In this document: positions 1 through 50,650 of the stretch, piece after piece | How positions within the stretch are numbered: the first letter of the stretch is position 1 | How the letters are laid out: each line of letters begins with the position of its first letter | NCBI GenBank assembly: GCA_028682915.1 | Contig: JAJRAN010000076.1 | Coordinates: forward strand, 1 to 50,650 | Reading direction: 5' to 3' | Origin: Methanomassiliicoccales archaeon | GTDB lineage: Archaea > Thermoplasmatota > Thermoplasmata > Methanomassiliicoccales > UBA472 | Length of the DNA stretch: 50,650 nt | The notes under the pieces: model-generated | Seen by the model: the letters and a program-made list of their open reading frames with translations, nothing else | Database searches by the model: none | Told to the model about the DNA's origin: nothing | Made by a program: the position numbers and the translations under genes

Positions 1-19
1 AATGCCAGGATAGGCACTG

Positions 20-58
20 GGCTACTTTCAGCCCACTCCCCCCTCCACCCCTTTATAC
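20..58 (+). promoter_or_regulatory. Promoter of the RadA-like gene: ACTTTC box (24-29), C-rich tract, TATA-like TTTATAC (52-58)
   Basis: 30/39 identical, ungapped, to 2753-2791 upstream of the polB2 operon; TATA-like element about 35 nt before the ATG at 92. Confidence 0.75.
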
Positions 59-91
59 GCCGGAGCGCAAGGGGGTACATAGGGGAGGCGA

Positions 92-838
92 ATGAGCCAA
101 TATCTAGAAGCGGACGCGCCCGGCTCCGGGGCGGTGAGCGTCGAGGCCAACAGGGAGCTGATACAGACGCGCCCGCAGCGGCGGCTGAGCACGTCCGTCA
201 AGGCGCTCGACGACTTCATCGGGGGGTTCCCCTCCTCCCAGGTCACGCTGATCGACTCCTCGGACCGCCTGGTGCTCGACATCGTCCACCTCCTCTGCGT
301 CAACCAGGTGCTGGAGGAGGGCCGGGACGTGGTATGGGTGGACGGGGGGAACTCGGTGAACCCCTACGCCCTAACCAGCCTGTGCAAGCGCTTCCGGGTG
401 CGCTCGGGCGAGGTGCTGGAGAGCGTGAACGTGTCCCGCGCCTTCACCGCCTACCAGCTCGTGACCTTGATAGAGGAGATGATGGAGGCGGAGGTCGCCA
501 GGACCAGGGCCGGCCTCCTGGTAGTGACGTCATTCCCCGACCTGTTCCAGGACAAGGACATGTGGTGGTCCGAGTCCCTGCAGCTGATGAAGCGGTGCCT
601 TGCCTGCATGCGCGAGGTGACCAGGAGGCACGGCACCGTCACCCTCGTCACCAACCTCGGCCTGTCTAAAATGCTGTACAAGAAGAGCCTGCGCAGCCTG
701 ATGTACTCCTCCGCGGACCAGGTGCTGCGTATCGAGAGCCAGCGCGCCGCGCTCCGGATCAGCGTGGTCAACGAGGGGCGCAGCATGCTCTATCACCCCG
801 TCCCCTACTACCAGCGCACCCTGGACGAGTTCCGGTGA
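92..838 (+). CDS. RadA/Rad51-like paralog lacking Walker A (PolB2-associated, ImuA-like) with C-terminal PIP-box-like motif
   Basis: RecA-fold signatures LSTSVKALDDFIGG, VVWVDGGNS, VSRAFTAYQL; P-loop position reads IDSSDRL (no GxxxxGK[ST]); ends QRTLDEF; RBS GGGGAGG. Confidence 0.8.
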   Translation: MSQYLEADAPGSGAVSVEANRELIQTRPQRRLSTSVKALDDFIGGFPSSQVTLIDSSDRLVLDIVHLLCVNQVLEEGRDVVWVDGGNSVNPYALTSLCKRFRVRSGEVLESVNVSRAFTAYQLVTLIEEMMEAEVARTRAGLLVVTSFPDLFQDKDMWWSESLQLMKRCLACMREVTRRHGTVTLVTNLGLSKMLYKKSLRSLMYSSADQVLRIESQRAALRISVVNEGRSMLYHPVPYYQRTLDEFR

Positions 839-903
839 TGCCTAGGCGCGCACCTGACACCTTTAAGCAGGGGGAGTTGCCTAACAGCCTGAGGAGATTC
901 ACC

Positions 904-1317
904 ATGGCGAAGAAGACCAAGAAGGGTTTCGTGGGCAAGATCGAGAAGGATACGATCAAGAATGCGGATTTCCGCCGCGTGCTCTACACCGGCAAGTACA
1001 GCCAGCTGGTGCTGATGAGCCTGAAACCAGGGGAGGAGATCGGGGAGGAGGTGCACGGCGACGTGGACCAGTTCTTCCGCTTCGAGGAAGGCAAGGGACT
1101 CGTGGTCATCGATGACGTCGAGAACGAGGTGAAGGACGGCATGGCAGTGGTCGTCCCATCTGGTGCCAAGCATAACGTGATCAACACCTCCAAGAAGAAC
1201 GACCTCAAGCTGTACACCATCTACTCGCCCCCGGAGCATCAGGACGGGGTGGTGCGCCACACCAAGCAGGAAGCGATGGACAAAGAGGAGCACTACGACG
1301 GGAAGCCGACGGAGTGA
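904..1317 (+). CDS. Cupin domain protein
   Basis: Cupin motifs GEEIGEEVH..DQFFRFEEGKG and VVVPSGAKHNVIN; ATG at 904 after GAGGAG. Confidence 0.85.
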   Translation: MAKKTKKGFVGKIEKDTIKNADFRRVLYTGKYSQLVLMSLKPGEEIGEEVHGDVDQFFRFEEGKGLVVIDDVENEVKDGMAVVVPSGAKHNVINTSKKNDLKLYTIYSPPEHQDGVVRHTKQEAMDKEEHYDGKPTE

Positions 1318-1401
1318 TTTGTAAATAGGGCCAGCAAACCGTTTACCTTCTTTCTCTCAACTCGAGCTTTGCATCAGTTTCAAGACAGTTCGAAATGTTT
1401 A

Positions 1402-1446
1402 TATGTTAGTTTAACATAACATTTTGTTAGACATAGATAATATGTC
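1402..1446. promoter_or_regulatory. Nested palindromes, probable operator of the DUF2178-XRE operon
   Basis: TATGTTA-gtt-TAACATA (1402-1418), TAACA-ttt-TGTTA (1417-1429) and GACATA-N5-TATGTC (1430-1446), directly after TTTATA. Confidence 0.6.
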
Positions 1447-1460
1447 GGAGGTGAAGTAAA

Positions 1461-1883
1461 ATGGATGAGATGACGAGGAGATGGGTGATGGTGGGCATCA
1501 CCACGGTTGTCCTGTTGGCGATCGCGCTCATAATCACCCTGACCGAAGGAATCAACGTCTGGTCGATGTTGATGCTCGTGGCCATAGTGGCATTAGCGCT
1601 GGTAGCTATCGCGATGGTGGTCAAGTCCCAGAGGGAGATAAAGAGCGGCTTCCCCAAGCAGGACGAGAGGTCGATCGCCCTCAGCATGCGCGCCGGCAAC
1701 AAGGCGTTCTACGTTAGCATGTACCTGTTCCTATTCATGGGCTTGGGACTCATGAGTCTGGATGACCAAGAGATGTTGATCTCCAACGCCGAGCTGCTAC
1801 TATTAGCCGTAGCCATCATGGGCTCGATCCATATCGTCCTCAGCGCCTACTACAACCGAAAGGGAAGAGTGGGGCAGGAATGA
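1461..1883 (+). CDS. DUF2178-like membrane protein
   Basis: Four hydrophobic helices, DER motif (KQDERS...RAG..AF), coupled to a short XRE gene; RBS GGAGGTG. Confidence 0.75.
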
Positions 1884-2074
1884 GGACCAGGATCAAGGAG
1901 CTCAGGGCGCGATACGGCATGACCCAGGAGGACCTGGCCAAGATGGTCGGCGTGCGCAGGGAGACCATCCTCTTCATCGAGAAGGGCGAGTACAATCCCT
2001 CGTTGAACCTGGCGCATGCCATCGCCAGGGCGCTGAAGACCTCCATCGACGAGCTGTTCCTCTTCGACGACTGA
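1880..2074 (+). CDS. XRE/Cro-C1 family HTH transcriptional regulator
   Basis: [36 protein letters not shown]; ATGA overlap with upstream gene. Confidence 0.92.
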
Positions 2075-2109
2075 TGCGTTCCGGGACAGCTCGGCTAGGC
2101 GCCCTTTCT

Positions 2110-2724
2110 CTACTCTTTCGCGCTCTGACCCACCTTCCGGTTCTCGGCCGCCGCGCGCGCTATCTCCTCCACCCGCTTGGCCCGGGTCTCGGGGCGCTTG
2201 GCGCTGAGCACCCAGTAGATGGCCTGCTTCTTGTAGGAAGCGATGAAGGACTCGAAGTTCTCCTTGGCCGGAGGATGGGCCAGTAGGGCCTCTTCCAGGT
2301 CAACCGGGACCTTCAGCTCCTCAACGTCCTCGATCATGTTCCAGCTGCCGTTCCTCTTGGCAGCCTCGATCCTTTCCATGCCCGCTGGGGTCATCAGGCC
2401 CTGCTCGATCAGCTTCCTGGCGCGCTCCTTGTTCGACCTGGACCAGATGCTTTTCGGCCTGCGCGGGGACATGTGTATCTTGAAGCGCTCCTCGTCCATG
2501 ACGTTGGGGCGGCTGTCTATCCAGCCGAAGCAGAGCGCCTCCTCCACCGCTTCCACGTAGGAGATGCCCTCCCTCCTCGCTCCCTTCTTGACCAGGACCA
2601 GAAAGACGCTCGCAGTCTGCTCGTGGTTCTTCTCCAACCATTTCCGCCACTTCGCCCGGTCCATGTCGTACAGGACCTCGAGCTGGTCATCGCCCTTGGC
2701 CGTTCGCGCACGCCCCTGGCGCAT
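2110..2724 (-). CDS. YdeI/OmpD-associated family protein
   Basis: WRKWLEKNH, AVEEALCFGWIDS, PRRPKSIWS..NK, AKRPETRAKR; exact start uncertain. Confidence 0.85.
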   Translation of the reverse strand: MRQGRARTAKGDDQLEVLYDMDRAKWRKWLEKNHEQTASVFLVLVKKGARREGISYVEAVEEALCFGWIDSRPNVMDEERFKIHMSPRRPKSIWSRSNKERARKLIEQGLMTPAGMERIEAAKRNGSWNMIEDVEELKVPVDLEEALLAHPPAKENFESFIASYKKQAIYWVLSAKRPETRAKRVEEIARAAAENRKVGQSAKE

Positions 2725-2752
2725 TATCGTCGCCCGGGCTAAAGAATGTCTT

Positions 2753-2791
2753 GGCCACTTTCGCGCATCTCCCCCCTCCCTCCCTTAATAC
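2753..2791 (+). promoter_or_regulatory. Promoter of the small-protein/polB2 operon: ACTTTC box (2757-2762), C-rich tract, TATA-like TTAATAC (2785-2791)
   Basis: Same architecture and spacing as 20-58; RBS GGTGAT at 2813-2818. Confidence 0.75.
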
Positions 2792-2821
2792 CCTCTCCAC
2801 CGAACTAGGCACGGTGATCCC

Positions 2822-3088
2822 ATGGGGAGGACCGTACCGACGTACCGCATGACCCTCGAGTCCATAATCCAGAGCTGGTCCGATTATCGCCGGGCATTGC
2901 CCAAGGAGGACAGGGACGCGTTCGACCGGATGGTGAACCGGGCGAGGATGCACGCCTCCGCCTCCACCTACGCGGCGTTCCCGGACCCGGTGGAGGGCGC
3001 CCTGCTCTCCATCCTCCTGGAGCAGGAGAAGGAGATCCGACGGCTGAGGAAGAAGGATGAGGGGCTGGATACTGGACTGCTACCCTGA
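2822..3088 (+). CDS. Small helical protein typically encoded with archaeal PolB2 (arCOG07300-like)
   Basis: MGRTVPTYR...W..YRRAL..EDR..FD pattern; overlaps the polB start. Confidence 0.75.
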   Translation: MGRTVPTYRMTLESIIQSWSDYRRALPKEDRDAFDRMVNRARMHASASTYAAFPDPVEGALLSILLEQEKEIRRLRKKDEGLDTGLLP

Positions 3089-5270
3089 CTACGAGCACGA
3101 CTGCATCGTAGTCTGGCTCAAGACCGAGCATGGGGTCGACAAGCTGGTCGACCGCCGCTTCCGGCCCTCGTTCTACGTCAAGGCCTCTTCCGACAAGCTG
3201 GGCAAGGTGGAGGAGGGGTTGCGCATGCTCGGCGTGAACGACGTCGAGACAGAGGCGCGCACCACGCTCATGGACCCTAGGCCGCGCCCGTTCCTCAAGG
3301 TCACGCTGGACGAGTACCGCCAGCTCAACCAGCTGGTGAGGCTGGTGGACATGTGGGGCCACTACCGCGACCACGAGCTGTACAACGTGGACCTGAGGTT
3401 CGACCAGCGCTACTTCCTGGAGAAGGGGGTCTTCCCCATGGGGTTGCTGGAGGTGGGCACCGAGTACCGCATGCTCGACTCCCAGGACCTCGTCCACTAC
3501 CCCGTCCCGCCCTTGAGCGCGGTGCAGATCAAGGTCCAGGTGCAGGCGGCGCGGGGCATCCCCACCAACGATGACCCGATTATGCAGGTGAGCGTCGACG
3601 AGGACGTCCTGGAAGGGCCGGAGGACGCCGTCTTGGATGACCTGCTGGAGATCCTCTCCTCCAAGGACCCGGACATCATCTACACCGAGGAGGGCGACGA
3701 GTTCTACATGGAGTATCTGGCGGAGAGGGCGAGACGCTGCGGCCTGGAGAGCTTCGACCTGGGCCGGGAGAAGGGCGTCCGGGTCTCCAAGGGCAAGAGC
3801 TACTTCACCTACGGCCGCATAATGTACAAGCCCCCGGCGCACAAGCTGCGCGGCCGCATCCACCTGGACTCAGGAGGCTCGGCCACCTACGCCCGTAGCG
3901 GCGTCTACGGGCTGATCGACGTCTCCAGGCTGTCGCTCATCTCCGTGCAGGAGCTCGCCCGACTCTCGCCCGGCACGGCCATCAGCGCCATGCAGATCAA
4001 CCAGGCCATCAAGGACGGGCACCTGGTGCTGTGGAAGAAGAACCTGCCCGAGGGGTTCAAGACCGCCGGGCACCTGCTGAACTCCGACCGAGGAGGGTTC
4101 ATCTACGAGCCCGAGGTGGGCATCCACGACCACGTGGCCGAGGTGGACTTCGCATCGCTGTACCCGAGCATCATCGTGCGCCACAACATCTCGCCCGAGA
4201 CGCTCACATGCCAATGCTGCCCGGACACCACCAAGTTCGTGCCAGGGATAGGATACCCGACCTGCGTCAGGCGCGTGGGCCTGCTGCCCAAGGTCCTGGA
4301 GCCGGTGATCAAGCGCCGCCTGGAGCTGAAGCGCCTGCTGAGGGAGAAGAGGGTCGCTGGCCTGGAGAGGGAGGCGGTCGAGCAGAGGTCCGACCTGCTG
4401 AAGTGGATCCTGGTCACCTGCTTCGGGTATACGGGGTACAGGAACGCGCGCTTCGGCCGCATCGAGTGCCACGAGAGCATCAACGCCTACGGGCGCGAGA
4501 TACTGCTTCGCACCACGGAGATGGCCGAGGAGCGAGGGTTCCATGTCCTGCATGGCATAGTGGACTCGCTCTGGCTCAAGGGGGAGGGGGACCCGCAGGC
4601 CTTCTGCGACGAGGTGTCGGAGGAGATCGGCATCTCCCTGCAGCTGGACGGCGTGTTCAAATGGGTGGTCTTCCTGCCCAGCGTCTCCACGGGGGTGGGC
4701 GCGCTCAACCGCTACTACGGCCTCTTCCAGGACGGGGAGCTGAAGCTGCGGGGGGTGTTCCTGCGCAAGAGCGACACCATCGAGCTGGCCAGGGACCTGC
4801 AGAACGACATGCTGGAGGTGTTCTGCAAGGCGGACGACGCGCGCGAGTTCCAGGAGCGCATCCCCGAGGCGCTGGAGGTCCTGGACTCGCACCTGGGCAA
4901 GGTGCGCTCGTTCGAGGCGCCATTGGAGAAGCTGGTGGTGCGCCACAGGGTGGCGAAGGGACTGGAGGAGTACTCGCAGTTCAACGACTCCTACGCGGCT
5001 CTGAGGCAGATGCGGGAGAGGGGCTTCGACGTGCCGCCAGGGAGAAGCGTGGAGTACGTGATCCTCGACGGCCGGAGCAAGAGCGTCTGGGAGCGGGTCA
5101 AGGCCGCCCCCTTCCTGCGCGGCGACGAGCGCTACGACCCCGCCGAGTACGAGGACCTGCTGCTGCGAGCGGCGGCGGACCTGCTGCTGCCCTTCGGCTG
5201 GAGGTTCGAGGCGCTGAAGGAGCGCGCTCACCACAGGAGGCCGATCGCCGCGCTCTCGATGCCGATGTAG
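3057..5270 (+). CDS. polB2: Family B DNA polymerase, PolB2 group (degenerate exonuclease)
   Basis: Motif A DFASLYPSII intact; motif B KWILVTCFGYTG; motif C HGIVDSLW in place of YGDTDS; no clear ExoI DxE. Confidence 0.88.
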   Translation: MRGWILDCYPDYEHDCIVVWLKTEHGVDKLVDRRFRPSFYVKASSDKLGKVEEGLRMLGVNDVETEARTTLMDPRPRPFLKVTLDEYRQLNQLVRLVDMWGHYRDHELYNVDLRFDQRYFLEKGVFPMGLLEVGTEYRMLDSQDLVHYPVPPLSAVQIKVQVQAARGIPTNDDPIMQVSVDEDVLEGPEDAVLDDLLEILSSKDPDIIYTEEGDEFYMEYLAERARRCGLESFDLGREKGVRVSKGKSYFTYGRIMYKPPAHKLRGRIHLDSGGSATYARSGVYGLIDVSRLSLISVQELARLSPGTAISAMQINQAIKDGHLVLWKKNLPEGFKTAGHLLNSDRGGFIYEPEVGIHDHVAEVDFASLYPSIIVRHNISPETLTCQCCPDTTKFVPGIGYPTCVRRVGLLPKVLEPVIKRRLELKRLLREKRVAGLEREAVEQRSDLLKWILVTCFGYTGYRNARFGRIECHESINAYGREILLRTTEMAEERGFHVLHGIVDSLWLKGEGDPQAFCDEVSEEIGISLQLDGVFKWVVFLPSVSTGVGALNRYYGLFQDGELKLRGVFLRKSDTIELARDLQNDMLEVFCKADDAREFQERIPEALEVLDSHLGKVRSFEAPLEKLVVRHRVAKGLEEYSQFNDSYAALRQMRERGFDVPPGRSVEYVILDGRSKSVWERVKAAPFLRGDERYDPAEYEDLLLRAAADLLLPFGWRFEALKERAHHRRPIAALSMPM

Positions 5271-6826
5271 AAGAGGAGCAGGGGGAGGAGCAGGCAGCCG
5301 GTCAGATGCACCCTTCTCACGCCCAGGCTGGGAGGGAGGAGGCCGACCAGCGTCGCCACCCCAACCACCAGAAGGCCAGGCAGGCCGTTGAAGGCCAGGA
5401 TGAGGGCGGTGAGCACCAATATCACGATGAGGTTGAGCCTTCCCATGTCCCTCCCGGCGGCCTTCTTGGAGAAGAGGCCCCCGGCCCAAAGGGTGGCATG
5501 ATAGCCTATGGCGGAGGCCACCAGGACCGCGACCAGGAGCGATGAGGACCAAGCTCCGGGGAAGGAGGAAAGGGAGCCCATCCCCTCCTGGCCGACCGCG
5601 CTCTTGAGCGCCAGCATGGCCCCGCTCCGCCCGCTGCCCTCGATACATAGGGCCAGGAGGCTGAAGACCACCGAGGACGTTCCCACCGCGGAGAGCATCA
5701 GAATGTATTCCTTGGTGCCCTGCTCCTCGTCCTTGGGGCGGGGAACGAAACATGATCCGATGACCGTCCCGATGGTGGAGGTCACCCCCGGCATCCATCC
5801 GGACAGGAAGCCAGCGAAGGTGCCGGTGAGGGCGGGGAGGAAGGGGGGACGCTGGTCGCCGGCCGCCGCCTGCGGAGGTATGGGAGCGGAGGAGGCGGCC
5901 GAGAGCAGGGCGGGGAATGCGAAAAGCCCCGAGAGCAGGGGGAAGAGCAGGCTCTGCCCCCAGCCCTGGAAGGTCCCGGCGAGCGGTGGATAGGAATTCA
6001 TCACCACGAAGCCGAGCAGACCGGACAGTGCGAGGACCGCCAGCGCCATCAGCTTGCTCCTCGCCGACCCCTTCCTCACCACCCAGACCCCCTGCACGGT
6101 CACGAACCCTTTCGGCCGAGGCAACGGGCCGGAGACAACCTTCCAATCACCAAAAGGCGTAGCCAGATGGAACGAACGGGCGCCTCGCCTCGTGACCTTG
6201 CCCGAGAGCTTCGCCTCGCCTCCGTCCACGGGGATGGGGTGACATATGCAGAGCTCCCCGGCGGGAAGGACTTGACCGTCGCGGACATCGATGTGGGCGC
6301 GGGGCTCTTCGTGCCCTCTCTCGGTCAAGACCAGCAGGGCCGCGACGCCGACCAGGAGGAAAGGCACTGAGGCGTCGAGGAGGTCGATCAGAGGGGAGGG
6401 GGGTCGAAGCAGGAGCTGCAGCGGCACCGATAGGAGGATGCCCAGCAAGCCGCCGCAGAGGGAGCCGAAGGCGGCATAACGTATGCCCTCCATCCCCTTT
6501 CCTGACTTGAGGAGCCGGTGGGCTGGCAGCAGGCACAGCACGGTGTCCTCGGCCGGCGCCCCCAGGAAGGCGGAGGGGACGAAGTCGACGAAGGAATGCG
6601 CCGTGGCCGCGGCCACCAGGAACGCGGCGAACAGCAGGGTGCCAGAGAGATGGCAGCCGAGCAAAGATGCGGCGTATGAGAGCCCTGAGGCCAGGGGACC
6701 GAGCAGGGCGAGGAGAACCAGGGCCAGGGTGTTGGCGTGGAATCCGGGGATGAGGGCACATGACGCTCCCAGCACGCCTCCGGCGGCGGACACGCCCACC
6801 ACCATCACGAGAACGCCAGGGTCCAT
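5228..6826 (-). CDS. Archaeal TctA-like (tripartite tricarboxylate transporter permease-like) membrane protein with soluble insertion
   Basis: LIPGFHAN, HSFVDFVPSAFLGAP, LLPAHRLL..G.G, LFPLLSGLF, PGVTS, GRSGA; many TM helices; 3' end overlaps polB2 by 43 nt. Confidence 0.8.
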   Translation of the reverse strand: MDPGVLVMVVGVSAAGGVLGASCALIPGFHANTLALVLLALLGPLASGLSYAASLLGCHLSGTLLFAAFLVAAATAHSFVDFVPSAFLGAPAEDTVLCLLPAHRLLKSGKGMEGIRYAAFGSLCGGLLGILLSVPLQLLLRPPSPLIDLLDASVPFLLVGVAALLVLTERGHEEPRAHIDVRDGQVLPAGELCICHPIPVDGGEAKLSGKVTRRGARSFHLATPFGDWKVVSGPLPRPKGFVTVQGVWVVRKGSARSKLMALAVLALSGLLGFVVMNSYPPLAGTFQGWGQSLLFPLLSGLFAFPALLSAASSAPIPPQAAAGDQRPPFLPALTGTFAGFLSGWMPGVTSTIGTVIGSCFVPRPKDEEQGTKEYILMLSAVGTSSVVFSLLALCIEGSGRSGAMLALKSAVGQEGMGSLSSFPGAWSSSLLVAVLVASAIGYHATLWAGGLFSKKAAGRDMGRLNLIVILVLTALILAFNGLPGLLVVGVATLVGLLPPSLGVRRVHLTGCLLLPLLLFYIGIESAAIGLLW

Positions 6827-6920
6827 GACCTTGCTTCATACCGTCCAGTCATCAATGGGCCGCTTACCCGTAGCATTTCCCTGGCAAGCTTAATACACGG
6901 AGGCACGATTCCTCAGGCCG

Positions 6921-7832
6921 ATGGAATGGGTCATCACCGCAGAAGGCCTCACCAAGAAGTTCGAGGACCTGACGGCAGTCGATCGTGTCTCCTTCCGAAT
7001 CCGGCCGGGGGAGTGCTTCGGGTTCCTAGGCCCCAACGGCGCGGGCAAGACCACCGCGATACGCATGATCCAGTGCGTCTCCCCCATCACCGCGGGAAAG
7101 CTCGAGGTCCTGGGCATGGACGTGACCGAGAGGCCCAGAGAGATCAAGTCCTTGATCGGGGTGTGCCCGCAGGAGGACAACCTCGACCCGGATTTCACCG
7201 CTTGGAAGAACCTCCTCGTATATGCGCGCTACTTCGGGATAGGGAAGGGGCAAGCAGAGGCCAGGGCGAAGGAGCTCCTGGATTTCATGGCCCTCACCGA
7301 GAAGAAGGACGTGGAGATCGAGAAGCTCTCCGGGGGCATGAAGAGGCGGCTGATAATCGCACGCGCCCTCATGAACGACCCCAAGCTCCTGATCCTGGAC
7401 GAGCCGACCACGGGGCTGGACCCTCAGGCGAGGCATCTCATCTGGGACAAGGTGCGGGAGCTTAAGAGGCGGGGGGTGACGGTCATAATCACCACCCACT
7501 ACATGGACGAGGCGCAGCAGCTCTGCGACCGCCTGGTGATCATGGAGAAGGGCAAGATATTGGTGGAGGGGGGGCCCGCGAGCCTCATCTCCGACCATGT
7601 CGGCTCCGGGGTGGTGGAGGTGCTGAGCCCCGACGAGCCGCTTGACAAGTGGCTGAAGGAGAGCGCTTGGACCTATGAGAGGGCAGGGGACCGCGTCTAC
7701 CTTTACACGGACGACAACCGGAAGGTGAGGGAGACCATCCTCAAGGAGAGCCCGAGCGCGAACGTGATCATCAGGGACGCCACCTTGGAGGACGTGTTCC
7801 TCAAGCTCACGGGGAGGGGGCTGCGGGATTGA
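6921..7832 (+). CDS. ABC-2 type exporter ATP-binding protein (NodI-like)
   Basis: GPNGAGKT, LSGGMKRR, LILDEPTTGLD, TTHYMDEA. Confidence 0.93.
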   Translation: MEWVITAEGLTKKFEDLTAVDRVSFRIRPGECFGFLGPNGAGKTTAIRMIQCVSPITAGKLEVLGMDVTERPREIKSLIGVCPQEDNLDPDFTAWKNLLVYARYFGIGKGQAEARAKELLDFMALTEKKDVEIEKLSGGMKRRLIIARALMNDPKLLILDEPTTGLDPQARHLIWDKVRELKRRGVTVIITTHYMDEAQQLCDRLVIMEKGKILVEGGPASLISDHVGSGVVEVLSPDEPLDKWLKESAWTYERAGDRVYLYTDDNRKVRETILKESPSANVIIRDATLEDVFLKLTGRGLRD

Positions 7833-8614
7833 GCCTGGTCTCCAACATCAGCCGTCGCTCTTGGGCGGTGTGGCAGCGCAACAAGGACGTATTCTTCAAG
7901 ACCTGGAAGACCAACTTCCTCCCGCCGTTCCTGGAGCCCATCCTCTATTTGCTGGCCATGGGGTTCGGGTTCGGAATGCTCATACAGGAGCTGCCTCCCC
8001 CGTGGGACGTGTTCAGCTATGCCGAGTTCCTCGGCCCTGGCCTCATCGCCATCTCGGCCATGTACGGGGCGTTCTTCGAATGCACCTACGGCTCCTTCGT
8101 GCGCATGCACTACCAGAAGACGTTCGACGCCATCGTGGCGACGCCCCTCACCTTGGAGGACGTAATTGCTGGGGAGATACTCTGGGGGGCGACGAAGAGC
8201 TTCATCAATGCCACCATAGTGGCGCTGGTGGTCGCGGCCTTCGGCCTGATGTCCTTCCCCAGCTTCCTGGTGATCATCCCCTTGACCTTCCTGGTGGGGC
8301 TGCTCTTCGGAGCCATAGCCATGATGTTCACCGCGCTCGTCCCCAACATCGATTCCTTCAACTATCCCTTCTTCCTGTTCATCACGCCCATGTTCCTGTT
8401 CAGTGGGACGTTCTTCCCTCTGGAGATCCTCCCCCAGGCGGTGCAGGACATCGCCATGCTGCTGCCCCTGACCCACACCACCATCCTGATGCGCAGCTTC
8501 GGGCTCGGCGTCTACGGGGCCGTCGACCTGGTCAGCATAGCGTATCTGGTAGTGCTGACCCTGGTGACCTTCTATGCGGCGATATGGATGATGCGCAGGC
8601 GCCTGGTCAGCTGA
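7829..8614 (+). CDS. ABC-2 type exporter permease (NodJ-like)
   Basis: Six TM helices, EPILYLLAMG.G.G, FSGTFFPL, PLTH; TTG start overlapping upstream stop. Confidence 0.9.
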   Translation: MSLVSNISRRSWAVWQRNKDVFFKTWKTNFLPPFLEPILYLLAMGFGFGMLIQELPPPWDVFSYAEFLGPGLIAISAMYGAFFECTYGSFVRMHYQKTFDAIVATPLTLEDVIAGEILWGATKSFINATIVALVVAAFGLMSFPSFLVIIPLTFLVGLLFGAIAMMFTALVPNIDSFNYPFFLFITPMFLFSGTFFPLEILPQAVQDIAMLLPLTHTTILMRSFGLGVYGAVDLVSIAYLVVLTLVTFYAAIWMMRRRLVS

Positions 8615-9191
8615 GGACCTTTAGCCTGCCCTCGCGTATCTCGACCCTCACCAGGGACTTGACGCGGATGCCGACCTCCCTCTCCAGCGCCGCCTTGCCC
8701 TCCCCCTTCTCCACCGCCACGATGACGTCGACTATCTCCGCCCCGATGTGCCGCAAGGCCTTGATGACGGCGAGCAGAGTGCCTCCTGTGCTCACCACGT
8801 CGTCGATCACCACCACCTTGTCCCCTTTGCCGATGCCGTTCACATACATATGGCCCTTGGAGTAGCCAGTGACCTGGCTCACCGCGACCTCGCCGGGCAG
8901 GCCGTATCTCTTCTTGCGTACGACGCTGTATGGGATTCCCAGCTCCAGGGAAAGGGGCACTGCCAGAGGGATGCCCATGGCCTCCGGGGAGACGATGACG
9001 TCGCAGTGGAAGTCGCCTATCTCCTTGAAGGCGTCCAGCACCTCGGCCAGTACCCTTGGGTCCATCTTAGGGATGCCGTCGGTGACCGGGTTCACGAAAT
9101 AATCATAGGACCCCATCCTGACGATGGGCGAGGATTCCAGGCTACTCTTGAACCTTTCCAGGTCGATCGGCGAGGACTGATGGTCCGTCAT
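8607..9191 (-). CDS. hpt: Archaeal hypoxanthine/guanine phosphoribosyltransferase
   Basis: YDYFVNPVTDGIP, EAMGIPL, RKKRYGLPGEV, PRPP loop VIDDVVSTGGT. Confidence 0.85.
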   Translation of the reverse strand: MTDHQSSPIDLERFKSSLESSPIVRMGSYDYFVNPVTDGIPKMDPRVLAEVLDAFKEIGDFHCDVIVSPEAMGIPLAVPLSLELGIPYSVVRKKRYGLPGEVAVSQVTGYSKGHMYVNGIGKGDKVVVIDDVVSTGGTLLAVIKALRHIGAEIVDVIVAVEKGEGKAALEREVGIRVKSLVRVEIREGRLKVLS

Positions 9192-9224
9192 TTTCGTTCC
9201 TTCTTTTAGGGCGCTCGAGGAGCT

Positions 9225-9887
9225 TCAAACGGCCCTCTGCCAGGTCCTGCCGCTCCTCTTGACCTTACCCGAGGCCTCAAGGTCCTTCAGCGTCCCCCTC
9301 ACCAGGTCCTCCGACACCTCGATCTGGAACTGGTCCTTGAACGCCTTGCGTATCTCATCCTCGGTCTTGCCCTCATAGAGCGTCTTAGGCAGGATGGTGC
9401 GCAGGTCCTCGTGTAAGTTCCAAGGGAATATGAACCAGGTCCAGTCGCGCTCCTCGACCCGCAGCGAGTAGAAGTCGGGCTCGATCTTGGAGTGGGTGAT
9501 GTGCAGCAGGGACGCGGTCTGGATGGAGTCGGGGGTAAGGTCTCTCACGTGGGCGATGGCCAGCTTCAGGCTCTCCCCCGTGTCCGTGATGTCATCGACG
9601 ATGAGGACCTGCTCGCCCTTTATCTTGGCGTTCAGTTCCTGGGTCAGGAGGGCCTTTCCGTCCTGATTCGCCGTCACCCCCCAGTGCTCGGTCTTGACCG
9701 CGTATAGCTTCTTGACGTTCAAATGATCGCAAAGCATCCTGGCCGGTATCCATCCCCCTCTGGTGAGCCCGATTATTACCGTCGGCTTGCAGCGGCAGTC
9801 CTGTATCTGGCGAGCGACGTCCAAGGTCCAGCGGGAAATCTCTTCCCAGGTCACGATTTTGCTCCTGAAGCTCTCCACCTTTTCCAT
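9225..9887 (-). CDS. Phosphoribosyltransferase (purine-salvage type) with C-terminal helical extension
   Basis: GLTRGGWIPAR, VLIVDDITDTGES, WFIFPW; ATG at 9887 chosen. Confidence 0.85.
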   Translation of the reverse strand: MEKVESFRSKIVTWEEISRWTLDVARQIQDCRCKPTVIIGLTRGGWIPARMLCDHLNVKKLYAVKTEHWGVTANQDGKALLTQELNAKIKGEQVLIVDDITDTGESLKLAIAHVRDLTPDSIQTASLLHITHSKIEPDFYSLRVEERDWTWFIFPWNLHEDLRTILPKTLYEGKTEDEIRKAFKDQFQIEVSEDLVRGTLKDLEASGKVKRSGRTWQRAV

Positions 9888-10031
9888 CCTCGAACCCTGG
9901 ATGTCTGAACGGCTATGCTTTGGCAAAAGTCTTTCGTTCCGGAAGATGACGATCGACCACCTAGAGCGAGGATGACCGGCGCTCGCGATTGTCCCCTAAT
10001 GTTCTTCTTCTCGTCGATGAATTCGGAAGGC

Positions 10032-10283
10032 GTGGTCTTTCCCAGGGAAGTGCTGAGCCAGCTCAAATGGGGTCCGGCCGGGGGGCTGGAAAGGGCCGAG
10101 GTAACCTACCTGCACCGAGGCGCCCCCGGCGACGAGATGACGGTCATAGGCTCGGAGATCACCGAGCTGGAGCGCTCCTTCTTCTGCACCAGCGAGAGCA
10201 AGATCCCCTACCACCGGATCCGCAGGATATTGCTGGACGGGAGCGTCCTCTACGACTCGAGCTTGAGGAAGGGCAAGGAATAG
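10032..10283 (+). CDS. DUF504 / MJ1316-like small protein
   Basis: REVLSQLKW, YLHRGAP, IPYHRI; GTG start after GGAAGG. Confidence 0.75.
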   Translation: MVFPREVLSQLKWGPAGGLERAEVTYLHRGAPGDEMTVIGSEITELERSFFCTSESKIPYHRIRRILLDGSVLYDSSLRKGKE

Positions 10284-10295
10284 GTTTGCAGCGGG

Positions 10296-10940
10296 TCAGC
10301 GCGGCTCGTTGCAGTTGGGGCAGGTGCGCATGAAGGACGGATACATCACCCCGCACTTCTTGCACTTCACCATCTCCGTCTTCTTAGGCTGCTCGGGCAC
10401 CTGTTCCTCCTGTCTTGGGGGAGCTGCGGCGGGTGGAGTCTGTGGCGCGGGTGGCGCGCCCTGCGTCTGACCTTGCGCGGGGGGTTGACCGGTCGCCCCG
10501 GTCTGATAGCTTCCCGTTGGATAGGGCTGATAGTTGGGCTGGAAGACATCCCTCAGGCGGATGTAGGATAGCAGGAGCAGCACGCCCGGGACCAAGGCCA
10601 GGAACAGCCCCACGATCGCCCAAAGGACGAGCCAGTTCGCGGCGACCTGGAACTTGCCTTGGTCGACGTTGTCGAAGAAGTGCTTCTTGAGGAAATAGAG
10701 CACGATGAAGTAGACCACACCACATGCCAGGATGTACCCGGCCCAGAAGGCCGCCCAAGAGGATTCGATGGTGAAGAAGGAGACTATCCCGCTGATGATG
10801 TACAATATCCCAAGCAGGCCCATTACCCATTGCGTCCACCATGCGATCTCCCTGGACTCCACCACTGGTGCGGGGAGCCAAGGCGGTCCTGCGCTCTTCG
10901 CCATGAACGGCAGGTTGAGGTTGTCAAGTTCGTGTTTCAT
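10296..10940 (-). CDS. Membrane protein with Pro/Gln-rich linker and C-terminal zinc ribbon
   Basis: Three to four TM helices; CKKC...CPNC at C-terminus. Confidence 0.7.
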   Translation of the reverse strand: MKHELDNLNLPFMAKSAGPPWLPAPVVESREIAWWTQWVMGLLGILYIISGIVSFFTIESSWAAFWAGYILACGVVYFIVLYFLKKHFFDNVDQGKFQVAANWLVLWAIVGLFLALVPGVLLLLSYIRLRDVFQPNYQPYPTGSYQTGATGQPPAQGQTQGAPPAPQTPPAAAPPRQEEQVPEQPKKTEMVKCKKCGVMYPSFMRTCPNCNEPR

Positions 10941-11168
10941 CTATCCCATCCCCTTCGAATCGAAATCGCGGTCGAACCGCTGATAATTGGAAGAGCATGG
11001 CAATATATGAATCTTATCAATGGCCAGCTATTCGATGATAATTATATGGTGCCTCGCAATAATCAGGGGATTCGATAACTCTTGAGACCGCACCAGGATG
11101 TTCGATGCTAGGCCCTATAGATTTATATAATGGCCCAAGACTACAACGGCCCGAAAGAAAGTGAAGCG

Positions 11169-11954
11169 ATGAAGTCTAATGATTTCAAGAACCTCTATGA
11201 CCAGCTGAAAACCCCTTCCGATGTAAAACGCCTCGCCAAGGAATTGTCCTTGGACGAAGAGCTTCTGACGGTCATCTACACCCAGCGAACCGTGCGGGAC
11301 ACGACCAAGAAATTCTATCGCGTCCAAAGGCACGCCCCCCGGATCCTCAGCGAATGGAAGGGCGGCCGGAGCATGCTCTCCCTGTCGGAGAAGTTCGAGT
11401 TCCCGCCCATGCTCATGGGCCTGATGATATTCCAGGCAAACGGCTGCTCCAAGAAGCAGTTCTGGAAGCTGGTCCGCGAGCCGCATAACATATCCGATAA
11501 GCGAGTCAGGCGCGAGATCGAGGAGATCACCCGCGAGGATTGCATCTACTCCCCTTGGGGAACCGAGCTGCAGTACAAGCGGGGGACCTGGGGCGAAAGC
11601 CAGCTCGAGTCCTGGCTGAAGCGGCACAAATTGACGTACAAGACCGAGAAGGACCTGCGCGGCGAGTTCCCCAAGACGCCTGACTGCTTATTGGACGAGC
11701 CCATCCGCGTGAACGGTTGGGAGATCAACTGGATTGAGTCCAAGGCGTCGTTCGGGGACAAGGTGGAGATAAACAAGAACGTGCGCAAGCAGCTCGAGCC
11801 TTACACCGAGCTGTTCGGCGAGGGCCTCGTGGTCTATTGGTTCGGCTTCGTGGACGAGATCGAGAGCCCGGAGGGCATATACATCACCGATTCGTCCCTG
11901 CTCCACATGGACTGCCAGGTGCTCAGCTCGGAGTGCAAGAGACCTTTATTATAG
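11169..11954 (+). CDS. CDIN1/C15orf41-like (TPD domain) PD-(D/E)xK nuclease
   Basis: G..GE..L, KTPDCLL, WIESKASFGD, Q...Y..LFGEGLVVYWFG; start at 11169 preferred because TTTATATA lies at 11122-11129. Confidence 0.8.
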   Translation: MKSNDFKNLYDQLKTPSDVKRLAKELSLDEELLTVIYTQRTVRDTTKKFYRVQRHAPRILSEWKGGRSMLSLSEKFEFPPMLMGLMIFQANGCSKKQFWKLVREPHNISDKRVRREIEEITREDCIYSPWGTELQYKRGTWGESQLESWLKRHKLTYKTEKDLRGEFPKTPDCLLDEPIRVNGWEINWIESKASFGDKVEINKNVRKQLEPYTELFGEGLVVYWFGFVDEIESPEGIYITDSSLLHMDCQVLSSECKRPLL

Positions 11955-11974
11955 GCGCTTGTAGATTCATATGC

Positions 11975-12958
11975 ATGGCCATGGAGCCCGTCTCCGCTAG
12001 CGCCCTGGAGAGATTCGGGTACTGCCCGCTGAGCTGGTGGCTCGCTCTGCGCTCCGACGTCACCTCCAAGCAGCTGGAGGAGGGCGACAAGGAGCATTCG
12101 GCCGTGGCCAATGATCTGGTCGAGATCGTGGAGAAGGAACGGACCGCCCGCGGTTGGGAGCGGATCGTGCTCGCCTTCTCCGTGGTGGCCACCGTCCTGG
12201 CCTTGATCGGGATCACCTTGATGAGCGAGGGCAACGGCCAGCAGCTGAGCGTGGTCCTGGGCGCCCTGTCCATCGTGTGGATTGTGGCGGCCCTGCTGTT
12301 CCTGTTCCGTTCCGCGTCGGTGAAGGACAAGAAGGAGCGGTCCCGGGCGCAGCAGATTGTTGCTGGCTTTGCCATCGTGGCCATGGTCATCGCCCTCAAT
12401 GCCGTATCCATCCTCAACGTCAATCCGGACCTGGCCTTCGTGGTGGAGGTCATCGCCCTGTTGTGGCTGATGGCCGCATCCTTGGCGCTGTACGTCTCCA
12501 TACGCTCGGTCAGGATGGCCAGGGAGATCAGGGAGAAGAGGGACATCCAGGGCGAGATCAAATATGTCGACGACGGCAAGCCCAGGATGCTGAGGTCCGA
12601 GCGCCTTGGTCTGCAGGGCAGGCCCGATTACGTCCTGGAGATAGAGGGCGAGATGGTCCCGGTGGAGATAAAGAGCGGCCGCACCCCCAAGGGCCCGCTC
12701 TTCTCCCACATCCTTCAGGTGGCAGCTTACTGCGTGCTTCTGGAGGAGGAGGGGCAGAAGGTCACACATGGGATCCTCCGTTACGATGAGGCGGAGCACG
12801 AGATCGAATACAACCAGGACCTGCGCAGGATGGTCCTGTCCAAGCTGGAGGAGATGCGCGTCCTCATGAGGAGCGGGGACGTGCACCGCAACCACCATCG
12901 CCCGGGCAAGTGCCGCTCCTGCTCCAGGCGGGAAGGCTGCCCTGAGCGCCTGGCCTGA
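11975..12958 (+). CDS. Cas4/RecB-family nuclease with 4Fe-4S ligands and four inserted transmembrane helices
   Basis: SASALERFGYCP, G...H, GRPDY, VEIKS, QVAAY, KCRSCSRREGC; four hydrophobic segments of about 20 aa between the first Cys and the nuclease core. Confidence 0.82.
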   Translation: MAMEPVSASALERFGYCPLSWWLALRSDVTSKQLEEGDKEHSAVANDLVEIVEKERTARGWERIVLAFSVVATVLALIGITLMSEGNGQQLSVVLGALSIVWIVAALLFLFRSASVKDKKERSRAQQIVAGFAIVAMVIALNAVSILNVNPDLAFVVEVIALLWLMAASLALYVSIRSVRMAREIREKRDIQGEIKYVDDGKPRMLRSERLGLQGRPDYVLEIEGEMVPVEIKSGRTPKGPLFSHILQVAAYCVLLEEEGQKVTHGILRYDEAEHEIEYNQDLRRMVLSKLEEMRVLMRSGDVHRNHHRPGKCRSCSRREGCPERLA

Positions 12959-14749
12959 TCACTCCACGGTAACGCTCTTCGCCAGGTTCTTGGGCTTATC
13001 GATGGAGCAGCCCTTCCTCTTGGCAACGTAATAGGACAGCAACTGCAATGCTACCGTGATAGGGAAGGGCGAGAAGAGGGGCGGGACCTCTGGCACGAGG
13101 ATCACCTTGGACGCGACCTGCTCCAGGTCCCTGTCGCCCTGGAAGCCGATGGCCAGGACGGGCGAGTCGCGCGCCTGCACCTCCGCCACGTTGGATAGCA
13201 TCTTGTCGTAAGTGTGGTCCCGGGGGCAGGCGGCCACCGTCGGCGTCTTGGAGTCCAGCAAGGCCAGTGGGCCGTGCTTCAGCTCTCCCGCGGCATAGCC
13301 CTCGGCATGGATGTAGGATATCTCCTTGAGCTTCAGCGCCCCCTCCAACATGATGGGGAAGTTGATGTTGCGCCCGAGGAAGAAGATGTCCCGGGCCTCG
13401 ACCAGCATGTCCGTGGCCTCCTCGACCTGCGGGGAGGAGTCCAGGACGCTGCGCACCACTTGAGGGAGGCGGAGCAGCTCAGAGCGGAAGGCGCGTAGGT
13501 CGTCGCGGCTCAATGACCTGCGGCCATCCCCCACCCGCATGGCGATAAGGTAGAGCGCGATCAGCTGGGTGATGAAGGTCTTGGTGGCGGCGACCCCGAT
13601 CTCTGGGCCAGCACGGGTATAGAACACCTCGTCCACCTCGCGGGTGAGCGTGCTCCCGACCACGTTGGTGATGGCCAGCGTCTGGCACCCCCTGCGCCTG
13701 GCCTCCCTTGCGGCCGCCAGGGTGTCCGCCGTCTCCCCGCTCTGGGAGATGAGGACCACTAGAGGGTGCTCCTTCGCGCCCGACCCGTAACGGTATTCGG
13801 AGGCCAGCTCAACCGTGGTCGGTACCTTGGCCACCTTCTCCAGGACGTACTTGCCCACCAGCGCGGCGTGGTACGAGGTGCCGCAGGCCACGATCTTGAT
13901 GGATGGGAAATCGGTCTTGCTCAGGAGGTTGCCGCTCTCCACCGCCTCCAGGTTGGAGCGGAGTGTGTTCCTGATGGCCTCGGGTTGCTCGAATATCTCT
14001 TTCAGCATGAAGTGCTCGAACCCGCCCTTCTGGGCCTCGTCCGCGCTCCAGTTTATCAGGCTGGGCTTGCGTTCGACCGGAATGCCGGAAGGGTCGTAGA
14101 TAGTGACCTTCCTGGGGTCGAGCTCCACTATCTCGTCATCCATGACGTACAGGACCTTGTTGGTATAGTTGAGGAGGGCGGTCACGTCGGAGGCGACGAA
14201 GTTCTCACCGACCCCCAAGCCCACGACCAAGGGGTTCTCCTTCCTGGTGGCGAGGATGCGGTCGGAATCCTTCTGCAATAGTACGATGGCATAGGTCCCC
14301 CTGACCTCGCTCAGGGCGGCGACCAGGGCTTGCCGCAGATCGCCATGGTTGTGCTTCTCTATCAGATGGACCAACACCTCGGTGTCCGTCTCCGAGGTGA
14401 AGATGTGGCCATCCTCGATGAGCTTGCGCTTGATCTCCGCATAGTTCTCGATTATGCCGTTGTGCACCAAGGCGATGGAGCCGGTGCAATCTGCGAAGGG
14501 ATGGGCGTTGGGCTTGGAGGGCTTGCCGCAGGTGGCCCAGCGGGTATGGCCGATGCCCACACCGCCCAGAAAATGGGGGAGGGTGGATTCCATGACCGAT
14601 ATCTCGCCCTTGTCCTTGTGGATCTGGATCGAGCTACCGGAGATGGCCACGCCGGCGGAGTCGTATCCCCGGTACTCCAGTTTCTTCAAGGCGTCCAGGA
14701 TGACCTCCGTGGCCACCCTGGGACCGGTATAGCCGATGATCCCGCACAT
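12959..14749 (-). CDS. glmS: Glutamine--fructose-6-phosphate transaminase (isomerizing)
   Basis: MCGIIG, EYRGYDSAG, GHTRWAT, SQSGETADT, ELKHGP, LAKSVTVE. Confidence 0.97.
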   Translation of the reverse strand: MCGIIGYTGPRVATEVILDALKKLEYRGYDSAGVAISGSSIQIHKDKGEISVMESTLPHFLGGVGIGHTRWATCGKPSKPNAHPFADCTGSIALVHNGIIENYAEIKRKLIEDGHIFTSETDTEVLVHLIEKHNHGDLRQALVAALSEVRGTYAIVLLQKDSDRILATRKENPLVVGLGVGENFVASDVTALLNYTNKVLYVMDDEIVELDPRKVTIYDPSGIPVERKPSLINWSADEAQKGGFEHFMLKEIFEQPEAIRNTLRSNLEAVESGNLLSKTDFPSIKIVACGTSYHAALVGKYVLEKVAKVPTTVELASEYRYGSGAKEHPLVVLISQSGETADTLAAAREARRRGCQTLAITNVVGSTLTREVDEVFYTRAGPEIGVAATKTFITQLIALYLIAMRVGDGRRSLSRDDLRAFRSELLRLPQVVRSVLDSSPQVEEATDMLVEARDIFFLGRNINFPIMLEGALKLKEISYIHAEGYAAGELKHGPLALLDSKTPTVAACPRDHTYDKMLSNVAEVQARDSPVLAIGFQGDRDLEQVASKVILVPEVPPLFSPFPITVALQLLSYYVAKRKGCSIDKPKNLAKSVTVE

Positions 14750-15939
14750 CAGACCACTATGCTCCTGTCGGCCAGGTTGCCTACGACCCTAGCCTGGTCG
14801 GAGATGCGGCACTCAGCGCCGATGATCGAGCCCGGGGCGGCGACAGCACCGGAGCCGATGGCTGTCCTCTCACCGATCAGGCTGCCGATGCGCTTCAGGT
14901 GGAAGTACTCGTGCTCAACATGAGTGGTGGCAGCGGCGGCGGGGGCCCGGAAGCCCGGGCCGATCTGGACACCCTCGTCGAGCACGCAATGGGAGAGATG
15001 GGCGTGAGATGCTATGCTGACGTTGTCGGAGATGAGCGACTCCTCCACGTAGCTGAAGGGGCCGATGCTCACCCCGTCGCCAATGGAGGTGGACGCGGAG
15101 ATCACCACGTTGGGCCCTATCTCGGACCCCTCGCCTATGGCCACTGGCCCTTCGATGTAGGTGCCAGAGCGTATCTTGCTGCCTGCGCCCACCACCACCG
15201 GTCCTCGCAGCACCGCTCCGGCCTCTACCGTCCCGTTGACCTCCTGCCCTTCGAGGTCGAAGGCGAAGGAGTTGAGCTTGATGAGATCCCAAGGATAGAC
15301 CGCGTCCATCCATCTCCCCTGGGTATGAACCGCCCGCAACTGCACCCGGGCCAGGTGTCCTTGCAGGATGTTGGTGATAGCGCCCTCGCCCTCGGAGATC
15401 CCCCGCTCCAGGAGCTTGAATATGTCCGGGGAGAAGCGGTACATTCCGGTGGAGATGACGTTGCCGATCTTCTTCTGCGGCTTCTCCACGATACTCGTGA
15501 CCATCTCGCCTTCCAGCGTCACCACCCCGTACTTGGACGGGGTCTCGGAGGTGGTCACCGCGACGCAGGGGCCCTTGCCTTTATTGAGCATGTCCAGCAC
15601 CGCCTTGGAATCGATGAGGTTGTCTCCGGCGACCACGAGGAACTCGTCGTCCACCTGGGCGGAGGCGGCTTTTAGGGCGTGCGCGGTCCCCAGCTGCCTT
15701 TCCTGAACCACGTAACGGATATTGGCGCCGAACCCTTTCCCGTCCCCGAAGTAGGACATGATCCTCTCCTTCCTGTACCCGACCACCAGGACGATGTCCT
15801 TGACGCCGCTTTCCACCAGGGCCTTGACCACATAGTGCAGGATGGGCTTGTTGGCGACTGGAATCATCACCTTAGGACGGGAGTTGGTGAAGGGGCGCAA
15901 CCTCGTCCCCTCTCCCGCTGCGAGCACTACGGCTTTCAA
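14749..15939 (-). CDS. glmU: Archaeal bifunctional sugar-1-phosphate nucleotidylyltransferase/acetyltransferase
   Basis: LAAGEGTRLRP.T..RPK, QLGTAHA, hexapeptide repeats; coupled to glmS; TTG start. Confidence 0.85.
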   Translation of the reverse strand: MKAVVLAAGEGTRLRPFTNSRPKVMIPVANKPILHYVVKALVESGVKDIVLVVGYRKERIMSYFGDGKGFGANIRYVVQERQLGTAHALKAASAQVDDEFLVVAGDNLIDSKAVLDMLNKGKGPCVAVTTSETPSKYGVVTLEGEMVTSIVEKPQKKIGNVISTGMYRFSPDIFKLLERGISEGEGAITNILQGHLARVQLRAVHTQGRWMDAVYPWDLIKLNSFAFDLEGQEVNGTVEAGAVLRGPVVVGAGSKIRSGTYIEGPVAIGEGSEIGPNVVISASTSIGDGVSIGPFSYVEESLISDNVSIASHAHLSHCVLDEGVQIGPGFRAPAAAATTHVEHEYFHLKRIGSLIGERTAIGSGAVAAPGSIIGAECRISDQARVVGNLADRSIVV

Positions 15940-16065
15940 ATGTTCGGCCTCCAGGCGAACACAATTCTGTTCGACGTTATTAAAAGTTCCCAGCTTGGCC
16001 CTTGGGGATGAAAACGAGGCGGCGGTCGCGCCTGGGAAAAAGGGGATAGGCCATCGCTCGGTGGC

Positions 16066-16287
16066 TCAGCCCACTTCGTCCTCGTCATTGAAGCTGCCGT
16101 ATAGGGAGTGGCGCAGGCTCTCCTTGGCCCTCTCCGTCGCGCGCGTGTATAGGGCGCAGCTCATCTTGGGGGAGACGACCCTCTCCTTCTTCATGCAATA
16201 CAACAGCTGGTCCCCCACCCCCACCTCTGGCCTGGCATCGCGGTACAGGCAGGTGAAGCAGAGCGCCTTCTTGCGGTCCTCGGTCAC
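16066..16287 (-). CDS. Small Cys-rich hypothetical protein
   Basis: CFTC...C...C, 73 aa, fills the gap between glpC and glmU on the same strand. Confidence 0.6.
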   Translation of the reverse strand: MTEDRKKALCFTCLYRDARPEVGVGDQLLYCMKKERVVSPKMSCALYTRATERAKESLRHSLYGSFNDEDEVG

Positions 16288-16328
16288 GCAGCGGCCATGG
16301 CGCTACGGCTATAATTTGCTTTTCCGCC

Positions 16329-17363
16329 TTACTTCAAGCGAGCGTCCAGGAAGTTGGTGAAGTCCACCGTCTCGACGCCGCCGGCGCGGGATATGTTCAT
16401 TACGCAGAAGGGGCAGGGGGCGACGATAAGATCGGCCTTGGCGCGCTTGGCCGACTCCACCTTGGCCTTGGCCAAGGCCAATGCCACGTCCGGATGGCCC
16501 GCGACCACGCCTCCGCCACCGCCGCAGCAGCGGTCGGCATCCTCCATCTCCACCAGCCTCACCCCGGGCAACCGCTGAAGTATCTCGGCGGCGTAATCGA
16601 TGACATGCTGGCCGACGGTACGGGCGAGGTGGCAGGGTTGGTGCAATGCCACCTTGACCTTCCTGTGCGACGGGAGGGCGGGCAGCTTGCGCACGCCCAC
16701 CACCTCGTACAGGAGCTCGATGGTGTGGAGAGGCTCCAACCCATAGTCCTGGATGAAATGCGTCGTGCATCCGGGGCAGGATGTGACCAGGCGCTCGAAG
16801 CCGTCGAAGAACCTGAGGTTCTCCTCCCGCACCAGGCGGAGGCGCTCGGAGTCCCCCACCTTCTCCAAGGGGGCGCCGCAGCATGACCACCGCTCGGGCA
16901 CGCGGAAGGCCGCCTTGCCCTTGGTCAGGAGGGAGGCTGTGCTCTGGTAGATGATCGGAAGGCGGTTCTCGGCGATGCATCCAGGGAAGTAGAGGAGCTT
17001 GGCGTCCGATGGCTTGGCCTCGGGCCTCCTTGCCGCCGGTTCGATGGACCGCCGGTGCTGGTCGATGTTGGCGAGGATGCGGGCGTGCCCCCCCAACGCC
17101 TTGTCCTTGGCGAAGATGGAGCGGCGCAAGGCCATGATCTGCCCAGTCAGGGGAAGGCGCGCGGGGCACACGTCCCCGCAGCGGAAGCAGGCTGTGCATT
17201 TGTACAGGTTGTCGCGCAGCGCCTCGGCGTCCTCGGGGAAGCGGGAGGAGTCCACGGCCAGACCTCTGGGCCCAGAGAAGGAGCGCAGGCCTTCGATGGT
17301 CACGACCGGACAGGCCTTCTGGCAGCTGTCGCACTTGATGCAACGGTTGGCGAAGGGCGCCAT
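16329..17363 (-). CDS. glpC: Anaerobic glycerol-3-phosphate dehydrogenase subunit C-like (2x4Fe-4S plus two CCG domains)
   Basis: CIKCDSCQKACP, CTACFRCGDVCP, YFPGC, SCCGAP, HQPCHL, RCCGGGG, CPFC; last gene of glpAB operon. Confidence 0.8.
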   Translation of the reverse strand: MAPFANRCIKCDSCQKACPVVTIEGLRSFSGPRGLAVDSSRFPEDAEALRDNLYKCTACFRCGDVCPARLPLTGQIMALRRSIFAKDKALGGHARILANIDQHRRSIEPAARRPEAKPSDAKLLYFPGCIAENRLPIIYQSTASLLTKGKAAFRVPERWSCCGAPLEKVGDSERLRLVREENLRFFDGFERLVTSCPGCTTHFIQDYGLEPLHTIELLYEVVGVRKLPALPSHRKVKVALHQPCHLARTVGQHVIDYAAEILQRLPGVRLVEMEDADRCCGGGGGVVAGHPDVALALAKAKVESAKRAKADLIVAPCPFCVMNISRAGGVETVDFTNFLDARLK

Positions 17364-18641
17364 TCAGCTCCCCTCCTTGGCGTACTCGGCGGCGATCCAG
17401 GCCGTGAGGAGCTCCCCTCCCAGCCCCACGCCGGTGGGGAACGAGAAGCTGGCTAGGGTGGAGCCGGCTCCGAAGGCGTTCTCGAACGGCCTCCCCTCCT
17501 TGGTCATGAGCCTCATCTCGTGGGTGACCAGGTAGCCGGCCTCCACCACCTGCCGCATCGCCGCGTCATATCTGGTCTGGCCTGGAAGGGGTTCGGTCTT
17601 CCCGAACCACCCTACCTTGAAGGTGGAGAAGGGGTCGACCACCTCCCTCCCGGCCAGGGCGAGCCCTCCTCCGACCAGGTCCCCGGTGGCCAGAATCAGG
17701 GAGTTGAAGCTAACCGCCTGCCTCCGGGTCGGGGTCTCGATGAGCGCGGAGACGGCGCGCTCCCGCTTGACCTCCAGGCGGGTGACGAGATGGTTCTTCA
17801 TCAGGTGGCAGCCGTGGCCCACGGCGGACCGCTCCATCGCGTCCTGGAGGCGAAGGCCGGGCAGGGACATCGGGGTCACGAGCTCGAAGACGTTCTTCTC
17901 GCTCTCGGAGCAGAGCTCGGACATGCCCTTATGAACAGACTGGAGGCCGAAGAGCGGTGGGATGGCCACGCTGTCCTCCTCGAGATCGGATATCGTCTTG
18001 ATGAGCTCCTGGGTCCCACCGTTCTTGAAGCGCGCGGCGGCCTCGGTGGCGGTCATGCCCCCATGGCCCATACAATCGAGCTTGCGCCAATAGGGCCGGA
18101 CCCTCACCCCATCCACATGGCCGGCGCACATGGCCGCGACCAGCCTGGGATCTAGGTCCCGGTGACCCTCGATCCCCAGCAGGGCCAGTGATCCCTCCCT
18201 CAGCCGATCCAACCGGCCCGAGGCGGTGAAGGAAGGGGCGATGGAGCAGGAATACATGGTCCCGGCGTTGGTCAGCATGTCGAAGAAGTGGAAGGCGTCG
18301 TCGGTCATCTCCAGGCCTTGATCGGACAGGGAGCGCTGGAAGAAGGAACTCACCTGCAGCAGCACCTCCTCCAAGGCTAGCGAGCCCCTCTCCATTATGT
18401 CGTTGAAGGGATGCACGGAACGGGCCAGAGCCTCTAGGTCGATGGCACCCCTCTCCTGCCTGAGGATGTCCTTGCGGATGTACGATATGCACCCGGTGGA
18501 CATGGAGGTGGCCGTGGCCCCCTTCCCGACCACCAGGACGTTGTTGTTCTGGCTGGCCAAGGCCGAGGCGGCCATCAGGCCTGAGGCCCCGTGGCCGATC
18601 ACCAGGGCATCCACCTTGATCGGGGGGAGCTCCCTCAGCAT
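17364..18641 (-). CDS. glpB: Anaerobic glycerol-3-phosphate dehydrogenase subunit B
   Basis: VIGHGASG FAD site, ATSMSTG, SLPGLRLQ, ILATG, ENAFGAGS; ATG at 18641 after GGAGGGAGG. Confidence 0.82.
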   Translation of the reverse strand: MLRELPPIKVDALVIGHGASGLMAASALASQNNNVLVVGKGATATSMSTGCISYIRKDILRQERGAIDLEALARSVHPFNDIMERGSLALEEVLLQVSSFFQRSLSDQGLEMTDDAFHFFDMLTNAGTMYSCSIAPSFTASGRLDRLREGSLALLGIEGHRDLDPRLVAAMCAGHVDGVRVRPYWRKLDCMGHGGMTATEAAARFKNGGTQELIKTISDLEEDSVAIPPLFGLQSVHKGMSELCSESEKNVFELVTPMSLPGLRLQDAMERSAVGHGCHLMKNHLVTRLEVKRERAVSALIETPTRRQAVSFNSLILATGDLVGGGLALAGREVVDPFSTFKVGWFGKTEPLPGQTRYDAAMRQVVEAGYLVTHEMRLMTKEGRPFENAFGAGSTLASFSFPTGVGLGGELLTAWIAAEYAKEGS

Positions 18642-20212
18642 CCTCCCTCCCTGATGCTGAGATGGTAGGTGCCGGTGAGAAGGTACCTCTTGAGCACCTC
18701 TTGGCGGAGCTGGTCGCCCTCGAGAACGGGGGAAAGCCCCTTCCATCGCTCGGAGAGGAACTCCTCCAGCATGCGCTTGGGATCCTGCTCCGTCCGCGAT
18801 GCCAGCGATGAAAGGGCCTGTAGGGCGCACATCCCTGACTGGCAGTAGCCCATCCCCGCCCTGGTCCTCCTGGTCAGGTCGCTTAGGGTCCTGACGTCAG
18901 GATGGGCAGCGAAGTGCTCGAGCTCTCCTAGGAGCACCTGCTCGCAGGAGCAGACGACCTCGGTCCCGCGGGAGCGCTGGGCGCAAGCGGCCAATACCTT
19001 CTCCCTGCCTGGGCCGTACTTGCGCCATATGCGCCGCGAATACATCTGCAACGAACCTTCTAGGTGGGGCTCCCCCTCATCCTCGCACAGTGGGGCCTGC
19101 GCCGTCCGGCCGGACCGCGTGGAGCCCAAGGTGAGGCAGGCGAGGTCTGCGGTTTTCTCCGCCATCAGCCGATAGGTGGTGAGCTTGCCCCCCAGGATGC
19201 TCACCAGGTTGTCAACGCCTTGTCTCGAATGCTCCACGACCTGGTAACCCCGGCTGGCGTCCCGGCCGGTCGCCGCGGGGGAGAGAGCTCGAATGCCAGC
19301 GTAGGCGCGGACAGCCCTTCCCTTGGCCAACGAGGGGCAGATCCTGGTCGCTTGCTGGCTCAGCTCCTGAACGTCTTCCTTCGTGGCGCATGCGGGTCCG
19401 GGGCGGCTCATGGGCGCGGAGGTGGTCCCGATGATGGTGGAGGAATGGTTGGGCACCACGATGTCCCCGTTGGTCGGGGAGCGAAGGCGGTTCACCAACC
19501 CTCGGGTGTGGCGACCGTCGATCACCACCATGGTGCCCTTGTCGACCTGGACCTCAAGCTTGACGCGCGCCATGGCGGCCAGCTCCCCCGCCCAGGCTCC
19601 AGCGGCGTTGACCACCACCTCGGGCTTGACCTTATCCGCCTCCCCGGTCACCGCGTCACGGAAGATCACCTCGTCGATGGAGCCCCTGCCCACCTTGAAC
19701 GACTGGATGGATTTGTAGTTGAGGACCTTGGCGCCAGCGTCCCGGGCGGACTCCATGTTACCCAGGACGAGCGCGAACGGGTCCAGAGAGGCGTCGTTCA
19801 CCGAGAAGGCAGAGCGTATCTCCGGGCTCAGCTCCGGCTCTATGCCCCGCGCCTCCTGCACCGTCAAGGGGGAGTAGACCACCCCGGTGGACTTGCATGC
19901 CCGCTCGAACCTATCAGGGTAGGTTGGATCATCCTCAGGAAGCGAGACGAATACGCCGCCGCAGTCCTCGATGCAATAGGGCGCGATGCGACGAAGGACC
20001 CGGGATTCGGAGGCGCAGTCGGCGGCGGAACCGGGGTCCTTAACCGCGTACCTCGCCCCGCTGTGGAGCATGCCGTGGTTGCCACCGGAAGCCCCGTTGC
20101 AGAAATCGCCCCGTTCCAGGAGGAGGACCTCGACCCCTCTCAGAGCCAGGTCCCGGGCGACGCCCGCCCCGGTAGCGCCTCCCCCGATGACGAGAGCCTC
20201 AACTCGTGCCAA
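18635..20212 (-). CDS. glpA: Anaerobic glycerol-3-phosphate dehydrogenase subunit A
   Basis: IGGGATGAGVARDLALRG, HGMLHSGARYAVKD, GGKLTTYRLMAE, BFD-like CSCE...RTRAGMGYCQSGMC. Confidence 0.92.
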   Translation of the reverse strand: MARVEALVIGGGATGAGVARDLALRGVEVLLLERGDFCNGASGGNHGMLHSGARYAVKDPGSAADCASESRVLRRIAPYCIEDCGGVFVSLPEDDPTYPDRFERACKSTGVVYSPLTVQEARGIEPELSPEIRSAFSVNDASLDPFALVLGNMESARDAGAKVLNYKSIQSFKVGRGSIDEVIFRDAVTGEADKVKPEVVVNAAGAWAGELAAMARVKLEVQVDKGTMVVIDGRHTRGLVNRLRSPTNGDIVVPNHSSTIIGTTSAPMSRPGPACATKEDVQELSQQATRICPSLAKGRAVRAYAGIRALSPAATGRDASRGYQVVEHSRQGVDNLVSILGGKLTTYRLMAEKTADLACLTLGSTRSGRTAQAPLCEDEGEPHLEGSLQMYSRRIWRKYGPGREKVLAACAQRSRGTEVVCSCEQVLLGELEHFAAHPDVRTLSDLTRRTRAGMGYCQSGMCALQALSSLASRTEQDPKRMLEEFLSERWKGLSPVLEGDQLRQEVLKRYLLTGTYHLSIREGGC

Positions 20213-20318
20213 TTACCAGATTCTCCTCTGAATGCTCAGTGTTAACCTTGACCTCACCCCGGCCTAATGAGCCTATCGCATGGGCAGAGGGTCGGGACGG
20301 AGGATGGAGAGAAATGAG

Positions 20319-20393
20319 TAGCGGGGGGTCGATTTGAACGACCGGTCTCCGGGTTATGAGCCCGACGGGATGTCCTGGCTACCCCACCCCGCT
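20319..20393 (-). tRNA. Initiator tRNA-Met (CAT)
   Basis: Cloverleaf AGCGGGG/CCCCGCT with A1-U72, three G-C pairs in the anticodon stem around CAT, TTCAAAT T-loop; CCA not encoded. Confidence 0.95.
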
Positions 20394-20420
20394 GTGGAGA
20401 ACTCCTAACTCACATGCCCA

Positions 20421-20432
20421 TTATAAACCTTT
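20421..20432 (-). promoter_or_regulatory. BRE/TATA promoter of the initiator tRNA
   Basis: Minus strand AAAGG-TTTATAA about 28 nt upstream of the mature 5' end. Confidence 0.7.
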
Positions 20433-20449
20433 GGGGCCGCCCAAGGGCC

Positions 20450-20791
20450 TCAGAAGAACTTCCTCAGGCGGAGGACGTCATCGATCGACCCCTTGACCTT
20501 CACCTTCTTCAGCGCCCATGCCTTCATTATCTTCATCTCGCCGTTGAAGAGCTTGGTGACCGTGTCCGGGTCGGAGATGATGGTTATATCCGGATCGGGT
20601 ATGGTCCCCTCATAGAGCCTTTCCACCTTGGAGCATTCCAGGAGGAAGTAGTATCGCTCGCACCCCAGGTCGAGCTGTACCTTCTTCTTGATGCACTCCA
20701 GCTCCTTGTGGAGCGCGGGATCCTTGGCCACCCGGGCGTTGAAGCGGTCGATGGTGTCCTGTAGGATCGGTCGGCAAACCTGCTCGGGCAA
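20450..20791 (-). CDS. SCP2 sterol/lipid-binding domain protein
   Basis: PDITIISD...LFNGEM..MKAWALKKVKVKGS..DVLRL. Confidence 0.85.
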   Translation of the reverse strand: MPEQVCRPILQDTIDRFNARVAKDPALHKELECIKKKVQLDLGCERYYFLLECSKVERLYEGTIPDPDITIISDPDTVTKLFNGEMKIMKAWALKKVKVKGSIDDVLRLRKFF

Positions 20792-20795
20792 CTTC

Positions 20796-21440
20796 TCACT
20801 CCCAGTCCGTCAGCTTGGAGGTCTTGGACACGGAGAGCTTCCTCTTGGCCGTCTCCCAAGTCCTGCGGGTGTGGGGCGGTACATCCCCCTTTTCCTTTAT
20901 CCACTTTTCCAGAAACGCCAAGCTTATTTCGTCATGAGCGTAGCCGCTGCCTATGGGCTGGCCCAGCTCCTCCTCGATCTCCCTCACCCGGCGGTCGCGA
21001 ACTGTCTTGGCGATTATGGAGGCGGCCGACACCACGGGGTATCTCTCGTCCGCCTTGTGCTCGCAGAACATCTTTGGATGGTAGCTAAGATGGCCTCGTA
21101 TCCTCCTGGAGAACCTCCGGGCGTCCACGTCGCAGGCGTCGGCGTAAACCACATCGGCCATCAGGGAGGATATCAGGGAGGCGAAGGCTTTGACCTCGAT
21201 GTCGTTGAGAGAGTCGATGGCCATCATCTCATCCAGCTGCGCGGCCTCGATTATCTCCACCTCCACCCGCGCCCGCTTGCGTATCTCAAGCGCCAGCTCC
21301 TCGCGCCGGCGGGGGGAGAGCTGCTTGGAGTCCTTGACCCTGAGCGAGCGGAGGACGGCGTCGTCGTCCACCATCACGGCCGCCACCACCAGGGGCCCGA
21401 TCACCGGGCCGCGGCCAGCCTCGTCCACCCCGCAGATCAT
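20796..21440 (-). CDS. rnhB: Ribonuclease HII
   Basis: GVDEAGRGPVIGP, VKDSKQL, EHKAD..YPVVSAASIIAK, GSGY. Confidence 0.96.
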   Translation of the reverse strand: MICGVDEAGRGPVIGPLVVAAVMVDDDAVLRSLRVKDSKQLSPRRREELALEIRKRARVEVEIIEAAQLDEMMAIDSLNDIEVKAFASLISSLMADVVYADACDVDARRFSRRIRGHLSYHPKMFCEHKADERYPVVSAASIIAKTVRDRRVREIEEELGQPIGSGYAHDEISLAFLEKWIKEKGDVPPHTRRTWETAKRKLSVSKTSKLTDWE

Positions 21441-21537
21441 CAGTGCACCATATCCTGGAGGTTGTATTCTGAGTTATCGCAGCTGAAGCAAGCCGGGGGG
21501 CAGCTCGCAAGGTTGATTTGGCCGGAGCGCCTAGTCC

Positions 21538-22650
21538 ATGGCCGTGTCCGAGGTTTACTTCTCAGACCTGAGGGCGGACCGAGAGTCCATGAACATGCCC
21601 AACAAGATAGCCAAGCTTTTCAAGGCCGCAAAGCTGGGCGAGGCATTCAACAAGGGAGAGCTGGTGGCCATCAAGACCCACTTCGGCGAGCCTGGAAGCC
21701 ACACCTTCCTCAGGCCGCAGTACGCGGCCAAGGTCGTCGAGCTGGTGGGCAAGAAAGGAGGCAAGCCCTTCCTTACGGACTCGAACACGCTCTACATCGG
21801 GGGCAGGACGAACGCGGTCGACCACCTGACCACGGCCGCCAGGCATGGTTACGTCTTCCCTGTGGTCAACGCCCCGGTGGTGATCGCGGACGGCCTCACG
21901 GGCAGGGACCATGCGGAGATCAGGGTCGATCTGCGCCACTGCAAGACGGTGAAGGTAGGCAGCGCGGCGGTGCACGCGGACGCGATCATCTGCGTCTCGC
22001 ACGTGAAGGGGCACATCATGACTGGCTTCGGGGGAGCCATGAAGAACCTAGGGATGGGGTTCGGGTCGAGGGCGGGCAAGCTGGAGATGCACACCGACTT
22101 CACGCCGAAGGTCAAGGAGGACGCTTGCAAGGGCTGCGGTTTGTGTATCAGGCACTGCCCGGCCAAGGCCATAGCGCTAAGAAGCGAGAAGGCGCGCATC
22201 GACCCGAGGAAATGCATCGGCTGCGGAGAATGCTTCATCACCTGCTACAATCAGGCGATCGACCCCGGAGAGTGGAGCGGCAACCAGCTGGGACAGGAGA
22301 AGATCGTGGAGTACTGCTTCGGGATAATGAAGGGGAAGAAGAACAAGATGGGGTTCATATCCTTCATCATGGACTTCACCCCCTTGTGCGACTGTCCCTC
22401 CTGGAGCGACCGTCCAGTGATTCCGGACGTCGGCATTCTCGCTTCCCGGGACATCGTTTCGATAGACCAGGCCGCGGCCGACCTGGTCAACGCCCAGGCA
22501 GGCATCGAGGGCACCAAGCTGGACGTGGAATTCCTTGCACCGGGCAAGGACAAGATCCAGGGCTTGAACAAGGTGGATTGGCAGCCACAGCTGAGGTATG
22601 CCGAGGAGCTCGGGCTCGGTTCCAGGAAATACCAGCTCATCAAGGTCTGA
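21538..22650 (+). CDS. DUF362 domain Fe-S protein with 2x4Fe-4S ferredoxin insert
   Basis: AIKTHFGE, SHVKGH..TGFGGAMKNLGMG, two CxxCxxCxxxC motifs, PLCDC. Confidence 0.88.
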   Translation: MAVSEVYFSDLRADRESMNMPNKIAKLFKAAKLGEAFNKGELVAIKTHFGEPGSHTFLRPQYAAKVVELVGKKGGKPFLTDSNTLYIGGRTNAVDHLTTAARHGYVFPVVNAPVVIADGLTGRDHAEIRVDLRHCKTVKVGSAAVHADAIICVSHVKGHIMTGFGGAMKNLGMGFGSRAGKLEMHTDFTPKVKEDACKGCGLCIRHCPAKAIALRSEKARIDPRKCIGCGECFITCYNQAIDPGEWSGNQLGQEKIVEYCFGIMKGKKNKMGFISFIMDFTPLCDCPSWSDRPVIPDVGILASRDIVSIDQAAADLVNAQAGIEGTKLDVEFLAPGKDKIQGLNKVDWQPQLRYAEELGLGSRKYQLIKV

Positions 22651-22770
22651 AACACTTACTCTCGATAGCGAGTTCTACCAAAAAAATGGTCATTGGATTA
22701 GAGTTTAAGAACCTCTGACAAATCCGGTCCCGGTGATTGCATCTCGGTCTCTGACGTTCAGAATCATCGC

Positions 22771-23661
22771 TTGTTGAACGGCTTCAAGCTCACCCGGGTA
22801 GGCGTGACTGGAGTGCGCAAGCAGGTCACGGTGAGGAGGGCAGGGGTGGCTGGCTGCCTCAACTGCAACATTGATGTCTTCGTGGACCTCCCCTCAACCC
22901 AACGCGGCTCCCACCTCTCTCGGAACCTGGAGGTAATCGAGGAGGTGCTGGAGTCAAGCGCTTGCGCCCCGGTGTCTGGATTGGAGGTCCTAGCCTCGGA
23001 CATGTGCCGAGGGCTGCTGGAGAAGCATGGATACGCCTCCTATGCGGAGGTGAACGTGCACGCGGATTATTTCCTTGACCGCCATAACCCCAGCGGTCGC
23101 ACCACCAGGGAATACTTCGAGCTGACCGCCAAGGCCAATGGCACCCGTGGGAATGGCCTGAAGAAGATGATCGGAGCGACCGCCATTGGCATGACCGCGT
23201 GCCCGTGCGCGATGGAGACGGTCAGGGAGCAGGTGAAGGGCAATGTCACCATCGACGGCGAGCTGCCGACCATCTCTCACAACCAAAGGAACGTCTCGAC
23301 CCTAATGGTGGAAGTGCCGGAGATGTACGATGTGGAGGCGAACGACCTGATCGAGATCCTGGAAGCGTCCTTCTCCTCACCGACCTACGAGATCCTCAAA
23401 CGCACCGACGAGGCGGCCGTGGTGATAAAAGCACATTCCAACCCCAAGTTCGTCGAGGATGTGGTGCGGGATATCCTCACCAAGGTCCTGGAGAGGTACG
23501 CATCCTTGCCGGACGACGTGATCGTCACCGCTCGCAGCGAGAGCGAGGAGTCCATCCACAAGCACAACGCTTTCGCGGAGAGGGTGACGACACTTGGCGA
23601 GCTGAGGGACAGGTCCTCACAGGAAGGCGTCGATCTGGGACCGAGGGGTGGCTGCTCCTGA
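22771..23661 (+). CDS. mptA: GTP cyclohydrolase MptA / FolE2 family
   Basis: RGSHLSR, GMTACPCA, SHNQR, LKRTDE, NPKFVEDVVR, ESIHKHNA. Confidence 0.9.
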   Translation: MLNGFKLTRVGVTGVRKQVTVRRAGVAGCLNCNIDVFVDLPSTQRGSHLSRNLEVIEEVLESSACAPVSGLEVLASDMCRGLLEKHGYASYAEVNVHADYFLDRHNPSGRTTREYFELTAKANGTRGNGLKKMIGATAIGMTACPCAMETVREQVKGNVTIDGELPTISHNQRNVSTLMVEVPEMYDVEANDLIEILEASFSSPTYEILKRTDEAAVVIKAHSNPKFVEDVVRDILTKVLERYASLPDDVIVTARSESEESIHKHNAFAERVTTLGELRDRSSQEGVDLGPRGGCS

Positions 23662-24329
23662 TCAAGGCGCTCGCCTGCGACATCGACGGCACCATCACCG
23701 ACGGGAGCAGACACATCCAGCCGAAGGCCATAGAGGTCCTGAGGAAGGTGCAGGCGAACGGTTATCACGTCATGCTGGCCACGGGCAACGTCCTTCCGGT
23801 GGCCTTCGGCCTTTCCGCCTTCCTCGGAATCAAGGGCCCGGTCATCGCCGAGAACGGAGGGCTGGTGTATTACAAGGAGAAGGTCTACAAGCTCCAGAGC
23901 ATCGATACCCCGCTGCAAGCCTGGGCCTACCTTAAGGAAAGGATGCCCGAGGCGGAGCGGTTGTTCACCGACCATTGGCGGGAGACGGAGGTGGGCCTGA
24001 AGCGATCTACGGACCTGGACAAGGTCCAGAAGATCCTGTTCGACTGGCCAGTGGAGATCGAGGTCACCGGCTTCGCCATCCACATCATGGAGCCGGGCCA
24101 TAGCAAGTTTAAGGGAGTGGTGAAGGGCTGCGAGCTCCTCGGCATCGACCCCCTGCAGGTCCTGGCCATCGGCGACTCGGACAATGACGTGCGCATGTTG
24201 AGGGGGGTGGGTCAGAGCGTGGCTGTGGGGAACGCTTCCTTGCTGGCCAAGCAGGCGGCCACCTTCGTCGCCGAGTCCAGCCACGTGGATGGAGTAATAG
24301 ATGGCCTCCTACATTTCGGGCTCTTATGA
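23658..24329 (+). CDS. HAD-family phosphoglycolate phosphatase (Cof/TA0175-like)
   Basis: DIDGTIT, LATGN, IAENGG, SK..G, IGDSDND; probable CTG start overlapping the mptA stop. Confidence 0.88.
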   Translation: MIKALACDIDGTITDGSRHIQPKAIEVLRKVQANGYHVMLATGNVLPVAFGLSAFLGIKGPVIAENGGLVYYKEKVYKLQSIDTPLQAWAYLKERMPEAERLFTDHWRETEVGLKRSTDLDKVQKILFDWPVEIEVTGFAIHIMEPGHSKFKGVVKGCELLGIDPLQVLAIGDSDNDVRMLRGVGQSVAVGNASLLAKQAATFVAESSHVDGVIDGLLHFGLL

Positions 24330-24415
24330 AGCGATAGCCGAGCTTGATTCGATGCCAATAAGATGCATCTCGACAACCGTTAATACGGGGGACCGACCTT
24401 TCTGGATATCCTAGG

Positions 24416-25540
24416 GTGCTGAGCTTGCGCGTGGCTGGCATATGCAGGGACATCAACTGGCCTGAAGGCCTGCGCGGCGAGGTCATCGAAGAGATCGAGT
24501 CGGAGGAGGGCATGTTGCAGAGGCTCTCCAAACCAGTCCCCCGGTCGGCGTTCATAAACGCCATGGCCTTGATATTGATCGCGGTCAGCATCATCCTCAT
24601 CCTGATATTCCCCGCAGGCGTGATCGCATGGTTCATCGTCGCCTTCGTCCTCTATTCCTTCAATTTCATCATCCTTTTCCTGCCAACCACGAGGAAGGGG
24701 AAGCGAGACGAGAGCTGCCGCCGTACCATCGGCAGAGACTCGCTGGCACCGATAAATTACCTTCTAAAGAAGAAGAGAAAGCTCGCTGTGGAGGTGGGGC
24801 TTACCATGTTCCTAGGGGGAATGGTCCCCCTGGCACTGAGCTTCTTCGTCCTCTTCGGCATAGGGCTCCTGCTGGTCATCTACTTCGCATTCCTAGCTGT
24901 TACTCTGGACCCCTCGGTCGCTTGGCCAATAATAATCCAGGTGCTGGTCATCATCCTGTTCTTCATAGCGATGGTGCTGATCAGGCCGGACACGCAAGGC
25001 TTGACCAGGATAGCCAGATCGTTCCATAACCGTTACGAGGGGGCCCGCCAGAGGAGCAGGTGGTACACCGCTGCCATCGTCCTCGGAATCGGCCTCGTCG
25101 CCGTGGGCTTGTCGATGCTCCTCGTGGGGGCCATCCTCCTTACCGGTGGCGTGTTGGGGGAGGTCATAACCGAGGGCGGGCGGACAGGCGTCAGCTTGCT
25201 CCTGATCGCCTTAGTCTTCGTTGTGGAACTGGTGGTGATGCGCCATTTCCAGGCGGTATCGAGCCGGAAGATGGCTAGGACGTTGATCAGAAACAGGTTG
25301 GAGATACTGAGGAAGGATGTGCTCGAGCCCCTGACCGCCCTGCTCGACCAAGGCAAGTACGCAGATGAAGAAGGCTATGACAAGGAGGAGTTCGAACGCA
25401 TCAAGACCAACTTCTTCAACGTGGTCATCTACGCGGTCTACGAGCTCAACCTCTTCGGGTACTCATCCGTCTACATCGTAGGGCCCAATGTCAAGTATCT
25501 GATCGATGAGAGGGTCCTCCCATATGTCGGCGGGGTTTGA
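24416..25540 (+). CDS. Multi-pass membrane protein of unknown function
   Basis: About seven hydrophobic helices; TTAATAC at about 24380; start could be 24512. Confidence 0.7.
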   Translation: MLSLRVAGICRDINWPEGLRGEVIEEIESEEGMLQRLSKPVPRSAFINAMALILIAVSIILILIFPAGVIAWFIVAFVLYSFNFIILFLPTTRKGKRDESCRRTIGRDSLAPINYLLKKKRKLAVEVGLTMFLGGMVPLALSFFVLFGIGLLLVIYFAFLAVTLDPSVAWPIIIQVLVIILFFIAMVLIRPDTQGLTRIARSFHNRYEGARQRSRWYTAAIVLGIGLVAVGLSMLLVGAILLTGGVLGEVITEGGRTGVSLLLIALVFVVELVVMRHFQAVSSRKMARTLIRNRLEILRKDVLEPLTALLDQGKYADEEGYDKEEFERIKTNFFNVVIYAVYELNLFGYSSVYIVGPNVKYLIDERVLPYVGGV

Positions 25541-25603
25541 ATCGCTGACTAACTATGACATTAACAAAAGGCTATTAGCCCTCGTCCTCCTTTTGCCGCT
25601 CAC

Positions 25604-25801
25604 ATGGGAAAAAAGGAGCAAGTGGCCTCGATCCTGCAGATGATTGGCGGGAACGCGGACCAGGCCGAGAAGGTCGTGGACGAGGTGGACCGTTTCTTCG
25701 ATAACCTGAACGCGGAGATCGAGGACTGGAAGATCTCCATGGAGGAGTTCAAGGACGGGACTAGGATCTTCGCCAGGGTGCAGGTTCTCATCAAGAAGTA
25801 G
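25604..25801 (+). CDS. Microprotein (65 aa), paralog of 27597-27770
   Basis: Host-like codon usage; LNAEIEDWKISMEEFKDGTRI aligns with the microprotein at 27597-27770. Confidence 0.75.
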   Translation: MGKKEQVASILQMIGGNADQAEKVVDEVDRFFDNLNAEIEDWKISMEEFKDGTRIFARVQVLIKK

Positions 25802-25808
25802 GTGTGCG

Positions 25809-26726
25809 ATGGCCGATAAGAAGAGGGTCGAGCCGGAGGAGGACGACAAATGCACCCATCCCCTGATATGCGCCGAGGAATGGGAGGACTCGGAGGGCGC
25901 GAAGGTCATTGCCGAGTTCCACAAGGATGGGGGGCCGGACGAGGAGAGGCGGGTCGAGGAGGACCTGGACGCTTTCGAGAGATACTGGCAGAAGAAGCAG
26001 GGCATCAATTTCCAAGGGGAGTATCACAAGGAGGGCGCTCCCTTCTTGGAGGAACCCTCCGGATGGGACGGTCATAGACCACGCAGCCAAGAGGCCGTAG
26101 GGGAAGCCCGGCCTGCTACCCAGCCAAGTCTAGCGACCGTATTCGAAGAAGAGGAGAAGCCTGAAAACCTCGCGGCAAGAGAGGCGTCAGAACCGGCCAT
26201 ACTCACCGATGCCGGCATTGTGAAGGGCGAGGCTACTTTGGCCCCATCACCACCGTTGGAGCATGGGAAGGAACCCAAGGAGCCTTTGAAACTCACCGAG
26301 GTCGTGGACATCAACACCCTGGAGGTGATCAGCTATTGGATCTTCCGTGTAGCCTTCGGAAAGGAGCTGCACATACCTATCAAGAAGGAGGGCCTGGCGG
26401 ACATCGACGTCCACATCAAAAACAAGGAAGTGATCGTGAACACCAACCAGCTCTACTTCGCCTTCCCAGAGTTGGTGGTCTGGCACATAACCTATACCCA
26501 TAAGGGCAGGCCGATATTGGAGATAGGCCGCGGGGTGAAGAAGGGCATGAAGGTGCACCGCCTGAACGCCGTGCGGTTGCTGATGGAGGTATGGATGGGC
26601 AGCAGGAAGGCGGAGAAGGCTCCCAAGAAGACCGGCAAGGGCGCATCCGCACCAATACAGGGCGGGAGTAAGAGCCAGAAGGCAAAAGACAACCAGGACC
26701 TAAAGGAGAAAGGGGACATCACCTGA
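25809..26726 (+). CDS. Hypothetical protein: acidic low-complexity N-terminal half, beta-rich C-terminal domain
   Basis: RBS AGGTG; TGATG overlap with the kinase gene. Confidence 0.7.
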   Translation: MADKKRVEPEEDDKCTHPLICAEEWEDSEGAKVIAEFHKDGGPDEERRVEEDLDAFERYWQKKQGINFQGEYHKEGAPFLEEPSGWDGHRPRSQEAVGEARPATQPSLATVFEEEEKPENLAAREASEPAILTDAGIVKGEATLAPSPPLEHGKEPKEPLKLTEVVDINTLEVISYWIFRVAFGKELHIPIKKEGLADIDVHIKNKEVIVNTNQLYFAFPELVVWHITYTHKGRPILEIGRGVKKGMKVHRLNAVRLLMEVWMGSRKAEKAPKKTGKGASAPIQGGSKSQKAKDNQDLKEKGDIT

Positions 26727-27562
26727 TGAGCAAAGAGCACGAGGAAGCGGACCACCTCCAATCCCACAGGGAGTATTTCCGAGAGGTGGTTAGGAAGATT
26801 CATCAGATATCCGCCCAGAGCTTCGGGCTGAGTCAAGTGTCCGTTCATCCTCTCGGCTCGGGTGGGTCGCGCCTTTCGATTCCGGTGAAGATAACCGGGA
26901 CGGATGGGAATGGCAAGAGCACGAAGCTCTTCGGAAAGATCCTTGGCAACGCCGATATCATGACTGCCAGGACCATCCAGACCGTGAAGAACCTATATCT
27001 GCAAATGAACGCGCATGACCCGATGTTCGACTTCGCTCGTGACACCCGGGACATGGCCCTACACCAGTACAGCACCATGAAGGCCATCTACAATCTGGGC
27101 ATCCCCACGGCCAAACCTTTGGGCTGCTACCAGCTGAACGACGTGCTCTGGCTGCTGGTCTATGAGTTCCTTGATGCCAGGCCGGTCACGGACATTGGTA
27201 GGATGTCGCTGGAGCAGATCGACGAGGTGTTCGGTTGGCTCAAGCTGATGCACAAGAAGGGGATCCATCATGGCGACATCAAGCCAGACAATGTGATGTT
27301 GGGGGACAAGCTCTACATCTTGGATGTGGGGAGATATCTCGAGGAAGCGCCCCAGTCGCAGAAGCAGGCCTACGACCTCGCCTGCCAGATCGCGTCGTTC
27401 CTTCCGTTCCAGCCTGCGGACAAGATAGTCAGCGTGGCCAGGAGACATTACTCCAAGGAGGACATGAGGGCGGCCTCGGAATACCTCGATCTGATCCAAA
27501 GGCGGATGGACCTGAAGTTCAATGACGAGACAAAGAGCGAGCTGCTGCGCCTGATGCAATAA
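26726..27562 (+). CDS. Protein-kinase-like enzyme (RIO1/Kdo/Bud32-like)
   Basis: LFGKIL (ATP-binding Lys), GIPTAKP, LVYEFL, catalytic loop HGDIKPDN, DVG. Confidence 0.85.
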   Translation: MSKEHEEADHLQSHREYFREVVRKIHQISAQSFGLSQVSVHPLGSGGSRLSIPVKITGTDGNGKSTKLFGKILGNADIMTARTIQTVKNLYLQMNAHDPMFDFARDTRDMALHQYSTMKAIYNLGIPTAKPLGCYQLNDVLWLLVYEFLDARPVTDIGRMSLEQIDEVFGWLKLMHKKGIHHGDIKPDNVMLGDKLYILDVGRYLEEAPQSQKQAYDLACQIASFLPFQPADKIVSVARRHYSKEDMRAASEYLDLIQRRMDLKFNDETKSELLRLMQ

Positions 27563-27596
27563 GGAATTGACGCAGCCAGCATTTTTGATAAAAGGC

Positions 27597-27770
27597 TCAC
27601 TTGGGCTTGCTCTTCAAGAGGGCGATGGCGTGTATCTCCACCCTCATGCCCTCTTTGGTCTCCTCGACGGAGAACTTCCAGGTCTCCAAGGTCGCCTTCA
27701 GGTCCTTCAACATTGCCTTAAGTTCCTTGCTCTTCTCCCCTAGCTCAGCAGCGATGTCCTCATTTCCCAT
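27597..27770 (-). CDS. Microprotein (57 aa) not in the ORF track, paralog of 25604-25801
   Basis: Translated by hand: MGNEDIAAELGEKSKELKAMLKDLKATLETWKFSVEETKEGMRVEIHAIALLKSKPK; RBS AAGGTGG; AATATTAA upstream. Confidence 0.75.
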   Translation of the reverse strand: MGNEDIAAELGEKSKELKAMLKDLKATLETWKFSVEETKEGMRVEIHAIALLKSKPK

Positions 27771-27899
27771 ATGTCACTACCACCTTGATTTGGCTTCAGA
27801 TTAGAACTTGCCCTTAATATTGCTTGCTAGAAAGGCACCTATCGACTCGAATAAATAATCGAATAGAGTATTTTACGATGAGATGACAGGGGAACACTG

Positions 27900-28214
27900 A
27901 TGGAGCGAATCCACGTTGGCAAGTCCCAGGACCTGAGGGATGGCGAGTCGAAGATGGTCCGGGCGGGCAAGAAGGAGATATTGGTTGTGAAGCAGGGAGA
28001 CAGATTCTATGCCATCGATGGGTGGTGCTCGCACATGGGCGCATCCCTGGAACAGGGCCAGGTCAGGGACGGGACCATCCGCTGCCGGGTGCACGGAGCG
28101 GTGTTCGACCTGGATACGGGCAAGGTGCTGCAGAACCTCCAGGCCAAGGACATGAGGGTCTACCCGGTGAAGGTTGAGGGCGAGGAAGTCTTCGTGGAGT
28201 ACTCCCCGCTTTGA
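27900..28214 (+). CDS. Rieske 2Fe-2S ferredoxin
   Basis: CSH...CRVHGAVFDL.TG. Confidence 0.9.
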   Translation: MERIHVGKSQDLRDGESKMVRAGKKEILVVKQGDRFYAIDGWCSHMGASLEQGQVRDGTIRCRVHGAVFDLDTGKVLQNLQAKDMRVYPVKVEGEEVFVEYSPL

Positions 28215-28296
28215 TCGGTGCACCATCTGCATGGTGCCTTCGCTAGTTTCGGAGGGCAAGGCAATGATTTTACGAGGGCGGGACTAGTTCCCGATC

Positions 28297-28479
28297 ATGC
28301 AGAAGTTGGGACTATGCGCGACCTGCGGGAGACCTGCCAACAACAGCTGCAGGCTATGCGGCCGATTGGTCTGTCCAGAGCATTTCTATCCTTATGCGGG
28401 TTTGTGTTCTCAATGCATACCGCCCTCGGAGAGAGGGCGCAGAAATGAGAGGAAGGAGCCTCCTGGGACTGTCATCTGA
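28297..28479 (+). CDS. Small zinc-finger protein
   Basis: CATC..CRLC...VCPEH..CSQC. Confidence 0.65.
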   Translation: MQKLGLCATCGRPANNSCRLCGRLVCPEHFYPYAGLCSQCIPPSERGRRNERKEPPGTVI

Positions 28480-28503
28480 ATGAGCCGAAATCGGTCTTAA
28501 GTG

Positions 28504-28998
28504 TCAAAGCAGCTTCTTCGCCTTTTCCTCGTCGAGGCCAATCGACTTCAATGAGTACTTCAGCGCCTTCTTGGCTATCATTCCCCTGGTGTTGTCGTCC
28601 AGGAACTGTTCCATGATGATCGGGGCGCGCCGGCTGTACTCCACCGCGAACTCCGAGTAATAGTAAGGCGCGTTATCAAGGTCTAGCTCAGCCGCCTTAT
28701 TATAGGCGGTCTCGGCCTCGTTCAACCGACCGGCATCGAAGCAGAAAGCGCCCAACGAGGAATAATAGAACGGGTTCTTCGGGTCCAGCTGTACGGCCTT
28801 GTTGTAGAGAGCCAGGACCTCCTCGACGCTGACCTTGGGCACGAGGACGGCCGCCTCCGCCTTGAAGAAGTAGGCTTCGGGGTTGTTGGGGTTGGCCTTC
28901 AGGGCTTTATCGAATTTCCCAAGGGCCTGTTGGTATTCCCCATCGCTCATGAGCTGCTGTCCCTGCTGAATCAACTTCTCAGCATCATCTGCCATCAA
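28504..28998 (-). CDS. Tetratricopeptide repeat protein
   Basis: Repeated A...F/Y.KAL..NP.N..AY TPR pattern. Confidence 0.88.
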   Translation of the reverse strand: MMADDAEKLIQQGQQLMSDGEYQQALGKFDKALKANPNNPEAYFFKAEAAVLVPKVSVEEVLALYNKAVQLDPKNPFYYSSLGAFCFDAGRLNEAETAYNKAAELDLDNAPYYYSEFAVEYSRRAPIIMEQFLDDNTRGMIAKKALKYSLKSIGLDEEKAKKLL

Positions 28999-29231
28999 AG
29001 CACCATTGCCAATGAAAGAGGGGGGCGCAGATAAACGTTTTCATATGGATATTCGAAAGATGCGAGCTTCCTGCTCTGTTGAGCGCCACTCCTCTCTTCG
29101 ATCTCGCCGCTCTCTATGCGCATCGTTTCCTTGATAAATGTGCAAATTTCGCAGGAGCGAGACTTGGTTGTACCTACTGGCCAGGCAAATGTTATTACCT
29201 ACATACGGATTATATTGCCTGGGGAAGTCGG

Positions 29232-29921
29232 ATGCGCTGCCCAGCTTGCGGATACCCCAACGAGGAGGAGGCGTCGATCTGCTTCTCCTGCAACGCGAGG
29301 ATCGAAGGCTCGGCTCCTCGCCAAAAGACCCCGTCGAGCTTCATAGTTGGACCTGAAACCCAGAAAAAGGGATATTGGCTCCGAAGGTCTGCATCAGAGA
29401 GATGGGAGATATGGCTGATCGCCTCATTAATTCTAATCGTTTCGGCATTATTGCCTTGGGAAAGCGCGTTCTATCGTGACAAATTGACGAACGCCCCCGT
29501 CCTTACCGTGAACGCAAACCTCTTCTCTCTGGTTCTTGCTGATAACATAATCGTTTCAGCCCTGGCACTAATCTTCTTGATCGGACTACTTCTTTCGATG
29601 GTGCTTCCACGCCTGATAGTGATTCCGATCGGCGCAATGGTCCTATTGGTTTTCACCATGCCCGAATATGTGCTATCCCAGCTCCCCTCCAGTCCACCTA
29701 ACTCTGAACAGGATTTCTACACCAATTCCGCAATAGGGTTTGGGTACATATTGGCCTGGCTCGCATTGGTGGTGGTCGGGACGCTGGTCCTCAAGGATGA
29801 CGAGGTTCGATTTCAAAGAAGGCGGGGCAAGGACCAGACCCCCAGTGAAGACCAGCAGCCCAATGACGTCAGCTGGTTCTGGCGATGGGGGGGCGGTGGC
29901 GGCCAAGGCGGGGGCCCTTAA
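29232..29921 (+). CDS. Membrane protein with N-terminal zinc ribbon
   Basis: MRCPACG..N......CFSC, four TM helices, lower GC. Confidence 0.7.
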   Translation: MRCPACGYPNEEEASICFSCNARIEGSAPRQKTPSSFIVGPETQKKGYWLRRSASERWEIWLIASLILIVSALLPWESAFYRDKLTNAPVLTVNANLFSLVLADNIIVSALALIFLIGLLLSMVLPRLIVIPIGAMVLLVFTMPEYVLSQLPSSPPNSEQDFYTNSAIGFGYILAWLALVVVGTLVLKDDEVRFQRRRGKDQTPSEDQQPNDVSWFWRWGGGGGQGGGP

Positions 29922-30016
29922 TAATCATAATTGCCGAGATTCTATGGAACATGTTGCGTGAAGGGCGCACAACTTCAAAGACCCGTAAGAATATTCGATT
30001 AATGAGGGAAGCCGGA

Positions 30017-30221
30017 GTGAAATGCCCATATTGCGAATATTCGAATCTTGAGGGCAACGAGGTTTGCTTCCAATGCGGGAAGCGCATTAGAGTGGACAGA
30101 GGACCCTTCCGCAGCGAATTCGACCAGACGCCATTGATTCGGTATCGCACGGAAAATGGCATGGACAATGGTTTTATAGAACGGTGCAGTAATCATCTCG
30201 TCCCTCATCGTGCTCGGATAG
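30017..30221 (+). pseudogene. Probable degraded paralog of the zinc-ribbon membrane gene
   Basis: KCPYCEYSN.....CFQCGKRI mirrors the 29232 N-terminus; a hydrophobic remnant (GAVIISSLIVLG) lies in another frame; the original frame runs into gatC. Confidence 0.45.
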
Positions 30222-30239
30222 CTTCTGGAAGTGCAGTCC

Positions 30240-30512
30240 ATGGACATCGAAACGGTACGGAAGGTGGCCCGGGTGGCGAGGCTCAGGCTCACTCCGAGCG
30301 AGGAGCTGCAATTCGCCCAGGACTTAGAGGAAGTTCTCCAGTACTTCTCCTTGCTGGACGAGGCACCGCAAGTCGACACCCATGATTTCAATCCAGTGAG
30401 GGTCGCGGACGTTCTGAGGGACGATGAGCCATCGAGGGACGTCAATGCGGAAAGGCTGCGGGAGTCCATGGACACCTATGATGACTTGGTCAGGGGGCCC
30501 CGGCTCTCATGA
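30240..30512 (+). CDS. gatC: Asp/Glu-tRNA amidotransferase subunit C
   Basis: VRKVARVARLRL, LRDDEP, VRGPR; precedes gatA. Confidence 0.9.
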   Translation: MDIETVRKVARVARLRLTPSEELQFAQDLEEVLQYFSLLDEAPQVDTHDFNPVRVADVLRDDEPSRDVNAERLRESMDTYDDLVRGPRLS

Positions 30513-31846
30513 GCTGCTCGCCCACACCGGAGAGGCTAATCCAACTCAATGAGCGCTTCAGGATCTTCTGCGAGATGGCCGAGGACCTCTCTGGCCTGCA
30601 GGATTATCCACCCCGCCCCACGTTCTCGGCGAAGGACAATCTTTGCGCCATGGGATTCCAGGCCAGGGCGGGCTCCCGCATACTCGAAGGGTATCGTCCT
30701 CCCTTCGACGCCACGCCAGTGTGGAGGATGAGACAGGAAGGGATGCTCCTCCTAGGCAAGACCAATATGGACGAGTTCGGCTTCGGTACCTTCAGTACCA
30801 ACTCTGGCTACGACGTTCCGCGAAACCCGTTCGATGCGGGCCGCGCCTGCGGCGGCAGCAGCGGTGGGGCCGCGGCGGCCACCAGCCTGCTGGAAGGGCA
30901 TGTGGCGCTGGGAGTATCCACCGGCGGTTCAATCTCCTGTCCCGCCAGTTTCTGCGGTGTGCTAGGGCTCACCCCGACATATGGCCGGGTTTCCAGGTAC
31001 GGGCTGATCGACTATGGCAACTCCCTGGACAAGGTGGGCCTAATGACCCGAGATTCGGGCTCTTTGCGCACTTGGTTGCCAGTCATATCCGGGCCGGACC
31101 CCAAGGACCCCACCTCCTGCGTGCAGCCGATGCTCGATCTAAGCCCCAGGAAGGTGGAGCGGGTGGCGGTGCCTTTGGAGGCGATGCAGAACCTCGGCAG
31201 CGGCGTGGAGTCCAGTTTCGCGAGCGCCCTAAAGTCCTTGCAGGATGACCACGACATCCTGGTGGAGGAGGTCTCCATGCCCTCCCTGAAGTTCGCATTA
31301 TCTGCCTATTACGTGCTGGCTACCTCGGAAGCGTCCACCAACCTCGCCCGATACTGTGGCATGCGATTCGGGGTGCGTAACAGCAACATATCGCAGCACT
31401 TCAACGATTTCTTCTCCGAGACCAGGAGCGCCAATTTCGGTACCGAGGCCAAGCGCCGCATACTTCTGGGAACGTATGCTCGCATGGTCGGCTTCCGTGA
31501 CCGATACTACATGAAGGCCTTGGCCGTGAGGCAGCTGGTCATATCGGAGTATAAGCGCGTGCTGAACGACCATGACCTGGTGCTCACGCCCACTATGCCC
31601 TTCATCGCCCCTCGGTTCGCGGACATAGAGAAGATGAGGCCGCTCGAGGCCTATCAGGCGGACTTCCTCACCGTCCCGCCCAATCTTGCTGGTCTGCCGC
31701 ACCTCAGCCTGCCCTGCGGTTACATCGAAGGGATGCCGGTGGGCATGCAGGCCGTCGCCCCCCATTGGGAGGAGCGGGCGCTTTTGGACATCGCCGAGCG
31801 CTGGACCTCCAAGTTCCAAATGAGGTTCCCGGAGGTCGCGAGATGA
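30509..31846 (+). CDS. gatA: Asp/Glu-tRNA amidotransferase subunit A
   Basis: AKDN, GKTNMDEFG, GGSSGG, STGGSI, EASTNLARY, EAKRRILLG. Confidence 0.92.
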   Translation: MSCSPTPERLIQLNERFRIFCEMAEDLSGLQDYPPRPTFSAKDNLCAMGFQARAGSRILEGYRPPFDATPVWRMRQEGMLLLGKTNMDEFGFGTFSTNSGYDVPRNPFDAGRACGGSSGGAAAATSLLEGHVALGVSTGGSISCPASFCGVLGLTPTYGRVSRYGLIDYGNSLDKVGLMTRDSGSLRTWLPVISGPDPKDPTSCVQPMLDLSPRKVERVAVPLEAMQNLGSGVESSFASALKSLQDDHDILVEEVSMPSLKFALSAYYVLATSEASTNLARYCGMRFGVRNSNISQHFNDFFSETRSANFGTEAKRRILLGTYARMVGFRDRYYMKALAVRQLVISEYKRVLNDHDLVLTPTMPFIAPRFADIEKMRPLEAYQADFLTVPPNLAGLPHLSLPCGYIEGMPVGMQAVAPHWEERALLDIAERWTSKFQMRFPEVAR

Positions 31847-33198
31847 AGATCGGATTGGAGATCCATGTCCAGCTTCCCACCCGTTCCAAGCTCTTCTGCT
31901 CCTGCCCCACCACCGCGGACGAGCCGAACTCCTCGGTCTGCCCCACCTGCCTAGGATTCCCGGGGTCCAGGCCGGTCCTGAACCGAAGGGCGCTGGAGAT
32001 GGCGGTGCAGATCGCCCGCTTCCTGGAATGTCGTGTTGCATCTGAAATCTGGTTCTCCAGGAAGACCTACTTCTATCCGGACCTCCCCAAGCATTTCCAG
32101 ATCACCCAATACGACTCGCCGGTCGGAGTGGACGGCAGCTTCGTGGTCGGAGGCAGGAGCATAGGGATATGGCGCGTCCACGTGGAGGAGGATCCGGGCA
32201 GGATCAAGCGCGTCGGTAGGTCGGGCGAGGAGGTCTCCCTCATCGACTACAACCGCTCTGGCATACCTCTGGTGGAGATCGTCACCGCTCCCGACCTCAC
32301 CTCACCGGACGAGGCGCGCAACTTCCTCAACGAGCTGCTGGTGGAGCTCAGGCACATCATCGGGACCACCGCGAGCGACGAGCAGAGCGTCCGGGCCGAT
32401 GCCAACATCTCCCTGGGCGAGGAGCGGGTCGAGGTCAAGAACGTTCAGGGATTGAAGAACCTGGAGCGGGCCCTCAAGTTCGAGGCCAGCCGCCAGCAGA
32501 AGCTCCTGGAGGCGGGGATGAGGGTGGTGCGCGAGACCCGGCGCTTCGACGAGGAGCGAAAGGTGACCCTCTCCGCCAGGGAGAAGGAGCTCGAGGAGGA
32601 CTACGGATACATCGGCGAGCCCGACCTCGGCGTCTACGACCTGAGCAGGATCTCCGCTGGCCTGTTGGAGGTGGAGACGCCGCTGCGGCGCGCCCAGCGC
32701 ATGTCCGCCCATTACGTGGTCGACTATGACAAGGCCAGGCAGGTGGTCCTGACCTCGATGGCCATGGCCGACCTTTTCGAGGCGTTGGCCAACGCCGTCG
32801 ATCCCGAGGTGGCCATGAACTGGACGCTCGGGCCCATATCCGCGAACTGGGAACTGCTGCTGCCACGGATGAACGACCAGAGCACCAAGGAGATCGTGGA
32901 GGTGGTGCAACTGGTGGTGGGCCGGCAGATCACCGATTCCGAGGGTAGAAGGCGCATCGGAGCCATAGCAATGGGGGAGTGCCCCACGGACATTTCCTGC
33001 GCGGTCCAGGACGAGGCGTTGGGGTCGCTCATTAACGATTATCTCAACGAACATCCTCAGGTGGTGAGGGATCACGCCTCCAACCCCAAGGCGGCCAACG
33101 CGGTGATCGGCCACGTGATGAAGGTCGCCAAGGGCAAGTACAATTCGCAGGAGATTGTCGAGGCCACAAGGAAGGAGATCGAGAGGCGGACGAGCTGA
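31843..33198 (+). CDS. gatB: Asp/Glu-tRNA amidotransferase subunit B
   Basis: IGLEIHVQL, RKTYFYPDLPK, HVEED.G, DYNRSGIPLVEIVT. Confidence 0.95.
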   Translation: MKIGLEIHVQLPTRSKLFCSCPTTADEPNSSVCPTCLGFPGSRPVLNRRALEMAVQIARFLECRVASEIWFSRKTYFYPDLPKHFQITQYDSPVGVDGSFVVGGRSIGIWRVHVEEDPGRIKRVGRSGEEVSLIDYNRSGIPLVEIVTAPDLTSPDEARNFLNELLVELRHIIGTTASDEQSVRADANISLGEERVEVKNVQGLKNLERALKFEASRQQKLLEAGMRVVRETRRFDEERKVTLSAREKELEEDYGYIGEPDLGVYDLSRISAGLLEVETPLRRAQRMSAHYVVDYDKARQVVLTSMAMADLFEALANAVDPEVAMNWTLGPISANWELLLPRMNDQSTKEIVEVVQLVVGRQITDSEGRRRIGAIAMGECPTDISCAVQDEALGSLINDYLNEHPQVVRDHASNPKAANAVIGHVMKVAKGKYNSQEIVEATRKEIERRTS

Positions 33199-35037
33199 TC
33201 ACTCCGCCTCCTTGTCCTCCTCGGCGATGCTGATCAGCATCAGCTCCTGCAGCTTCGATTGGTCCACCTTGGCAGGAGAGCCGTCCACCAGGGACTGGAA
33301 CTTCTTGTTCTTGGGGAAGGCGATCACGTCCCGAATGCTCTCGCATCCCAGCAAAATGGAGACCACCCGGTCCATGCCCAGGGCGATGCCTCCATGCGGC
33401 GGCGCCCCGAACTCCAATGCCTCGAGGAAGAAGGAGAACTCCCGTTCGATGGCCTCCTCGCTCATGCCCAGGTGCTTGAAGACCTTCCTTTGCACCTTGG
33501 GGTCATGGTTGCGTATGGAGCCCGAACCGATCTCGCTCCCGTCCAGCACCAGATCATAGGACTGGCCCATGACCTTGGCCATGTCCCCGGATTTGGGAAG
33601 GTCGTCCTCCACTGGCCTCACGAATGGATGGTGGAAGGCCGAGAGCTTGCCGGTGACCGGGTCGGCCTGGAACAAGGGGCAATCCACGATCCAAACGAAA
33701 TGGTGGCCCTTGCCCTCGAGGAGGGCATTGTCCCGGGCCAGCTTCATGCGCAGAGCGCCGCCCGCTTTCAACGTGGGCATCCTCGGCCCGGCCAGGAAGA
33801 GCAGCAGGTCGCCGACCTCGGCGCCCATCCTCTCCTGCAGCTTGCGGCGCACCTCGTCCGGGAAATACTTCACTATGTTGGACTCGAGGCCGGTGGGGGT
33901 GCAGCGCATCCAGGTGAGCCCTCCCATCCCCTGCTGCTTGGCCCAGTCAATGAGCCGGTCCACCTCCTTCCGCCCGACCCCCGCGAACTCTTGGTCCTTC
34001 TCCTTGACCAAGGACGCCTTCAGGTTCATGCAGACCACGACGGTGCCCTTCTTTGCCAGCACCTTCTGGAATATCTCATAATGAGCTTGACGCGCGATCT
34101 CCGTGACCTCGACCAGCTCCAGGCCGAAGCGCGTATCGGGCGCATCGGTCCCGAAGCGCGCCATCGAATCATGATAGGGGAGTCGGGGGAAGGGCGTTCT
34201 GAGCTCCTCGTTGTAGATGCATTTCCATACCGAGGCCAGCACCTTCTCCACGACCTCGTGGACATCCCGCTCCTCGACGAAGGACATCTCCACGTCCATC
34301 TGGGTGAACTCCGGCTGCCGGTCCGCCCTTGAGTCCTCGTCCCGGAAGCAGCGCGCGAACTGGAAATAGCGCTCCACGCTGCCGACCATCAGCATCTGCT
34401 TGAACAGCTGGGGGCTCTGTGGCAGGGCGTAGAAGTGCCCGGGTTGTATCCGAGAGGGGACCAGGAAGTCCCGCGCTCCCTCGGCGGTTGATCGGGTGAG
34501 CATCGGGGTCTCCACCTCCATGAACCCCATGCCGTTCAGTGCATCCCTGGTAGCGGCGAAGAGCCTGGCCCTGAACCTGAGGTTGCTGATCATCTGGGGC
34601 CTTCTCAAATCGAGATAACGATAGCGGATGCGAAGGTCCTCGTTCGGGAGCTGTGAGTTCTTTTGCTCCGCCACCTCGAAGGGGATGGCTTTGGAAGTGC
34701 TCAGAACGTTTGCCCTCTCTATGAGTACCTCCACCATCCCGGTGGGGTTGCGGGGGTCCTCCGTACCAGGGACCCTCTCCCTAACCACTCCCGTTGCCTG
34801 GACGACGTATTCGCGACCTAGGCTATTGAGCGTCTCCGAGAGGCTTTTACGGTCGATCTCCTGCCTCAAGGCCTCGGGGTCGAACACCAATTGGGTGGTG
34901 CCGTTGGAGTCCGCCAGGTCGAAGAAGAGCACTCCGCCATGGTCACGGCGGAAGCGCACCCATCCTGCCAGGGTGACTCGCTTCCCGAGGTCCTCCGATC
35001 TGAGCTTGCCACAATCGTGCGTGCGCAACATCTTCAC
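33199..35037 (-). CDS. aspS: Aspartate--tRNA ligase, bacterial type with GAD insertion, probably non-discriminating
   Basis: LRTHDCG, RRDHGG, RYRYLDLRR, EGARDFLVPSR, ALPQSPQLFKQ, FRDED.RADRQPEFTQ, PPHGGIALG.DR; 612 aa. Confidence 0.95.
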   Translation of the reverse strand: MKMLRTHDCGKLRSEDLGKRVTLAGWVRFRRDHGGVLFFDLADSNGTTQLVFDPEALRQEIDRKSLSETLNSLGREYVVQATGVVRERVPGTEDPRNPTGMVEVLIERANVLSTSKAIPFEVAEQKNSQLPNEDLRIRYRYLDLRRPQMISNLRFRARLFAATRDALNGMGFMEVETPMLTRSTAEGARDFLVPSRIQPGHFYALPQSPQLFKQMLMVGSVERYFQFARCFRDEDSRADRQPEFTQMDVEMSFVEERDVHEVVEKVLASVWKCIYNEELRTPFPRLPYHDSMARFGTDAPDTRFGLELVEVTEIARQAHYEIFQKVLAKKGTVVVCMNLKASLVKEKDQEFAGVGRKEVDRLIDWAKQQGMGGLTWMRCTPTGLESNIVKYFPDEVRRKLQERMGAEVGDLLLFLAGPRMPTLKAGGALRMKLARDNALLEGKGHHFVWIVDCPLFQADPVTGKLSAFHHPFVRPVEDDLPKSGDMAKVMGQSYDLVLDGSEIGSGSIRNHDPKVQRKVFKHLGMSEEAIEREFSFFLEALEFGAPPHGGIALGMDRVVSILLGCESIRDVIAFPKNKKFQSLVDGSPAKVDQSKLQELMLISIAEEDKEAE

Positions 35038-35138
35038 AGGCCTCTGGAAACTTCGGTAAGGCGTGGAAATAAGGGCGGGATTATATACACTTTGCCCACA
35101 GGAGGAACGCTGAATCTAGGTAGGAAACGGGCCAGATC

Positions 35139-35630
35139 TCATCTCTCCACATCGCTCGATTCGCCGAAGCGAGGCAGGAACTGGAACGGGTCCTTGATCA
35201 TGTTCAGGACGACGTAGGTGTTGGTCTTCTTCACGCCCTTTATCTGGAGCATGGACTTGATGACGGCGCTGAACTCCTCGCGGTTCTTGCACGCCACCCA
35301 GGCTATCGAGTCGCATTCCCCCGTGACGTCGAAGACGGCCACCACGTCCTTGAGGGACCTTATCCTCTGCTGGATGTCCAACAAATCGCCTTCGACGTAG
35401 ATGTGCACGATGGCCATGAACTCGTAGCCGAGCTTGAGATAGTCCACGTGGGCCCGATATCCATGGATTACGCCCAGCTCCTCGAGGTTCTTCACCCTTT
35501 GGATGAGGGTCGTCGGATGGATGCCCAATCGCTTGGCTATCTGGCGATACGAACCTTGGCTGGAGGTGCACAGCTCTTGGATGATACGCTTGTCAAGATC
35601 GTCGAGATTGCTGCTGGCCATCTCTTCCAA
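35139..35630 (-). CDS. Lrp/AsnC family transcriptional regulator
   Basis: LDDLDKRII..L, HTH, RVKNLEELGVI.GY.A.VDY.KLG, VTGECD. Confidence 0.92.
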   Translation of the reverse strand: MEEMASSNLDDLDKRIIQELCTSSQGSYRQIAKRLGIHPTTLIQRVKNLEELGVIHGYRAHVDYLKLGYEFMAIVHIYVEGDLLDIQQRIRSLKDVVAVFDVTGECDSIAWVACKNREEFSAVIKSMLQIKGVKKTNTYVVLNMIKDPFQFLPRFGESSDVER

Positions 35631-35876
35631 ATCCTTTCACTAGATGTTTCAGGTATGGTCGGATGGATATTTGTCTGTTTGTCCTAGCATCTACGATACA
35701 TTTGTCGAGTGCGGAGATGGCCAGTTACAATTATTATTTATACTAATAGATTTAACATTTTCTCTTTTGATTACCGCCCAGTATTAGCTCCGCGAGATTT
35801 CAATGGATGGCGACCTCCCCGGTCTTTCCTGCCCACCCCGAGATGTTTTTAGAATGGTACCGCCATGGGTAGGGCA

Positions 35877-37067
35877 ATGACCCGCCTGCTTTACGAGGCC
35901 GACCCATACCTAACCAAGTTCGACGCCACCGTCACAAAGGTGCAGGGGGAATGGGTCGTCCTGGACAGGACCGCGTTCTTTCCAGGTGGTGGGGGGCAGG
36001 ACCATGACACCGGCTGGATGAGCGGCCTCGAGGTCAAGGTCGTGAGGTCCCAGGACGGGGAGGTCGTTCACCAGGTTCCAGGTCACGCCCTTTCCGCAGG
36101 GGACAGGGTGGATTGCGAGGTCGACTGGGAGCGCAGGAACGACCTAATGCGGGCGCATACCGGGGAACATCTCCTTTTCTCCATCCTTAGCAGAATGAGC
36201 CCGGAGCTGGAGCTGGTAAAGATCGCGATCACCTCGCCCAAGAAAAGCCTCGTAGTGAGAGGTGAGCTCAGCTGGCCGATGATGGCCCAGGCCCAGGAAC
36301 AGGCTAACGAAGCCATCGCCGCCCAGCTCCCGGTGAGCGATGTCTGGGTTTCGAAGAATTCCGAGGTGCTCAAGGACATCCGGATCAAGGTTGACAGGAT
36401 CCATGGGGATAAGGTGCGCGTCGTAACCATCGGGGACCTTGACAAGGCGGCCTGTGCCGGCGTGCACATCCAGAACACCAGGGAGCTGAAGATGCTGCTG
36501 GTCACTAAGCTGACCTCGGCCCGTCCCGTGGGAGATTACGAGATCGAGTTCGAGACGGGCCGCCGGGCGATGCAGACGGCGTTGAGGTTATCCAGCATCG
36601 GGCTGCAAGCCGCGGAGTCGGTGAGGGCTCAGCCCGAACACCTATTGAATGCCTTGTCCAACCTGAAAGGCGAGCTGCTGGTGGCACAGGACGCGGTCAG
36701 AGCCTATGGGAGGCAGGCCTTGAAGCGGTTGGAGCCTGAAAAGGTGGAAGGGGTGCGCTTGTACTCAGGAATCTTCGATGGTTTGGACAAGAAGACGTTG
36801 GTGGACTCCATCAACGAGCTGATAGGGGCAGACCGCACCGTGGCCATCATGGCCTCGGTGGATGAGCGGCTCACGCTCTTCGTCGCCACCAGCAAAGACC
36901 TAGAGATCGACAGCCGGGAGGTCCTCAACCGTGGTCTGAAGGTCGTTGACGGGAAGGGAGGGGGCGGCAAGAACTTCGCTTCGGGCGGGGCAAGCCATCC
37001 CCAGAGGGCGAAGGAAGCCCTGGATGCGGCAAAGGATGGATTGCGAGCGCTATTGACCGCTGGTTAA
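35877..37067 (+). CDS. AlaX-type aminoacyl-tRNA editing protein with DHHA1 domain
   Basis: LYEADPY, TAFFPGGGGQ..DTG, HTGEH, CAGVH, GKGGG...FASGG. Confidence 0.88.
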   Translation: MTRLLYEADPYLTKFDATVTKVQGEWVVLDRTAFFPGGGGQDHDTGWMSGLEVKVVRSQDGEVVHQVPGHALSAGDRVDCEVDWERRNDLMRAHTGEHLLFSILSRMSPELELVKIAITSPKKSLVVRGELSWPMMAQAQEQANEAIAAQLPVSDVWVSKNSEVLKDIRIKVDRIHGDKVRVVTIGDLDKAACAGVHIQNTRELKMLLVTKLTSARPVGDYEIEFETGRRAMQTALRLSSIGLQAAESVRAQPEHLLNALSNLKGELLVAQDAVRAYGRQALKRLEPEKVEGVRLYSGIFDGLDKKTLVDSINELIGADRTVAIMASVDERLTLFVATSKDLEIDSREVLNRGLKVVDGKGGGGKNFASGGASHPQRAKEALDAAKDGLRALLTAG

Positions 37068-37089
37068 CCATGTTCTTTCATAAAATATC

Positions 37090-37130
37090 GACAAATATCT
37101 ATTGATTGTCAAATTTACTATATATTTGTC
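37090..37130. promoter_or_regulatory. Inverted repeat GACAAATAT-N23-ATATTTGTC upstream of glnA
   Basis: Perfect 9-bp arms at 37090-37098 and 37122-37130; the same 9-mer occurs at 35667-35675 upstream of the Lrp gene. Confidence 0.6.
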
Positions 37131-37180
37131 TAATTACCGGAGAGCAAATTACTTTTATAACCTGTCTGATAGCCCGGGAC

Positions 37181-38533
37181 ATGACATCACCGAAAACCTT
37201 CAATGAGGCGAAGGAAGCCATCCTCAAAAAAGTCAAGGACGAGGACGTGCGCTTCATCGAGATGCAGTTCTCGGACATCATCGGCATGGTGAAGAGCGTC
37301 TCCATCCCCGTGACCAAGCTGGACCGGGCCATGGACGAAGGGGTTTTCATCGATGGGTCTTCGATCCTGGGTTATGCGACCATCGAGGAGAGCGACATGC
37401 GCGCCCAGCCGATCCTTGAGACGTTCCAGATTTACCCGTGGACGTGCGACTCCCCCATGAAGACCGCGCGCTTCATGTGCAACATATACGACCACAGCGG
37501 CAACCGGTTCAAGGGCGACCCCCGCTGGGTGCTTGAGAAGATGATCACCAAGGCCAAGGAGAAGGGCTGGGTCTTCAACGTGGGACCCGAGTTCGAGTTC
37601 TTCCTCTTCAACATGGACGAGAAGGGCAACCCCCTGGCCGAGCCGGCCGATTCGGGCGGGTACTTCGACCTCATGCCACTGGACATCGGGGAGATGGTGC
37701 GCAAGGACATTTTGCTCGCTTTCGACGCCATGCATTTCGACATGGAGGCCTCGCACCATGAGGTCGCGCCCGGGCAGCTCGAGGTCGATCTGCGCTACCA
37801 GAACGCCCTCACCATGGCCGATCGAATGATGACCCTCAAGTTCGGCGTGAAGACCATCGCTGCCCAGTACGGGCTTTACGCCACCTTTATGCCCAAGCCG
37901 CTTTACGGCGTCAACGGCTCGGGGATGCACGTGCACCAGAGCCTCGCTCAGACCGACGGCCAAAACGTCTTCGACGACCCCAACGGGAAGTACGGGCTCA
38001 GCGAGGTGGCCATGAAGTATCTCGGCGGCCTCCTGACGCACGCTCAGGAGATATGCGTCATCCTGGCCTCCCATGTCAACTCCTACAAGCGACTGGTGCC
38101 TGGCTTCGAGGCTCCATGCTACATCTCCTGGGCCAACATGAACCGGTCTGCGCTCATCCGCGTCCCGGCCGGGCGCGGTGGCAGGACGAGGGTGGAGCTG
38201 CGCAACCCCGACCCGTCGGGCAACCCCTACCTGCAGTTCGCGGTCATGCTCGCCGCGGGATTGGATGGCATAGAGAGGAACATCTATCCGCCCGAGCCGG
38301 TGGAGAAGGACATCTACCATATGACCAAGGACGAGCGCAAGCGCCTGGGCATCGATTCGCTGCCGGAGTCCCTAGGGCAGGCGCTCGAGATATTCTCCCA
38401 GAGCAAGCTGATGAAGGAGGTGCTGGGTGAGCACATCTTCTCCCACTACCAGCACATCAAGAACGAGGATTGGGACGAGTACCGCACCTGGGTCAGCGAC
38501 TGGGAGCACAAGAAGTACCTGAAGGTGCTTTGA
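37181..38533 (+). CDS. glnA: Glutamine synthetase type I
   Basis: DGSSI.G, GPEFEFFLF, SHHEVAPGQ, FMPKP..GVNGSGMH.H, NSYKRLVPGFEAP, NRSALIR, ELRNPD. Confidence 0.97.
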   Translation: MTSPKTFNEAKEAILKKVKDEDVRFIEMQFSDIIGMVKSVSIPVTKLDRAMDEGVFIDGSSILGYATIEESDMRAQPILETFQIYPWTCDSPMKTARFMCNIYDHSGNRFKGDPRWVLEKMITKAKEKGWVFNVGPEFEFFLFNMDEKGNPLAEPADSGGYFDLMPLDIGEMVRKDILLAFDAMHFDMEASHHEVAPGQLEVDLRYQNALTMADRMMTLKFGVKTIAAQYGLYATFMPKPLYGVNGSGMHVHQSLAQTDGQNVFDDPNGKYGLSEVAMKYLGGLLTHAQEICVILASHVNSYKRLVPGFEAPCYISWANMNRSALIRVPAGRGGRTRVELRNPDPSGNPYLQFAVMLAAGLDGIERNIYPPEPVEKDIYHMTKDERKRLGIDSLPESLGQALEIFSQSKLMKEVLGEHIFSHYQHIKNEDWDEYRTWVSDWEHKKYLKVL

Positions 38534-38626
38534 GGCTGCCAGAGCCTTGCCAAACCTTTTCCTGTCCCTTTTCATCCCTTTTTCAAAAGGTTTAAAAGAC
38601 GCTGCTGATTTGTCATCCTCGTTACC

Positions 38627-39016
38627 ATGATGCCAGGAATGCGCGGTGTAAACCCTCGGCAGGTCAAGCAGGCCATGAAGAAGATGGGCATCGAGACCGA
38701 GGAGCTGAAGGATGTCACCGAGGTAATCATCCGCACCAGGGACAAGCAGTACGTCATCAAGGATGCGGAGGTCACCATCATGAAGGTGCAAGGCCAGAAG
38801 ACCTTCCAGATCGTGGGCGATGACAAGGTCATGCCCCTGGACCAGGTCCTCAGGCCGGCCGGGGATAAGGACGCTCCCGCGCAGCCTTCCATCCCTGAGG
38901 AGGATGTCCTGCTGGTGATGAGCCAGACCGGGGCATCGAGGGAGAAAGCCATCGAGGCTTTGAAGGCCTGTGATGGCCAGCCAGCGGAGGCCATCATCAA
39001 GCTGATGTCGTCCTGA
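38627..39016 (+). CDS. nac: Nascent polypeptide-associated complex protein
   Basis: NPRQVKQAMKKMGI, VTEVII, FQIVG, UBA-like C-terminus EDV.LVMSQTG. Confidence 0.92.
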   Translation: MMPGMRGVNPRQVKQAMKKMGIETEELKDVTEVIIRTRDKQYVIKDAEVTIMKVQGQKTFQIVGDDKVMPLDQVLRPAGDKDAPAQPSIPEEDVLLVMSQTGASREKAIEALKACDGQPAEAIIKLMSS

Positions 39017-39025
39017 GGTGCTGAC

Positions 39026-39253
39026 ATGTGCCTAGCTGTTCCCGGTAAGATCGTGTCCATAAACGGCCAGAACGCCCTGATCGATTTCGGTGGCGTGCAG
39101 AGGGAGGCGAACGTTTCGCTGATCGAGCCCATAGTGGGAGATTATGTCGTGGTCCACGCGGGCTTCGCCATCCAGGTCGTCGACGAAGAGGAAGCCAAAG
39201 AGACGATCAAGCTCTGGGAGGAGCTTATGGCCTCGCAGCAGCAGGAAGGCTGA
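39026..39253 (+). CDS. hypC: Hydrogenase maturation chaperone HypC
   Basis: MCLAVPGKI, VGDYVVVHAGFAI. Confidence 0.95.
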   Translation: MCLAVPGKIVSINGQNALIDFGGVQREANVSLIEPIVGDYVVVHAGFAIQVVDEEEAKETIKLWEELMASQQQEG

Positions 39254-39365
39254 GCCATCAAGCGAGTCTAGTTTTGATAATTCCCTTTCAACAACATTTA
39301 TACCGATTGCGCTCTCCCTCCTATTCCAAATTTCGAAAGTGACGTCCCCCGTCCGGAGGAGACCT

Positions 39366-40076
39366 ATGAAGACGATATATGGGCCAGTGGCCTCATGGCG
39401 AATCGGTGAATGCTTCAACGCCGACCCTATATGCCGCTCCCCCAAGGTCTGCAGCTTCGATTGCGTTTACTGCAAGTTCGGTTCTGCTGGCTTCGTCAGC
39501 ACCAAGCGCTGCGACATGGTCGACGCCGAGGAGTTCTCCGATGACGTGTCCCACCTGACATCGCAACAGAAGCGCATCCCATTGAGGTTCAGCGGAAGCG
39601 GAGAGCCGACAATGGCCAGCAACCTCGGCGACCTCGTTTCCAAGGCGAGGGTCGCGGGAGTTAGCACCATAGTTGCGGTCACCAACTCCTCCCTGCTCTC
39701 GATGCCCGATGTTCGCGAGGACCTAAGGGACGTGGATGTGGTCATCGCCAAGCTCGACGCCGCTGATGAGCACGATTTCCAGAGCATAAACAGGCCGCAC
39801 CCCAGCGTCACTTACTCGAATGTCCTGGCCGGTCTCCGCACGATGCGATCGTCCTTCAAAGGGAGCCTAAGGCTGCAGATCATGCTCATGGAGCGGAACC
39901 GGTACGGCCTCGAGGCCTTGGGGGAGATATGCCAAGACCTCTCTCCCGACATCACCTACCTCAGCACCCCGACCAGGTCCAGCAGCTGCGAGCCTTTGAG
40001 CCACAAGGTCATGCTTTCGGCGGCTCGGAAGCTCGAGCGCAAGGGTTGCAGGGTCTCGGTCGAAGGAAAGCTCTAG
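39366..40076 (+). CDS. Radical SAM protein
   Basis: IYGPV.S.R.G, CSFDCVYC, SGSGEPT, AVTNSSL, KLDA; RBS GGAGG. Confidence 0.85.
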   Translation: MKTIYGPVASWRIGECFNADPICRSPKVCSFDCVYCKFGSAGFVSTKRCDMVDAEEFSDDVSHLTSQQKRIPLRFSGSGEPTMASNLGDLVSKARVAGVSTIVAVTNSSLLSMPDVREDLRDVDVVIAKLDAADEHDFQSINRPHPSVTYSNVLAGLRTMRSSFKGSLRLQIMLMERNRYGLEALGEICQDLSPDITYLSTPTRSSSCEPLSHKVMLSAARKLERKGCRVSVEGKL

Positions 40077-40165
40077 GCGGAATTCACGTCGCAAAGCAGC
40101 GATTCTGATGCCAATCTACCTCTAAAAAGGAAATAGCAAAAGAATGGAAGGGTTTTTGCGCGATA

Positions 40166-41116
40166 TCAGTGCTTGCACAGCCTGAGCAGCTCCTGCCACT
40201 TGCTGTCGACGTTGGCCTGGATCTCGTCCGCCACGAACTTCCATTTCTCCTTGGTCAAGTGGCCGAACCTCCCTTGTGACTTGAGCCAATCCGAGACCGG
40301 AAGCTTCTGCCTCGATCCCTCGGCGATGCGCAGCGACTCGCCGGTTAGCCTCCACTCCCCCCGCTCGAACTCGTAGAGGGGCCAGACGCAGGTCTCCACC
40401 GCCAGCTTGGCTATCTCGATAGTCTTCGCCGAATCGTGCCTCCATCCCCTGGGGCAAGGGGAGATGACGTTCAGGAAGGCAGGGCCGTTGGCCTCGAAGC
40501 CCTTCGCCGACTTCTCGATCATGTCCTTGTAGTTGTGCGGCGAGGCCTGGGCGGCGTATGGGAGGTCATGGGCGATGATGATCTTGGTCAGGTCCTTCGG
40601 GAACTCGCGCTTTCCGGGAATGCATGTACCAGCGGGGCAGGTGGTCGTCTGCGCTCCCCTGCTGGTCGCGCCGGAACGCTGGATTCCGGTGTTCATGTAC
40701 GCCTCGTTGTTCAGGCACACGTACATGAAGCGGTGCCCGCGCTCGATCGCTCCTGATATGGCCTGGAAGCCTATGTCGTAGGTGGCCCCGTCTCCTCCAA
40801 AGGTGATGAACCTTATGTCCTCGGTGATCTTGCCTTGGCGCTTGAGCGACAGGTAGGCGGCCTCCACCCCGGAGATGGTGGCAGCCGCGTTCTCGAAGGC
40901 GCTGTGGATCCAAGGGACGTTCCACGATGTGAATGGATAGATGGACGAGGACACCTCGAAGCATCCGGTGGCGTTGGAGACCACGACCGGCTTTTCGGTG
41001 GCCATGAGGATCTGGCGGGCGATTATCGGCTCCGCGCACCCGGCGCACAGGCGGTGACCCTCGACGTACCGGTCCTCCCTCTCCGACAGGACCTTGAGGC
41101 TGGTCACGGTGCTCAT
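40166..41116 (-). CDS. porB: Pyruvate:ferredoxin oxidoreductase beta subunit
   Basis: GHRLCAGC, TPP motif GGDGATYDIG...NNEAYMNTG, SPCPRGW. Confidence 0.93.
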   Translation of the reverse strand: MSTVTSLKVLSEREDRYVEGHRLCAGCAEPIIARQILMATEKPVVVSNATGCFEVSSSIYPFTSWNVPWIHSAFENAAATISGVEAAYLSLKRQGKITEDIRFITFGGDGATYDIGFQAISGAIERGHRFMYVCLNNEAYMNTGIQRSGATSRGAQTTTCPAGTCIPGKREFPKDLTKIIIAHDLPYAAQASPHNYKDMIEKSAKGFEANGPAFLNVISPCPRGWRHDSAKTIEIAKLAVETCVWPLYEFERGEWRLTGESLRIAEGSRQKLPVSDWLKSQGRFGHLTKEKWKFVADEIQANVDSKWQELLRLCKH

Positions 41117-42273
41117 GCCCTCACCCCCAGGAAGTTGACGAGCTCTCCCTCGTTGTAGATCAGCTGCTTGTAGACGTGCTTCAGCTCCTCGGGCTTGATG
41201 TCCCTTCCTCCCAACCCGTAGATGTAGTTCTTCAGCTTGGGCCTGTCCTTGGCGTCGTAAAGGGCGCTCCTCACCTCGGGGAAGAGCGGGCCAGAGGCGC
41301 CGATGCTCACCGCGCGGTCTAGGATGGCGACTCCCTTGAGACCCTGCAGGATCTTCGCCAGTTCCTGAGCGGGGAAGGGCCGGAACAGGCGCAACTTGAT
41401 GCTGCCCACCTTCTTGCCCTCCGCCCTGAGCTCGTCAACGATGTCCTTCAGGGTCCCAGCGGTGGAGCCCATGGCCACCACGGCGTAATCGGCGTCATCG
41501 AGGCGATATGGCTCGATGATGTTGTACCTGCGCCCCGATACCTTGGCGAAGTCGTCCTGGACCTGCTCCATCACCGGGATCACGTGACGCATGGCGTCCA
41601 CCTGCTGATACTTGTGCTCGAAGTAGAAGTCGGTCCAGTCGAATGGGCCGAAGGTGGTTGGGTTCTTGACGTCGAGCAAGGATCGCTTATACTTGAAGGG
41701 GCCGACGAACTTCTTGACCACCTCGTCCGGCAACGGCTCGAACCTCTCCAAGGAGTGGGTGACGATGAACCCGTCCAGGCAGGTCATGGTGGGCAGGCGG
41801 AGGTCCATGTGCTCGGCGATGCGGAAGGCCATTATGGAGTTGTCGTAGGCCTCCTGCACGTTCTCGCCGAAGATCTGGATCCAGCCAGAGTCCCTCGCGC
41901 CCATGGCATCGCTGTGGTCGCAGTGGATGTTGATCGGGCCGGAGAGAGCGCGGTTGGCCACCGCCATGACGATGGGCAGCCTCATCCCGGAGGCGATGTA
42001 GAGCATCTCCCACATGAACGCGAGCCCCGCCGACGCCGTGGCCGTGGCCGTCCTGGCACCGCTGGCCGAGGCACCGATGCACATGGACATGGCGCTGTGC
42101 TCGGACTCTGCGCAGACATATTCCGTGTTCACAAGACCATCAGCCACGTACTCGGAGAACGCCTCCACTATAATGGTCTGTGGGGTGATGGGATAGGCCG
42201 CCACCACATCTGGGTCGATCTGCTTCCAGGCAAGAGCGATGACCTGGTCCCCGTTCATCGCGACTTTTTCCAT
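41113..42273 (-). CDS. porA: Pyruvate:ferredoxin oxidoreductase alpha subunit
   Basis: AAYPITPQT, ESEHSA, NRALSGPINIH.DH, LFRPFP, GLGGRD. Confidence 0.93.
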   Translation of the reverse strand: MEKVAMNGDQVIALAWKQIDPDVVAAYPITPQTIIVEAFSEYVADGLVNTEYVCAESEHSAMSMCIGASASGARTATATASAGLAFMWEMLYIASGMRLPIVMAVANRALSGPINIHCDHSDAMGARDSGWIQIFGENVQEAYDNSIMAFRIAEHMDLRLPTMTCLDGFIVTHSLERFEPLPDEVVKKFVGPFKYKRSLLDVKNPTTFGPFDWTDFYFEHKYQQVDAMRHVIPVMEQVQDDFAKVSGRRYNIIEPYRLDDADYAVVAMGSTAGTLKDIVDELRAEGKKVGSIKLRLFRPFPAQELAKILQGLKGVAILDRAVSIGASGPLFPEVRSALYDAKDRPKLKNYIYGLGGRDIKPEELKHVYKQLIYNEGELVNFLGVRA

Positions 42274-42555
42274 TTACGCTCCCTCCTCAACCATCTTGAT
42301 GCATTTCGCAGGGCACTGGTTGGCGCATATCCCGCAACCCTTGCAGTGCGTGAGCTTGAACCCCACCCTCTTTCCTTCCTTGACGATGACGCTGTTGTCC
42401 GGGCAGTATATCCAGCAGATGAGGCAATTCGTGCACTTGCTCTCGTCGCACACCGGCCGCATCGACCTCCAATCACCGGTGTTGTACTTCCTGGAGGAAC
42501 CTGCCTCCAATATCATTCCACCCTCTGGTATCTCCCCAGCCTTCTCGCCTGCCAT
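42274..42555 (-). CDS. porD: Pyruvate:ferredoxin oxidoreductase delta subunit
   Basis: TGDWR..RP, CTNCLICWIYCP, CKGCGICANQCP. Confidence 0.93.
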   Translation of the reverse strand: MAGEKAGEIPEGGMILEAGSSRKYNTGDWRSMRPVCDESKCTNCLICWIYCPDNSVIVKEGKRVGFKLTHCKGCGICANQCPAKCIKMVEEGA

Positions 42556-43122
42556 CTACTGCACCTCCTCGTGCGCGCGCACCACCGCTCGGATGTTCTT
42601 GTTGATGACTTCCTGGTTGAACTTGCCGGAGAACTTCGACGCCAGCTCGGCCGTGACCGTGTTGATGTCGACCAGCTTTGACACCTTGACGAGGGCCCCA
42701 AGCATGGCGGTGTTGGCCATCGGACGGCCGATCTCATCGGTGGATATCTTGGTGGCGTTGACCGCATAGACATGGTGGTTGCCGAACATGGCCTTCAGCT
42801 TCTCCTTGGAGTCTGGATAGTTGACGATCACGCTACTCTTCTCCGTGAGGCCTTCCTTGACCATCGGATTGCTCAGCAATGTGTGGTCTAGGACGACCAC
42901 GTAATTGGGATAATATACCTGGCTATGATTGTTAATAGGCTTGTCCGAGATGCGAGCGAAAGCCCTGATGGGCGCGCCCATCCTTTCTGGACCGAACTCT
43001 GGGAAGGCTTTGATGTACTTGCCTTCCTTGAGCGCGGCGCCAGCAAGAATCTCGTTTGCCGTGACGACCCCTTGCCCGCCCCTACCGTGCCATCTAATCT
43101 CGACCGTGCTCACGTGAAACAC
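42556..43122 (-). CDS. porC: Pyruvate:ferredoxin oxidoreductase gamma subunit
   Basis: EIRWHGRGGQG, FGPERMGAP, NTAMLGA; GTG start uncertain (43113-43128). Confidence 0.92.
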   Translation of the reverse strand: MFHVSTVEIRWHGRGGQGVVTANEILAGAALKEGKYIKAFPEFGPERMGAPIRAFARISDKPINNHSQVYYPNYVVVLDHTLLSNPMVKEGLTEKSSVIVNYPDSKEKLKAMFGNHHVYAVNATKISTDEIGRPMANTAMLGALVKVSKLVDINTVTAELASKFSGKFNQEVINKNIRAVVRAHEEVQ

Positions 43123-43583
43123 TCTCACGCCTGCCTCCCAGTAATTAATGATATTATTTGAAGATTTCACTCAAATGCTACGAAACACACAGAACTTCTT
43201 ACGAAACTGCGGAAAGTGTTCGATGGAATACGATTCTCAAATACTTCTTTTATGATGAAAAGATTAGATTGAATGAATTAAACGAAAAACGAGCGTTCGT
43301 GAATTCAGTGATAGCTTCGTGAATGCGGATAATTTGGCGAAACGATGCGCGCGTGAGGCGCTCTTGCTCGCGGTTGGCGACAAGTGAGTGATGCGGTTGC
43401 CGTCGATGGACCTTGACGCTCTCCCCCGTCCTTAGGCCGAGCCCTCTGGATTATCACCATCTAATTCCAACCCCCAATAAGGTTAATACCGATGAGTTTA
43501 TTCGACTAACGCATCATGTCATCTGAGGGCTGCGGCACTCCGCAATCCTCGCGAAAACCCCTTCGTACCACCTTGGTGAGCCT

Positions 43584-45884
43584 ATGAAGAGGATAATGAG
43601 CATCGCGGAATTGGGAGTGAACGACATACCTATCGCAGGCGGCAAGGCCGCGAACCTCGGGGAGTTGATCTCGGCCGGTTTCCATGTCCCTGGGGGCTTT
43701 GTCCTTACTACAGCCTCCTATGACTACTTCCTCGAGAAGAATGACCTGCTGGTGAAATTCTCGCCTCTCCTCGAGAAAGTGGATGTCTCGTCCGAGGCAT
43801 CCTTGCAGGATTGCTCGCAAAGGATACGAAAGGCATTCGATGAGGCTGAGGTCCCTGAGGACCTCAGATTCGAGATACTCAAGGAATTCCACTCATTGTT
43901 CGAATCGAAGAAGAAGCTGGGATTGGTAGCGGTGCGCTCGAGCGCCACCGCCGAGGACCTGCCAACGGCGTCGTTCGCTGGACAACAGGATACCTTCCTC
44001 AACGTCTATGAGCCCGATGACCTGATAGACAAAGTGAAGAAATGCTGGTCTTCGCTCTTCACCCCGAGGGCCATCTCCTATCGCTCAAGCAAGGGTTTTG
44101 AGGACACGAAGGTGAAGCTCGCCGTGGTGGTGCAGAAGATGGTGAACTCGGACGTCGCGGGCATCATGTTCACCGTGGACCCCAACTCCGAGCTTCCGCA
44201 CATAATCGTCGAGGCTGGCTACGGGCTGGGCGAGGCGATAGTGGGGGGAAAGGTCACCCCTGACACCTACGTCGTGGACAAGTTCCACACCAAGATCATC
44301 AACAAGCGGGTGGCAAAACAGACGTGGAAGCTCGTGCGCGGTAAGACCGGGGACACCGTGAGGGAGGAGGTCCCGGTGGCCGATGCCGAGAAGCAGAAGC
44401 TCACCGACGATCAGATCCTCGAGGTGGCGGACATCGGCAACCAGATAGAGCTCCATTACAACAAGCCCATGGACATCGAGTGGTGCTTGGAGGATGGAGA
44501 GTTCTTCATCGTCCAGGCGAGGCCGGTGACGACGTTAGTCGGCAATGGGGGTAAGAAGGTGGCAGAAAAGGGCAAGGAACCGAAGGAGGCAGGCAAGATA
44601 CTGTTGAAGGGCTTGGCGGCAAGCCCTGGCATGGCCTCCGGTCCAGTGAGGCTCTACAAGGAGGAGGAGAGCCTGGATGTGGTCAAGAAGGGCGACATAT
44701 TGGTCACGATAATGACGTCACCAGATATGGTCCCGGCCATGACCAGGGCCGCGGCCATCATCACCGACGAAGGAGGGATGACCTGCCATGCGGCCATCGT
44801 GGCGAGAGAGCTCGGAACCCCCTGCATCGTCGGCTCCAAGGAGGCCACCAAGCTGCTCAAGGACGGCATGGTCGTCACGGTGGACGGGGCAAGGGGCGTG
44901 GTAATGGAGGGGGCACAGGAAATTAAGGATGAGGATAAGGGGCCTTCCTCCTTGGCCGTTAGCGTCCCGATAACTGCGACCAAGATAATGGTCAACGTGG
45001 CCATCCCGCACAAGGCTGACGAATATTCCAAGCTGCCAGTGTCGGGAGTGGGGCTCATGCGCATCGAGTTCCTCTTCACCTCGTTCATCGGGGAACATCC
45101 CTCTCACATGGTGGAGAAGGGCCGCTCCAAGGAACTCGTAGACAAGCTGTCCGAGGGCATCGGCATCGTGGGCAGAGCGTTCTTCCCGCGCCCCATCATC
45201 CTCAGGCTCAGCGACTTCAAGACCAACGAGTACAGGGACATGCCAGGAGGAGAGAAGTTCGAGCCACCGGAGCAGAACCCGATGATCGGTTGGCGCGGCT
45301 GCTCCCGCTATGTCAGCTCCTCGTACCGGGACGCGTTCAAGTGCGAGCTCCTGGCCGTCAAGAAGGCGCGCGAGGAGATGAACCTCAAGAACATTTGGTT
45401 GATGCTGCCGTTCGTGCGCACCGTAGGCGAGGTCAAGGAGATCACCGCCATGATGGAGGAGGTAGGTCTGAGGCGCGGCAACGACTTCAAGCTGTACCTC
45501 ATGGCCGAGGTGCCGGTCATCATCTTCATGGCCGAGGAGTTCTCAGAGGTGTGCGATGGGTTCTCCATCGGCTCCAACGACCTGACCCAGCTGATCATGG
45601 GCGCGGACCGCGACTCGGACATCCTGGCGAAGATGGGGTACTTCGACGAGAGGCAGGAAGCCATCAAGAGGGCCATCGCCCACCTCATCGAGGCGGCGCA
45701 CAAGAAGGGCGTGCCCGTGGGCATATGCGGCCAGGCGCCCAGCGTGTACCCGGAGTTCACGGAGTTCCTGGTGCGCTGCGGCATCGACTCCATCTCGCTG
45801 AACCCTGACACGGTGGTCAAGACGATCAGCATGGTCGCTTCGGTGGAGCAGCGCATAATCCTCGAATCGCTAAGGAAGCGCTGA
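43584..45884 (+). CDS. ppsA: Phosphoenolpyruvate synthase
   Basis: GGKAANLGE, AVRSSATAEDL..ASFAGQQDT, GGMTCHAAIVARE, DFKTNEY, FSIGSNDLTQ, ICGQAPS. Confidence 0.96.
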   Translation: MKRIMSIAELGVNDIPIAGGKAANLGELISAGFHVPGGFVLTTASYDYFLEKNDLLVKFSPLLEKVDVSSEASLQDCSQRIRKAFDEAEVPEDLRFEILKEFHSLFESKKKLGLVAVRSSATAEDLPTASFAGQQDTFLNVYEPDDLIDKVKKCWSSLFTPRAISYRSSKGFEDTKVKLAVVVQKMVNSDVAGIMFTVDPNSELPHIIVEAGYGLGEAIVGGKVTPDTYVVDKFHTKIINKRVAKQTWKLVRGKTGDTVREEVPVADAEKQKLTDDQILEVADIGNQIELHYNKPMDIEWCLEDGEFFIVQARPVTTLVGNGGKKVAEKGKEPKEAGKILLKGLAASPGMASGPVRLYKEEESLDVVKKGDILVTIMTSPDMVPAMTRAAAIITDEGGMTCHAAIVARELGTPCIVGSKEATKLLKDGMVVTVDGARGVVMEGAQEIKDEDKGPSSLAVSVPITATKIMVNVAIPHKADEYSKLPVSGVGLMRIEFLFTSFIGEHPSHMVEKGRSKELVDKLSEGIGIVGRAFFPRPIILRLSDFKTNEYRDMPGGEKFEPPEQNPMIGWRGCSRYVSSSYRDAFKCELLAVKKAREEMNLKNIWLMLPFVRTVGEVKEITAMMEEVGLRRGNDFKLYLMAEVPVIIFMAEEFSEVCDGFSIGSNDLTQLIMGADRDSDILAKMGYFDERQEAIKRAIAHLIEAAHKKGVPVGICGQAPSVYPEFTEFLVRCGIDSISLNPDTVVKTISMVASVEQRIILESLRKR

Positions 45885-45894
45885 GCCCAAACCA

Positions 45895-45926
45895 TTTAAA
45901 GATTTATTATTTTATATATTAGAATA
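45895..45926. terminator. AT-rich spacer between convergent genes, probable terminator region
   Basis: TTTAAAGATTTATTATTTTATATATT between the ppsA and CBS-ParB stops. Confidence 0.4.
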
Positions 45927-45928
45927 GA

Positions 45929-46732
45929 TCATCTGCCCTCGTCCTTCAACAGGCGAGTGGTTATCTCCACCAGAGGATGGTGTGACGCGTCGATGATCTT
46001 GACGTCGTCCAAGGTGTTGAGCCCGTGCTCCTTGGCCGTCTTCTCCATTCCCAGCTCCACGTCCCTATCGGGCTGGAGCACCACGGCGGAGAACTGCTTC
46101 ACCCCCATCTGCTTCGCGGCCAGGACGCGATGATGACCATCGACCAGAAGATAATAATCACGCTTCTGCACCACGATTATCGGCTCGACCAGACCCCTTT
46201 TTATCTCCTCTTGGCGGCCTAGCAGCTCATCGGCGAACACCTCCCACTGCGTCGGCCTCAATTCCTCGATGGGTATGACTCGGCGCTTGACCACGATGCT
46301 TATGCCGTGCTTCTTCTCCAGGAAGGTCTTGACCATCAGAACCTTGTTGGGGGTGGCCCTCTCGATATGCGAACGGACCACGTCCAGATTGGATATGATG
46401 CCGATGAGCATGCCCTTCTCGTTGATGACCGGTACATTGCGCAGCCCATAGCGGAAAAGCACCCTTGCCGCATCGTCCAGGTCCATGTCAGGGCTCACCG
46501 AATAGGTGCCGCGGCGGATGATGGAGCGGATCTTGGCCTCGGGACGGTTGATGTTCCTGAGAAGCTCCTTGGCGGTGACGAAGCCGATCAGCCTTCCCTT
46601 GTCCGTGACAGGTAGGCCATGGAACTCGGTATGAGTGAGCTTGTCGATGGCCTGCTGAACGGTGAAATCCCCGGGGATGGAAATGACGTCCCGGATCATG
46701 TAGTCCTCGACCCTGAGCTTCTTGTCCTCCAT
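45929..46732 (-). CDS. CBS-pair plus ParB/Srx-like domain protein
   Basis: VEDYMIRDV, GLPV.D.G.LIG, NVPV.N..G.LIGII, LRPTQ, EPIIV, LVDGHHR. Confidence 0.85.
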   Translation of the reverse strand: MEDKKLRVEDYMIRDVISIPGDFTVQQAIDKLTHTEFHGLPVTDKGRLIGFVTAKELLRNINRPEAKIRSIIRRGTYSVSPDMDLDDAARVLFRYGLRNVPVINEKGMLIGIISNLDVVRSHIERATPNKVLMVKTFLEKKHGISIVVKRRVIPIEELRPTQWEVFADELLGRQEEIKRGLVEPIIVVQKRDYYLLVDGHHRVLAAKQMGVKQFSAVVLQPDRDVELGMEKTAKEHGLNTLDDVKIIDASHHPLVEITTRLLKDEGR

Positions 46733-46892
46733 GTCGCAACTCGATTGCATTCACCGATAAAGAGTTTGCAGTGGGCCTATCACCCATGAGAAAGGCGTGG
46801 AGAGGTCGAGCGCTCATCGACCAGAGAGGTGGGCGCGGCCCTCCATACCTCAACTGATAAATAGGACTAATTTATTCTGGAGACCACCGCAA

Positions 46893-46968
46893 GCCCTGGT
46901 AGTGTAGCGGCCTATCATGAAGCCCTGTCGAGGCTTCGACTCGGGTTCAAATCCCGACCAGGGCGCCA
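46893..46968 (+). tRNA. tRNA-Asp (GTC)
   Basis: GCCCTGG/CCAGGGC acceptor stem, AAGCC-ct-GTC-ga-GGCTT, GTTCAAATC, encoded CCA, T-run after. Confidence 0.96.
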
Positions 46969-47015
46969 TTCTTTTTCACGCTCTAAAATCGTTCGACAGA
47001 GCTCCACTTTCTTTC

Positions 47016-48107
47016 TCACTTAATGAGCGGGAGCGCCTCAGCTTTAAGGCGCCTGATGGTCTCATCTACCTCCCCTGGCACTTCCTCTGGCTCGGGCATG
47101 CCCTGCTTGTCGTGCAGCGCCTCGAAGGCCTTCATATCCTTCGGATACACACCAGATATGGTGCAGAACATTATCGCCCAGCAGCGAGGAACGGCCTCGA
47201 GATTGTAGCCGCCACCTCCCACGACCATGTACTGGCCATTGCAGAGCCTGTGGGCCGCGTCGTGGGTCATCTTCGCTATGCTCTCGTAGGCATGTGTGGT
47301 CAGCCCCAGTCCGACCAGGGGGTCGGAGAAGTGCGCATCGACCCCGAACTGGTGGATGATCATGTCCGGTCGGTACTCGTCCAGGGCGGTCATGACTATC
47401 TCCCTGTAGGCTTTTAGATAGGTCCCATCCCCGGTGCGGAAGGGCAGGGGGACATTGATCGCGTATCCCTTGCCGTACCCCTCGCCTGTCTCCCTGGTAT
47501 TCCCTGTCCCTGGATAGAATCCAGAGCTGAGATGGTGCAGGGACACGGTGAGGATCTTCTCCTTGTAGAACACCGATTGCGTGCCGTCGCCGTGATGCCC
47601 ATCGATGTCGATGATGGCTACCCGCTCCTTCTTGAATCGCCGCTGCAACGCCCGCACCGCCACCGCGATGTCGTTGAAGACGCAGAAGCCGGACGAGCAT
47701 TCCGAGCGGGCGTGGTGGAGTCCTCCGGCGGGGTTGAAGGCGTGCAGGAACCTTCCGTTCACGATGCCTTCCACCCCATCCAAGGTGGCGCCGACCGCAG
47801 CCAGGCTCCCCTCGTACAATGTCTCCGTGGCCGGGGTGTCCCCCCTGTCCAAGAGTCCTCCTCCGGATTGGCAGCGCTTCTTCACGAAATCGATGTGCTG
47901 TTGGCTATGGACCATGAGCAGGTCCTGTTCGGTCGCTGGTTGGGTCTTGTAGATGATGGCGTGGTCGCCGAAAATGCCCATGCCTTCCAACAGCTCCCGG
48001 GTCTTCCAATCCCGATGTGGTTGCCAGGGATGGTTCTCCCCGAAGTAGTATTTGGGGAATTCCTCATTATATAGGAAGGCGCAATGGTCCCCAGTCATAG
48101 AGGCCAC
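47016..48107 (-). CDS. Zn-dependent deacetylase, AcuC/histone deacetylase family
   Basis: GENHP, GGLHHA, GFCVFND, DIDGHHGDG, YPGTG, GVDAH..DPL, GGGGY. Confidence 0.92.
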   Translation of the reverse strand: MASMTGDHCAFLYNEEFPKYYFGENHPWQPHRDWKTRELLEGMGIFGDHAIIYKTQPATEQDLLMVHSQQHIDFVKKRCQSGGGLLDRGDTPATETLYEGSLAAVGATLDGVEGIVNGRFLHAFNPAGGLHHARSECSSGFCVFNDIAVAVRALQRRFKKERVAIIDIDGHHGDGTQSVFYKEKILTVSLHHLSSGFYPGTGNTRETGEGYGKGYAINVPLPFRTGDGTYLKAYREIVMTALDEYRPDMIIHQFGVDAHFSDPLVGLGLTTHAYESIAKMTHDAAHRLCNGQYMVVGGGGYNLEAVPRCWAIMFCTISGVYPKDMKAFEALHDKQGMPEPEEVPGEVDETIRRLKAEALPLIK

Positions 48108-48168
48108 CTTAAACTTGGGCTAGTATAAATCTGTGATGGGGACTTAAGGCAATCGTAGAAAAGCCACG

Positions 48169-48498
48169 TCATTCGACGAAATGGAGGCAAAGTGGGCTCC
48201 TCCCCTTGGCCAAGGTCCTGGATATCATCCCAAGCTCCACCCAGGCGCAATTGAAGATTGCCGTCGGCACCAGGCAGGTGGTCGTCAGTCCCGACCGCGA
48301 GGCCAGGTCGAGGATGCGGTTGTTCGTCCAATCCGTGAGGTCGTCCATGTCGGCCTCCTTCAGAAGCCCGGCGAAGTGAGCGACGCTGGGGCAGTTGGTA
48401 TCGATATCGATGGAGACCTTTCCCCCGCCGATGTCCTTGACCACTATGGTGGTCGAATTGTCGCATATTGTGGCATCCACCCTGACCTTCGAAGGCAT
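48169..48498 (-). CDS. Small Cys-containing protein (DUF6951-like)
   Basis: V.A.IC...T, I.T.CP, CLVP pattern. Confidence 0.6.
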   Translation of the reverse strand: MPSKVRVDATICDNSTTIVVKDIGGGKVSIDIDTNCPSVAHFAGLLKEADMDDLTDWTNNRILDLASRSGLTTTCLVPTAIFNCAWVELGMISRTLAKGRSPLCLHFVE

Positions 48499-48558
48499 TC
48501 CAGCACCTAATCTAGGAACGGGGGTCGGGGATATTAAGAATCGTGGCTGAGCTCACCC

Positions 48559-49356
48559 TCAGTTGGCAGACACCGTCCCCAGGATGGTGAGGCTGTAGGC
48601 GTTGATGCGCTCGTCGTATTGCACCAAGGAGCGTATCTTGAAGACCTTCTCCACGTTATCCTGGGTAAGCACCTCTGGGACCTTTCCGGCCGAGAGCACC
48701 CTTCCCTCGCTGAGCAATATCAGCTTGTCGCAGAAACGGGCGGCCAGATTGAGGTCGTGCGAGACCATTATCACCGTGAGCTTCTCGCGGTCGGCCAGCT
48801 CCTTCACCAATTCCATAATCTCCATCTGGTGGTTGACGTCCAGATGCAGCGTCGGTTCGTCCAGGAGCATTATCTTCGGTTGCTGGGCCAGCGCCCGCGC
48901 TATGATCACCCTCTGCCTCTCGCCTCCGGATAGCTGGTTCATGGAGCGTCCTGCGAGGCCGCTCACGCTGGTCGCGTCCATGGACCTCTTCACTATCGCG
49001 ATGTCCTCCTTGGCCTCGCGCTGGAACCTGTCCATGGAGGGGTTGCGGCCCATCATGACGACCTCCAGCGCAGTGAAGGGGAAGGTGATGACGCAGTTCT
49101 GGGGGACCACCGCCATCTCGCTGGCGATCTCCCTGCGGCTCATTGACCCTATCTCCTTGTCCTCCACCATCACCGTGCCCTTGGAAGGAGAGAGGGCGCG
49201 GTTCATGCAACGCAGGAGCGTCGTCTTGCCGGAGCCGTTAGGGCCTAAGACGCCGATGATCTCGCCCTCCTTGGCCTCAAAGGCCACGTCCTTCAGCACG
49301 GGGACGGAGTTGTAGGCGAACTCGATACCCTGGACGCTGAGGCGCATGTTCACCAT
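48559..49356 (-). CDS. ABC transporter ATP-binding protein (iron-chelate/cobalamin family)
   Basis: GPNGSGKT, LSGGERQRV.IARALAQ, LLDEPT.HLD..HQ, HDLNLAAR. Confidence 0.93.
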   Translation of the reverse strand: MVNMRLSVQGIEFAYNSVPVLKDVAFEAKEGEIIGVLGPNGSGKTTLLRCMNRALSPSKGTVMVEDKEIGSMSRREIASEMAVVPQNCVITFPFTALEVVMMGRNPSMDRFQREAKEDIAIVKRSMDATSVSGLAGRSMNQLSGGERQRVIIARALAQQPKIMLLDEPTLHLDVNHQMEIMELVKELADREKLTVIMVSHDLNLAARFCDKLILLSEGRVLSAGKVPEVLTQDNVEKVFKIRSLVQYDERINAYSLTILGTVSAN

Positions 49357-50408
49357 TCCGTCGCCTCCCTCTTCCGCCTCAGTAGATAGAGGAAGAACGG
49401 CCCGCCCATGAGGGCGGTGATTATGCCCACCGGTAGCTCCTGGGGCGCCATGACCGTCCTGGCCACGGTGTCGGTCAGGATCAGGAATATCGCCCCGCCG
49501 AGCAAGGAGGCGGGGAACAGGATCCGGTTATCGGGCCCGATGAGCATGCGCATGATGTGGGGTACGATGAGGCCAACGAAGGCGATGACCCCGGTGAAGG
49601 CGACTGCCGCCCCGGTGACCAGCGCGGCCCCGGAGAGCATTATCTTGGTGGTGGTCTTGGGGTCCACGCCCAGGCTGGTGGCGTGGGTCTCGCCCACGAT
49701 CATGGCGTTCAGGTCCCGGGAGAAGGCGAAGAGCAAGATGAAACCAGGGATGAGGAACGCGAGAACGATCCAGAACTGGGACCAGTTGGCCAGGCTAAGG
49801 CTCCCCATCATCCAGAAGACCACCCTCTCCATCGTCCCGGTGGACCCCTGCGCCGCCAGTATCTGCATCAGGGACACCAGGGCCGAGAAGAACGCGCCGA
49901 CGGCAATGCCGGCCAGGAGAAGGGTCGTGGTGGGCAATGCGCCCTCCACCTTGCCCAGCATATAGACCAGGAACAGGGTGAGCATGGCGAAGAGGAAGGC
50001 CGATACGGGAATGGCGAAATCCCCCGCGACCACGGTGAACCCCAGGACGATGGTAAGGGAGGCACCGAAGGCCGCGCCTTGCGATATCCCGATGACCGAA
50101 GGTGATGCCATCGGGTTCTTGAATATGCCTTGCAGGGCCGTGCCGGCGATGGAGAGGCACGCGCCAACGACCCCCGCCAGAAGAATGCGCGGCAACCTGA
50201 CCTGCTGGATGATGTTCACTTCATAGGCTGGGATGCCCGCAGTGTTGCCAATGAGTATCGCCAGGACCCGGTCCGGAGGGATGTACACCGTCCCCAGGCA
50301 GATGCAGAGGACGATGGCGATGAATAGCGCCCCGATCAGCACGATCAATGCCAGCGTCCACTTACCCAGCTTTTCAGCATGGAGCTGCTCGATCGGCTTG
50401 GCCTCCAT
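49350..50408 (-). CDS. FecCD/BtuC-family ABC permease
   Basis: RLPRI, LQGIFKNP.A.P..IG.S.GA, W.MGSL, A.SLGV, FVGLIVPH, ELPVG; ATG at 50408. Confidence 0.93.
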   Translation of the reverse strand: MEAKPIEQLHAEKLGKWTLALIVLIGALFIAIVLCICLGTVYIPPDRVLAILIGNTAGIPAYEVNIIQQVRLPRILLAGVVGACLSIAGTALQGIFKNPMASPSVIGISQGAAFGASLTIVLGFTVVAGDFAIPVSAFLFAMLTLFLVYMLGKVEGALPTTTLLLAGIAVGAFFSALVSLMQILAAQGSTGTMERVVFWMMGSLSLANWSQFWIVLAFLIPGFILLFAFSRDLNAMIVGETHATSLGVDPKTTTKIMLSGAALVTGAAVAFTGVIAFVGLIVPHIMRMLIGPDNRILFPASLLGGAIFLILTDTVARTVMAPQELPVGIITALMGGPFFLYLLRRKREATEW

Positions 50409-50410
50409 GC

Positions 50411-50650
50411 TCAGGCCCCCTGCTGCTCGCCATGCAAGGAGTCCTTCCCTGACATGGAGAGGTACTCCTTGACGCTCAGGATGGAGCATGTGACCCTCGG
50501 CATGTGCCTCTTGGCGGCAATGACCGCGTCCGCCATCTCGTCGCGGGTCGGCCTCCTCCACGGGAGTCCGGGAACCGGGATGTAGCCGGTGATGTGCAGG
50601 GGGACGTCGTTGCCCACCTTGGCCACGAACTTGGCTATCTCCTCTATCTC
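50411..50650 (-). CDS. C-terminal part of a probable radical SAM (activating-enzyme-like) protein, truncated by the window edge
   Basis: Open to window end: EIEEIAKFVAKVGNDVPLHITGYIP...PT..EM. Confidence 0.55.
   Translation of the reverse strand, partial: EIEEIAKFVAKVGNDVPLHITGYIPVPGLPWRRPTRDEMADAVIAAKRHMPRVTCSILSVKEYLSMSGKDSLHGEQQGA

Follow-up and report, generated by a model that had tools for sequence, protein, structure and literature searches.

The gene at 11975-12958 probably encodes an integral-membrane, cytoplasm-facing nuclease of the Cas4 family which works without CRISPR; both its activity and its topology are predicted. It lies in the stretch of 50,650 nucleotides analysed as a whole (the window), and its product is called membrane Cas4 here. 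Cas4 is regarded as a small, soluble accessory protein in CRISPR adaptation, and what 'solo' Cas4 genes do is, to our knowledge, largely unknown.

Cas4 identity and the membrane insert

Translation of 11975-12958 on the forward strand gave a protein of 327 aa. The ATG at 11975 was taken as the start. A longer frame opening with TTG at 11837 was rejected since it overlaps the upstream gene and since, in an alignment of 57 homologues, the N-termini coincide with the ATG. The following features were assigned.

11975..12958, + strand: gene of the predicted membrane-embedded Cas4-family nuclease, 327 aa, stop codon 12956-12958
11975..12154, + strand: predicted cytoplasmic N-terminal piece, residues 1-60, with the motif S7-A8...E12...Y16-C17-P18-L19-S20-W21 and G37-x3-H41
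12023-12025, + strand: putative cluster ligand Cys17, within the N-terminal piece
12095-12097, + strand: putative metal-ligand His41 of the motif G37-x3-H41, within the N-terminal piece
12140..12331, + strand: hairpin repeat 1, residues 56-119 (TM1, short outer loop, TM2; Kyte-Doolittle maxima 2.7-2.8)
12161-12223, + strand: TM1, residues 63-83, by hydropathy
12245-12310, + strand: TM2, residues 91-112, by hydropathy
12332..12523, + strand: hairpin repeat 2, residues 120-183 (K/R-rich loop, predicted cytoplasmic, TM3, short outer loop, TM4; Kyte-Doolittle maxima 2.3-2.5)
12356-12412, + strand: TM3, residues 128-146, by hydropathy
12434-12499, + strand: TM4, residues 154-175, by hydropathy
12500..12589, + strand: basic helical linker, residues 176-205, joining TM4 to the core (helix to residue 189 in the model)
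12590..12955, + strand: PD-(D/E)XK core and Fe-S staple, residues 206-327, with invariant columns (pLDDT >90 for residues 210-300)
12626-12628, 12665-12667 and 12671-12673, + strand: putative core catalytic residues D218, E231 and K233, to which Q248 and Y252 are added
12911-12940, + strand: C313-x2-C316-x5-C322 in the core/Fe-S staple, with H304-R305-N306-H307 ahead of it

Judged by its sequence, membrane Cas4 is a member of the Cas4 family according to the curated cut-offs, the RecB-type motifs (D, E-x-K, Q-x3-Y) and the predicted metal-ligand His. The curated Cas4 model TIGR00372 matched residues 162-323 with 93.2 bits (cut-off 65), PF01930 scored 46.8 bits (cut-off 22.7, E 4.4e-12) and PF12705 scored 52.3 bits (cut-off 22, E 1e-13). 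Profile matches to solved Cas4 structures were obtained for 8d3l (8.8e-8) and 4ic1 (4.4e-7). In PADLOC-DB 2.0, the Cas4 models were the best matches (4.3e-27), the Cas4-like part of Cas1 fusion models was also hit and the DruK model matched weakly (5e-6). The closest ESM Atlas clusters are Cas4-family proteins of Thermoplasmatota of 382-399 aa. Weak Pfam matches (MFS_1, DUF1616 and similar) lay below the cut-off and were read as a reflection of hydrophobic composition. At E<=0.001 there were 996 homologues, and protein P0097 of Methanomassiliicoccus luminyensis is 51% identical to membrane Cas4.

The motifs Y16-C17-P18, P217-D218, E231-I232-K233, Q248...Y252 and C313-x2-C316-x5-C322 were all read from the translation, which bears out an earlier note on this DNA that had described the four cluster cysteines and the RecB motifs as intact. 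Conservation was followed in an alignment of 57 homologues of 27-91% identity, which shows no variation at Y16, C17, G37, D218, K233, Y252, C313, C316 and C322 and a conservation of at least 90% at H41 and Q248. E231 is conservatively variable, being E or D in most sequences. All four cluster cysteines are thus present and invariant and are putative Fe-S ligands. The role of the N-terminal metal-ligand His follows that of SSO0001 His62, as given in the available part of PMC13621843. When the N-terminal 60 aa were scanned alone, PF12705 matched weakly with its first 45 positions (E 0.023) and NCBIfam gave no match.

Four hydrophobic segments (about 63-83, 91-112, 128-146 and 154-175, with 19-residue Kyte-Doolittle maxima of 2.3-2.8) form a block of 113 aa (residues 63-175) between the Cys17/His41 piece and the catalytic core; the segments were counted with a hydropathy script and not with a trained predictor. 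The block agrees with the four-TM insert of about 110 aa reported before. It had been said to part the first Cys from the core, which holds, but the Cys is not parted alone, as the G37-x3-H41 helix lies on the same side of the insert. Hairpin repeats 1 and 2 are homologous to each other (hhalign E 2.9e-14 over 61 columns; the reversed control gave 0.0029 and eight column shuffles 0.12-0.5). Among the 57 homologues, column identity in the insert is 50-58% in the TM segments vs 23-41% in the loops, and N142, E158, A161, L162, W164, L165, A168 and Y173 are conserved in hairpin repeat 2. The repeated and sequence-conserved hairpins probably have a task beyond anchoring, such as specific helix packing or self-association. 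The outer loops are short (about 7-12 residues) and carry no domain. The mean number of K+R in the 57 homologues is 0.3 for the outer loops vs 3.9 and, in the linker after TM4, 6.7 on the other side, and residues 176-215 of membrane Cas4 contain 11 K/R. This pattern is in agreement with the earlier suggestion that the even helix number returns both halves to the same side of the membrane.

A structure prediction, which had been proposed as a check, gave a complete Cas4 fold around the TM hairpins (AlphaFold model, pLDDT 80.9, pTM 0.72). The long helices of the model span residues 32-83, 88-114, 119-144 and 151-189, and the G37/H41 helix runs directly into TM1. VIA-align superposed the model on 7mi4_A with Z 19.6 and 2.4 A over 177 residues (1..327 on 5..212) and on 8d3l_I with Z 17.9 and an rmsd of 2.4 A over 174 residues (1..327 on 5..203 of 218), and the best Foldseek matches were all Cas4. 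Since the superposition on solved Cas4 covers residues 1 to 327 of the model, the insert leaves the three-dimensional Cas4 fold whole in the predicted structure. Cys17 would close the Fe-S cluster, as judged from the aligned ranges and not from measured distances. The TM part alone matched only generic helical hairpins and bundles with Z 8-10, which is within the chance range of the tool for helical matches. Prediction of a homodimer from two copies scored 0.16 against a mark of 0.42 and so gave no support to a dimer, nor does this score speak against one.

Relatives, distribution and selection

The number of hairpins in relatives of membrane Cas4 is one, two or four, and some relatives are divided between two genes. 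In all these types the K/R-rich (cytoplasmic) side holds both halves; the same loop pattern was found in 17/17 of the 2-TM and 13/13 of the 8-TM relatives. Helix numbers were counted in 73 representatives which carry the Cys motif at the N-terminus as well as the cluster motif at the C-terminus. By this crude count, 62 have an even number, namely two (19), four (30) or eight (13), and the remaining 11 scatter over zero, one, five and seven helices. The 8-TM proteins showed four hairpin matches in 10 of 13 cases, in the order h1-h2-h1-h2 in 5 of 13. A separately modelled 8-TM relative, with a pLDDT of only 67.8, superposed on 7mi5_A with Z 18.4 over model residues 10..539.

The split forms occur at a bacterial (Anaerolineales) locus, L080, and at the archaeal loci L082 and L083. 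Their N-half consists of the Cys/His piece and one TM helix and their C-half of one TM helix and the core, and the C-half proteins were the next-best matches in a representative search. The pairs belong to the same family as membrane Cas4 but consist of two polypeptides instead of one, with the hairpin formed between the chains; no published description of such split membrane-anchored pairs was found in the literature. The even counts in 62/73 representatives, together with split forms having one helix per half, indicate that an even helix number is needed. A quick core-domain tree of 137 sequences (13 of 150 rows were left out for want of motifs) suggests that split and fused forms fall into separate groups and that the 8-TM proteins are scattered among the 4-TM ones, in a poorly resolved topology with 76 of 134 forks open and with class labels contaminated by truncated proteins.

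Within the order, membrane Cas4 was found in 81 of 151 genomes. By family, the counts were 45/46 (f1), 1/1 (f2), 4/4 (f3), 1/1 (f4), 10/10 (f5), 17/24 (f6) and 2/64 (f7), so that the single-copy gene is near-universal in six of the seven families. The other 62 of the 64 sampled f7 genomes had no match, and in two f6 loci the gene is cleanly missing between the TPD and glmS genes described below; membrane Cas4 is therefore dispensable. Throughout the phylum, 279 of 401 sampled genomes gave a match to the family, which is an upper bound as not all matches were inspected. A search of the IMG/VR viral contigs for relatives gave 24 pattern matches, none of which was confirmed. The dN/dS ratio against two congeners was 0.12 overall and 0.135 and 0.232 in the insert. 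Together with the higher identity of the TM columns, these values show that the insert is under selection. Membrane Cas4 is a vertically inherited single-copy core gene under purifying selection.

These data also bear on the possibility that the architecture is an artefact, i.e. that the hydrophobic block is not transmembrane, that the assembly is chimeric or that the gene is decaying. The TM calls come from hydropathy, and in three public DNA runs the contigs cover parts of the gene, none of them spanning it whole. These contigs, however, contain no joints that would suggest the chimeric assembly which the earlier note had considered. The search for the same architecture, which that note had also proposed, found it at full length in 80 other genomes of the order, and hundreds of metagenomic proteins share it. 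Every part of the gene is under purifying selection, the positive-inside pattern is consistent among the relatives and helical hairpins appear in both the 4-TM and the 8-TM model. We regard an artefact as extremely improbable.

CRISPR independence and gene order

The gene stands in a solo context, away from cas genes. Neither Cas1 nor Cas2 was matched anywhere in the genome, which is 93.7% complete, the only PF01930 match in the genome was membrane Cas4 itself and no tandem (CRISPR) array was found in the window. The previously noted absence of cas1, cas2 and an array thus extends to the genome for the two genes and applies to the window for the array. Cas1 was found in 10/46 genomes of f1, 0/4 of f3 and 27/64 of f7, and the canonical Cas4 genes located beside cas1 in genomes G068 and G081 match membrane Cas4 at only about 1e-6. 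Membrane Cas4 is not a member of a CRISPR adaptation module, and its presence is uncoupled from that of Cas1 across the order.

Its neighbours have housekeeping functions in the window, in 20 related loci of the order and in 18 loci from the rest of the phylum, and no conserved partner gene pointing to a pathway was found across the examined loci. Two features lie directly upstream.

11130..11954, + strand: gene of a TPD-domain (CDIN1/C15orf41-like) PD-(D/E)XK nuclease, 274 aa (PF14811, 4.5e-45), upstream neighbour
11945..11953, + strand: TATA-box-like AT-rich element TTTATTATA, with its centre about 26 nt ahead of the ATG; it overlaps the stop codon of the upstream gene

The two nuclease genes might form a functional operon. 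They are on the same strand with a gap of 20 nt, and the TPD gene is directly upstream in 20/20 fetched loci of the order, down to 35% identity, and by coordinates in 58 further genomes, which with genome G000 makes 79 of the 81 with a match. However, TPD is present in 149 of the 151 genomes of the order, including 62 f7 genomes without membrane Cas4. Conversely, the families f24, f13, f9 and f18 hold the membrane Cas4 family in 50/53, 14/14, 4/4 and 9/9 genomes and TPD in 0/53, 0/14, 0/4 and 0/9, respectively. Outside the order, TPD was found within 1.5 kb in 0/22 loci, and in 15/15 genomes with both genes these lay on separate contigs or at a distance of about 1 Mb. The glmS gene was an equally constant neighbour in the 20 fetched loci. 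The element TTTATTATA also argues against an operon, as it is possibly the own promoter of the membrane Cas4 gene and would then give a leaderless or short-leader mRNA; AT-rich boxes 25-40 nt upstream were seen in several of 20 related loci, as judged by eye. A functional two-nuclease operon is consequently improbable, and the TPD pairing is an order-specific gene order. A contig of 201 nt, from a library labelled metatranscriptomic but flagged as probably DNA, lies within the TPD gene only.

NurA is the usual archaeal 5'-3' resection nuclease. Within the order it was detected in 5 of 151 genomes, which all belong to f7, and within the phylum in 94 of 401. Substitution of NurA by membrane Cas4 was considered but found no support, since the distributions are not cleanly complementary: f24 has NurA in 0/53 and membrane Cas4 in 50/53 genomes, whereas f13 has them in 13/14 and 14/14. 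HerA-type DUF87 gave two strong matches elsewhere in the genome with a model that matches all 14 control genomes, and the Rad50 zinc hook gave no match in the genome with a model that matches only 3 of the 14.

Proposed role and comparison with known systems

According to the model, the chain would begin in the cytoplasm with two short helices bearing the putative cluster ligand Cys17, followed by the G37/H41 helix, which would continue unbroken as TM1. The two homologous hairpins (TM1-2 and TM3-4) would each cross the membrane and return, and TM4 would extend as a basic helix to the beta-sheet core with D218, E231, K233, Q248 and Y252. The N-terminal piece would dock on this core and close the Cas4 fold with C313, C316 and C322. 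Such a path of the chain would place the active site directly below the inner membrane face, held by two long helices. By analogy with assayed Cas4 proteins, the enzyme may carry out metal-dependent cleavage of DNA (ends, nicks), limited to DNA located at the membrane. The Solo-Cas4 of Methanosarcina mazei binds a [4Fe-4S] cluster, forms oligomers and cleaves DNA with Mn2+/Mg2+, as reported in the available part of PMC12501428.

The most likely role, which we put forward tentatively, is that of a constitutive housekeeping nuclease trimming or destroying linear or damaged DNA at the membrane. The phyletic pattern and the gene neighbours are the two observations from which this role is deduced, and they suggest that membrane Cas4 is not a defence gene of either the adaptive or the island type.

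The earlier note had seen in the protein a membrane-tethered exonuclease acting on DNA which crosses the membrane, in uptake processing or antiviral defence. The protein would then be a constitutive, innate barrier against DNA of viruses or plasmids, or would process incoming DNA on the cytoplasmic side. Cas4-family enzymes act on free DNA ends, and the predicted position of the active site at the inner membrane face would suit such a task. The action on ends is partly supported by what is available of PMC12501428. The gene is also kept without Cas1 (f1, 45/46 vs 10/46), and its retention in Cas1-less lineages leaves room for a CRISPR-independent barrier. Among the genes that had been named as possible companions (pili, ComEC, HerA, TctA-like), however, none was found beside the gene in 20 loci of the order or among 51 ORFs that flank it at 18 loci in the rest of the phylum, nor was any known defence neighbour, and the three scanned neighbours in the window had no match in PADLOC-DB 2.0. 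Island-type defence genes are usually patchy, whereas membrane Cas4 is inherited vertically in single copy with conserved synteny. Discrimination between self and foreign DNA is not evident either. Given the housekeeping neighbours, the vertical inheritance and the lack of confirmed relatives among viral contigs, the uptake or defence role found no support and appears unlikely.

Another reading takes the TM hairpins for an assembly module which forms a membrane ring over a Cas4 toroid, as a DNA conduit coupled to the nuclease. It would account for the conservation of specific small or polar TM positions (A72, T73, G79, W102, N142, E158, A161, A168) and for the duplication of hairpins up to eight helices, which exceeds the needs of an anchor. 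Soluble Cas4 proteins do form large oligomers: the available part of PMC12501428 puts the apparent size of M. mazei Solo-Cas4 at 318 kDa and cites the S. solfataricus Cas4 protein as a toroidal decamer. Neither the short, domain-free outer loops nor the generic, chance-range matches of the TM part speak for a conduit, and we hold such an assembly module to be rather improbable. In its full form, with ring and toroid as an archaeal machine threading membrane-crossing DNA straight into the nuclease, the idea is quite unlikely. If it were true, this hitherto unknown machine could work in the import of DNA as food or for recombination, or in entry exclusion, and would be a core gene across Thermoplasmatota with a two-gene version in bacteria.

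An active enzyme would point to a DNA transaction at the membrane of these archaea, which have no known machinery for it. The carriers include methanogens of wetlands and guts, and the existence of a cultured one, M. luminyensis with its 51% identical protein, makes the question accessible to experiment.

No published description of a membrane-embedded Cas4 was found, which is in accordance with the earlier view of the architecture as uncharacterised; Supplementary Figure S3 and Table S4 of PMC3424549, in which TM elements from PD-(D/E)XK families are listed, may include TM-bearing DUF83 proteins. The word 'transmembrane' is absent from the Cas4 phylogenomics paper PMC5704561, and both 'membrane' and 'transmembrane' are absent from the available part of the M. 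mazei Solo-Cas4 paper PMC12501428.

More distant relatives are the Fe-S/PD-(D/E)XK end-processing nucleases, namely the nuclease domains of AdnAB/AddB as well as Dna2, Exo5 and MGME1, all of which act on DNA ends. They have a related core fold and rank just below Cas4 (Exo5 7lw7 Z 13.9, AdnA 9np6 Z 13.5, MGME1 Z 11.3, Dna2 5ean Z 10.7) but are soluble, fused to or partnered with helicases and free of a membrane insert, and sequence models place membrane Cas4 with Cas4 and not with them. Solo-Cas4 proteins (SSO0001, 4IC1; Pcal_0546, 4R5Q; M. mazei) are likewise encoded outside CRISPR-cas loci and have the four-cysteine cluster motif (VIA-align Z 12.9 for 4ic1_A and 9.7 for 4r5q_A), but they are soluble proteins of about 200-270 aa which form large oligomers. 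CRISPR Cas4 (the Cas4-Cas1 fusion 7MI4/7MI5 and type I-C 8D3L/8D3Q) has the same fold as the model, with 2.4 A over about 175 residues, and shares the catalytic set of N-terminal Cys, His helix, D...E-x-K, Q-x3-Y and C-x2-C-x5-C. In contrast to CRISPR Cas4, membrane Cas4 occurs in a genome without cas1 and cas2, with no array in the window, and adds the 113-aa four-helix insert, located after the His helix and before the first strand of the core. A whole Cas4 lineage appears to have been built into the membrane by an insert which respects the fold, and it provides a natural example of a soluble fold tolerating insertion, duplication and even splitting at one loop.

Cas4 identity and the fold around the insert

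The reading frame of the membrane Cas4 (+ strand) extends in its longest form from a TTG at 11837 to 12958. The TTG start was rejected in favour of the ATG at 11975, which gives 327 aa, since the N-termini of 57 aligned homologues start there. The protein scored 93.2 bits on residues 162-323 with the NCBI curated Cas4 model TIGR00372 (cut-off 65 bits) and matched PF01930 (4.4e-12) and PF12705 (1e-13) in Pfam. The Cas4 cysteines and RecB motifs that an earlier note had named were all found in the translation (Y16-C17-P18, P217-D218, E231-I232-K233, Q248...Y252 and C313-x2-C316-x5-C322). A profile from 57 homologues detected the solved Cas4 chains 8d3l (8.8e-8) and 4ic1 (4.4e-7), and also 4r5q and 7mi4. 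The database matches, from Methanomassiliicoccales, are annotated as 'CRISPR-associated protein Cas4'; a relative with a named source, Methanomassiliicoccus luminyensis, is 51% identical.

The four hydrophobic helices of the same note correspond to four segments in residues 63-175 with Kyte-Doolittle maxima of 2.3-2.8 (19-residue window). A structure prediction had been proposed there as well, and in the resulting AlphaFold2 model (homologue alignment as input; pLDDT 80.9, pTM 0.72) the Cas4 fold is whole despite the insert. VIA-align matched the model to the Cas4 portion of 7mi4_A with Z 19.6 and rmsd 2.4 A over 177 residues (1..327 on 5..212), and to 8d3l_I with Z 17.9 and rmsd 2.4 A over 174 residues (chain 5..203 of 218). 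Cas4 chains also took the top ranks in Foldseek. One modelled helix (32-83) runs unbroken from the G37/H41 helix through TM1, and another (151-189) from TM4 into the linker. A second, weak profile alignment placed query 7-49 onto the Cys/His N-terminus of 8d3l. Residues 1-60 scanned alone matched PF12705 positions 2-45 (E 0.023), and the C-terminal part covers positions 106-247. Judging from the ranges aligned in the superpositions, Cys17 would complete the Fe-S cluster. In a separate, weaker model (pLDDT 67.8) of a relative with four hairpins (8-TM form), residues 10 to 539 again span the superposition on Cas4.

Hairpins, topology and selection

The short loops 84-90 and 147-153 contain no K/R, whereas the middle loop contains five and the stretch past the fourth helix 11. 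The two hairpins (h1, residues 56-119; h2, 120-183) are homologous: hhalign gave E 2.9e-14 over 61 columns, compared with 0.0029 for the reversed control and 0.12-0.5 for eight column shuffles. Column identity among homologues was highest in the core (69%), intermediate in the TM segments (50-58%), where it was similar to that of the N-terminal piece, and lowest in the loops (23-41%). The small or polar insert positions A72, T73, G79, W102, N142, E158, A161, A168 and Y173 are fixed. Against two congeners, dN/dS was 0.135 and 0.232 for the insert and 0.088 and 0.071 for the core. The protein has a complete Cas4 catalytic apparatus that is under selection and is predicted to be tethered to the membrane at its K/R-rich face.

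The N-terminal Cys motif and the C-terminal cluster motif occur together in 73 of 151 representatives at 50% identity. By hydropathy count, 19 of these have two helices, 30 have four and 13 have eight; the other 11 gave 0, 1, 5 or 7, and those inspected were miscounts or loose motif matches. Four hairpin matches were found in 10 of the 13 8-TM proteins, and in five of these they are arranged as h1-h2-h1-h2, which suggests that the four-helix unit was tandemly duplicated. The positive-inside pattern was seen in 17/17 2-TM (one-hairpin) and 13/13 8-TM proteins. About 45 further representatives are roughly 175 aa long, with one N-terminal helix and without the N-terminal cysteine. In split forms, the N-half consists of the Cys/His piece and one TM helix, and the C-half of one TM helix and the core.

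Split two-gene forms (locus coordinates)
2768-3519: L080, Anaerolineales MAG; a 78-aa N-half gene precedes the C-half gene, with stop/start overlap
841-1640: L082, archaeal family f24
609-1420: L083, archaeal family f24

One, two or four hairpins per chain, or one hairpin across two chains, would leave both protein halves on the same side. The earlier argument from an even helix number appears to hold for the 2-TM, 4-TM, 8-TM and split forms. That the hairpins are both conserved and multiplied hints at a role beyond anchoring.

Inheritance and gene neighbourhood

Relatives of the membrane Cas4 occur in 81/151 sampled genomes of the order, nearly always singly.

Genomes with a relative, by family of the order
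f1: 45/46
f2: 1/1
f3: 4/4
f4: 1/1
f5: 10/10
f6: 17/24
f7: 2/64

The distribution of Cas1 differs (53/151 overall; f1 10/46, f3 0/4, f7 27/64). The absence of cas1 and cas2 noted earlier extends to the whole genome of the window, in which Cas1 and Cas2 models gave no match and the single PF01930 match is the membrane Cas4. In two genomes (G068 and G081), a canonical Cas4 adjoining cas1 matches the membrane Cas4 weakly (about 1e-6). In many genomes, including several of f7 and f6, frames of 320-340 aa match the Cas1 model weakly and in two halves (E 1e-7 to 1e-10; positions about 2-107 and 147-250). Such frames could represent divergent solo Cas1 genes or genes of a casposase-like kind.

The window content is housekeeping (RadB-like, ABC transporters, phosphoribosyltransferases, GlmS, GlmU-like, GatB, AspRS, GlnA, POR, PPDK and two tRNAs).

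Further features of the window
9915-10283 (+): small protein with MJ1316 'RNA cyclic group end recognition' domain (PF04457, 6.9e-9); shares the conserved synteny of TPD and membrane Cas4
10296-10940 (-): 214-aa protein; hydrophobic segments, one stretch rich in Pro/Gln/Ala, and CxxC...CxxC resembling a zinc ribbon at the C-terminus; Pfam matches all under cut-off; syntenic with TPD in most loci of the order
11130-11954 (+): TPD gene for an archaeal TPD-domain nuclease whose human homologue is CDIN1/C15orf41 (PF14811, 4.5e-45)
11945-11953: TATA-like box TTTATTATA, about 26 nt before the ATG of membrane Cas4; similar AT-rich boxes in several related loci
24416-27562 (+): three consecutive ORFs (374, 305 and 278 aa); GC3 is high, and Pfam gave no match at 1e-6

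In 20/20 fetched loci, TPD is followed by membrane Cas4, and glmS and the glmU-like gene converge on the pair; in two f6 genomes the membrane Cas4 is absent exactly between TPD and glmS. Coordinate comparison places TPD on the same strand and <=300 nt upstream in 79/81 genomes with a membrane Cas4 match; the exceptions are a fragment in a genome without a TPD match (G028) and the weak canonical Cas4 of G081. TPD is a core gene in its own right, since it is present in 149/151 genomes of the order, including those without membrane Cas4, and in 226/401 of the phylum. Outside the order, it was not found in the sampled genomes of families carrying membrane Cas4 (f24 0/53, f13 0/14, f9 0/4, f18 0/9) nor within 1.5 kb of membrane Cas4 (0/22 loci), and the two genes were unlinked in 15/15 genomes holding both. 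The pairing is best taken as a gene order passed on by descent. At one locus (G115:C55:24486-26644), two inverted copies of TPD and the first about 200 nuclease codons face each other, an arrangement that resembles an assembly palindrome or an inverted duplication of recent origin.

With an 8-TM query, 279/401 sampled genomes of the phylum matched at E<=1e-10, an upper bound on membrane forms because only some matches were inspected. Neighbours outside the order include ribosomal protein L15e (4 loci), IF-2B, metallo-beta-lactamase-fold proteins, POR, Sir2 and primase large subunit; none of the 51 flanking ORFs at 18 such loci is a cas gene. In L050, L051, L055 and L057, the 8-TM nuclease gene directly follows the L15e gene, probably as lineage synteny. 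A search of IMG/VR contigs yielded no confirmed relative.

Proposed function and known Cas4 proteins

The membrane Cas4 would act on DNA located at the membrane. The earlier note had pointed to uptake or defence partners, and none was found beside the gene at the examined loci. Together with the vertical, single-copy, syntenic inheritance, this favours a constitutive housekeeping role over a dedicated defence system; a barrier or DNA-uptake nuclease is a less likely but viable alternative. A distribution complementary to that of NurA was sought in the genomes of the order and phylum and was not found. NurA (PF09376) occurs in 5/151 genomes of the order, all f7, and in 0/87 searched f1-f6 genomes; the HerA-NurA resection pair, usual in archaea, may be missing from these genomes.

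No published description of a membrane-inserted Cas4 was found by our literature search. The 2012 PD-(D/E)XK superfamily survey included a screen for TM elements, and its supplements, where these are reported, may already list such forms (PMC3424549). The word 'transmembrane' is absent from the text of the Cas4 phylogenomics paper (PMC5704561), and 'membrane' from that of the M. mazei Solo-Cas4 paper (PMC12501428). For Solo-Cas4, the latter paper reports a [4Fe-4S] cluster, an oligomer of apparently 318 kDa, Mn2+/Mg2+-dependent cleavage and induction in stationary phase; PMC13621843 describes the metal ligands of SSO0001. By analogy, the membrane Cas4 would cut DNA with Mn2+/Mg2+. The Cas4 family itself is known; what is new here is a Cas4-family nuclease with a membrane insert that preserves the fold.
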